Assembly: GCA_964016885.1 (NCBI GenBank)
Contig: OZ024740.1
Span: forward strand, 250,232,001-250,296,000
Length of the DNA stretch: 64,000 nucleotides
Direction: 5' to 3'
Origin: Eledone cirrhosa
Taxonomy: Eukaryota
Under the pieces are notes generated by a model. It did no database searches. It saw nothing but the letters and a program-made list of their open reading frames with translations, and had not been told where the DNA came from. This document shows positions 1 to 64,000 of this stretch, one piece after another; the stretch's first letter is position 1; every line of letters begins with the position of its first letter. The translations under genes were made by a program, and so were the position numbers.

Positions 1-1290
1 TCTGCTTCCCTCTTTGCAAAGTATACTTGTTGTCTAGCTTCTCTCCTAACCACCCGATAGAGTTCTCTACTACCCCCATCTTGCCATTCTTTCCAAGCCT
101 GCTTTTTGCCCTTGATGGACTCCTCCACCTTACTGTTCCACCACCATGTCACTCTCCTCCTGCCAAACGGTCTGTTCCAACCATAGATTTCATCAGTCGC
201 CTTCAACAGGTTAACTTTTGGGAATTCCTACTGTTCCTTTATATTGTATGTCTCTAATTGCTCTTCCTTACTGTGGAAAGCATCAAGTAATATGCTTTTA
301 AATTTGTTACTGGCTGCGGGGTTCTTCAACTTCCATAATCGTCTCTTCAAGTTATTCCTCTGCCGATGAGTATGTCTGGCACTGACTATGCAGTTACTAA
401 CTATTAAGTTATGCTGGGAGGTGTATTCTTCACGAGGGAAGGACTTAGTGTTCTCAACAGACACTCTGTCTGTTTTCTAGTAAGGATAACATCTATCCGG
501 CTGGTGTGCTCCCTTGATCTATATGTGATCAAGTGACTGTCACGTTTTTTGAAGTTTGTGTTGCAGACAGTCAGGTCATTTGCATCACAGAATTCCAGGA
601 TCCTGAAGCCTTCCTCATTTCTAGTACCAAACCCGTAACCTCCATGGACTCCATCATAGCCATCACAATGTTGTCCAATATGACCATTAAGGTCGCCAGC
701 AATAATTATATTGTCACTGTTCTGAAAAGTAGTGAGCATTAGAGACTCATAGAACCTGTCTTTAATAGCGCCTGGTAATCCGGATTGGGGTACATAAGCA
801 GAAATAATTGATACAGTTGTCCTATTTAGTACTAATCTTATTTTGATGATCCTGTCATTCACTCTATCTACGGCAATTACCTTGTCTGCCCATTTTTCTG
901 CTAACATAAGTCCAACACCACCCAGCCCGCTATCACATCCCATCCAGAAAAGTTTATTGCATCGTTTCTTGCCCACAATGAATCTAGCCGACCCACCCCT
1001 CCACCTGGTCTCTTGAACACAACAAACATCAACTGCCTCATGTTCAAGCATCTCTGCAACCTCATTTGAGCGACCTTTCAATGTACCTACTTTCATGGTA
1101 CCAAGTCTGAAATTTTGGATTTCGTTGGGAAGGAGGTAGGGATGGGATGGAGGCACGGGGAGGGGTGTGGGAGACAGAATTATGTTGGTCTTGGTCTTCC
1201 ATGTCTGATATAAAGAGGAGTGTTTGCATGCTCGCCTGGAGACAGGAGGTGAATTTATCTTTGTCATTGTCATTGTGAGTGCTCAGATTT
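1..1290 (-). mobile_element. RTE-clade LINE, 5' part (APE endonuclease and linker), degraded, runs off window start
   Basis: ORF 404..1273 has APE motifs (VCCVQETRW, SAYVPQ, IAGDLNGH, CNTNFKK); minus strand of 1-150 reads TWWWNSKVEESIKGKKQAWKEW. Confidence 0.9.
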
Positions 1291-2189
1291 TCCATCTCTG
1301 TAGTCCATTTATCATAGTGAACAACACCCAGATCTAAACTTAAGAAGTAGTGGCCTTGCGACAGAGATTAGTATTAGAAACCTTACTATAAAGCCGCTGA
1401 GTTTTGATTGGACCAAATAACTATGGTGGTGAGTGGGAGTGGGCAGGAGGGTAATGGGTGACTTCCGGAAGGCAAACATGTAATAACTAACATGGGAGAG
1501 ACTGCAAAAACAAAAACAATAGACAAACATAACAGGTTTTTTAAGAAGACTTAACTCAAAATGGATGGAGGGTAGGAGCGATTTGGATTCCATCACAGAG
1601 TTTTGTAGCTTGCTTGAAGCATTGTTGAATAGGAAACATAAATTTAAATTTTGAAAACCAAACAATGCGTTTGAAAGAATATTAAATCTCCAAGATAATA
1701 AAAGAATCTTACCTTAGCAAATTTAACGATCGCAAATATTTTCAGGTTTAAAAACCCATTATCAAGGGAGTAACCCTATGACAGACTTAAAATCGATCTT
1801 AATGACTTGCTTGTTTGGAGAGCAGATTTAAGTTAAATGAAATGAAAAGATGTTAAAATTTCAAATGTGTGCGTTGTGAAATGTATGATATATGCATGTG
1901 TGTGCATGAATGTAAGTGTGCTGAGTGAGATGTTTGTATGTGTGTGCATGAATGTAAGTTTATGTAGTGAAAGGTATGAGCGAATATGTATATAATAAAA
2001 CGGGAAAATATGTGTGCGATATATGTATGTGTGCGAGTCTAAGTGTGTTTGTCTAGTGAGGACGTGGATTTAATTTGAAAAAAAGAATGAAACTGGCCGT
2101 TATGATGTTGGAATCTAGGTTTTTAAATTAGCCATTCTGGTACACTTCTTTCCATTCGATTATTGATCCTAGATTTTAATTGCTTTATT

Positions 2190-3075
2190 AAGACGGTTTC
2201 CTTAATTCTCAGCGTGCCTATACCACGTTCGGTAGCTAAGATTGGGGTGGTAATGTTGTCCCATTTCCACATTTGATGATGTATTTGCGGAAGGAAGAGG
2301 AGTTGATGTTAATATGCTCTTTAATACGGAGATGTAACGGTGGTGCTGAGGCCGAATAGTGCTGCCTATGTAAAATAGATTGTACTTGTTACTGTATACT
2401 TCGTAGGTATGTAGGCAACAATTAGTGTTGCAGATAGGTCAATTGGTTAGGGTGCAACTCTTAAACCTCATTGGGGTTTGCCTTGTGGTGAGGCATCTTT
2501 GCAGGGAAGCTCCAGAGTGAGCTAGTTTGATATTGAGGCCCTCTCTTCTGATGGCTTTGCATAAGATGTGGGATCTTGAAGAAGCAACTGTTGTTTGTGT
2601 TGGTCCGATCTCTGGGCTTGGGGTTTCGTCATGGAGTGGAGAAGGGAGCCGGGTAGCCGTTACTCTCTAGTACCTTGTGGAATCGTCTGATGTGGGTGGC
2701 TCTATTAGCAGTGTCACTGCAGCGGTTGCGTATGTGAACCATTTTAGAGCTGTTGGGGAGGGCAGATTTGTAATGAACAAACAGGTCCCTGCTGGCCACT
2801 TTGCAGTAGAAATTGGTGTGGATTTCACCCCTATCAGAGATGTTCAGTCTGCAATCAAGTAGAGCGAAGAACCCGGAGTCGGTGGGTTGTTTGATGCTGA
2901 AATTGATGTTATTGTCAGCATTGTTGAAAGATTCAAAAATCTTGTTGGCATTATCCTTGGTGGATGTGAGGATGAGTATATCATCCACATATCTAGTGAA
3001 GAAAGTGCAGGTGTCGCAGGAGCTGAGTACTCGGCATTCAAGCCTGTTCATAAAGGCTGAATCCCATGGGTAGTC
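2190..3075 (-). mobile_element. Penelope-like element fragment (RT thumb and GIY-YIG), degraded
   Basis: ORF 2629..3051 FTRYVDDILIL...FVHYKSALP; downstream frames give FYIGST..LHLRIKEHIN. Confidence 0.85.
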
Positions 3076-3094
3076 AAGAGGTCGGTCGGTAGAC

Positions 3095-3234
3095 TAATAT
3101 TCTATTTAGGAACCGAATGATTCTCAGCTCCGATTACGATTTTAATAACTTCTGTCATTTTTGTTCAACAATTTTATTTACATTATTCTTAAACTCCGGA
3201 GCTGAGAATCATTCGGTTTCTAAATAGAATATTA
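3095..3234. repeat. 38-bp inverted repeat (one mismatch) with ~64-bp spacer
   Basis: taatattctatttaggaaccgaatgattctcagctccg (3095-3132) is the reverse complement of 3197-3234. Confidence 0.9.
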
Positions 3235-3339
3235 TTCTAATGACTCCATTTATACCATAAACGTGGTTTTGTCTTTGCATGAAATTGTTCTCATCGCTCC
3301 ACATAACGAAGTATTATCTTCACTTTTTCTCCATTCATT

Positions 3340-3510
3340 TTCAGGGAACGTCCTCACGAACCAAAGTATCATCTTCCTGTTTTCCTTTGGTTGCAATGTT
3401 TTCCGAAATATTTACTTCTGCGTCCACAGATTGATTTTTTTTAGTTTCAGAAGATCCTGTTAATGGTGAAAGCAGTGATTCTTTGCTTAAACTTTAATCT
3501 GTTATTTTAA
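3340..3510 (+). repeat. Dispersed repeat also found inside the Helitron at 45390-46177 and at 15678-15862
   Basis: cagggaacgtcctcacgaaccaaagtatc...ttctttgcttaaacttta matches reverse complement of 45560-45863 and 15700-15860. Confidence 0.8.
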
Positions 3511-3524
3511 TATATATATATATG

Positions 3525-5135
3525 CAGAGGTTATATTTAATTTGTTGGGATTCAACAAGCTTAACATTTTTTATAACTGATATAAAGCACTCAACAATTT
3601 AGTGGAGTAAATATACAATATATTAATAAATGGAAACTATATTTATAAAACCATATTTATTTTATTAGACATATTTCAAGGGCCACCAAGGTAAATTATG
3701 GTGCGCTTTCATCAGATAAAATACAATACAGATTAGTTTTATAAATAAATATTGACATACCCTGAAAAAAGACAACCTTAGCGGTTGGAGCTTCCTGGAT
3801 AGTGGAGATATTACATTTATTGAGGGTTATAGAGAATTATGATTGAGTATGCAAATGAGTGTCCGAAAGGTTTAAAAGATAACGGTTTATTTAAATTAAA
3901 CTGTTGGAAGAAGGTGATATTGTGAGGGAGAGAGAAAAAGAAGGAATAAATTATATATATTTTTTTGACAGTGGAAATATTGTGGAGAGAGGATAACGTG
4001 ATTATATTTAAGTGAGAGAAAATATTAGTTATAAAGGACAAATACAGCGTAAGTATGTTTACGTGAGAGGAAAGAAGAAGAAACGAAGAAATGACGATAG
4101 CATTGACTGATAATAAAGCATTATTCGTTATTATACTATTTATAATGATAGGTTGAAAAAATATGATTAAAGGTTTAATTAATAAATTTGATTAAAGGTT
4201 TAATTAATAATTTAATAATTAGTTTAAATGTGTATGTTAAGGATTATAAATTATTAAAAAATATACATTATATATTATTTAAAATTTGTAAATATCCAAA
4301 TAATTCTAAATTTATGGAAAAATTTTCCGAGAGTTTACAAAAGAATAACCACTTATTTGTATTAAATAACAGTAAAGTGTAAAGGAAGTTATAAGTGATT
4401 TATTAATAACTCAGATGACTCTAAAGATTAAATGCTATAAAGTAAGTTTATCAAGAAAAAATGTTTCTTTAAAGGAGTTTCAAGCAGTCATATAAGGGAA
4501 TTTAATGATCTATCGATAGGTGTAGTAATATATATGTGTGAAGTAGAGATAATAGAAAATAAGTTAAATATATGAAATCATTAAATTCCCTTATATGACT
4601 GCTTGAAACTCCTTTAAAGAAAAAATTTTTCTTGATAAACTTACTGAAGGGTTTAAGGAAATCTTTTGAAAATTCCTTTGAAGGATATATTAAAATAAAC
4701 TATATTTTTATATTTTTATATTCTTATATTTTTTCAAAGTTTTTAAAATATATATATGTGATAAACATATGGGTTTTTTTCTGTGTATGTGTGGAGTAAC
4801 TTATGGTTTATGCTTTAAATATATTCTTATGAAAAATGTTTGTGCTTTATGCTTTAAATATAATCTTATGAAAAATTTTTTTAATGTTATAATTTTTAAA
4901 CTTTATAGCAAGTAAATTTATAAATTTATGACTTTGTATAAAATAAATTTTTAAACTTTATAGCAAGTAAATTTATAAATTTATGACTTTGTATAAAATA
5001 ACATAAAGTTCATGTTCTAATTACATTCTTAAGATAGGAAATTTAACCTTTTAACTTCTTAACTTTAATCCTCAGAGTCATCTGAGTTATTAATAAATCA
5101 CATAACTTCCTTTACGCTTTACTGTTATTTAAAAA
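3525..5135 (-). mobile_element. AT-rich PLE pseudo-LTR-derived element with internal inverted repeats
   Basis: 3530-3730 resembles the pLTR at 53000-53210 and 59890-60000; IRs at ~4350-4417/5075-5132 and ~4441-4508/4577-4644. Confidence 0.6.
3656..3723 (-). ncRNA. Type I hammerhead ribozyme motif in PLE pLTR (helix III imperfect)
   Basis: minus strand: tattttat CTGATGA aagcgcacca..tggtggccctt GAAA tatgtc TA ataaaata. Confidence 0.7.
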
Positions 5136-5370
5136 TGTGGCTGCGTATCCAAAACTATGTTTCCACTATGAGAAGAGTTCAGTGTGGCCAACTTGCCTGC
5201 CCTCTTCATAACAAGACCGTCCAATTTCACACTGTAAACATGGTTGGTGTTAGGAAGGGCATCCAACTGAAAAATCCCGGCCAAATTTACAGTTCTGTCC
5301 AGACTTCTTTTTTGACGTCGTCTAACCCATGCAAACATGGAAAATGGATGTTAAACGGTGATGATGATGA
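5135..5370 (+). mobile_element. Short RTE-derived non-autonomous element with (GAT)n tail
   Basis: gttggtgttaggaagggcatcca motif (also 5' of the RTE ORF at ~16850) and aaatggatgttaaa..gatgatgatga 3' end. Confidence 0.65.
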
Positions 5371-5581
5371 TATATATGTGTGTGTGTGTTTATGCTTATA
5401 TTGATGATTGCTAAAACTAGTATTATTTATATTGTGTTCTACTATACCCTGTAACTTGACAGTTCAAAAATAGAATAAGCAGCAGACTGAATTAACTCTT
5501 TCATTACAATATTTCTAATGTATTTGAATTCATTTATGAAGAATTTGGAGAGCTTTATTAAAATTATTATTTCATTATTAA

Positions 5582-5772
5582 GACGGTGAATTGGCAGTAT
5601 CAGTAGAGGGTCGGACGCCAATCTTTGACGCATAGAGTTACGGTCCTTGCTATTCTGAGTTCAAATCCCACCAAGGTTAACTTTGCCTTTCATCCTTACA
5701 GGGTCGATAAAATAAAGTACCAGTAATGCACTGGGTAATTACTGGCCTTGTGCCAAAAGTAGAAACAATTAT
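5582..5772 (+). mobile_element. tRNA-derived SINE (Deu/Nin-domain-like core)
   Basis: A-box-like tggcagtatcagtag, B box gagttcaaatcc, core ttgcctttcatccttacagggtcgataaaataaagtaccag; apparent TSD attatttcattat. Confidence 0.9.
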
Positions 5773-6231
5773 TTCATTATCAAGAGGGTATTTGTCACAT
5801 AAATTAACAAAAAACTCATATATCAAATTATGGTGGAAGGTTTTCATTTAGATAGGAACCCTTTAAAAGGGGTGGGTATTTTTTTCATAGAACCAGATGT
5901 GGTTTTGGGTGGGTAATGTGGTCAATATGATTGCGTGTTCCCTTGAAGGCAGTTTTCTGGCATGGTTGCAATTCAATGAACGAAACCAGTAAAAGAATAT
6001 ACATACACACATATTGTCATTATGGGTTTATGAGCTGTGACCAGAAGTAATAGGAGCAACAATGTTATGTGAGTGGATGTGTCTGTAAGCTTGTGTGAAA
6101 CCCAGACTCTCTGTTGATTATTTTGTTTTCCATGCTGGATAGGACTTTTTGAAGTAGTGTTTTACAACACAAAAATACAATGCATTTATTTTAAGAACTG
6201 ATATATACAGACTGAAAGTATTAATGCAGAT

Positions 6232-6640
6232 AGATAGATTTCATTATTAGCCACAAGGGCGCAACAAGAAAGGGGACAATACAAAGACATGCCGGAGATT
6301 TTACATACAGTCGTGTAAAAAATATAAAAACAAACAATTTCAACAATCGAAATCCCCAATAGGGGGGAGGCACCACAAATGGGTTGTTTAATACCCCGTC
6401 GATAGAACAACCCTCAACTCAAGGAGCGTGTTGTGCAAGTGCTCCTTTCTTCCTTTTGCTCTCTTCCTCAACCTACAGGCTTATAAACAGAGAAGGCCCA
6501 ATCACTCGGGCCATTTTCGCTTCATTCACCCACCTTTCAGTAAATTTACTGGGGTGCAGTGCCTCTCTCTCCACCCTGATTCTCCTTCTAAAGTGATACT
6601 TAAAGAAGGGAATCAATTGTTGTCCGGAGAGAAATAGATA
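6232..6640 (-). mobile_element. L1/Tx1-clade LINE 3' fragment with (ATCT)-like tail
   Basis: minus strand encodes RRIRVEREAL..KRWVNEAKMARV and ends cccttgtggctaataatgaaatctatctatc. Confidence 0.85.
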
Positions 6641-7384
6641 ACGAGTTGTTTATTTATATAACTAAACAATGGAACTGCTCCGTTACCAATATAGTTTTCA
6701 TTAAATTTTAAAATGCTTCCTGTGGAGATTATTACCAAATACCGGTCTATCATCAAATACTAGTCTCTCAGAGTAAAGGAAGGTAATGTAGTCTTATATA
6801 AACTATTTCTGGAATAAAGATGAGTTGTTCACAGCTGGAATGTTTTTCTTTTTCATAGGTTTGCTCAAGCCTGTGGAAAGCTGGTAATAGGTTTAGGCCA
6901 GGTAAGAAATGTAAGCTTCATTTGAAATTGCTCATTAAATATTTTAGTAATCATGATTTATATATATGGAGTGTACATTATGAACTTACATGTAACATGA
7001 TTTATAAATAGGTTACAGCTATATACAAGTATATGTATATGTATATATACAAGTATATGTAGTGTACTTGATGTACGTATTGCTAATAGAACAGAATAAA
7101 AGAACTAGAATTTGAAGTGAGCATTCTCCCCCCCACCCAAATATCTGGCGGCCCATGTTTCCTGCTGCATACCCTTCTCTACAACTAATGATATGGCTGT
7201 ACAATAGTAGGACAAGTAATAATAATTACTAGAATGAACAAAGCAGTGCCTAGGTGAACAAAACAGTAGCTGTAATAAGAGTGTGTCCGTCTGTTTGCTA
7301 AACCTCTCCTATTTGTCTAGGCTAAAGACCCCTTTTAGTTACGGGGTGATTTTGCACCCCTCTGAAGCCTAAGCCTTGACACGT

Positions 7385-7625
7385 TTGTTTGTGGAAAACC
7401 AGCCGTTGCCCATGCATACCTGTCTTCCTTCTCCATGCTCTAAGAGAAAGACAAAGGGCATTACAGCTTGACCCCAGTGATGCTGTAACTCATTTTAACA
7501 TTGAGTGAACTGGAGCAATCTGACATAAAATGACTTCTAAAGGACAACACACTGCCCTACCCGAGAATTGAACTCACAACCTCACAGTGTAAGATTGTAA
7601 GCCCAATGCTCTAACCACTAAGACG
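7385..7625 (-). mobile_element. tRNA-derived SINE, second family
   Basis: minus strand: tagtggttagagcattggg (A box), gagttcaattc (B box), ttgctccagttcactca core shared with 11400-11450. Confidence 0.75.
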
Positions 7626-7631
7626 TACCTT

Positions 7632-7661
<30 letters not shown>

Positions 7662-7662
<1 letters not shown>

Positions 7663-8905
7663 CATTATCATTATCATGATGATGATCATCATCATCATCA
7701 TATTACGTCCACTTTTCCTTGCTTGCAAGGGTGGGACAGGTCTTATTCAGCACAGCATCTCTCCACTTGTCACGGTCCTTTGTCATCTCCTCCGTGAGCT
7801 TCAGCAATCTGAGGTCTGCTCTCACCCCCTCTGCTCATGTTTTTTGTGGTCTTCCTCTATTGCGTCTTCCTTCTACTGGGATTTCCTGGGTCTTCTTCAC
7901 CCAGCGATCATTCTCCATGCACATCACATGTCCATACCAACGCAATCTTCTCTCCCGCACACTACAACTTATCCCTCTTATACACAGTTTCTCTCTCAAC
8001 TCATCCATGCTTGGTCGTTCATGACATTAACATTTCACATCCAACGGAGCATGCTTGCTTCATTTCTCTCCAATCATCGCATATCCTCTGCAGTTGCTGC
8101 CCATGTCTCACTACCATGCAGCATCACGCATCTCACACAGGCATCATAAAACCGGCCTTTCTTTTGCAGGGAGAAACCCTTCTTTATCAAAGGAGGAAGC
8201 ATCTCCCTAAACTTCTTCAAATCCACCCTTATTCTAGATACTATGGCCTCAGAGCAGTCTCCTCCTTTGCTAATCTGATCACCTAGGTATCGGAAGCTCT
8301 CAACCACCTCTATAGAGCCAACCTGCATTTAAAAAATGTGTCTATTACTGCAACTTCTGCTATCAAATTTTCCCGTACATCTACTGCATATGTAGTTTTC
8401 TCGATTTGTTAGTTTGCCTGCTATCCCACTACATCTCTTGTGTACCCAAGATCTGCATTGTGTACATTTTATAGAATTTATGCCAACTCCTTTTCTACCT
8501 ATTAAACATGACAATTTCCCTGATGGAATCAGAGTTTTGTCCTCTTTTCTATTTATCAACACTTTAGTTTTAGCTAGATTCACTCTCAGTCCTCTTGATT
8601 CCAACTGCTGTTTCCATAGCCAGAATTTATTCTCTAGCTCCTCTACTGATTTGCTATAAGAACCAGATCATCAGCATAGAGAAGTTCCCATGGGCAGCCA
8701 GTCTTAAACTCCTCTGTTAGGTCTTGGAGGACTATAATGAACAAGAGCGGGCTGAGGACCGAACTCTGATGTACTCCTACTGGTATCTGGAATTCCTCAC
8801 TAAACTCCATTTCTACTCTCACTTTACTGACAGCACCCCTGTACATAGCTTGCACTGTCTTCATCAACCATTCCTCTACACCTAGTTTCCTTAGGGACCT
8901 CCAGC
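7662..8905 (-). mobile_element. RTE-clade LINE 3' part (RT with PHD-like insert), (GAT)n tail, degraded
   Basis: GVHQSSVLSPLLF..LLYADDL (8643-8867), Cys cluster (8329-8604), FRYLG..LHGSETW (8074-8328). Confidence 0.9.
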
Positions 8906-9300
8906 CTACATTGTAAAGTGGTCATGATGGCGGCGGCAAAAAGCACCCAGCCCACATTGTAAAGTAGTTGTGTAGGTTTCATAGCAAAAAACACCCAGCC
9001 CACACTGTAAAGTGGTCGTGATGGCAACATTGCCAAAAAGCACCACACTCACACTGTAAAGTCACACTGTAAGTGTCATGACAAAACTCACACTGTAGGT
9101 GTCATGACAAAAAGCACCCAGCACACATTGTAAATGATGTTGGCATTAGGAAGGGCATCCAGCCGTAGAAACCAAACCATAAACAGTTCTTTGTGAACAA
9201 GACACTGTCACCTGACCAAACTTGCCTCAAATGGGACAACCCGTCTAACCCATGCTAGCATGGAAAAATGGACATTAAACTATGATGATGATGATGATGG
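8905..9300 (+). mobile_element. RTE-derived non-autonomous element with ~45-bp tandem subrepeats and (GAT)n tail
   Basis: repeated aaaagcacccagcccacactgtaaagtgg; gttggcattaggaagggcatccagc; ends ggacattaaactatgatgatg. Confidence 0.7.
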
Positions 9301-9304
9301 TGCT

Positions 9305-10109
9305 CTGTTTATAATGTGCCGAAACATCAATGACCTGTAGTAAACAGCTGACGAAGGGAAACTATCCCTCTCTTGTTTGTGTCGCCTTACCTTCTAACAC
9401 TTGTTATCAGTAACCACACAGCCTTGCCTTCCACAATCCATTTTTTGTATTTACTGCTGTGACCTCCGCTCCATCCTCTCTAACTATCTCGCTCGATTTG
9501 TTGTTCCTGGTCGGACTTATATGCCGCACGCTTTTGAATCAACTCCCTACCTTTCTCTCTATCGTTTTGGCTTGTTTGTCGATCCTGGTTGCACGTGCGT
9601 CATACACCCTTTTGGATTTAACTCCCTTTCCCTTCTCCCCCCCCCCTCTCTATCCCTCTTACTCACCCCCTCTGCCTTCTACCCCCTCTCACTTCGGTTC
9701 CTCCATCTTTCTCTCTCTCTGCACTCACTTCACTGAAAATACAAGCGGATTTACCTAGCTCCTCTGTTATTATGGCCCCCGGGCTTAAACCCAACGGCTT
9801 TTTTTAACTTGATCTATTTTCTCTTCGGTTACTCACCTACATGTGCCATTGTCCCATCTTCTATCGGCATATTTACTTTTTTTTTTTCCTTTTCTTTCTT
9901 TCTTTCTCCTCACTTCTTTCCCTCGTGGCTTTTTGATAGATAAAAGGCTATGGGCTCACTATGGATAAATGTTCTGTTTATAATGCACTGAAACATCCAT
10001 GACCCAAAGTAAACAGCTGACGAAGGGAAACTGTCCTCTCTTGTGTGTCTCGCCTTACCTTCTAACACTCGTTATCAGTAACCACACAGCCTCGCCTTCC
10101 TCAATCCAT
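9305..10109 (+). mobile_element. Non-coding element with 137-bp terminal direct repeats (unit 669 nt), retrozyme/pLTR-like
   Basis: 9305-9441 repeated at 9974-10109; contains CTGACGA..GAAAC. Confidence 0.75.
9963..10036 (+). ncRNA. Candidate type III hammerhead motif lacking helix II
   Basis: ggata-aat-GTT | ctgttta..taaacag CTGACGA agg GAAAC tgtcc; helix I 7 bp, helix III bulged. Confidence 0.45.
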
Positions 10110-10219
10110 ATAATATAATAAAGAGAGGAGAGCGGAACTGCATCCAGAATATATTTTTTATCCTGTTTGTAAAATAAGTTGGATTACTTTAAATAAATAA
10201 TTGTTCTACTTTAAATAAA

Positions 10220-10390
10220 TAATTGTTTCTACTTTAGGCACAAGGCCAGCAATTATCCAGTGCATAACTGGTACTTTATTTTATCGACCCCGTAAGGATG
10301 AAAGGCAAAGTCAACCTCGGCGGGATTTGAACTTAGATCGTAAAGGGACGTAACTATGCTGGAAAGCACGGCGTCCGACCTTCTACCGAT
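10220..10390 (-). mobile_element. tRNA-derived SINE (Deu/Nin-like), 5'-truncated
   Basis: same core as 5582 copy; TSD taaataaataat. Confidence 0.9.
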
Positions 10391-11059
10391 AAATAAATAA
10401 TGAATGAATATTACATAATTTATGTACTAAATTTCGTAACTCTTGATTAAATATAAATAAATTTATTTCTTATTTAAAATTGACCTCTTTTAAAAGTTTC
10501 AAATTTCTACACATCCGGTATATCGCCGCTGCCACCACCACTTCAAGTACCATATATATAGACAGAATGAGAAAGAGAGAGTGTGTGATGAGAGAGATAC
10601 AGATAGTTAGAGTGATTATGTGACAGTTGATGCGTATGTGTATGTGTGTGTATGTGCACATACATACATCTATATGTATGAGTATATAACTATAATCGTG
10701 CAAACACAGACAAACTTACAAAAATACACGTTCACGGACATACTTTCACACAAACACATACATACATTCACACATATACATTTACACAAACACACATTCA
10801 CACATACATTTACACAAACACACACATATAGTCATGATAGTAGCATTCGAGGGTAAAATGAAATACAACTTTTTATTCATTTATTAACTACACAGTTTAA
10901 CTTTTTTTTTTTAATTCATTTGTATAAAAATTTAATATAATGCTTACAGAACGAAAACACAAACATATAATATATACAAAGGAAATGGAAAGGAAAAAAA
11001 GAAACAAACAAGCACGTAATGCACACATCTAAGACCACATAGGCTGGATAATGTAGTTA

Positions 11060-11290
11060 GCTAACAGAACACGGAATTTTAGGATTTTGTTCCTTTTAGC
11101 TGTGGATGCTGTAGCTCTCGCCCTTACCGCTGCATCCAGGATGTGGGAAGAAGCAAAAGAGTCACTGTGATGTCCCAGATAAGGCACCTGCCTCTTGACC
11201 AGGAGCACAGAGTAAGATCGTCAAGTCTTTTCCCATCAATTCTGGACAACCCAGATGGTTTCAAAATTGACGGGCCAAAGCTCTTAAGTG
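11060..11290 (-). mobile_element. CRE-clade non-LTR retrotransposon fragment (restriction-like endonuclease)
   Basis: my translation of the minus strand: SILKPSGLSRIDGKRLDDLTLCSWSRGRCLIWDITV, frameshift, DSFASSH..ATASTAKRNKILKF, resembling DGKRPDG..WD..AE..K..KY. Confidence 0.75.
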
Positions 11291-11397
11291 GTAATAGAAC
11301 AGTGTGTGTATGTGCGCACGCACGTGAGTTTATTGGCGTTCTTAATTTTGAGACATATGTGTGTGTGTGTCATTGTTTTTAAGTTAGAGACATATAT

Positions 11398-11702
11398 GTG
11401 AGCAAGACACTTTATTTCACATTGCTCCAGTTTACTCAGCTGTACAAATGAGATGATAGGGACCCCCAGTCCCTATCATCTCATTTGCAAAGTGGTCATG
11501 GAGGTGCCACAGCAAAAAAAGCGCCCAGCGCACACTGTAAAGTGGACGTGTAGGCGCCACGGAAAAAAAGCACCCAGCACTCACTGTAAATGAGGTTGGT
11601 ATTAGGAGGGGCATCCAGCTGTAGAAATCAAGCCAGAATCAGTTCCGTCCCACCCTTGCAAGCAGGGAAAAGTGGATGTAAAATGATGATGATGATGATG
11701 AT
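11398..11702 (+). mobile_element. SINE remnant with RTE-derived 3' part and (GAT)n tail
   Basis: gagcaagacactttatttcacattgctccag core; ggtattaggaggggcatccagc; ggatgtaaaatgatgatg. Confidence 0.7.
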
Positions 11703-11739
11703 CCCTTTCCTTCCTTTTACACACACATACACATTGTGT

Positions 11740-12382
11740 GACAGACGGGTGGACAGAAGTCCCTCAAATTTATATATATGTGAATGGAGTTCTACTGAAG
11801 CAGGTAGAGAAGTTCAGGTATCTCGGGGCCGTGTTCATGGCTGATGGAATGCAGGAGGCTGAATTAAGTGCAAGAATTGCAAAAGCTGATGCAGTAATGC
11901 GCCAGCCTCAGCAATCAGATGAAGGGGGTAGATGTAAAAGCCAAACTCGCTGTCTTCCTGGTATTCCTGCCAACTCTTACTGAGGATCATGAATCTTGAG
12001 TAATGACCAAAATAATACAATTGCAAATAAAAGTGGCAGAAATAGGATTCCTCCGAAGGGTCTTTGGAGTAACGTTACTCGATAAAGTACATAGCTCAGA
12101 GACCAGAGAGTCACTCTTGGTAGAGCCGCTACTTCTCCTAATTGAGAGATCACAACTCCGATATTATGAGCATGTGGTTAGAATGTCTCAGTAAAGAATT
12201 GTTGGACACATTTTTACAGGCAAAACTAACCGGCAAGAGACCCAGAGGTAGACCCTGAGCAAGATAATTTGGTATCCAGTTGGATCTGAGACATTTGCTT
12301 CTGACAGACTCACTGGAAGGAGTGTTTGAGAAGCACTCTGCCCCCACGACCCTCTCAGAAATAAGTGGGCGAAGAAGAAGAT
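11740..12382 (+). mobile_element. LINE 3' fragment (RTE-like RT C-terminus)
   Basis: LKQVEKFRYLG, AEIGFLRRVFGVTLLDKV, QLRYYEHVVRM, KRPRGRP; ends gaagaagaaga. Confidence 0.8.
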
Positions 12383-12796
12383 ATTGTCAATTTACTTTTC
12401 AATTTACATATATCTATATGCACATACATATGGACGCTACATATTCTAGCAGAAAACTGCACGTTTGGCGGTTTTTCTGCGAGTATATATAAAGCTTTGA
12501 TATGTTTGCTATAATTCAGATAACTATAAATAACATTTGAACAAGTTGGGTAAAGACCTCTGAAGGTGGAAAACAGTGAATAGAGATGCCTGCAAGAATT
12601 GAACTATAGATATCTTGTCTGGCATATGAGAGATGTGTGGTTTTATTTCGGCAGGTATCACTGTCTACGTTTTTCCTTATCTAGGGGTATCTTTTGTGAA
12701 TTATTCAAATATTATTTATAGTTTTTTGTACTGTGGCTTACATATTTTCAAAATTTGTTTAGTTTTTTTCTAATGGCTGGAATATATGTGACTCGC

Positions 12797-16870
<4,074 letters not shown>

Positions 16871-17146
16871 TGGACTGGTATGCTTTTATCAGATAAAATA
16901 CAATGTTTGATGTATAAAATAGTGACATACCCAAAATATAAACATGTGGAATAAAAACTCAAAATTTCACAAGTTATACCTTAACAGGGATATATTGAAC
17001 AGATAAAAAGATCGTTAGTTTAGACGCTAGAGAATTTTGAAAAATAGTGTGTTTATATTAGTTGTGGGGCAGCCGTTAAAAGGTGTTGTATCAGTTAATG
17101 AAGATAACTCTGTTGTATATTCATCAACAAAGCATATAACTCATTG

Positions 17147-17193
<47 letters not shown>

Positions 17194-17344
17194 CTATAAC
17201 ACATACATGCATATATACGTACATGCACAAACATACAGATAAGCTGTACATATCTATACAATATATAATGGTTTAAACATAAAGTATACTTAGCTACCTC
17301 ATCATGACGTATATTATCTGCGTATTGTCCATACTATCCATTAG

Positions 17345-18345
17345 GGTACAGGTAGGTTTATGCAATTTGTGTTTACAAGCCGAAATTGCTTCAGATTTTT
17401 TGTTTAAGATTTGGTCATTGGTGTAGAGTATTTCCAGGGCTTCGGCGGTGCAAACAAAGATCACATGGTCCTTTATTTCCGTTATATGATCTAACTTTAG
17501 CTAGGATCTCCCAGTGTAACCTATATCAGGTGTGGCTGTCTTTTAGACTCCAGATATAGGCCGAAAGTGATGTCATGTTCCTTTTTAGAGGGTTAAGAAA
17601 AGAATGGGCGTGCATGTAAAGACACTGTTTGAATCTATTGGCAGTTAACCCTATGTAAGCTCTACTAGATGGGTGTGTCGACCTTACATTTGTAGACAAT
17701 ATCGCTGGAGAGGCATTTCCCGGCAGTCTTGCCAATTCCTACAATTATAGTTAGTACTAGCTACAGGGTTGTTAGTGTTACTACGGCTAGGTAATTTGAA
17801 TAAATTTGATGCGGTGATGTTATGTACGAAGTTTGGAGTGGTTGAGTAGGATATTTTAATAGTGTTTCTATTAAATATTTTATTATATTTATGTGCTGAG
17901 TGGAAATGCTTCTTAATTAAAGAGAGAACGATTTTTGCTTTTGTTGTGGCCACCTTTATATTATATGGGGGATTATACCATATAATACGTCGGGATCTAT
18001 TTTTCCTAGGTTTATGCTCGTACTTAGTATATTCTACTTTATCAACAAATCCACTCCAAGCTAGAGCTTCATTGTAATATGTGGAAAGGTCGGTGAAAAT
18101 ACGCTCATTTGCTGATAGACGAGAAAGCCTCAATGAAACATTTCTTACCAGGTTCTTGGTTATGCTGGCTGGGTGGTTAGAATGTTTACTAATGTAATTT
18201 AGCGTATCATTCGGCTTACTATATGGGTAGTGCAAGCCATTCGACAAGTTGAGTGTGACATCGAGGAAGTTTACAACAGAAAGGTTGGCCTCAACTTGAA
18301 TGGAGAGGTTGAATCCTTTGAAGAAAGCGATGAGTTCCTTCCTAA
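17345..18345 (-). mobile_element. Penelope-like element fragment (Hydra-like), degraded
   Basis: NFLDVTLNL, IIWYNPPY, YNCRNWQDC, AYIGLTANRFKQ. Confidence 0.88.
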
Positions 18346-18404
18346 TGCAGGCCCCCGCCTACATTAGAGAATTCCTCCTTGATAGAGAATAGTAGGAATA
18401 GGCG

Positions 18405-18642
18405 TTTTGATTGGTCGGTAGAGGTCATGTGAATAAAAAATTGATTTTGCGCCAAGACTGAGTATAAGACAAAAGCTGAAAAACATCTTTTGACATGCTA
18501 AAATACCCCCCACTGCTTACAGACACATTCCTACTGACCATCCCTGCTACCACGAATTACTCTGCTATATACACACACACACTTATCTTAATAGCCATTT
18601 GACACACATCCCTGCTAACCATTATCACAACATCGAACACCT

Positions 18643-18675
<33 letters not shown>

Positions 18676-18955
18676 ACACACACATATTTGTTGTGAAAAA
18701 GTCATTTCTCAGTCTTGGCGCAAAATCAATTTTTTATTCACATGACCTCTACCGACCAATCAAAATTGTTTTGACCACAAGAATTTTTGCAGACACCAAG
18801 TAGCGCTGGAGCCACTTTTTTAACATAAAAACAGTCTTGGCGCAAAATCAATTTTTTACATTCACATGACCTCTACCCACCAATCAAAATTGTTTTGACC
18901 ACAAGAATTTTTGCAACACCAAAAATAACGCTGGAGCCACTTTTAACATAAAAAC
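18405..18955. repeat. ~58-bp inverted repeat plus ~123-bp tandem duplication of the right arm (MITE/foldback-like)
   Basis: 18405-18462 is the reverse complement of 18708-18765; 18710-18832 repeated at 18832-18955. Confidence 0.8.
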
Positions 18956-19171
18956 AGGTAGAATTCCCAAAACTAATCAGATCAGAGCAAACAGCACGGA
19001 CACTATCTCAAAATTATTTTTGAAAAGCATTTAGAAATGCGCAACCGGTAAAAACTTAAAAACTTAAAACCACAACTGAATACTAACCCATACAATCACT
19101 AATACTCTTTTATTTCTAATTAAACCATTTTTCAACTGTGAACAATTTGTCAGCATTTTCTATTCCGTTTA

Positions 19172-19242
<71 letters not shown>

Positions 19243-19304
19243 TCGTTATCGAGCCCTCTTCGGATTTTAGTCTCCACATTTAATATTATTATTGTTATTA
19301 TTAA

Positions 19305-19419
19305 AATCCCGCCGAGGTCAACTTTGCCTTTCATCCTTACGGGGTCGATAAAATAAAGTACCAGTAATTGCTGGCCTTGTGCCAAAAGTAGAAACAATTA
19401 TTATTATTATTACTATTAT

Positions 19420-19420
<1 letters not shown>
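19305..19420 (+). mobile_element. SINE 3' half with (ATT)n tail
   Basis: aatcccgccgaggtcaactttgcctttc..ggccttgtgccaaaagtagaaacaattattatt. Confidence 0.85.
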
Positions 19421-19422
<2 letters not shown>

Positions 19423-19494
<72 letters not shown>

Positions 19495-19539
19495 GAGAGA
19501 GAGAGAGTGCGAGAGAAGAGAGAGAGAGAGAGAGAGAGT

Positions 19540-19614
<75 letters not shown>
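19423..19614. repeat. (TA)n(GA)n compound microsatellite
   Basis: direct. Confidence 0.95.
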
Positions 19615-19617
<3 letters not shown>

Positions 19618-19726
19618 AGTTCCATAAGAAATTAGCAAACCATACTCGAGGATGTATTTCATCCATTGGATTTTCTAGTTGAGTGATTTTCTATATATAG
19701 TGATAAAAAACCTCCTGTTCTTTTAC

Positions 19727-19763
<37 letters not shown>

Positions 19764-19792
19764 AGGAAAAAGAGAACTAAGCATCCAACACC

Positions 19793-19841
<49 letters not shown>

Positions 19842-20282
19842 CACTGTCTATAATATATTTAAGAAAAACATTTTCTTACTTATGTAACTGGACCTTTAAT
19901 GATTTATTAAATTGTTTTATATTTTATCTGCTTACTGAACTATAGGATACGATAATATAAATAAGGTTTTGCCACAGATTTTTAGAAAAAAGATTCTTTT
20001 ATATAATGGAAAATTTTCCTTTAAACTTTTTCGTAAAGGAATTGGACTTCAAATTAACTATTAAGATAGCACACTTCAGTTATAGCTTTGTATTCTTTCG
20101 TATATGCACACACAGTTTTTTCACAATTTTTCATTGTTTGACTTTTTTACATATCTCATGCTATTTGTGGTTGTATGGAAGCAAGTAAATGCTGCATTTT
20201 ATTACATTTAAAAAAAAAATCGTTTAATGCTTTAACCCTGTCATAATCTCTTTTCACTAGCTTCTTTGACATAATTTATATA

Positions 20283-20638
20283 TCTTTATATATATAAAAG
20301 CGAGGATGTGTGTGTGTCTGTGTACAACTTTGGATACCTAAGGCTTTTACAATTACCAACCGAATTTGACCAAATTTTCTGTGCACGTTGCACAGGTCGC
20401 TAAGATGGTCACATCACAAAAATGTTTCCAATCGACCCACGTTGAGCAATAAAAAATCGATATCAAAATTATCGGTAGCAAAATTGATGTAAGGGAGATA
20501 ACCAACTTTATTGACAATTCTTATAAAGAGACTACTTATTTTGACAGGTTGGGGACAAATAATGTTCTTCTTTTACTTCCTAGCTGTATATTCTTAGCAT
20601 AATTTCAAACCCCGAGCAACGCCGGGTAAATCTGCTAG
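20283..20638 (+). mobile_element. Non-autonomous Helitron
   Basis: A|TC 5' end, subterminal hairpin cccgagcaacgccggg, CTAG|T 3' end. Confidence 0.85.
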
Positions 20639-20863
20639 TCTATTATAATACAACATACTTTTGTAATTGAGTTAATGCACTAAAGTAATGAATTTTTATT
20701 TTCATTTTACTGCTTCTAAATATGCTTTTGATTACACCTTGTATCGCTTTTAATTATAATAACGCACAGCTTGCTGGGTTTTTTAAAAATACCATATGAG
20801 TCTAATCTGTATTATGATGTCATTTTTTGCATGTTTGTATCTGGATGCTTGTAACAACATTCA

Positions 20864-20934
20864 TACTCCTGAAGATATGTAGAGCAGCAGGCCCGGTATG
20901 GCCGGCTGTTCTACATTGAAAGGTTTGTAGAGTA
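20864..20934 (+). ncRNA. Type I hammerhead ribozyme motif with long helix II
   Basis: tactc CTGAAGA t atgtagagcagc..gctgttctacat t GAAA ggtttg TA gagta. Confidence 0.75.
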
Positions 20935-21289
20935 AAATTATGTTATAAGGCTTATTCATTCTTAATTGATTACATTTTGAGTTCTGCAGTTTGTGTGATA
21001 ACAGTCCATAATGGAATCTACAGAGGTTGAAAAATCATTCTGCCTTTTGGGTTACTGCTGGACCAAGGATACTGATTAGCATTGAGCTTATATAATCTTT
21101 ACTAGGTCATATATTGGTAAACTCCAATATAACCTAACACAAACACACACACACACTTGGGTGGGGTGAAGGTGGGGAAGATGTATGGGGAATTGAGGAG
21201 GTAGTATAGGGGTGGGAGGATTACAGCAAGGTAGGTGTATGGTAGGGGTGATGGAGGGAAGGATGTATGCCTAAACTCATGGCTCTTCT

Positions 21290-22075
21290 GTGTTACTGCA
21301 TAATCGTGGTCCAATGTCATTGCAAAGTCAGCTTTTGTCACCTTATCCCAAGTCTTCCTAGGCCTGCCCGCCCCAAGGCTTCCATGAACTTTGCATGCTC
21401 TGCACCTTTTTATAATGCATAACATGTCTATAATATTGCAATCTCCTCTCCTGCACACTGCATCTGATCCCTCTTATGCCTAATTTCTCTCACAGTTCAT
21501 TTATGCTTTGCTGTTTGCGTATGTTACTATTGCACATCCATTGAAGCATGGAGGCTTCATTTCTTTCAAATCTTCGCAGGTCCTTTATACACAGTACCCA
21601 GGTCTCGCTGCTGTGCAAAATTATTGTTTCTATACATGCATCATACAGTCTGTCTTTCATTGTAGTAACTTCCTGAACTTTCTCCAACCTGATATCACTC
21701 TGGCTACTGTGCTTTTAGAACACACACTTTCACTGCTAATTTGGTCACCCAAGTATCAGAAACTATCTACCACTTCTATAGAGTCCTCCGGTAATTTTAA
21801 GGTGTTTGTATCCTGAGAGTTCTTGCTACTTACTGCCCCTGTGCACTGGCCACATGTAAAACCTACGTTCTTTGTTAGTCTACCTGAGATCCCACTACAT
21901 CTCTCGTGTACCCATAAATTGCATTTGGGACACAGGATGGAATTTCTACCTACTCCTTTTCTGCACACTGAGCAGAGTCATTTCCCTGAAGAGATCTGGG
22001 CCCTGTTTTCCTTTCTACTTACTAGAACTTTAGTCTTTGCCAGGTTGACTTTAAGACCTTTTGATACTAGGACAT
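21290..22075 (-). mobile_element. RTE-clade LINE RT fragment with PHD-like insert
   Basis: CRKGVGRNSILCPKCNLWVHERC..CGQC; LHSSETW; GRPRKTW. Confidence 0.88.
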
Positions 22076-22191
22076 CAGCTGCTGACCACTTTTTTATGCT
22101 TATTGGAGTATTTTAACTTGCTATTATTTACAGCAATCTACTGTGGTGACAGTTATTTTCTTCATGTTCTAAGAATATATATTTATATAAT

Positions 22192-22381
22192 TAATTGTTT
22201 CTACTTTAGGCACAAGGCCAGCAATTACCCAGTACATTACTGGTACTTTATTTTATCGACCCCGTAAGGATGAAAGGCAAAGTTAACCTCGGCGGGATTT
22301 GAACTCAGACTGTAAAGGGACGTAACTATGCTAGAAAGCATGGCGTCCAACCCTCTACCGATACTGCCAATTCACCGCCCT
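22192..22381 (-). mobile_element. tRNA-derived SINE (Deu/Nin-like), full length
   Basis: complete match to family; TSD tatttatataattaat. Confidence 0.92.
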
Positions 22382-22659
22382 CTTTATTTATATAATTAAT
22401 ATATATGAAACACATGGGATGAGGGTGTAAAGACTGACCTTAAAAAGCTAAACCTTACAAGAGAAATAACTAAAGATGGTGAGAGCTGGTGCTATGCAGT
22501 GCTGAAGAAGGCCCGGCCTGCAGCATACAATATGACTTGGCTTACTCCCACTTCCACAAGCACTCTCTAACAGTTATTCTCAAAATTACTACTTCAACCC
22601 CCCAGACACACACATTTGCCAAACAAATCAACAAAGGGTGAGGAGGTCACTTCAGTCAT

Positions 22660-22955
22660 GTCATGGACATGACAGCCTCACTAGTGTTGGTGAGCTACAT
22701 GATAAACACACTCAGTACACACTGTAAAGTGGTTGGTGATAGGAAGGGTACCCAGCCATAGAAATGTTGCCTAACAAAGGGCTGGGAGGACCTTCAGTTA
22801 TGTCAAAGGCATGACAACTTCTTCTGAGCACTAGGTGGAACATGAGACCATACATAAGCAAGGCACAAATCCCTAGCTTTCCTGGGTTCCACTTCAGCTC
22901 TGACTGAGTCTATGTAGACCTGTTTAACCCTGGACGTTAAAATGATGATGACTAT
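22660..22955 (+). mobile_element. RTE-derived non-autonomous element
   Basis: cacactgtaaagtggttggtgataggaagggtacccagc..ggacgttaaaatgatgatga. Confidence 0.65.
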
Positions 22956-23023
22956 GATTATATATATATACATATATATATATATATACATATACATACA
23001 TATATGTATATATATATATATAT

Positions 23024-23743
23024 CATATCTCAAAGATGGCGCTTCGTTTTGTTTTGGCCACCGCTGAAATACGATCTCGCTGAAATTATATTTGTATTAA
23101 TATCCCGGGCCTAGCAATTAATTAGTTAATTCAATTAGACAATTCTTTTGATTGATTAATTGCTTAAGTTTATTTAAAAACAACCCAGTCGAGAGCTTAC
23201 TTCGATTTGTGCATTTTTTTGCAACTTTTTGCAATTCCTTTACACTCGCCAAAACCAGGGTTACCTCCCTTGCAGGGTAACCCTTGAATGCACTCGCCAA
23301 AAACCAGGGTTACCTCCTTTGCAGGGTAACCCTGTGGGGTAGTCACTTCACTGCTACTTCATTGGAACCCGGTAGGCGGCAGAGAACAGAAAACCTGTTG
23401 ACGAAATGGCTACCTTGTTCGATCGTTATACCAAAAGCTTACAACGAAAGCAGACAGTATACTTGATTTAGGGGTCACAGAAACCTCCCATTGGATTTTA
23501 CCAACACTTTCTGGGAAGGTTCAGGAAATAATTTTTTGTTAATCTGTTTAGCTTGATTCGTTTTTTCGGCTACGGTGGCTGATGGCTTCACGACCACTGA
23601 TTTCATTTTATCTGGCCTTTATAACACATGTTAATTGCTCTGGTTTCTTCTTAGTCCATTGAGCGCTTGCTGGCATATCTCGAAGATTGCATTTCGTTTT
23701 GTTTTGGCCACCGCCGAAATACGATCTCGCTGAAATTATATTT
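23024..23743. mobile_element. Unclassified non-coding element A, 70-bp terminal direct repeats, inserted in (TA)n
   Basis: 23024-23093 repeated at 23674-23743; internal 48-bp duplication; homologous to 24147-24790. Confidence 0.75.
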
Positions 23744-23831
23744 ATATATATATATATATGTATATATATATACTGCCAAGACTGGAATTGAACCATCAGC
23801 ACAGTTGAGGTATGTCATACATCAATTTATA

Positions 23832-23892
23832 TATTTTATCTGATGAGGACGTACTGAGGAAACAGCACAGTACCTCCGAAAAATATATATAA
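23832..23892 (+). ncRNA. Hammerhead core, helices I/III degenerate or truncated
   Basis: CTGATGA ggacgtactg..cagtacctcc GAAA. Confidence 0.55.
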
Positions 23893-24146
23893 GGGTACCC
23901 TTCCTATCACCAACCAATCCAAGGGCGGTGCCCCAGCATGGCCTCAGCCGGATGGCTGAAACAGGTAAAAGAGTAAAAGAGTATAATAAAATATATTTGA
24001 TTACATGAATGTCTATATTTATTAATATTTTGAATTAATATTAATAACTCCAGAAAACTTTGTTGAGTGCTTCTAATCTATTGTAAAACTATATTCATTG
24101 ATTAATCAATGAACCTTGTTTAACTTTTGGTTACATATATATATAA

Positions 24147-24790
24147 TAATTTCCAATAGCCGAAATAAGATTCTCGCTAATTTATATTTGTATTAATCTC
24201 CAGAGTCTAGCTATTGACCAGTTAATTTTCTTGATTTTTTTAGATAATTCTATTGACTGATTAATAGCTCTTGTTAATTTTAAAACCATTCTATTGAGAA
24301 CGTTTTGTGATATTTTGCAATTTTGCAATAACACACATACTGAATTCATCCGCCAAAACTAAGTGTTGCACCCCCTTGTCGAGCCCCACGTGGGCTTTGA
24401 TAACGGTCAGGCCTTGGCTTGGCACTGAACTAAAAGCCTGTTGAGAAAGTGACTTCTTTGTTCGATCATCTTACCAAAAGCTTAACATTATTTGTCTAAG
24501 CAGACAGTACTTAATTTAGGAGTTGCAGAAACCCAAAATGCTGGATATTACCAACCTTCCAGGGGTCCGGGTATAATTTTCAATCATATTTTATTTGTTT
24601 GACCCGAATTACTTGGTCATTTCTATGGCTGTGCGGAAAATGGTTTAACCATCGTCTCAGTGTGTTTGGCCTTTTAACTTATGTTGTAGCTCTAGTTCAT
24701 TAGCTTCTATGGAGCGCTTGCCACACATCTCTGAAGTTGTTTTTCGCTAATTTCCAATAGCCGAAATACGATTCTCTCTAATTTATATTT
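24147..24790. mobile_element. Unclassified non-coding element B, 43-bp terminal direct repeats, inserted in (TA)n
   Basis: 24147-24189 repeated at 24748-24790; diverged homolog of element A. Confidence 0.75.
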
Positions 24791-25015
24791 ATATATATAT
24801 ATTTCGTTTCTGAATTTGTTTAGCAAGATTCTTTATCTGAAATCATGTGTTGAAACCGATATTGTTATACTTTGGGAGGGTCATGTTGCCAATAAGAAAC
24901 ACACGCACCAGTTGCTTTCACTTCAATTTATTATAATAAATTTATAATAAATTTATAAATTTATAAATTTCTGGTTGGTTGGTTGGTTCCACAACCAGAT
25001 AGTTGTTTATATATT

Positions 25016-25058
25016 GTCATAGTTCTTTCGTCACACACTCTGTGACCTCTTCAGTGAC
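25016..25058 (-). ncRNA. Minimal type I hammerhead in pLTR
   Basis: reverse complement of 28952-28994. Confidence 0.75.
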
Positions 25059-25229
25059 TGGGGATTCCTTTCTTTGTTTCTGTGCCTCTCCTTTGTTCTG
25101 TCCTACGCCATTTTGTTTCTGTGTGTGTGTTGTGTGCTCAGTCTGCGCACGCGCCACATCCGGGTGTCTGTGTGTGTTTATGTTCATTTATTTATTTGTT
25201 CCATGTGTGTGTGTGTTTTCATTTTGTCC

Positions 25230-27922
25230 TTAATTGTAAGTTGTGATGTTGCTGTTCCACTCATATTTTCTATTTAATTTTGGTTGTAATTCTTTTATGT
25301 TTATTGCCTCTGTAATTTGTCTAAACATTGCGTCTTTTCTGTGTGTAGATTCTATTTTTATTTCTATGTTCTCTAATTTACCCTTGTGTTCTATTTTAGC
25401 ATGTTGGTAGAGTACAGATGATTCTTTACTATCTTGAAGGTCTCGCCAGTGTTCATTTATCCGTTCCCCTACACTACGAGCTGTCTCACCTATGTACACT
25501 ATATTTTTGTCTCTACATTGTCCTTCGGTGCATCTTATGCTATACACTACATTTCTAGTTTTACAGTTAATATGGGGGCTTATTTTAAAGATAATACATT
25601 TCTTATCTATACACGAGGGTCTTTGAAAAGGGTATGTCTTGCTAATGAGTGTTTTTACGGAGGTACCTGGTCTTTCTACTATCTTAATATTGAGTTTGTT
25701 TATTTAGGGCCCTTCTAAATTTGTAAGCTAATTCACCTCTAGGGGTTGTATCGATGAACATTACACTCTGGTATTTATTGCTATCATACCATGAGTTTAT
25801 TCTATTAGCCTTGTTCCTAGTTCTTTCTATTCTATTCCAAAATTTGCTCCTATACAAGGGGCAGGTCCCATTTATGTCATTATTTACCATTTTTCCCATT
25901 TGGTTCTGGCTCCTCTATACACTCTGATTTTATCTCTCTAATTGTAGCCTGAGAACTGCATACGGTGGATGAAGTGTTGTATGTGTCTCTCTAGTTCTTC
26001 GGGGTTGCACATGCGGGACACGTTTCTCATCACCCGTACCAAATCCGCAATCAGTATGTTGATTTTGGTATGGTCCGAAACGGCCGAGTTTCGGTGGATC
26101 AGATGTTTGGAAGTCATGGGTTTGGCATAATGGGAATGGAGGATTTGTTTTTTATTATTAATGGTATCTAACCAGAGCTCTGTGTCTAGTACAGGTAATC
26201 GATGGTTGGGGTGTTTACTTGGGTAGTCTATAGTAACTCTAATGCTCTGGTGGATGGAGTTAGCTATTTGCTGGATGCTTTCCATTGTGTTTTTCTCTAG
26301 TTCCTGACTGTTCTCTGGTGGGGGTGTCTTAACTACGATGTTTATATCATCAACGTAGCGGGAGTACATTATCAGGGTTAAGGGGTCTTCTAAGTGTTCT
26401 TTAAGTTTAAGTTTAAGTCTACTGTCCTACCATACCATGAATAAGTTAGCTATGTCGCCTGCAATGCTAACACCAATGGCTGCTCCTTCCTCTTGGGCAT
26501 ATGTTTTTCCATTAAATTTGAACATATGTTCCTTAAGGGTTAGTTTTATGCTGGCCCCTACCGCATGTGCAATCATTTTCTTCAGTTCATCGTGGTTTTC
26601 GGGTGTCCGTATGGCTCTGGTCCACCCGTTCCATCTATCTGTGTGGGTTTTCTTGGCCATTGAGGTAATGGTAGGTGGTCTGCCTCTTGCTGGTCTTGTA
26701 GGGCACAGGTTGCTAAGGTCATATGTGTCTAGGTAATTATTACTATAGGTAAGTTTAAGTAGGAGTCCAGCTCACTGGTATCAATCCCACGGAACTCAAC
26801 ATTGCTCTCACTGATCATTTCTACCCATTTCTCCACAGCAAAATCCACGTCAATAGATGGATACAGGGACACAACATCCATACTACCTATTATGCAGTTT
26901 GTTAGGTCCCTAGATCGGTTACTCACGCCGATTCTGCTGAGGAGGTCCTCCGTGCTGTCACATACATCTGGGGACATTTCAATGATGGGGCGTATGATCA
27001 GGGAGAGGAAGTAGGACAGTCTGTAGTTACTAGCAATGTTAGCTCCACAGACTGGCCGTGTTGGTGGTCCCGCGACAGGGTCACTGCCCGTTTTATGGTC
27101 TTTTCGAAGCCCATACAACACCGGCACGTCATTGTTCCAGGCCTGGAAGTTGTTGGCAGTCCTTTTGTTGGGCTGCATTATATTCGTCCACATCACCATA
27201 TGGGAATTGAGGGCTTTTTCTCTATCCTCATGCTTCTGTGGTGTTACCTCTCTTGTGTTAGTGATGTGGGGTTGCATTGCCTGGATATAGTTTGGCAGGC
27301 TGTCAACCGACATTCTGCCAGACTTGTCTGTTGGAAAGCATGCTATCTCTCCATTACGCGAGCGCTGCATGAGCTTACGCAAGCCATTTGCAGATTTTTC
27401 TCCCAGTTGCTGGGCCTCCATTCTATTATGCTTCTTGCTATACTGTTCTATAATATTTCTAAGTTCGGATCTAGCTATACTAAATTGTGCTTCTGTTTGT
27501 TCATCGACCTGCGACGGCAATTGCGTGCGTTTGTTAAATGGTAAAGTCGTGGCGTGGACTCATCGCAGGTCGAACGATTTATCGGAGGGATTATAAAAAC
27601 TATTGTTCCAGGCTGCTGCTTTATGTGTACTAGTGCTATTGTTATTGTTAGTTGTGTTGTTTCTATTTCTATTTCCACCAACAGCCTCATGGTTGTTTCT
27701 ATGTCTCTCATAATTACTCCTGTCTCTTTCCACTGGCTCATTGTTGTTATCTACCCTATTTTGTGTGTCTGTGTGTTCGTTTTGGTTATTTTCTTTGTCC
27801 TTAGTCTCCCTTCTCCTTTTAATCTTATTACTTTCCCTTATTTCTGTGATTTCTGTGCTACTGTCATTACTTGTTTTCTGTGTCTGTGTGTTTGTTAAGA
27901 CTGTGGTGGTGGTGAGAGGCAT
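25230..27922 (-). pseudogene. PLE RT + GIY-YIG polyprotein, frameshifted
   Basis: ORF pieces 27560-27922, 26729-27520, 26427-26660, 25938-26369, 25684-25899, 25230-25547. Confidence 0.88.
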
Positions 27923-27940
27923 TGAATACTGATTGCGGAT

Positions 27941-28753
27941 TTGGTACGGGTGATGAGAAACGTGTCCCGCATGTGCAACCCCGAAGAACTAGAGAGACAC
28001 ATACAACACTTCATCCACCGTATGCAGTTCTCAGGCTACAATCAGAGAGATAAAATCAGAGTGTATAGAGGAGCCAGAACCAAATGGGAAAAAATGGTAA
28101 ATAATGACATAAATGGGACCTGCCCCTTGTATAGGAGCAAATTTTGGAATAGAATAGAAAGAACTAGGAACAAGGCTAATAGAATAAACTCATGGTATGA
28201 TAGCAATAAATACCAGAGTGTAATGTTCATCGATACAACCCCTAGAGGTGAATTAGCTTACAAATTTAGAAGGGCCCTAAATAAACATAAACTCAATATT
28301 AAGATAGTAGAAAGACCAGGTACCTCCGTAAAAACACTCATTAGCAAGACATACCCTTTTCAAAGACCCTCATGTATAGATAAGAAGTGTATAACCTGTA
28401 AAATAAGCCCCCATATTAACTGTAAAACTAGAAATGTAGTGTATAGCATAAGATGTACCGAAGGACAATGTAGAGACAAAAATATAGTGTACATAGGTGA
28501 GACAGCTCGTAGTGTAGGGGAACGGATAAATGAACACTGGCGAGACCTTCAAGATAGTAAAGAAGTTTCTGTACTCTACCAACATGCTAAAATAGAACAC
28601 AAGGGTAAATTAGAGAACAGAAATAAAAATAGAATCTACCACAGAAAAGACGCAATGTTTAGACAAATTACAGAGGCAATAAACATAAAAGAATTACAAC
28701 CAAAATTAAATAGAAAATATGAGTGGAACAGCAACATCACAACTTACAATTGA
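27941..28753 (+). pseudogene. Inverted PLE C-terminus (thumb, Cys linker, GIY-YIG endonuclease)
   Basis: 270-aa ORF nearly identical to the minus-strand pieces at 25230-26040. Confidence 0.85.
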
Positions 28754-28951
28754 CAAAATGAAAACACACACACACATAGAACAAACAACCAACCAGTAAC
28801 ATGTAAATAAACAAATAAATAAATGAACATAAACACACACAGACACCCGGATGTGGCGCATGCGCAGACTGAGCACACAACACACACACAGAAACAAAAT
28901 GGCGTAGGACAGAACAAAGGAGAGGCACAGAAACAAAGAAAGGAATCCCCA

Positions 28952-28994
28952 GTCACTGAAGAGGTCACAGAGTGTGTGACGAAAGAACTATGAC
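28952..28994 (+). ncRNA. Minimal type I hammerhead in pLTR
   Basis: gtca CTGAAGA g gtcaca gagtg tgtgac GAAA gaac TA tgac. Confidence 0.75.
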
Positions 28995-29834
28995 AATATA
29001 TAAACAACTATCTGGTTGTGGAACCAACCAACCAACCAGAAATTTATAAATTTATAAATTTATTATAAATTTATTATAATAAATTGAAGTGAAAGCAACT
29101 GGTGCGTGTGTTTCTTATTGGCAACATGACCCTCCCAAAGTATAACAATATATATATATGTATACTAATTTCAAAAGCATCAAAGATTCAAGGCATTGTC
29201 AAACTGACATATGTTTCTGCCGCCCTTAACCTCATCCTAGGGTCATAGAATTACAATTTCCCAAACCTCAAAATTTAAAATTTTTAAATGTCAAAATTTC
29301 AAAACTTTATAGGTTTACAACTTGACCTTCAGGAGTTGGCATCATCAATATTTCACATAGGTTGACAGTTCATTACTCATATATCATTTACTATAACAAC
29401 AAATTACAAGAATACTCAAGAAAATTCAGGATTTCGATAAATCTCCAAAAACTTTAGAGAATTTTCATAAAACAAGAAATAAGAGTTGTTCTTTAAAATA
29501 AAAAAAAAAACTTTCAAAAACAATATCAAAATAATAGCTTAAAGGGCCATTAAAAATAGTTTGATTGCAGTAATGGTGTAGAGATATCATGTTTTGTGAG
29601 ATCTGTAGAGAGGAAGGTTTTCTATAGAAGAATTATTTATGTGTCGAATCATGATTAAATAAAGTTTCTCGTTCATGTAAGTTTGGCATGGTGCTTTTGA
29701 AATTAGTATATAATAGCTCTGCATTGAGCTTTTAACCATCCAGTAAAGCAATTTTAATACTCCATTTATTAATAATATTGTTATTATTACCACTATTATG
29801 TATATATATACCCACACACACACACATATATATA

Positions 29835-29872
29835 CGAGCTGAGGATCCGCTAAGGTGAAACAATTGTTCTCG
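29835..29872 (+). ncRNA. Minimal type I hammerhead with palindromic helix III
   Basis: cgag CTGAGGA t cc gctaa gg t GAAA caattg TT ctcg. Confidence 0.8.
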
Positions 29873-29970
29873 GTATGGTGAACTAACCGTTGTGTTACCA
29901 CTTCTACCTAACTCGTCCCATAGACCGAATGCTCTACCATTACGGATATTACCTTCCAGCGTTCTACCTC

Positions 29971-30060
<90 letters not shown>

Positions 30061-30299
30061 CACCTATATATATATATATATATATATATTGTTATACTTG
30101 GGGAGGGTCATATTGTTGTAATAATATTGCCAGAAATAATAACAGAACACACTCACTGTTTGGTTGGCTTCCGCTTCTGTATCTTTTATATCTCCTTAGT
30201 TCATTTATTTGGCAATCAATGTTTATCATTGATTGACCAACGGTTAAGAGTACAGATATATAGTCTATCAAAGATATATAGTCTATATATATATAGTCT

Positions 30300-30665
30300 A
30301 TCAAAGTTCTTTCGTTGTACATCTAATAATGCTTGTTATCAGTTTCCGCATTACGGACATGTGATAGTTGATAGGCCTATAGTTGGTAACCTCATTACCC
30401 TTGATTCGGTCTTTCGTTACCAGAGTTGTGGTACCTTTTGTTAACCACTCTGGTACTTCACCCAACACCAAGCAGTCATTGAACATGGCTGTCAGTTTTC
30501 GGTGGAGAGATGTTATATTTTCTGTTCAATATCCTTGCACACCGTCTGGGTCTGGGGATTTCCAGTTGGTTAGTTTATTGGCCTGCTTTTTAAGAGTTTC
30601 AACTGTGATACTCAAATCAGGTTGTTGGTGTGCTTGTTAACTAACTTCCTTTTTAACTGTGTAAA
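30300..30665 (-). mobile_element. R4/Dong-like non-LTR RT fragment
   Basis: NWKSPDPDGVQGYW..MFNDCL..VPEWLTKGTTTLV..NYRPI. Confidence 0.75.
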
Positions 30666-30709
30666 TCTACACTGCGTGACTATTATGTTCAACATCTTGT
30701 TCCCATATT

Positions 30710-30853
30710 CTTCTCCAAACTGCCTTCCCCTTTTTTGGATCTTTTCTCAGCAGCGTCACTACTCCTCGGCTCACAGAGCTGGGAAGTCTCCCGTTCTGCT
30801 GTCTGTTGCAGTAGACGTCTGCCAAGAGGTCGCCGAACAAGTCATGGCATGTA
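30710..30853 (-). mobile_element. Tx1 ORF2 internal fragment
   Basis: DLFGDLLADVYCNRQQNGRLPSSVSRGVVTLLRKDPKKG. Confidence 0.85.
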
Positions 30854-30854
30854 A

Positions 30855-30970
30855 TAATAATGATAATAATTGTTTCTACTTTTGGCACAAGGCCAGCAAT
30901 TACCCAGTACATTACTGGTACTTTATTTTATCAACCCCATAAGGATGAAAGGCAAAGTTAACCGTGGCGC
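30855..30970 (-). mobile_element. SINE 3' half with (ATT)n tail
   Basis: family core and 3' end. Confidence 0.85.
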
Positions 30971-31241
30971 GAATAATAATAATAATAATAATGGTTCCTT
31001 TATTGGCCACAAGGGATAATATGAAGAAAAACATTACAGACGGTACAGGACGATACAGGACGATACAAAGTGGGGTTTGGCCGTGTAAAAAAGGTTATAA
31101 CAAGAAGATAGAAATATAAAAAAAATTCAAACAACAAAAAATCCCTAATGGGGGGAAACTTCCAAGGGTCACTTGTGGCGAAAACCACACAAAAGACCAC
31201 GGCCACCCTGACCGCCCTCTCTCAGTTTTCCACTCCTCAGT

Positions 31242-34093
31242 CTACAGGCGCATACTCAGAGCGGGCCCGTTCACGCGGACCAGACTCGCCACTCTCACCC
31301 ACCTTTCAACAAACTTACTAGAAGACAGCACTTGCCTCTCCACCCTGATTTTCCTCTTCAAGTGAAATTTTAAAAAGTTAATCAGGCATTTTCCAAAGAG
31401 GAAAGTATCCGTCTTCAATCCTTTCAACCTTGAGCACCATACAATCTCTTTCGCCATGGCCACCAGGCAGATGAAAACTGCCTGCCCTTCCTCCTCCTTA
31501 AAGGAGGACGGCGGGGCTATTTGCACAATGGACTCAGTTGATAACCGGATCCATCCTACATGTGACAGCAAATGTTCGACATAGCTCCATAAGTCAGCAA
31601 TGCTCGGACACTGAACGAGTGCGTGCACAATGGTTTCGTCACGCTGTGCGCATCTCGGACAAGTTAGACTCACGGCACTTCTGTGCCTGTAGAGCTTATC
31701 TCGAACCGGCAACACTCCCCGGTAGCACTGCCAGGCCAGGGATTTCTGGAAGTTGTACATAGGCCCCGGGCTGAAAGTTCTCTTGAAGAGAGCAAACAGC
31801 TGATCGTCTCTGATGCCCAGGGTCTCCCCGAGAACGTTGTCATTCTTCCCTTCCACTAGCCCTCTATAGAACACCAAGGTGGATGTTCCACCGATACTAG
31901 TGTCCAGCTGGTAGAACGCTGTGAGCGCTTGGAGACATTCCAGCTTCCAAGCACTATCACTGTGTCTTTTCCTGATCCAGGACTGCAGCTCCGTTAATGA
32001 GACGAGCTGGGGAAAAGCGTGTCTGGCAAACGGTAACCATAACTGTTCACCGTCAAGGAAGCACCAGAGATATCGCAGCCATAGCACGTGTTTGCGCATC
32101 ATCAGCCATGGCATGCCCTCCACCCAACAGGTGTTGACAGCAGATGGATCATCTGACCATGGGAGCATATCCCTTCCATAAAAAGCGGAAGAGGAGGCGC
32201 TCCATTTTTGTCAGGGTTGGGCCGGGGCAAGGCACAATGGTTAGGCGGTAGCAGATGATGGATGCGATGAACATATTCGCCACCTATATCCAAACTTTCA
32301 GAGACATCTTCCTCTCGGCCCATTTCTGGGTGAGAGAGGCGACCTTGTTCGTCACCCCGCTCCAGTTTTTCTCCATCTGGAGGTACGTACCGAACTAGAC
32401 CCGAGCAATTTAACCGGTCCTTCCGTCCAGCACCCCACAACGCTGTCGGGCGGCATGAACTTGCCTCTCCAGGTGCCGAGTTGCAAGTCCACCGGCTTTT
32501 CCTGGTTTATCTTTGCTCCTGTCACCATGGTGACGTCATCGGCATAAGCCAATATGGATCTCCCACATCCCAGTTCGCGTCGGACGTCTCTCATCACCTC
32601 CAATTTGTGCAGTAACAGCTCTAGGACCAATACGTACAAGAGCAACGAGAGGGGACAACCCTGGCGGACCAAGCGCATGATGCCGAACGGCTGTGACAAA
32701 TGACCGTTCACATTCACAACTGAGCAGATGTTGCTGTGCATCACAGCGATCCAACCCCTGAAAATGGACGCGAAACCAGCCGCCTCGAGGACCCTGGCCA
32801 GGTACCGATGGTCGACCCTATCAAATGCCTTAGATTGATCTAAGTTGATCAGGGCCCCACCAGTGCCAGCTTCCTTAACCACCCTCTCTATGATGTATCA
32901 CAAGAGGTGGAGGTTGTCGTGGATGGATCTGTCTGGAATGGCGCATGTCTGCGTATTTCACCTGCTGTTATTGGCTTTTTGCAATACTGCACTGCGGCAG
33001 TCCTTCGAGTTATGCACTAAAGTTCATACTCCGATCCGGCCCGCCGCCGCTCCCAAACAGTTGAGCAAAATGTTGCTGAAAAGCCTCACACATCTGCTCG
33101 GGTTTGAGTAACATGTGCCCGTTTGGGTCAGGCAAGGATTGAATTGTTGCTACGTTGCGCCTCATTCACCCAGACCCATTGGACAGCATTCGTCCCGTCA
33201 TATCTCAGAGCACGCGATCTAGCTCTGACAATGCAAGCCTTCGTGCTTTGCATTGAAGAATTGGTTGAGTGCCAATCTTGCCGCAAGCACGTCGGTTGCG
33301 ATGCCTGTCCTAAACACCTCTTCTAGCTTTCTAACTAGCTCTCCTTCTACTCTATTTTCCTCTATCTTTACTCTTTTGCTAAAACTTATTGATTCTACTC
33401 TAATTTTCAGGGTAAACCGCCACCTGTTGATGATCGCACCTGTCAACGCACGCTTAACTAATTCGCTAATCTGGTCTCTGTAAGCTTTGCGCGCCGGGAA
33501 CGACGCATACAGCTTCCAGTAAGCGGGCCCTTGCCTATGGAGTCTATCTAAGTCAACTTTACAGATCACAAATATGTGATCCGTGTAGTCGACTACTTTA
33601 AATTGTGGACAACCTATACTAGCATTATCTGTTTCCCTACAGAACACCCTATCTAAATATGATCTGGCTGACCCGATACGGTTTACCAATGTCCACATTG
33701 GCACATTCGGATAATCCAGTCTATACTGAAATCTGGCCGTCCTGCCCCTGTTGGAGCTTAGACGGCTACTAGTCTGTAAGCATTGCCTTTGCTGCCGGTC
33801 ACAACCAGTTCCACTGACTTACCTTCTGGGTCCAGGAAGATGGCCCGTATGGCGAGATCCAAGCCTCTACGAAAAAGCACAGCAACTCTGCCCCCTGCTC
33901 CCGGACAGCTTGGAGATGCGTATACATTGTAGCCGCCGAAGATCGATGTGAAGTCTCGTGCTTTGGAGATTATGGTCTCACTGATGGCCACCACATCTAT
34001 GTTTAGTGACCTGAGATCGTTAAGCAGGTGGCCCTGCTTCCAAGATGACCCCTGGCCACGTACATTTATACTGCCTATTCTAAGTAAGGCCAT
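31242..34093 (-). pseudogene. Tx1 ORF2 (APE, RT, zf-RVT) with frameshifts and deletions
   Basis: ORFs 33758-34132, 33219-33704, 32352-32882, 31242-32168. Confidence 0.88.
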
Positions 34094-34224
34094 GTTGGGT
34101 GAGGAATGGAATAAGTGAGAAAGGATCACCAACCCTGATCATGTGGGAAAGGGACAGCCGAACCGTCCCTTTAGCTGGTCATGGGTATCTCCAAGATGAT
34201 GTCGGTGTATATCCTTTTGGTAAC

Positions 34225-36023
34225 CTACCCCCTGAAGTCTCCAACTGCGTTGGGGAATTTTTCTTTTAGATGTTTATAATGTTCAATTTTAATTTCAATA
34301 ATGTTTATATTTTTCGCGAAAGTTCTTGGTGTTGGTGGGGTGTAGTAATTTTTGTCCGTAATGTCTGTGTGCTGCTTTATATGTTCTAAGAGTTCTTTAT
34401 TTGCCATGTTTATGGCTGTGTAATGTTTTTGGTGGGGTTTGGTTTTGTTGTTGTTTTCTTGTTGCTGCTGTTGGGTATGTTTGTTTTGTTGTGTTTGCAA
34501 TGTTGATGTTCGTGGTGATGCTGGTGGTGGTGGTGTGGTGGTTGGTGGTGGTGATGGTGGTGGCGTTGCTGCGAGTCGCCTTGCAGCCTTTACCCCTCCT
34601 TGTTTGCCTTCGCTTTTGGAGGGTGAAGCTAAGGGTTTTTTTTTGTTTTTTGTTTTTTGTGGCAGACCATTTGCCACTTCACTCAGACTCCATGTCGGAT
34701 TCCGTGGCGTCTGGGAGGGGCATGTGCTCCACGGCTGTTGGTGGTGGTAGTGGAGCCCTCTTTGGCAATGTTGTTGCTGGTGTAGCTACTGCAAATGTAG
34801 CTATTGGTGTTGCCGCCACTGCTGCTGCTGTTTTAGTTGTCCGTGGCCTTGGTACGGGTGCCACGGACGTTGGTCTCCTACTCACTGTGGAAGGGTCTTC
34901 TGCCTTTGTTGCCTGCCCTGATCTTGGTAGCAGCAGACCAGGCATTGGAAGGAGGAGGCCTTCCTCTTCGCTGTCTTCTGCTGGCAAAAGACCCTGAGGT
35001 GACCCTTTGACCCACAGAGATAACATTTTGTGCGCCTTCCTTCCACGCTGATAGGGAGTTGGAGTCCTTCCTCGTAGTCTATGATATCACTCGATACACT
35101 TCTGGTCAGTTTGCATTAGCATTTGCATGCCTATACCTGACCAGTTCTCTCTCCCTATTTTCTATACGTGCAGCATGGTCGTCCTGTCTTCGATTCCAGC
35201 AAGGACAGATGCATCCAGCCACGTCGGGTGGGACCTGGGTCACTTTGACCCTCACAATTTTCTGCCCACAGTAGGAGGGCACCAAAACTATCTCTTCACT
35301 CTTTAGGGTTACCAAAGAGTGAGACTTCGCCTCCTGGGGGGTCGCATATTTTTTTCCTCGGGCGATGTGGGTTTTGCGCACCCAGACGCATCCCAAGGTC
35401 TTTTGGATTTGAGCCTCCATCGCTCTCTCCACCCGATGTGATATTTTGCTTACGGTGTGTTAAGTCACCGTCCGTAACTTCTGGTCCTTGAAAAAATCGG
35501 GTGCAGGTGTCAGGGAGACTCTATTGGCATTTCTTGTCACCATGGCCTTTGCGACTGCCATCTCCTCTTCTGTGACTAGCACTGTTTCGATATTTCGGGC
35601 GACACCTGCAAAAGAAGTGGCCCTTTTTTCAGCGGCACCACTATTGTTGCCGCTAGTGCTGCTACTGGTCTTGTTGTTGGTGCTGAGATCGCCGTTACTG
35701 GTATTGATGTCATTGTTGTTGTTTTCGTTGGTACTGTTGTTACTGTTATTGTGGCTGTTGTTATTGTCATTGTTATTGTCGTTCTCGACCTTACCACTGT
35801 TATTTTTGTTATTGTCGTTCTCGACTTTACCGCTGTTATTTTTGTTGTTGCTGTTGTTATTGATGGTGTTGTTGTTGGTGTTATTGTTGTTTGTGTTAGA
35901 AATATTTGGTAATTTTAAATCTGTAACAATATCATTAAAAATGATATTGTTTCTCTTTTCCTTCGTAACATTTTCTTTTATATTCACCTTCGCTAGAACA
36001 CTGTCTTGTTGATATGTTGACAA
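34225..36023 (-). pseudogene. Tx1 ORF1 (Asn-rich N-terminus, zinc knuckle, Pro/Thr-rich tail)
   Basis: collinear ORFs 35460-36023, 35106-35432, 34679-35026, 34225-34677 upstream of ORF2; SFAGVAR motif. Confidence 0.75.
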
Positions 36024-36224
36024 AGCCTCCCTCTCTCTGTATTGTCTGACATCGCTCTCTCTCTCTCTTTCTTGTGTTATCCATGTTTGAACGAAATTTT
36101 TTTTTCTTTACATAATACGACACCCCATAAAGGGGTGCCGTATTATTTACGAGTGGACCCCTGTATTAGGTGGGTCACTTCTTCTAAACTTTTATCAAGT
36201 TTAAAACTTGAATAAAAGGTTAAG

Positions 36225-36392
36225 AAGCCGACAATTATCCCAGTCCATCCATTATTGGTAATTTATTTTATCGACCTCGTAAGGATGAAAGGCAAAGTTA
36301 ACTACGGCGGGATTTGAACTCAGACCATAAAGGGCCATAACTCTTTGCTGCAAAGCATGGCGTCCGATCCTCTACCGATACTGCCAATCCAT
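36225..36392 (-). mobile_element. SINE lacking its last ~20 nt, abutting the Tx1 5' end
   Basis: family A/B boxes and core. Confidence 0.85.
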
Positions 36393-36395
36393 TCA

Positions 36396-36576
36396 ATAAT
36401 AATAATAATGGTTTCTACTTTTGGCATAAGGCACAAAGCCAGCAATTATCCCAGTGTATTACTGGTGCTTTCCTTACAGAGTCGATAAAATAAAGCACCA
36501 GTAATAGAGTGGGATAATTGCTGGCCTTGTGCCAAAACTAGAAACAATTATTATTATTATTATCATTATTATTATT
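36396..36576. mobile_element. Two SINE 3' ends in inverted orientation
   Basis: 36396-36470 minus and 36468-36576 plus, each ending gtagaaac(c/a)attattatt. Confidence 0.8.
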
Positions 36577-38487
36577 ACATGCCAAGACTTGTTTGGTGAC
36601 CTCTTGGCGGACGTCTACTGCAACTGACAGCGGAACGGGAGACTTCCCAGCTCTGTGAGCCGAGGAGCTGCTGAGAAAGGACCCGAAGAAGGGGGACAAG
36701 ATAGATAATTTCAGGCCCATAACTCTGCTAAATGCAGAGTTTAAAATTTTGGCCAAAATGCTAGCAAAGAAGTTGGTGCTTGTCGTCGATGGTCTGGTGG
36801 GAGAGGCACAAACATACACCATTCCAGACAGATCCATCCACGACAACTTTCACCTCATGTGATACATTGTGGAGAGTGTAGCTAGGGAATCTGGCACAGG
36901 TGGGGCCTTTATCAATTTAGATTATGCGAAAGCTTTGGTGGCCGCTTTGGGCTCGTCTTCAGAGGCTGGATCACTGCCATGCACAGCGGCATCTGCTCTG
37001 TGGTGAGAGTGAATGGTCACCTCTCGGAACCGTTCAACGCCATGCGTTTGATCCACCAAGGATGCCCCCTCTCGTCCCTGTTGTATTTATTGGTTCTCGA
37101 GCCATTACTGCAAAAACTGGAGATGTTGAGGGGATGCAGCATATGCCGATAACGTCACCGTAGTAATGGCAAGCGCCAAACACATCAATGCGATTGGCAC
37201 TTCTCTAAGTGAATACGAGGTGGAGACAGGAGCAATGATCAACCAGGAAAAGTCAGTGGGCTTGTGGCTGGGACCTGGTGAGGCAGGTCCATGCTGTGCA
37301 ACGATATCGTCGGGCACTGGACGGACAGACCGGTTAAATTGCTAGGGGTCTAGTTCGGTCTGGACCGCCAGATGGATAAAAACTGTGATGAAGGGGCGAG
37401 CAGGGTGGCCTCTCTCACCCAGAAATGGGCTGAGAGGAAGCTATCCCTGGTAGGTCAAGCAGAGGTGGTGAACACATACATCACGTCCATCATCTACTAC
37501 TGCCTGACCATCGTATCTTGTCCCAAACCCAGTCTGACTGCACTTGAGCGTTTGCTCTTCTGATTCTTGTGGAAAGGACGCGTTTCGATGCTCAGGCGGT
37601 TCATCTGCTGTCAACAGCCCCTGCGTTGAGGACTGGGAATGCCGTGGCTAATGATGTGCAGACGCTGAGGCTACAACATCTCTGTCTCTTCCTTAACGGT
37701 GAACAGGTGTTCACCAGATGCATGTCCCCACCAGCTCATATCCTTAACGGAGCTAGGGGAACGTGCATCTGGTTAATGGCGACCAAACCTGTTCACCGTT
37801 AAGGAAGAGATAGTCCTGAGTCAAGCGGAGACCAAGGGAGAGCGCTTGGAAATTGGAATGTCTCCAGGCACTTACAGCCCTTCAACAATTGGGCAATATG
37901 ATTGGTGGAAACACTACCTTGGCTTCCTATAGAGGGTTAGTGGCAGATAAAAGCGACAACGTTTTTAGGGAAACTCTAGATATCAACGAAAATCAACTAG
38001 CCACTCTTTTCGGAAGGACTTTTGGTTCAGAGCCCATGGAAAATTTCCGGACATCCCTGGCATTGCAGTGCTACCGAGAAGCTTTGCGAGTTTAAGATAA
38101 ACTCTACAGACATGGAAGAGCTGTCAGCCGGGCCTGTCCGAGATGCACGCAGGATGATGGAACCATCCTGTATGCAATCACCCAGTGTCCGAGCATTGCT
38201 GATCAGAGCATCCGTGGTTTTATGGGGGGTTTTTTCCATGAATGAATCTTGAATGTCTCTTCCCTATTGAGGAAGCTTCTTTGTTTTAATTATTTTTTAT
38301 TATCTTTTTTTTTAACATTATTAAAATTTCTTTACACGCAAAACCCACACACAAACGCACACATACACATACACACACATACACATACACACACTTTGTT
38401 TTCGTCCTGTAATGTCATAATGTTTTTTCTTGATGTGGACCCTTTGTGGTTAATAAAGAAATTATTATTATTATTATTATTATTATT
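36577..38487 (+). mobile_element. Tx1 LINE, 5'-truncated, degraded, (ATT)n tail
   Basis: homologous to 39044-41297; ends ccctttgtggttaataaagaaattattatt. Confidence 0.9.
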
Positions 38488-41055
38488 AGAGAGATTAGAG
38501 TAACTTCGATAGAGTTCAGCAAAGAACTAGCGTTAGAGAAAAATAGAAAGGAGGGGGAGCTGGTAGATAAGTTAGACGAGGCTATTTGCAGTGGCATCGC
38601 AACTGACGTGCTAGCGGCGAGAATGGCATTAGACTATTTCTTCAATGCCAAACACGAAGGTTGCATTGTCAGAGCTAAGGCGCGTGCGCTGAGAAACGAG
38701 GGAACTAAAGCTGTTCGATGGGCCCGCGCGGCGGAGGCGCAGCGTGGTAATAAAACCACAATTCAGTCTTTGGCGGACCGAGACGGACACGAGATAAGCG
38801 ATTCCAAGCGGATGTGTGAGGCCTTTCGCCAGCACTTTGCTCGGTTGTTCAGGGAGAGTGGCGAGTCAGAGAGAGTAGCGGATTTCAGTCCCTACCTTGA
38901 CGGCTTCCCGCGCATCTCGACGGTCGACGCTGAGCGCTGCGAAAGGCCGATTACTTCAGCCGAAATTCAGGACGCTCTTGTCGGCTGCATGAGGCGCAAG
39001 TCACCCGGTTTGGATGGCCTGCCCTACGAGCTTTACGTAAATATGCCAGACTTGTTCTCCGAACTCCTCGAAGCACTCTACTGTAACTGGCAGCAGAATG
39101 GGAGTATTCCCAGTTCTGTGAGCAGGGGAGTGGTGACGCTGATAAGGAAAGACGAGAACAAGAGGGATACATTAGACAACTTCAGGCCCATAACTCTGCT
39201 CAACACAGAGTTTAAGATTTTGGCCAAGGTGTTAGCAAAGAGATTGGCGCTTGTCGTCGAGGATTTGGTTGGGGAGGCGCAAACTTGCGCAATCCCAGCC
39301 AGGTCCATACACGACAATCTCCACCTCATGCGATACATCATAGAGAGGGTAGGGTGTAAACCTGGCTTCGGTGGGGCACTGATCAATTTAGATCAATCGA
39401 AAGCATTCGATAGGGTCGACCATCGGTACCTGGAGTTTGTCCTCAAAGCAGCTGGCTTCGGCCCTGTCTTTAGAAGCTGGATCGTTGCAATGCACAGCGG
39501 CACACGCTCGGTGGTCAAGGTTAATGGCCACCTCTCGGAACCATTTCGGCTCTCCCGATCGGTCTGTCAAGCGTCCCCTCTCTCTTCCCTTCTGTACGTA
39601 TTGACTCTCGAGCCTTTACTGCGGAAGCTGGAGCTGTTGCAGGGCATCCCGCTCGAACCGGGACGTGGAAAGGCGGTGTCGGCTTATGCGGACAACATCA
39701 CCGTGATGGTGTCGAACATCTCAGAAATTGAGGTGGTCGGCACCTTATTGAAGGAATATGAAAGGTTGACAGGAGCCAAACTTAACCCGGAAAAGTCGGT
39801 GGGCTTGCAGCTCGGAACCTGGAGAGGCAAGCCCATGCCGTCCAACAGCGTCGTGGGGCGCTGGACGGACGGACTGGTAAAGTTTCTCGGGGTTTGGTTC
39901 GGACCAAACCTCCAGGTGGAAAAGAATTGGGACGAGGTAACGAGCAGAGTAGCCAGTCTCACCCAAAAATGGGCTGGGAGGAAGCTATCACTGAAAGGTC
40001 GCGCGGAGGTGGCGAATGCGTACATCGCGTCCGTCATCTACTACCGCCTGACCATCGTGCCTTTCCCCCGTCCGCGCCTCGTCAAGTTGGAACGGCTCCT
40101 CTTCAAATTCTTGTGGAGGGGACAAGTTCTGTTGGTGAGGCGGTCCATCTGCTGCCAGCACCCTCTACGCGGAGGGCTGGGCATGCCGTGGCTAATGATG
40201 CGCAGACATGCGTTGAGGCTGCGACATCACCAGATATTCTTCCTCAACGGTGAACAGGTGTGGTCGCCGTTTTTCAGACGGGCCTTTCCGCAGCTCATTT
40301 CTTTGACTGAGCTGCAGTCCTGGGTCAAAAAGAGACCGAGACTGGGTGACTGGCACCTGGAATGTTGCCAGGCACTTACTGCCCTCTACCAAGCGGGCAA
40401 TGCGATCAGTGGAACTTCCACTCTCAAGTTCTATAGAGGATTAGTGGTGGGCAAGTGCGATGACGCACTCGGAGAAGGTTTGTGCCTCGACGAAATCGAA
40501 CTGACCAGTCTGTACCGGAGGACTTTTGAGCCGGGGACGATGGACAATTTCCAGAAATCCCTCGCTTGGCAGTGCTACCGGGGGGAACTGCCGGTTCGGG
40601 ATAAACTCTACAGGCACGGAAGTGCTGTCAGACGGACCTGCCCAAGATGCGCACAGAACGACGAAACCGTTCTGTACGCACTTGTCCAATGTCCGTGCAT
40701 TACTGACTTGTGGAGTTATGTCGAACAGCTACTGTCGCGTGTGGAACGAATCCGGCTATCGGCCGAGTCCATAGTGAAGATCGATCCACCGCCTTCCTTA
40801 GATCAGGAAGAGCAGGAAATTTTCCTCTGTCTGGTGACAGTTGCGAAAGAGATTATATGGTGGACGAGGTTGAAAGGACTAAAGACAGGCACTTTTCTCT
40901 TCGGCCAATCCCTCATCAACTTCTTCAAGTTTCCCCTGGAAAGGAAGGTGAGGGTGGAGAGAGAAGTGCTGCCCCCCAGTACATTTGCTAAAAGGTGGGT
41001 GAATGTGGCCAGAATGGCTCGAGTGAATGGGCCTACTCTGACCATGCGCCTATAG
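38488..41055 (+). pseudogene. Tx1 ORF2 RT and zf-RVT; open frame but no endonuclease and YADD changed to YADN
   Basis: SPGLDGLP, NFRPITLLN, DQSKAFDRV, CQASPLS, SAYADNI, CPRC. Confidence 0.88.
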
Positions 41056-41297
41056 GCTGGCTAACTTGAGGAGAGGGGTGCTCTCCCTGGGTGCCCTAGA
41101 AGCGCAGGGTGGTTCAGGATTGGTGGGGTACCCGAATCACCCCAGGGTCGTCCACCCCCTATCGGGGAATTTATTTTGTTATATTTATGCATAGTTTATT
41201 TTATATTTTTATATTTTCATTGTCCCTGTCTTTGTATTGTCCCCTACATGTCGGCCCTTGTGGCTAATAAATGAAATCATTATTATTATTATTATTA
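38488..41297 (+). mobile_element. Tx1 LINE, 5'-truncated, young, (ATT)n tail
   Basis: uninterrupted ORF to 41055; ends cccttgtggctaataaatgaaatcattattatt. Confidence 0.93.
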
Positions 41298-41487
41298 AGG
41301 GCGGTAAATTGGCAGTATCGGTAGAGGGTCGGACATGCTTTGCAGCATAGTTACGTCCCTTTATGATCTGAGTTCAAATTCCGCCGAGGTTAACTTTGCC
41401 TTTCATCCTTACGAGGTCGATAAAATAAAGTACCAGTAATGTACTGGGTAATTGCTGGCCTTCTGCCAAAAGTAGAAGCAATTATTA
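41298..41487 (+). mobile_element. tRNA-derived SINE, full length, between two Tx1 copies
   Basis: family match flanked by ATT repeats. Confidence 0.9.
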
Positions 41488-42642
41488 GGACTGGGCATGC
41501 CATGGCTGATGATGCGCAAACATGCGCTGAGGCTGCGACATCTCTGGTGCTTCCTTGACGGTGAACAGGTGTGGTCGCCGTTCACCAGGCACGTTTTCCC
41601 ACAGCTCGTTTCCTTGACGGAGCTGCAGTCCTGGGTCAAGAAAAGACCGGGGGATAGCGCTCGGAAACTGGAATGTTTCCAGGCGCTCACTGCCCTCTGC
41701 CAGTATCAGTGGAACATCCACCTCGGCGTTCTATAGAGGACTAGTGGAGGGGAAGAGCGACGACGTTCTCGGAGAGATCCTGGGCGTCGAAGAAGAACAG
41801 CTGTTTGCTCTCTTCCGGAGAACTTTCAGCCCAGGGCTTATGGATAACTTCCAGAAATCCCTGGCCTGGCAGTGCTACCGGGGAGCGCTGCCGGTTCGAG
41901 ATAAGCTCTACAGGCACGGAAGTGCCGTCAGCCGAGCCTGTCCGAGATGCCGTGATGTCACGAAACCGTGGTACACGCACTCGTTCAGTGCCCGAGTATT
42001 CCTGACTTATGGAGCTATGTCGAACAGTTGCTGTCACGTGTAGGACTGATCGGTTATCGACTGAGTCAATTGTGCAGATGGTCTCGCCGTCTTCCTTCGA
42101 GGAGGAAGTGCAGGCGGTTTTCATCTGCCTGGTGGCCATGGCGAAAAAGATTGTGTGGTGGACAAGGTTGAAGGGGTTAAAGACAGACACTTTCCTCTTC
42201 GGCGAATCCCTAATTACCTTTTTCAAGTTTCAACTGAAGAGGAAAATCAGGGTGGAGAGGCAAGTGCTGCCTTCTAGCAAGTTTGATGAAAGGTGGGTGA
42301 ATGTAGCGAGAATGGTCCGAGTGAACGGGACCACTCTGAATATACGTCTGTAGTTTGAGAAATGTAAAAATTGAGAGAGGGTGCTTGCCCTGGTGGTCAG
42401 GGTGGCCGTGGTCTTTTGTGTGGTTTTGCCCACGAGTAACCCTCGGAGGTTTCCCCCCTATTGGGGAATTTTTCATTGTTTCAATTTTCATTTTTATTGT
42501 TTATATATATATGTTTCTATGTCTTTTTTTTCTTTTCTTATATAAATAATAAAAATATTTACACGCACAAAACCCACATCGTACCATCCTGTGCCGTCTG
42601 TAATGTTTTTCTTGATGTCAGCCCTTGTGGCCAATAAAGAAA

Positions 42643-42699
<57 letters not shown>
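41488..42699 (+). mobile_element. Tx1 LINE 3' fragment, long (ATT)n tail
   Basis: GLGMPWLMMRKHALRLR..RWVNVARMVRVNG; cccttgtggccaataaagaaatcattatt. Confidence 0.92.
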
Positions 42700-42700
<1 letters not shown>

Positions 42701-42917
42701 GCGGTGGATTGGCAGTATCAGTAGAGGGCCGGACGCCATGCTTTCCAGCATAGTTACGTCCCTTTACGATCTGAGTTCAAATCCCGCCGAGGTTGACTTT
42801 GCCTTTCATCCTTACGGGATCGATAAAATAAAGTACCAGAAATGCACTGGGTAATTGCTGGCCTTGTGCCTAAAGTAGAAACAATTATTATTATTATTAC
42901 TATTATTACTATTATTA

Positions 42918-42922
<5 letters not shown>
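42700..42922 (+). mobile_element. tRNA-derived SINE, full length, (ATT)n tail
   Basis: family match. Confidence 0.92.
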
Positions 42923-42996
<74 letters not shown>

Positions 42997-42999
<3 letters not shown>

Positions 43000-44856
43000 A
43001 TTCTCCAGAGCCTGGTTACAGAACTCCAGGATGATATCATCAAAATCACACCTCTTCATCACCTCTGATGCCACTCCATCTTCTCCATGAGCCTTGCCCT
43101 CCTTGATCTTCTTCTTGGCTCTCTGAAGCTTCTCTCTGGTGAAGGGCTCTGTCTCAATATCCAGTTCTTCAAATAGCCACCTGATCTCCCCAGTGTTCTG
43201 GGCTGTGGAGGGTAGTTCTCCTAGTAGGGTCCTAAAATGGTCTAACCATTTCCCCTTCCTATCCGCGGGACCTGTTCCCTGGATCTGACTCGAACACCTT
43301 CTCTTCCTCCCTGTGACCTCTTTGATGATCATCCAGCTCTCCTTACATCCAGATCTGTCAACCGCTCTCTCCACACTTCTGATCTTCTCTATCAGTGCCT
43401 CCTCTCTGGCCTCAGTGTAAGCGGTACAGATTTCTTTCCTAATCACCTCCACATTCTCCTTCCTCTCCTCCGTAGGATCAGCATAGAATTGGTCCTTGGC
43501 AGCTTTCAGGTGTTCTCTGGCTGCACACACTTTTAGGTCTGCAGAGCTGACGTGCTTCTCTTTGTTCTTTCTCCTCGGCACCAGAGTCTCACTTGCTTCC
43601 ACCACTGCAGGGTGATCTCAACGGCATGATTCTTAACAGGATCTAGCCCGAGATGGAGAAGAACCTCAGGGACAACCAGAACGGCTTCAGATCAACCACC
43701 AGTCTCATCCTGATGCTGAAGAGGATATTAGAGGGAGCTGGAGCAAAGTGCCTTCCTGCGGTCATGGTTTTCATTGACTTTAGGAAGGCCTTTGATTCTG
43801 TGGACCGTCACTGTCTGATGAAGATCTTACAGGCTTATGGAATCCCCAAGAAGATAGTGGACCTGATATCCCTGCTCTACACCAACACCAAAGCCCAAGT
43901 CATTACACCTGATGGGATGAGTGTTCTTTGAGATACTGGCTGGAGTGCTCCAGGGAAATACAATGGCTCCCTACCTTTTTATCATCGTAGTGGACTATTG
44001 TATGCGCCTTGCACTGGAGAAACACCAGGACTCTGGCTTTACTGTAACACCGGCTCAGAGCAGGAGAGTTAAGGCGTAAAAGATATTGGATGATGAATTT
44101 GCCGACGACATAGTTTTGGTGACAAATATAGTGAAGGAGACAGAGGATTTGATGCAGGAAGTTGAGACTGTGTTGATGAGTGTGGGGCTGAGAATGAATG
44201 AGACTAAGACAAAATGTCTGGTAGAGAATGTTGAGAAGCCATAGGGGATTACTAATGTAGGCGGGAAGCCGCTGGAATTAGTTGAGGACTTCCTGTATTT
44301 GGGAGCAAAGATCGGGAATACGAAAGATGGTGTGGTTGAGAGGAAGAGCAAAGACTGGGCGGCGTGCCACAGTTTGAGATCGGTGTGGAAGTTGGACCTT
44401 CGTGAAGACCTGAAGATCCGCCTCTTCATTGCTGTAGTGGAGTCTGTGCTGCTGTACGGGTCTGAGACTTGCACACTGACCAAGAAACTCACTCAGATGG
44501 TGGATGGGTGCTACACGAGAATGCTGAGGATGGCTCTGAACATTAATCAGTATACACTGAGGATGAAAAACTCAGAGCTGTATGGGAACCTCCCAAAAGT
44601 CAGCTCAAAAGTGACACAGAGGAGACTGAGGTTAGCTGGACATGCTGACCGACATCCAGAGTTGACACTGCACTCAGTGCTCCTGTGGGAGCCCCTGCAT
44701 GGACACACTGGAAGAGGAAGACCAAGGTTAACGTATGTTGATGCCCTAAGGACAGACACTGGTCTGTTGGAGGCGCAGGACATGGCAGCGATAATGAGGG
44801 ACAGAGACTGCTGGAGAGAACTCGTCCATGGATCTCGGGAATTTTACCCGCCCTAG
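42997..44856 (+). mobile_element. RTE-related LINE with inverted 5' segment, inserted in (TA)n
   Basis: 42997-43608 minus (..GKAHGEDGV..NQALENG); 43608-44856 plus (NQNGFR, FIDFRKAFDSV, EFADD, LLYGSET, GRGRPR). Confidence 0.88.
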
Positions 44857-44929
44857 ATATAAATATATATAGGGCGGTGCCCCAGCATGGCCTCAGCCAG
44901 ATGGCTGGAACAGGTAAAAGAGTAAAAGA

Positions 44930-45361
<432 letters not shown>

Positions 45362-45389
45362 TTATATATATACTTATTATATATATATA

Positions 45390-46177
45390 CTAGCAGAATG
45401 ACCCGGCGTTGCTCGGGATTTGCTATAGGGTTCTTATATATTTGATATATATTTATCCTTATCGAACCTCGTGAAATAAATACGTTTGTTTATATTTTGT
45501 TATTGTGTATGCAAAAATATCTGTCCATAAATATATAATTATATATATATATATATATATATTAAAATAACAGACTAAAGTTTAAGCAAAGAATCACTGC
45601 TTTCACCCTTAACGGGATATTCTACCTAAAAGCAGTATGAAGTACATACACTAAGACTAATTGATGTAATCTTTGGCCTTGTTTGTTTATATTTTGTTTT
45701 TGTGTGTGCAAACATATCTGTACACGAATATCTATATTAAAATAACATATTAATGTTTAAGCAAACAATCGCTGCTTTCAACCTTAACGGGATCTTCTTA
45801 AACTAAAAAAATCAATCTGGAAAACAGGAAGACGATACTTTGGTTCGTGAAGACGTTCCCTGGCATAAGAGTATATACACACACTGATCGCGTCATAATG
45901 ACGTAATGCAGACAGTCAGGCATACAGACAGATATTATGAAGGCGCGACTTCATATCTATGTATCTATCTAAAAAGAGAAAGACTAAGAGAAAGAGAAAG
46001 AGATCGCTAAATCGCCTAATGCGGTCCCTAGGGCATTGAAAATTTGAAATCTTTTTTGCTCAAAACACTTCCGGGGTCATACAAGTTACATGTATAAAGT
46101 TTGTAAAAAACCGGTTGGGTACTTCTCGAGTTTTAGGGAAACAGACACACAGACATCCTCTGTTTTATATATATAGA
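45390..46177 (-). mobile_element. Non-autonomous Helitron
   Basis: minus strand A|TCtatatatataaaa start, cccgagcaacgccggg hairpin, CTAG|T end; termini match 20283-20638. Confidence 0.85.
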
Positions 46178-46350
46178 TATCGGTAGAGGGTCGGACGCCA
46201 TGCTTTCCAGCATAGTTACGTCCCTTTACGATCTGAGTTCAAATCCCGCCGAGGTTGACTTTGCCTTTCATCCTTACGGGGTCGATAAAATAAAGTACCA
46301 GTAATGCACTGGGTAATTGCTGGCCTTGTACCTAAAGTAGAAACAATTAT
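46178..46350 (+). mobile_element. tRNA-derived SINE
   Basis: family match. Confidence 0.9.
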
Positions 46351-46379
46351 ATATATATATAAGTTGACGGAATTAGCAT

Positions 46380-46431
<52 letters not shown>

Positions 46432-46489
46432 GTGTATATAAATATATAGGAGAGGATATATGTATCGTAGGAGAGGAGGAGAGACTTTT

Positions 46490-47320
46490 TGACTGCACTG
46501 CATAGTACTACAACATAGCGCTGTCCGAGTCAGGATATAGTAATAAAATTTCCTACACCCATGATGCTAAATCCACCAAATTCCCCTAGCATAATAACAC
46601 AGCGAACTAAAAATCACGGGGACAGCACATATAGCAATAATAATAATTGTTTCTACTTTTGGCACAAGGCCAGCAATTACCCAGTACATTACTGGTACTT
46701 TATTTATCGACCTCGTAAGGATGAAAGGCAAAGTTAACCTTGGCGGGATTTGAACTCAGATCGTAAAGGGACGTAACTATATAGCAATAATAATAATGGT
46801 AATAGACAAGACAAAACGACCAGTCCAAAACAATATCACCATAATAATAGGATAGATAGACCCCGGCACCCATACCAGTCTTACTCTGATAATAGTATTA
46901 GAACAACTATACTAAGCAAATTCCCTGCTTACAGGCACAACAATGGGGATGGACTGCTACCTACGCCTACCAATAAGCATAGAATAATGCCAGTGAACTT
47001 CCCTGGCAGTAAGATAACACATAAGACTAAAAGGAACAGAGTGTGCAAAAGGCAATGGTCTGGTAGCAGCAGTAATAACACCCATCATGGTAGCAACGAC
47101 CACACTGGCCCAAAAGAACCTCACAGAAGACGCTGCCATCATATTTCATGGTACCTTCCTCCATACTCCAAGAGTGTCGCTTCAAATATACCCAGAATCT
47201 TCTTCGGTATCTTAGAGAAAAACTTCCCACCAAACCATAGATAATATAAAATCCTCAACAAAAATAATGCTAAGATCTCATACTCTACAACCCCTAACCT
47301 AGCTGATCATATAGCACTGT
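46490..47320 (+). mobile_element. PLE fragment (Hydra-like), interrupted by a SINE
   Basis: YYNIALSESGYSNKISY; HISWYLPPYSKSVASNI..KNFPPNHR; KISYSTTPN. Confidence 0.8.
46648..46778 (-). mobile_element. 5'-truncated SINE with 19-bp TSD atatagcaataataataat
   Basis: TSD at 46629-46647 and 46779-46797. Confidence 0.9.
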
Positions 47321-47399
47321 AACATTGGAAGCCCTATAATCATAATTATATTAATATTTATAGTTACAATAGCAGTAATAATAATCATCATAACTGTTA

Positions 47400-47592
47400 T
47401 AATAATAATAATAATTGTTTCTACTTTGGGCCAGCAATTACCCAGTACATTACTGGTACTTCATTTTATCGACCCCGTAAGGATGAAAGGCAAAGTTAAC
47501 CTCGGCAGGATTTGAACTCAGATCATAAAGGGCCGTAACTCTATGCTGCAAAGCATGGCGTCCGACCCTCTACCAATACTGCCAACCAACCG
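47400..47592 (-). mobile_element. tRNA-derived SINE fused to Tx1 3' UTR
   Basis: family match; junction through shared gggcggt. Confidence 0.88.
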
Positions 47593-50500
47593 CCCTGACC
47601 ATCAGGGCAAGCACCCTCTCTCAATTTTTTTTCCCATTCCTCAAACTACAGGCGTATATTCAGAGTGTTCACTCGGACTATTCTCGCTACATTCACCACC
47701 TTTCAACAAACTTGCTAGAAGGCACCACTTGCCACTCCACCTTGATTTTCCTCTTCAAGTGAAACTTGAAAAAGTTAATCAGGGATTCGCCGAAGAGGAA
47801 AGTGTCTGTCTTTAACCCTTCCAACCTTGTCCACCACACAATCTCTTTCGCCATGGCCACCAGGCAGATGAAAACCGCCTGCACTTCCTCCTCGAAGGAA
47901 GACGGAAAAACCATCTGCACAATGGACTCAGTCGATAACCGGATCAGTCCTACACGCGACAGCAACTGTTCGACATAGCTCCATAAGTCAGCAATCCTCG
48001 GGCACTGAACGAGTGCGTGTACAACAGTTTCGTCGCCCTGCGCGCATCTCTGACAGGCTCGGCTGACGGCACTTCCGTGCCTGTAGAGGGTATCTCAAAC
48101 CGGCAACGCTCCCCGGTAGCACTGCCACTCAGGGATTTCTGGAAGTTATACATAGGCCCTGGGCTGAAAGTTCTCCGAAAGAGAGCAAACAGCTGATTTT
48201 CTTTGACGCCCAGGATCTCTTCGAGAAGGTCGTCGCTCTTCCCCTCCACTAGTCCTCTATAGAACGCCGAGGTGGATGTTCCACCGATACTGGTGCCCAA
48301 CTGACAACAGAGGGCAGTGAGCGCCTGGAGACATTCCAGTTTCCAAGCGCTATCACTCGGTCTTTTCCTGACCCAGGACTGCAGCTCCATCAAGGAGATG
48401 AGCCGTTGGAAAACGTGCTTGGCGAACGGCGACACACCTGTTCACTGTCAAGGAAGCACCAGAGATGTCGCAGCTTCAGCGCATGTTTGCGCATCATCAG
48501 CCATGGCATGGCCAGTCCTCCACGCAAAGGGTGTTGACAGCAGATGGATCATCTGAACATGGGAGCGCGTCCCTTCCACAAAAAAAGCGGAAGAGGAAGC
48601 GATCCATTTTGGTGAGAGTTGGGCCGGGGCAAGGGACGACGGTGAAACGGTAGCAGATGACGGATGCGATGTACGCATTCGCCACCTCCGCCCGGCCTTT
48701 GGGTGACAGCTTCCTCTCGGCCCATTTCTGGGTGAGGGAGGCCACCCTGCTCATCACCTCGCTCCAGTTTTTCTCCATCTGGAGGTCCGGTCTGAACCAG
48801 ACCCCGAGCAATTTAACCGGTCTGTCCGTCCAACGCCCCACGACGCTGTCGGATGGCATGGACTTGCCTCTCTAGGTGCCGAGCTGCAAGCCCACCGACT
48901 TTTCCTGGTTTATCTTTGCTCCTGTCACTGCTTTGCATTCCTTGAGAGCGGTGCCGAGAATCTGGATGTGTCTGGTGATCGACACCACCACGGTGACGTC
49001 GTCGGCGTAAGCCGACTCGGATTTCCCGCATATTAGTTCGCGTGGACGCCCCTCATCGCCCCCAGTTTGTGCAGTAATGGCTCGAGAGCCAATACGTACA
49101 AGAGGAATGAGAGGGGACAACCCTGGCGGACCGAGCGCATGATGCTGAACGGCTGCGACAGGTGACCGTTCACCACACAACTGAGCAGATGTTGCTGTAC
49201 ATCGCAGCGATCCAACCCCTGAAAACGGGCCCGAAATCGGCTGCCTCGAGGACCGCCGCCAGGTACCGATGGTCGACCCTATCGAATACTTTGAATTGAT
49301 CCAAGTTGATCAGCGCCCCATCCGTGCCAGGTTTCTTAAGCACCCTCACTACAATGTATCGCATGAGGTGGAGGTTGTTGTGTATGGATCTGTCCGGAAT
49401 GGTGTATGCCTGCGCCTCTCCCACCAGACCCTCGACGACAAGCGCCAACCTCGTTGCTAACACCTTGGCCAAAATCTTGAACTCTGCGTATAGCAGAGTT
49501 ATGTGCCTGAAGTTATCGATAACATCCCTCTTGTTCGGGGCTTTTCTCAGCAGCGCTACCGCTTCCTGGCTCACAAAACTGGGAATGCTCCCGTTCTGCT
49601 GCCAGTTGCAGTAGACGTCTGCCAAGAGGTCACCGAACAAGTCTGGCATAAATGCATAAAGCTCGTAGGGCAGACCATCCAAACCTGGCGATTTACCCCT
49701 CGTGCAGTTAGCCATCGCTTCCCGTATTTCACCGGCTATTATTGGCTTTTCGCAACACTGTGCTGCGGTCGTCGAGAGCCGAGGCAGTCCGTCGAGGTAT
49801 GCACTGAAGTCCATGCCCCGATCCTGGCCGCCGCCGCTCCCGAACAGTTCAGTAAAGTGCTGTTGAAAAGCTTCACACATTTGCTCGGGTTCGAGCAACA
49901 CGCACCCGTTTTCGTCACACAAAGACCGAATTGTGGCTTTGTTGCCACGTCGCGCCTCTGCCACCCGGGCTCATTGGACGGCTTTCTTGTTTTGCGTTGA
50001 AGAATTGGTCGAGGGCCAATCTCGCCGCAAGCATGTCGGTTGCGATGCCTGTCATAAACGCCTCTTCTAGCTTTCTGACTAGCTCTCCCTCTACTCTATT
50101 TTCCTCTATCGCTACTCCTTTGCTAAATCAAATCGACTCTACTTTAATTGCCCTTTTCAGGGCAAACCACCACCTTTTGTTGACAACTGCTTCCATCAAC
50201 GTCCGCTTAACTAATACGCTAATCCAGTCTCTGTAGGCTTTGTGCGCTGGGAAAGACGCGTTCAGCTTCCAGTAACCAGGTCCTTGTCTATGAAGTCTGC
50301 CTATGTCGATCTCACAGATCACAAACTTGTGGTCTGTGTAGTCGACTATTTTAAATTGTGGACAACCTATACTAGCCTTATCTAGTTCCCTGCAGAATAC
50401 CCTATCTAGATACGATCTGGATGACCCGATGCGGTTTGTCCATGTCCACATTGGCACATTCGGGTGATCCAGTCGATACCTGTCAGACAGTTCAAAACGT

Positions 50501-51070
50501 CTGAGCAGGTTGGTGAGGCTCTTGCACCCTCCTCGCCTATCCACTAGCCCCACACAATCCCAGCGTGCATCCAAGATACCGTTCCAGCTGCCCACTAACA
50601 CTAAAGAGCGGAACGTTCCCAGAAAAGTCTCTAGACGTCTGAAGAAATCTTGCCATCCTGTCCCTGTCGGGGCATAGACGGCTACTAGCCTGAAAGCGTT
50701 GCCTTCGGTGCCATTCACGTCCAGCACTACCTACTTACCTTCTGGGTCCAGGAAGATGGTCCGTATGGCGAGACCCAAGACTTTCCGAAACAACATAGCC
50801 ACTCGGCCCCCCGCTCCTGGACAACTCGGAGATGCGTACACCTCGTAACCGTCGGAGATCGGTGCGACAGCTTGCGTTTCGGAGATTCTCGTCTCGCTGA
50901 TGGCCACCACATCTATGTTTAGCGACCTGAGGTCGTTAATCAAGTGACCTGCTTCCAAACCGAGTTCAAGCCACGTACGTTTACACTTCCAATCCTGAAT
51001 ACGGCCATGTTGGGTGAGGAACGGGGCAAGTGAGAAAGGATCACTTACCTTGATCGTCTGGTGAAGGGAA
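47590..51070 (-). mobile_element. Tx1 LINE covering nearly all of ORF2, degraded
   Basis: ORF2 ATG at 51008; APE (VAVYAP, SYLDRV), SPGLDGLP, RQGCPLS, SAYADD. Confidence 0.92.
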
Positions 51071-51209
51071 CGTTCCTTTGTAAGTGTTGAACAAACGAGG
51101 AACGATGGTTGCTGGACACTACGGCTTAATACGGGATGTTTGTTTACAAACACACCGAGCATTATAATAAATGTTCGGTGAATCCATACGTACATATATA
51201 TATGTGTGC

Positions 51210-51282
<73 letters not shown>

Positions 51283-51809
51283 CTACTGTACGTCTGTATA
51301 CATATATGTATGTACGTATACATACTTATATTTAAGTAACAGCCGTACTAAGAATGAGAAATGAAATTTCGTTTCATTTTTTCCGTTTATCGTTTTCGGA
51401 ACCCCGGCCGATAAACTCACTCGATATGCAAATTAGGCTGCTCAGTCGTTCATATGCATAAGGAAAGTATATACTTTCAGACGTTCAACCATCTGGCAGG
51501 AAGGTATACGTTGCTGACGATAGCTAATAAGCTTGAAACTAGTACAGCGTTCCTTTGTCAGTGTTGAACAAATGAGCAACGATGGTTGCTAGACACTGTA
51601 CGGCTTAATTCGGGATGTTTGTTTACAAACACACCGAGCATTATAATAAATGTTCGGTGAATCAATACGTACATATATATGTGTGCATATATATATATAA
51701 ATACTACTGTACGTCTGTATACATATATGTATGTACGTATACATACTTATATTTAAGTAACAGCCGTACTAAGAGTGAGAAATGAAATTTCGTTTCATTT
51801 TTTCCGTTT
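51071..51809 (+). mobile_element. Non-coding 1.5-unit element (unit 477 nt) with hammerhead, retrozyme/pLTR-like
   Basis: 51071-51389 repeated at 51548-51809; HHR at the unit junction. Confidence 0.8.
51508..51550 (+). ncRNA. Minimal type I hammerhead ribozyme
   Basis: acgttg CTGACGA t agct aata agct t GAAA ctag TA cagcgt. Confidence 0.85.
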
Positions 51810-51843
51810 ATATATATATATATATATAGTTTTAATATAGATG

Positions 51844-51894
51844 AGATTCTACAGGACTAGAACTGTTTCATTCTTTAGAAATCCTCAGGAATCT
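51844..51894 (-). ncRNA. Type I hammerhead ribozyme with full helix III
   Basis: minus strand: agattc CTGAGGA t ttct aa agaa t GAAA cag ttctagtc ctg TA gaatct. Confidence 0.85.
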
Positions 51895-52479
51895 GGGTAT
51901 CAAAAAATAATTAATTATGGTATATATAGGTCTCTACAAGTGGTAGGAGAGGGTGGGCAGTGGGATGGGTGTAGGTCATTGGTTGATAGAATTCATTAAA
52001 AGCTAATTCTACAAAGCTATAGTTTATTTTTATTTTTAGAGTAACACAGGCAGAAAGAATTCTATAAACAGGTTCAGGATGGCATGCCAATCCTTATTAT
52101 TAAGTTTCTCTTAAGCTAACAGGTGTCTATAAAATCAGTGGGGGTCAGTCATGGTAGATAGATTTAAAGGAAAGGGAGATTCTTTAAAAGCTAAATTCTT
52201 TACTAAGTGACAAAGGTTTAGAGAATTCTGTAGACAAATTCAAAATATTGAGTGCATATCTTACAATTGTCCTCAAATTTCTCTTAAACTATTCAACTAT
52301 ATGCCAAAATCAACAGACACATTCACAAAAGACACTCACTCACACACTCGCGCGCACCCATAGACACACCCACATACACATATACACATATATATATAAA
52401 CACACACACACACATATAAATATATATATACATATATATACAAATTATATATACACATATATATATACACATTGAGATC

Positions 52480-53208
52480 AAGGTATATTGATCTCAAGTT
52501 TTTTAACTAAACATGTAGTCATTATTGAACAATGTTTAATTTCTCATATTATATATTTATGTCCCATTCATGAATATTAATATTTATATTTTTATTATTC
52601 ATTTCATATAAATTGTTAACTCAACTTAATATGACATGACGTAAAATTTTCATTATTTCCCCCTCTCTCTATATATAATATTTCTCTCTCTTGAGTTTTC
52701 CTATCTGTCTGATAACTTAATATCTCTCTGTTGCTTTCCTCTGTTTTTCTTATTTCTTCTTTTTTTTTTCTTTCTTTCCTCCTGTCTTTATTTATCTCTT
52801 TCTTTTTTTCTCCATGCATCTCTCTCTCTCAGATACTTCTCCACGTTTTTTTCTCTCTCTCTCTCCGTTCTTTCTCTCGGTCTTTTTCTAATTGTCCTTA
52901 ACACTATGACTTATTGAAATAATATAAACAACTCACTATCCGGATGGCTTCCAAAAATAATGGTTGCATTTTAATAGGGTACGTCAAAGCTTATTTGTAA
53001 AACTGTTATATATTGTATTTTGTCTGATGAAGGCATACCATCATTTAATTTGGTATCCCTGAAATATGTTTAATGAAATAAATATGGTTTTATAAATATA
53101 GTTTCCATTTATTAATATCGTATATCTACTCCAAATATTTGTCGAGTGCTTTATATCAGTTATAAAAATATTTACTTGTTGTATCCCAACCATTTTAAAT
53201 AGGACTTT

Positions 53209-53212
<4 letters not shown>
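52480..53212 (+). mobile_element. Solo pLTR of the PLE family at 59890-64000
   Basis: 52486-52547 matches 63941-64000; 52940-53212 matches 60250-60513. Confidence 0.85.
53016..53080 (+). ncRNA. Type I hammerhead in pLTR
   Basis: tattttgt CTGATGA aggcatacca..tggtatccct GAAA tatgtt TA atgaaata. Confidence 0.75.
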
Positions 53213-53246
<34 letters not shown>

Positions 53247-53303
53247 CACACACACACATGTATATATATACATATACACACACATACACACATATATATG
53301 TAA

Positions 53304-53379
<76 letters not shown>

Positions 53380-53757
53380 CCATATATATATATATATACA
53401 CATATACACATATATACAAATATACACAGGCGCATACACATATATACATACACATACAATATAAATGTATATACACACATACATATACACACACACACAC
53501 CTATATATATATATATATATATTTGTGTGTATATATATATATGTGTGTATGTGTGTATGTATGTATGTGTGTGTGTATATATATATATATATATACGTGA
53601 ACTCGTGCGCCGATTTTTCGATACTCGATCTTTCTAATATATATATATATATATATTGAAATTTCCGTTGAAAACAGAAAAGGTCATAGAAGTGAAGAGT
53701 GCTATATGTAAGTATCAGAGCAAAATTTAATGTATAAAAATCAATACAATATAATTA

Positions 53758-53827
53758 CCTCATTACCAGAGGTTTCCCGAATGAGGCGAATACGAAAGAA
53801 GCGTCTTCATTCGTTCGTCAGACGAGG
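53758..53827 (-). ncRNA. Type I hammerhead in inverted pLTR
   Basis: reverse complement of 56879-56948. Confidence 0.8.
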
Positions 53828-56083
53828 CAATATAAAACATGGGTAAATACTTGGAAAGTCTCGTCAAGAAAATCAAAAAAAAGATATAGACAAATGAATT
53901 AGAATATGAAATATATAATAATCTTTCAAGAAATATAGTTAGGTGTGTGTATATGTATGTATATACGCTCACAGATGTGCATATATGTGTATGCACATAT
54001 GTATACGTATAGTGAAAAAGTGTGCGTAAATATAAAATTTAGGGCAAATGTATCTGTATGTCTGTAATCTACAGACAGAATAGATACATCATAAGAATAT
54101 GAATATGAAGGCGCGCGCATAAACACACCTACACACACGTACACTTAGATGCGGAAGTAAAAGAGGTAAGGGAGTGTAATAATTAAAGGAAAGTATCAAT
54201 CTCGATATATTTATAAAAATGGAACAATAATTTAGAAAGAAAAAATTTAGAAAGAAAAAAAAAAAAAATTAAAGAAAAGAAGACAAAAAAGGGTACATAC
54301 ATACACAGACACGCATATCTCACAAAAGAAACGCAAATATATACATGCTTATATACACACGCACACTTACACATCCATACGTTCGATACGTACACACACA
54401 CACACACACACACATACTTACGCTCACGCATATTGACCTGTTTGCATGCACACGCATAAAAATGAGTAAGTAAAAAAAGGGGGGGGGGGAAGAAAAAAGG
54501 AACAAAACATAAAACCTAGATGTCAAAACACGGATATAAAGACACATACACGTACGCATACACATATACATACACACACATATATATATGGATCGTTGTT
54601 GCTAATGGTTGTCACTTTAGCCGCATATACAATGGCTTTGGTGTTGCATTTACCTTGAAATGGGCATTCACTAATCTTAAAATTACTATTGACACTAACC
54701 TTTCCAACGTAGATTTCCTAGATATAAACCTAGATTTGCCTACTGCTTCTTATAAACCATACCATAAACCTAATGAAAACTTAAAATATATAAATAAAGG
54801 ATCTTGCCATCCACCTATAGTTTTTAAAAACCTTATCCCTAATATTAGCCGTAGGATCTCCACCCTCTTTTCCTCAGAAGCTATTTTTAATAAGGCATCC
54901 CCCTACTATAATAAAGCCCTCCAAAATAGCGGTTTTAGCGAACCGATTAAATACATACCCAACTCTACTAACTCTATTAAACATAAAAACAGGAAAAGAA
55001 AAATAATCTGGTTCACACCCCCCTACTCTCTAGCAGTTAAAACTAATGTAGGCAAAAAATTCCTTGAGCTCCTAGATAAACATTTCCCTAGAACACATAG
55101 ATACTATAAGATCTTTAACAGAAACTGTGTCAAAATTAGCTATTCCTGCGGTCCCCTATTAAGTCCTATATCCTCAACAAAATATCACCTAGAGAAAATC
55201 AAACTTGCTCCTGTAGAATCAAAAGTGAATGCCCATTACAAGGTAAATGCAACACCAAAGCCATTGTATATGCGGCTAAAGTGACAACCATCAGCAACAA
55301 CCATCCAGCCACCAGTGAACGATATGTGGGTATGACGCAAGACAAATTCAAAACGCGTTATTACTCACATGTCGACATCCAGAAAAAAGATTTACAACAG
55401 CTCTGGCTAGCAGAATTTGGGATTTGAAAGACCAAGGCATCCAATATAAATTAGATTGGTCAATTTTGAACCAATCTAAAGAATATGCTAGAGGAACAAG
55501 AAAATGCACGCTCTGCATAAATGAAAAATATTGGATATTGCAAAATCTAAAATCACCAAAGACCTGCCTGAACACAAAGACGGAAATTTTCACCAGTTGC
55601 CCACACATGAAATCACACCTGCTTTCCAGCTCATATAAACTTAACACACTTTCAGATACTTATCCTCCATAAACTCTTATTATTCTCTTTTTAATTACCC
55701 TTTCTGACTTACTTTCATCTTTACCCTTGTCATTAATTTCATTTATTTTTATTTTTATTATTTTTTTATTTTTATTTTTATTTTTATTTTTACTTCACAT
55801 CCAAAATAGCCCCCCCCCCTTTATTCTCCGATTCACTTTCCATTTTTTACTTCCCCTTTTCCTTCACTAACTGATTACATATGTCATTTGTGTTTTCCAA
55901 TCCAGATATATTTTTCATTTTTATTTTTATTTTTTTATTTTTGCGCAGCCAATCTTACAATTTTATATTTGTACTTACTTATCCACAAGTTTTTTACACC
56001 CTGTATCAATATGGCTGAACGCCTTAATGTGTGTATACTTTCTATATATGTACATGAGCAACTACGTATGTGCGCGCGCGTGC

Positions 56084-56135
<52 letters not shown>

Positions 56136-56878
56136 ATGTATATGTGTATGCGTACGTGTATGTGTCTTTATATCCGTGTTTTGACATCTAGGTTTTATGT
56201 TTTGTTGTTTTTTTCTCCCGCCCCCTTTTTTTACTTACTCATTTTTATGCGTGTGCATGCAAACAGGTCAATATGCGTGAGTGTAAGTATGTGTGTGTGT
56301 GTGTGTGTGTACGTATCGAACGTATGGATGTGTAAGTGTGCGTGTGTATATAAGCATGTATATTTTTGCGTTTCTTTTGTGAGATATGCGTGTCTGTGTA
56401 TGTATGTACCCTTTTTTGTCTTCTTTTCTTTAATTTTTTTTTTATTTTTTTATTTCTAAATTTTTTCTTTCTAAATTATTGTTCCATTTTTATAAATATA
56501 TCGAGATTGATACTTTCCTTTAATTATTACACTCCCTTACCTCTTTTACTTCCGCATCTAAGTGTACGTGTGTGTAGGTGTGTTTATGCGCGCGCCTTCA
56601 TATTCATATTCTTATGATGTATCTATTCTGTCTGTAGATTACAGACATACAGATACATTTGCCCTAAATTTTATATTTACGCACACTTTTTCACTATACG
56701 TATACATATGTGCATACACATATATGCACATCTGTGAGCGTATATACATACATATACACACACCTAACTATATTTCTTGAAAGATTATTATATATTTCAT
56801 ATTCTAATTCATTTGTCTATATCTTCTTTTTGATTTTCTTGACGAGACTTTCCAAGTATTTACCCATGTTTTATATTG

Positions 56879-56948
56879 CCTCGTCTGACGAACGAATGAA
56901 GACGCTTCTTTCGTATTCGCCTCATTCGGGAAACCTCTGGTAATGAGG
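56879..56948 (+). ncRNA. Type I hammerhead in 3' pLTR
   Basis: cctcgt CTGACGA a cgaatga..tcattcg g GAAA cc tct gg TA atgagg. Confidence 0.82.
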
Positions 56949-57204
56949 TAATTATATTGTATTGATTTTTATACATTATATATATATATATATATATAGT
57001 ATTAAGGATACTATTTATGGTTATGTATGTAATAAAACCTTTTATGGTTATATATTTTTTATACAAACCCTAAATAGTGAAAGATAGTCATTAATTACTA
57101 TCTTATTACCAGTAAGATAAATAGCTCAATGTAATAACATCGGTTGTTTTACAGAGCAGTTATATAGAGATTACAATAATCAAAGTTCAGTTTAAATCAT
57201 TTAT

Positions 57205-57253
57205 TTGCTTACAATCGTTTCCTCCAAACCGAGGTTTGGATTCTTCGGAGCAA
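57205..57253 (-). ncRNA. Type I hammerhead with U4C core change
   Basis: minus strand: ttgct CCGAAGA a tccaaac ctcg gtttgga g GAAA cgattg TA agcaa. Confidence 0.7.
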
Positions 57254-57399
57254 CTATTAAGTGATCTATAACATACTTGACCTCCTTTTCAACACAAGAG
57301 ACATATATAAAAACATATGCACATATTGATCCACAGTGGGATGACATCCATCAAAATGATATAGCATGGCAATTTACATATAAAGGTTAAAGGATAAAG

Positions 57400-57543
57400 A
57401 TAAAAATAAAAATAAAAATAAAAATAAAAATAAAAATAAAAATAAAAATAAAAATAAAAATAAAAATAAAAATAAAAATAAAAATAAAAATAAAAATAAA
57501 AATAAAAATAAAAATAAAAATAAAAATAAAAATAAAAATAAAA
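57400..57543. repeat. (TAAAAA)n microsatellite
   Basis: direct. Confidence 0.95.
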
Positions 57544-57949
57544 TTGATACCATAATGTTAATATTTTTAATTTAGTTATGCTATAATTAATACTCTACTA
57601 CTGTTTAACTTCAAAATTCCGCTTCAAATATTATAAACCTAAGTAGTATACACCTTAGAAATCAATATATTAACTATTTTTAATTTAGTTAATTAATAGT
57701 ATACTTATATTAAAATGCATAATTTTGCCTTCTTCCTTACATTTCCTAATACTAAAACTACTATGTAAACACATATTATGATCTAAATGCAGATTAATAT
57801 TCTTATTTACTATTTCCCACTAATAATTTTAATCCCCTTCCCCCCCTATAATTATTTGTATTTGTAAGCGTGGATGTATGTATGTGTATGTAAGTAGGTA
57901 TGTATGTTTGAGTGTTTGTATGTGAGTATAAAAATACATATGTGCGCAT

Positions 57950-57968
57950 GTAAATAAGTGTGTATGTC

Positions 57969-58001
<33 letters not shown>

Positions 58002-58134
58002 GTATATATATGTATGTATATATATGTGTATGTATATGTGTGTGTATGTATATGTCTATGTATATATATATGTGTGTATGTATATATGTATGTGTGCGTG
58101 TGTATGTGTGTATATATATTTGTAGAGATGTGTG

Positions 58135-58190
<56 letters not shown>

Positions 58191-58250
58191 CATAATTGTC
58201 TGACTGTGTGTATTTATTTATTTATTTTTTTCTTTATATATATATATGTA

Positions 58251-58307
<57 letters not shown>

Positions 58308-58352
58308 ATATGTGTGTGTGTATGTGTATATAGATTTATGTGTATGTATATA

Positions 58353-58393
<41 letters not shown>

Positions 58394-58831
58394 GTGTGTA
58401 TGTATATCTCTTTATTTATGTATGTCTGAGTTGTGTGAGTGTGTGGTTGCATGTGTATATACATATATGGATATGTGTGTGTGTGTGTATATATATACGT
58501 ATATATATGTGTGAGTCTGTGTGTATATATATATGTGCGTGTATGTGTATATATATGTATATATGTGTGTATATATGTGTGTATATATATGTGTGTGTAT
58601 GTATATATGTATATGTATGTAAGTGTGTCTATGTGTATACATATATGTGTATATATATACGTGTGTTGAGAATATATGTATATATATATGTGTGTGTATG
58701 TATGTGTGTCTATGTATTTATATATGTATGTGTATGTGTCTCTATGTATATGTGTATGTATATGTGCGTGTATATATGTATGTATATGTATGTGTATATA
58801 TACATATATGTATATATATATATATGTATAT

Positions 58832-58900
<69 letters not shown>
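57950..58900. repeat. Long degenerate (TA/TG)n microsatellite
   Basis: direct. Confidence 0.95.
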
Positions 58901-58903
<3 letters not shown>

Positions 58904-59526
58904 CGGTGTGTATTTTATGTATGAGTATATATTTTATTTGTTTATGTTTTTTAATATATTTCTTTTTATTTCTAAATTTATAGATACATTTTATAAATAG
59001 GCAGTTCTGACACCCTTAGTAATTACTGACCCCCTTCACCATCTTCTGCATATAGATGTAAAAATGTATGTGGCAGTGTTTTTGTGTGTGCGCCTTAATA
59101 TCCATGTAGTTATAATAATAATATATACATATGTGAGTGTGTGTGTATGTGTGTGTGTGTGTGTGTATGTTCGTGGGTATGTGTATGTTTATGTGTATAT
59201 GCGCGTGTGTGTGTGAATGTATGTATATGTGTGTGTATATATGAATGTGTATATATGTTTATATACGTATGTGTATTTTATCTGTAGATTATAAACATAC
59301 AGAGACATTAGCCCTGAATTTTTGTATTTGCATACATTTTTTCGACATGCGTATGCATGTGAACATATATTCTTATGCATATCTGTGAACGAAGTTACTT
59401 ACATATATACACACACCTAACTGTATTTTCTTGATATATTTTTGTGTATTTCATTGGTCAATTTGAACTCTGTTCCCAAACAGACCTGTAATTTTGAATT
59501 GTTGTTATTATCAATAAATATATTTC

Positions 59527-59673
59527 ATTATTTCTGAAGACGGCATATGTATGTGTTGGTATGTATATTAGATTTGATAGTTTGTATAATTTTGTATAAT
59601 TTTGTACATAGATCTGTTGAATATGCATGCCAATTCTAACACATATATGTCCTAGAAACGATCGTTAAATAAT
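59527..59673 (+). ncRNA. Type I hammerhead with ~114-nt helix II insertion
   Basis: attattt CTGAAGA [cggcatatgtatgtgttgg..ctaacacatatatgtccta] GAAA cgatcg TT aaataat. Confidence 0.7.
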
Positions 59674-59928
59674 TAACTTTTTTTGTTTAATATAAGGAAC
59701 TGTTTCATTGTTTTATTCATTATTTTTTTAATACTTTATCTTGACTCTGTATTCCGTTTATCTTTCACCGAAAGTGATTTTTGAATGCATCTCTTCTTTC
59801 CATGATATCCGGATTACATTGAGTTCTTCATACGGATTGGACACTACCGTAAACTCTTGGTAGATTTATCTACATATATATATATACACGATATTAATAA
59901 ATGGAAACTATATTTATAAAACCATATT

Positions 59929-59993
59929 TATTTCATTATACATATTTCAGGGACACCAAATTAAATTATGGTATGCCTTCATCAGACAAAATA
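59929..59993 (-). ncRNA. Type I hammerhead in inverted pLTR (direct copy at ~60327-60391 has C3U)
   Basis: minus strand: tattttgt CTGATGA aggcatacca..tggtgtccct GAAA tatgta TA atgaaata. Confidence 0.8.
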
Positions 59994-60562
59994 CAATATA
60001 TAACAGTTTTACAAATAAGCTTTGACGTACCCTTTTAAAATGCAACCATTATTTTTGGAAGCCATCCGGATAGTGAGTTGTTTATATTATTTTAATAAGT
60101 CATAGTGTTAAGGACAATTAGAAAAAGACGGAGAGAAAGAAAAAGACGGAGAGATAGAAAGAAAAAACATGGAGAAATATCGGAGAGAGAGAAAAGCATG
60201 GAGAAAAAAGAAAGAGATAAATAAAGACAGGAGGAAAGAAAGAAAACAGAATGGATGGCTTCCAAAAATAATGGTTGCATTTTAAAAGGGTACGTCAAAG
60301 CTTATTTGTAAAACTGTTATATATTGTATTTTGTTTGATGAAGGCATACCATAATTTAATTTGGTGTCCCTGAAATATGTATAATGAAATAAATATGGTT
60401 TTATAAATATAGTTTCCATTTATTAATATCGTATATCTACTTGTCGAGTGCTTTATATCAGTTATAAAAATATTTACTTGTTGTATCCCAACAATTTTAA
60501 ATAGAACTTTTGCCTATATTCTGCTCCTGTATTGTTGAGCGCTTTACATTATAACTGAAAAA

Positions 60563-62793
60563 ATGGAATTCTTTAAGATCTCTTCTTCTCTAAAAGACAT
60601 ACCTCTACCTGGGAACAAAGATTTTATTAAACAATTAATAGAAAAATCAGACTCTTTTATCAGAAAAATCAGGTGGCGTGCTTTCCACTTTGATAAATCT
60701 AATCTAAATGAAAATGTTTCAAATCTGGATAAAATTTTCAAATCTAAAAAAAATCCACCCCCAACAAACTACTAATGGATTTTGAAAATGATATCGTATC
60801 TATCATCCAAGGCATCAAATTCAAAAAAAAACTTCAAAGGCCAGGATTACTTAAGAAGTATTAAGGATAATATTGAAAACTTGGAGAAAACAGAGAAAAT
60901 TCTAGTGAAGTCGGACAAAACTAATAATCTTTATGGAATACAAAAGGACATGTATAACGACCTTATATTGAAAGAACTAAGGAAAAAGTACAAGGTAGCA
61001 AATAAGGACGAACTTGAAAAACTGAATACAGATGCATCTTGTATAATGCATGAATTAGACATTGAGAATAAAACACAACCCTTCATGCCTAGGAAACCTA
61101 AGATCAATATGAAGGATCACAAAAGAAACTTTGAAAATGATTTACCAGTCAGATTAATTGCACCATCTAAATCTGACCTGGACAAACTTAGCAAAAATAT
61201 TCTAGACAGGGTAATACAACAAATTAAAAACTTACCTAATTTATCTTACTTAAAATTATTGAAAGGGACTAGTGAGGTTATCGATTGGTTTAAAGAAATT
61301 AAATATAACTATAATAATAAGTTTATTCAGCTGGATATTGCTAACTACTATTCATCTATCACTCCTAATCTACTGAATAAGGCACTAAATTATGCATTTA
61401 AACATACAGACCTAACTAGCAATGAAATGCACATTATATTATCGGCAAGGAAAACATTGATAGAATTTAATAACCAACTCTGGACTAGGGCAGATAGAAA
61501 TAATAATTTCGACATAACTATGGCATCATCAGACTCAGCTCAGGTAACGGACCTTGTGGGCCTATTTATAATTAATTCGCTACATAGAAAAATACCAGGT
61601 GTAACCGGAGGCTTATATCGTGATGACATGCTTTTACTTATACAAAATAATAGCTGTGAACTAAATAGGAAAAGAAAACAAATTATACAATTTTTTAATT
61701 ACCTTAATCTAAAAGTAGAAATAGAGAATAACCATAAAATAGTCAATTTTCTTGACGTAACACTAAATCTCAACACATGTCTTCATTATCAATTTCACAA
61801 ACTAAATGAGAACTTGAATTATGTTAATTTTAACTCTAATCACCCCAGATCTGTTAAAAATACTATAGTGAACTCTGTTCAAGAAAGAATTTCAAGAATT
61901 TCATCTAATAAAAATATATTTGATGAAAAAGCGCAGTATTACAACGAAGCGTTAGGTAGAGCTGGATATAGAAATAAAATTAAATACATTGATAATAATA
62001 ATAATAAGCAAACTAACCAAAATAATAACAATTTTAATTATGGTAACAACTTTAACAACTATAATAGAAAATATTACAATAATTCCAAAAGCCGAAAAAG
62101 AAATAGAACTAGAAATATATTATGGTTTGCTCCCCCTTTTCTCACTAAATATTAAAACCCCTATTGCTAAACTATTCTTTAAAGCTCTTGACAAACGCTT
62201 CCCTAGAACACATAAATATTACTCAATTTTTAATAGACACACTATAAAATTAACTTACTCGTCCACCAAAAATTTAGCACAAAATATTAATAGAATTAAT
62301 AATAGAAATTTAAAACCTAACCAAAATACCAATAATAACCCAAGCAATATTCAATTGAATAACTGTAACTGTAGAAATAAATCTAACTGTCCGTTAAATA
62401 ACAACTGCTTAGCTAAAAATGTAGTGTACAATTGTAATGTTAAAACTAATTTAAATTCATTTAACTATGTTGGTTCTACCTCTACAGAATTTAAATTTCG
62501 CTTCAATAATCATAAAAACTCTTTCACAGATCCAAACAAAAAAATCTTCAACTTCGCTATCTAGCCTACTATGGGACCTAAAACGAGATAATGTTAAATA
62601 TTCGATGACTTGGAATATTATTTCATAAGCTACTCCTTTTAATTCCTCTTCAGAAAATTGTGATCTTTGTATTGAAGAAATATTCTTTATATTAAAGTCC
62701 AAAAATTCCCTTAATTTAAGGAACAATTTATTCAGTTGCTGCAGACATAGATTGAACTCAACGTTTAAATATAAATATAAATTTAAAACGTAG
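60563..62793 (+). pseudogene. PLE RT + GIY-YIG ORF with about three frameshifts
   Basis: KSDKTNN, QLDIANYYSSI, GLYRDD, CNCRNKSNCPLNNNC (CxCx5Cx5C), VVY..YVGST, CDLC..CRH. Confidence 0.9.
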
Positions 62794-64000
62794 TATAATT
62801 AATTAAGTAATTTAGTTAATATATGAAACCTGTCGATAAATCATTAGATTCTTTCACCTTTTTTTTTTTAAACTTTCTTCCTAAATATAAACATAGATAT
62901 AATAAACTACTCTAAAATGTCTATACTTCCAATGTCTTAAATAAAATGTAAGTAAGATAAATTTCTATACTAAATATAAGGATATCTGTAGAATCCTTGG
63001 GTTTTTTAAATCTTTTAAATATTTTAATCTTTTAAACTTTTTTAAATTTTTTAAATTTTTAAATTATATTGATATAATAGTTATTTAACTTTTATTTTAT
63101 TTTTATTTTTATTTATTTTTATTAGTTTTGTTTTGATTCTGATAGCTTCTCATAATTTTCATAAGTCTACCCTTTCAATATCTTGATTGAAATATACGTA
63201 GGATAAATTTCTATACTAAATATATGAAACATATTATTTTAACTTAAGATACTCTATAGTGTTTTAAAGATATTTAATGCTTTGATATTTCTAGAATTCG
63301 TTTGTCCTTTTGACTATACTGATATAATTGTATTTCCAAAATATAATCCTTTGGTATTTTAAATTTATATTGTTATAATTATATTTCCAAAGTATAATCC
63401 TTAGTAATATATTGATATTTGATTATCTCTATACAAATGTGTATGTGTGTATTAACATGCATATAAAAATGTTATAGGTTTTTTATGATTGTATGTATGT
63501 CTGTATGTATACATGAGCGATGCGGGAAGACGCACGCAAATATTTATTTATACATATATATGTGTATATGTATATATATGTGTATGTATGTGTGTGGGTA
63601 AGAGATATGTTGCCTAACCACGCAGTTTTGATTGCAGATATGCATAATTTTAACAGAATGTTAAATGCATGAATGGTAATCGTATATATGAAGACATGAA
63701 TGTTAATCGTATATATTTATGTATATATACTGTGAACTTTTTATAACACAAGGAATGTATAGCAGTGATTAAGAGAAATCGTCTGCGTTTTGTATGTCTA
63801 TATTGTTGACTTGAGTAAATATAATTTCTATTTTCAGGACGTGCGTATATATATATATATATATATATATTTGTGTGTCTTTGCCTAAGATACTGATTTC
63901 TCTAGCAATGTGTACATTTTGGAGATTAAACCCAAATTTTGGTATATTGATCTCAAGTTTTAAACTAAACATATAGTCATTATTAAACAATGTTTAATTT

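Follow-up and report, generated by a model that had tools for sequence, protein, structure and literature searches.

A decayed repeat copy in Eledone cirrhosa from a likely non-autonomous Penelope-like family with a predicted core-opened hammerhead ribozyme

The window analysed here, a stretch of 64,000 nt, is carried by a 443-Mb contig of the 3.0-Gb Eledone cirrhosa genome. It contains a direct repeat (9301/9305–9441 and 9970/9974–10109) that is 89% identical over ~140 nt with a period of 669 nt, confirming the terminal redundancy described in a sequence-only reading of this DNA. The motifs from which that reading had built a ribozyme were all located: GGATA at 9963, GTT at 9971–9973, ctgttta at 9974, taaacag at 10010–10016, CTGACGA at 10017–10023 and GAAAC at 10027–10031. 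A 17-nt core pattern matched twice in the window against a mean of 0.04 in shuffled sequence, which is above chance. The 669-nt unit is 69% pyrimidine, and its longest ATG frame spans 71 codons. No Pfam match was obtained for the unit in the three frames tested, and no Rfam match within the window at gathering thresholds. The features are as follows, with pairings and ribozyme parts as predicted.

9305–9441, + strand: 5' partial unit, pseudo-LTR-like, comprising the ribozyme 3' half and the element 3' tail
9442–9916, + strand: body of the 669-nt unit, non-coding and pyrimidine-rich (from composition and no Pfam match)
9917–9923, + strand: P0 5' strand, predicted to pair with 10024–10030 and to close the whole ribozyme
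9924–9952, + strand: P5 hairpin of 8–11 bp, predicted between P0 and G10.1
9953–9957, + strand: helix II strand starting with G10.1, GGCGC in most copies and decayed here
9960–9967, + strand: P4 5' strand, counterpart of the type-SGC/CSG stem I/II interaction helix
9968–9979, + strand: Block S, with the helix III 3' strand, U16.1 (9972), H17 (9973), the predicted cut (9973/9974) and a helix I strand
9985–9997, + strand: Block G, with a helix II strand (GCGCC in most copies, decayed in the window copy), GAAA (9990–9993) and the helix III strand CATC
10001–10008, + strand: P4 3' strand
10011–10023, + strand: helix I strand AAACAG and the CUGACGA core
10024–10030, + strand: P0 3' strand AGGGAAA, which includes the GAAA of the earlier fold
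10031–10109, + strand: element 3' tail ending at a TA-rich flank, placed from the 3' ends of relatives

Judged from its letters, the locus is a decayed copy of 1.2 units (one unit plus 136 nt). The 5' partial unit holds the helix I strand, a helix II strand, GAAA, a helix III strand and CUGANGA, and lacks everything 5' of the cut. The 3' copy keeps P0, P5 and helix I; it is probably inactive because helices II (3/5 pairs), III (4/5) and P4 (5/8) are eroded. The upstream copy had been proposed to start at the cut, give or take one nucleotide. It does start near the predicted cut, but the exact base is blurred: any position between −6 and +1 could be the junction, since the flanking (GAT)n tail shares microhomology with the element, its GGTGCT being identical at 4/6 positions to the family letters just 5' of the cut (GATGTT). 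A similar overlap of a (GAT)n tail with element letters was seen at the 5' junction of locus L002. Contigs from two runs of one sample were also inspected, one of which spans the 5' junction without differences; these contigs may not be independent of the assembly. One contig per run joins 9270 to 10110 and skips the element; its short side has only 21 letters and falls in a very common repeat, so that the join may come from an allele lacking the element or from a different SINE copy.

A SINE-like repeat with a (GAT)n end is present three times in the window (8900–9298, 11485–11702 and 7681–7748), the first copy with internal 48-nt subrepeats at 8901–9108. The element sits directly behind one of these tails, as it also does at L002. 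We presume that these neighbouring tails resemble those of octopus SINEs. A different common repeat lies 3' of the element at 10130–10380 and recurs beside loci L153 and L170.

A family similarity search gave 60 matches from the 40 scored of 1334 candidates. Two ribozyme patterns had at least 769 and at least 927 exact genome matches, with 0 for the reversed controls. By these counts the window element is a member of a non-coding mobile repeat family with hundreds of genomic copies. Units are 669–817 nt long and 67–72% pyrimidine, with no reading frame common to the subfamilies. The earlier description of a retrozyme-like non-coding unit was borne out. Copies share common 3' ends, have scattered 5' ends and include many partial tandems or inverted pieces. 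The 3' ends of relatives cluster near +90–100 and +135–158 from the cut. Each subfamily shows two preferred 3' ends, at ~+90–105 and +135–158, followed by (TA)n (loci L037, L044, L031 and others); this doubling may possibly reflect the 30–40 nt "tail" of Penelope-like elements (PLEs). In subfamily B, (TA)n was present at 75/83 3' junctions and at 58/80 non-inverted 5' flanks, and 9/89 copies had inverted 5' pieces. A "PPGLN" stretch at 9737–9943, which we took to resemble the end of a GIY-YIG domain, was rejected as such, with no Pfam match in three frames and no frame kept across subfamilies.

The family therefore shows traits of a non-autonomous PLE, namely a partial-tandem pseudo-LTR, 5' truncation, inverted 5' pieces and a microsatellite target. 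The same 5' truncation, partial tandems and inverted 5' pieces are described for PLEs, and (TA)n targets for the Naiad clade, by Craig et al. (2021, PMC8557442). Naiads differ in encoding an ORF with an N-terminal GIY-YIG, a CxC linker and a reverse transcriptase (RT), whereas the 0.67–0.8 kb unit found here has no ORF, as expected of a non-autonomous element. On sequence traits, the family is likely a non-autonomous Penelope-like (Naiad-type) retroelement. Two head-to-head inversions (L051:1351–1612 and L065:1462–1678) have their junction inside the ribozyme, at GGCGC/GCGCC or in the site region, which suggests fold-back priming on the self-complementary strands of the ribozyme.

The sequence-only reading had folded the GAAAC at 10027–10031 into a type III hammerhead in which three nucleotides occupy the place of helix II. 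A second GAAAC, at 9990–9994 and again at 9321–9325, had been overlooked. An alignment of 37 copies places this upstream GAAA inside the loop of the earlier helix I, followed by CATC, which pairs with GATG-T before the cut. Each helix III pair made from the upstream GAAA was kept in 57–61 of 63 aligned copies, compared with 27 (A15.1–U16.1), 57, 11 and 14 of 63 for the pairs of the earlier fold. Among 186 copies selected for the upstream GAAA, this block had four contiguous helix III pairs in 140, whereas the downstream GAAA was present in 110 and had at most three, never four. Within the subfamily of the window, sampled by similarity only, the two were equally kept (28/37 upstream and 27/37 downstream), so rejection of the downstream GAAA draws on the other subfamilies. 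Since the upstream GAAA makes helix III across subfamilies, the strand order becomes site, GAAA, CUGANGA, which is that of type SGC. Helix I, the hammerhead core and the predicted cut after 9973 were upheld by the family comparison. In place of the helix-II-less core, the consensus has a helix II of 5 bp, with the G10.1 strand upstream of the site block and each position paired in 123–137 of 143 copies. This strand lies ~60 nt upstream and the bases following A9 pair with P0, splitting block C. The family is accordingly predicted, from pairing conserved among copies, to carry a hammerhead of order site-GAAA-CUGANGA whose chain is opened between A9 and G10.1. We discarded a type II fold built on a short CTGT/ACAG hairpin of the 5' copy: it would put A at position 16.1, and the family lacks this hairpin.

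Support for the fold was quantified in a structure alignment of 63 copies, up to 14 per subfamily, chosen among the 143 whose 5' part is intact. Paired cells made up 88.6%, against 43–48% in slid controls. Two-sided changes occurred in 14/32 pairs, a count reached by 14/500 shuffles, and the covariation score was 0.172 compared with 0.108 after shuffling; these measures count sequences rather than events, so kinship inflates them and several switches are probably single events. Helix I was paired in 97.1% of cells, with two-sided changes in 3/5 pairs (C-G/U-A, U-A/A-U and U-A/A-U/C-G). In the 106 of 125 copies that have the site block, 576/636 helix I cells were paired, as opposed to 483 ± 9 with shuffled partners. 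Helices II and III were paired in 91% and 94% of cells, including A15.1–U16.1 and G10.1–C11.1. Helix III had two-sided changes in 0/5 pairs. As helices II and III are nearly invariant inside this family, their support comes from other families.

The additional helices were evaluated in the same way. The first P0 pair is A:U in 71, U:A in 61 and unpaired in 11 of 143 copies, a switch that is probably one event on the subfamily B branch. Overall, 768/1001 P0 cells were paired (669 ± 9 when shuffled), with two-sided changes in 4/6 pairs. P5 was paired in 85.5% of cells in the 63-copy alignment. P4 extends helix III and was left out of the 63-copy scoring because the aligner shifts it between subfamilies; its cognate duplexes reached −9.5 kcal/mol compared with −6.1 ± 0.3 kcal/mol for shuffled partners (94 copies). 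Nested minimum-energy folds recovered P0, P5 and, in some copies, P4/III, the pseudoknots being beyond such folds. Helices I, II and III were all perfect in 55/143 copies. H17 was C in 51, U in 10, A in 6 and G in 1 of 68 copies (non-G in 67/68), and U16.1 was present in 60/68. These 68 were taken from 95 copies sampled by a pattern blind to H17; the other 27 were dropped, their upstream part being truncated or diverged.

A search for helix III variants was unproductive overall, its 43 overlapping matches (11 in the control) being for the most part noise and decayed copies. Through it, a second family came to light (L170:1440–1620 and L273–L302), with a ~545-nt unit and 1648 search candidates, of which 30 loci were read. 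It has no BLAST similarity to the first family. The six-helix layout is identical and written in other letters: helix III of 8 bp, helix I of 7 bp, helix II of 5 bp, P4 of 5 bp, P5 of 8 bp and an inner P0 of 2 bp, each position being paired in 23–31 of 31 copies. H17 is A in 29 and G in 2 copies, giving a GUA cut triplet. By eye, the 3' ends of the published Naiad_Obim and Naiad_Ovul consensus sequences present a third letter set in an equal layout, and in Naiad_Esco the order site-GAAA-CUGAUGA is accompanied by helices I, III and P4. The helix letters of the first family differ from those of all three. No such motif was seen by eye in Naiad_Adux or Naiad-1_Skow. Craig et al. reported Naiads to have no canonical hammerhead, only an "HHR_half_core", a label given to Naiad_Ovul and Naiad_Esco (PMC8557442).

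The site-GAAA-CUGANGA block order was named type SGC and validated in vitro by Eckert et al. (2023, PMC10085705), whose type-SGC and CSG examples derive from assembled metatranscriptomes; the family ribozyme, in contrast, lies in a chromosomal repeat. Besides this order, the family shares with type SGC (HRIMA-1 and variants) and CSG a 3–5 nt linker between helices I and II, a 5-bp helix II and an interaction helix of ~8 bp. By eye, helix and linker sizes match those of the validated ribozymes SGC-2 and CSG-1. Both P4 strands connect to helix III, by links that occur singly in SGC and CSG. What is new relative to SGC-2 and CSG-1 is the break between A9 and G10.1, where block C is split and two extra helices (P0 and P5) enter. 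Eckert et al. assumed at most 1–2 nt between CUGAnGA and its stems, and searched with the patterns CUGAUGAG or CUGAUGAUG with a linker of up to 15 nt; as given, these would miss the family copies. In the open-access papers and preprint main texts searched, including part of PMC3088659, type SGC was found in print only in Eckert et al., with none for animals or for the core-opened form.

Two further hammerhead systems are close in biology. Animal non-LTR retrozymes (Cervera and de la Pena 2020, PMC7229834; Li et al., bioRxiv 10.64898/2026.07.22.740005) are likewise non-coding units with one hammerhead each and GC below 50%, and a circular intermediate and a PLE origin have been proposed for them. 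They carry type I hammerheads, mostly in tandem repeats of 150–450 bp, whereas the units found here are 545–820 nt, are dispersed as ~0.1–1.5 units and have a non-circularly permuted hammerhead that is not type I. The minimal type I hammerheads of PLE pseudo-LTRs (Cervera and de la Pena 2014, PMC4209133) share the pseudo-LTR location, G10.1–C11.1 and an irregularity at the 9/10.1 step. This step holds one base in the PLE hammerheads and two helices in the family. The former act as dimers, their helix III being very short or absent (PMC4209133), in contrast to the 5–8 bp helix III of the family.

The position of element 5' ends bears on whether the predicted cut is used. Subfamily B was sampled with a 3'-tail pattern that excludes the ribozyme (304 matches; 90 loci among the first 100 listed; 89 junctions). 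In the interval from −5 to +21, 16 ends were found compared with 5.2 expected; this is the top-ranked 27-nt interval of the unit and was picked after inspection of the data. The interval set a priori, −5 to +15, held 11 ends (4.1 expected, P=0.004), and only 2 fell between −36 and −6. The predicted cut was crossed by 71/89 copies, and twice by 4 of them. The expected pile-up of 5' ends was hence seen as a roughly threefold enrichment, but without a sharp peak. The peak is broad and overlies a hairpin that could stall RT. With ends enriched about threefold and most copies nonetheless crossing, the cut behaves as an incomplete stop; templates that are mostly circles or uncut tandems, with a smaller share ending at the cut, would fit this.

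We consider it probable that the locus is a decayed copy of a non-autonomous Penelope-like family with a core-opened predicted hammerhead. We favour, by a modest degree of belief, a stronger proposal drawn from the same sequence comparisons: that the ribozyme is an active hammerhead with new wiring, non-circularly permuted and with its core opened by a two-helix module, that it is the missing Naiad ribozyme, and that retrozymes with circular RNA, present in hundreds to thousands of copies in this animal genome, are driven by it. It is unlikely, in our estimate, that the fold is real and is no longer, or never was, catalytic, serving instead as a signal for RT recognition or for processing in which hammerhead letters are retained. 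The large share of copies crossing the cut would suit such a signal, as would the weak in vitro activity that PLE hammerheads can have (PMC4209133). An opened core also has no precedent for activity in the literature consulted, adjacency of CUGAnGA to its stems having been assumed in PMC10085705. Against a mere signal, CUGANGA, GAAA, A15.1–U16.1, G10.1–C11.1 and a non-G H17 are kept across otherwise unrelated families, and an excess of 5' ends lies immediately 3' of the cut.

An improbable alternative is a plain type-SGC ribozyme with an unbroken block C, in which CUGANGA is followed by one bulged base and a GG that pairs with CC before GAAA to give a helix II of 1–2 bp, the upstream strand only extending or regulating it. 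GG does follow CUGANGA-N in all three letter sets, and PLE hammerheads (PMC4209133), like SGC-2, typically leave a base unpaired between 9 and 10.1. The base after A9 nevertheless covaries with the upstream P0 strand, and position 11.2 of the second family is G, so that GG could form only one pair there. The upstream strand, moreover, begins with G and pairs at all 5 positions in each letter set. The type III fold without helix II on the downstream GAAAC, perhaps dimeric, is very improbable: it shares helix I and the cut site with the core-opened model and uses a block as conserved in the window subfamily as the upstream one, but that GAAA is missing in 76/186 copies and its helix III pairs fail in most. 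The type III fold has an energy of −2.0 kcal/mol, whereas the optimal fold of these 74 nt reaches −7.5 kcal/mol; it also assigns no function to the conserved upstream GAAA block, and P0 already accounts for the downstream letters.

For the core-opened hammerhead, we propose the following route of mobilisation. Tandem transcripts would cut themselves after H17, with a fold that may form within a single molecule or as a swapped dimer. The cut-to-cut monomer would have ribozyme halves at both ends, which could hold these ends together and favour circularisation, and unit RNAs would be end-joined into circles, as for animal retrozymes (PMC7229834). A Penelope-type RT/GIY-YIG protein acting in trans would nick (TA)n DNA, trans copying by such a protein having been argued for retrozymes (Li et al., bioRxiv 10.64898/2026.07.22.740005). 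Copying would start ~140–155 nt 3' of the cut and then end early, halt at a cut end, or carry on around a circular or along an uncut tandem template. A second pass halted at the cut would be expected to leave a copy like that in the window. No autonomous Naiad was found in the genome with three exact patterns, and we therefore infer the partner; our best guess is a Naiad. Cephalopod Naiads are described as old remnants by Craig et al. (PMC8557442).

If this ribozyme cleaves, hammerheads in non-circular permutation would extend beyond environmental RNA and be frequent in animal chromosomes. CUGANGA and stem II would no longer need to adjoin, contrary to the rule, and search descriptors would account for the reported absence of canonical hammerheads from Naiads. 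The window copy itself is a decayed fossil. The natural variants provide ready compensatory sets for split-core folding and a route to the role of hammerheads in Penelope-like transposition.

Open frames adjoin family copies at L006:3–863, L017:2345–2809 and L024:69–686, none with a Pfam match. They resemble, as we presume, Penelope-type RT or GIY-YIG regions, and are probably other elements with shared (TA)n targets. Elsewhere in the window, 25080 (− strand) and 28930 (+ strand), ~3.8 kb apart, share a sequence of at least 85 nt without differences, which may point to a recent inverted duplication or to terminal inverted repeats.
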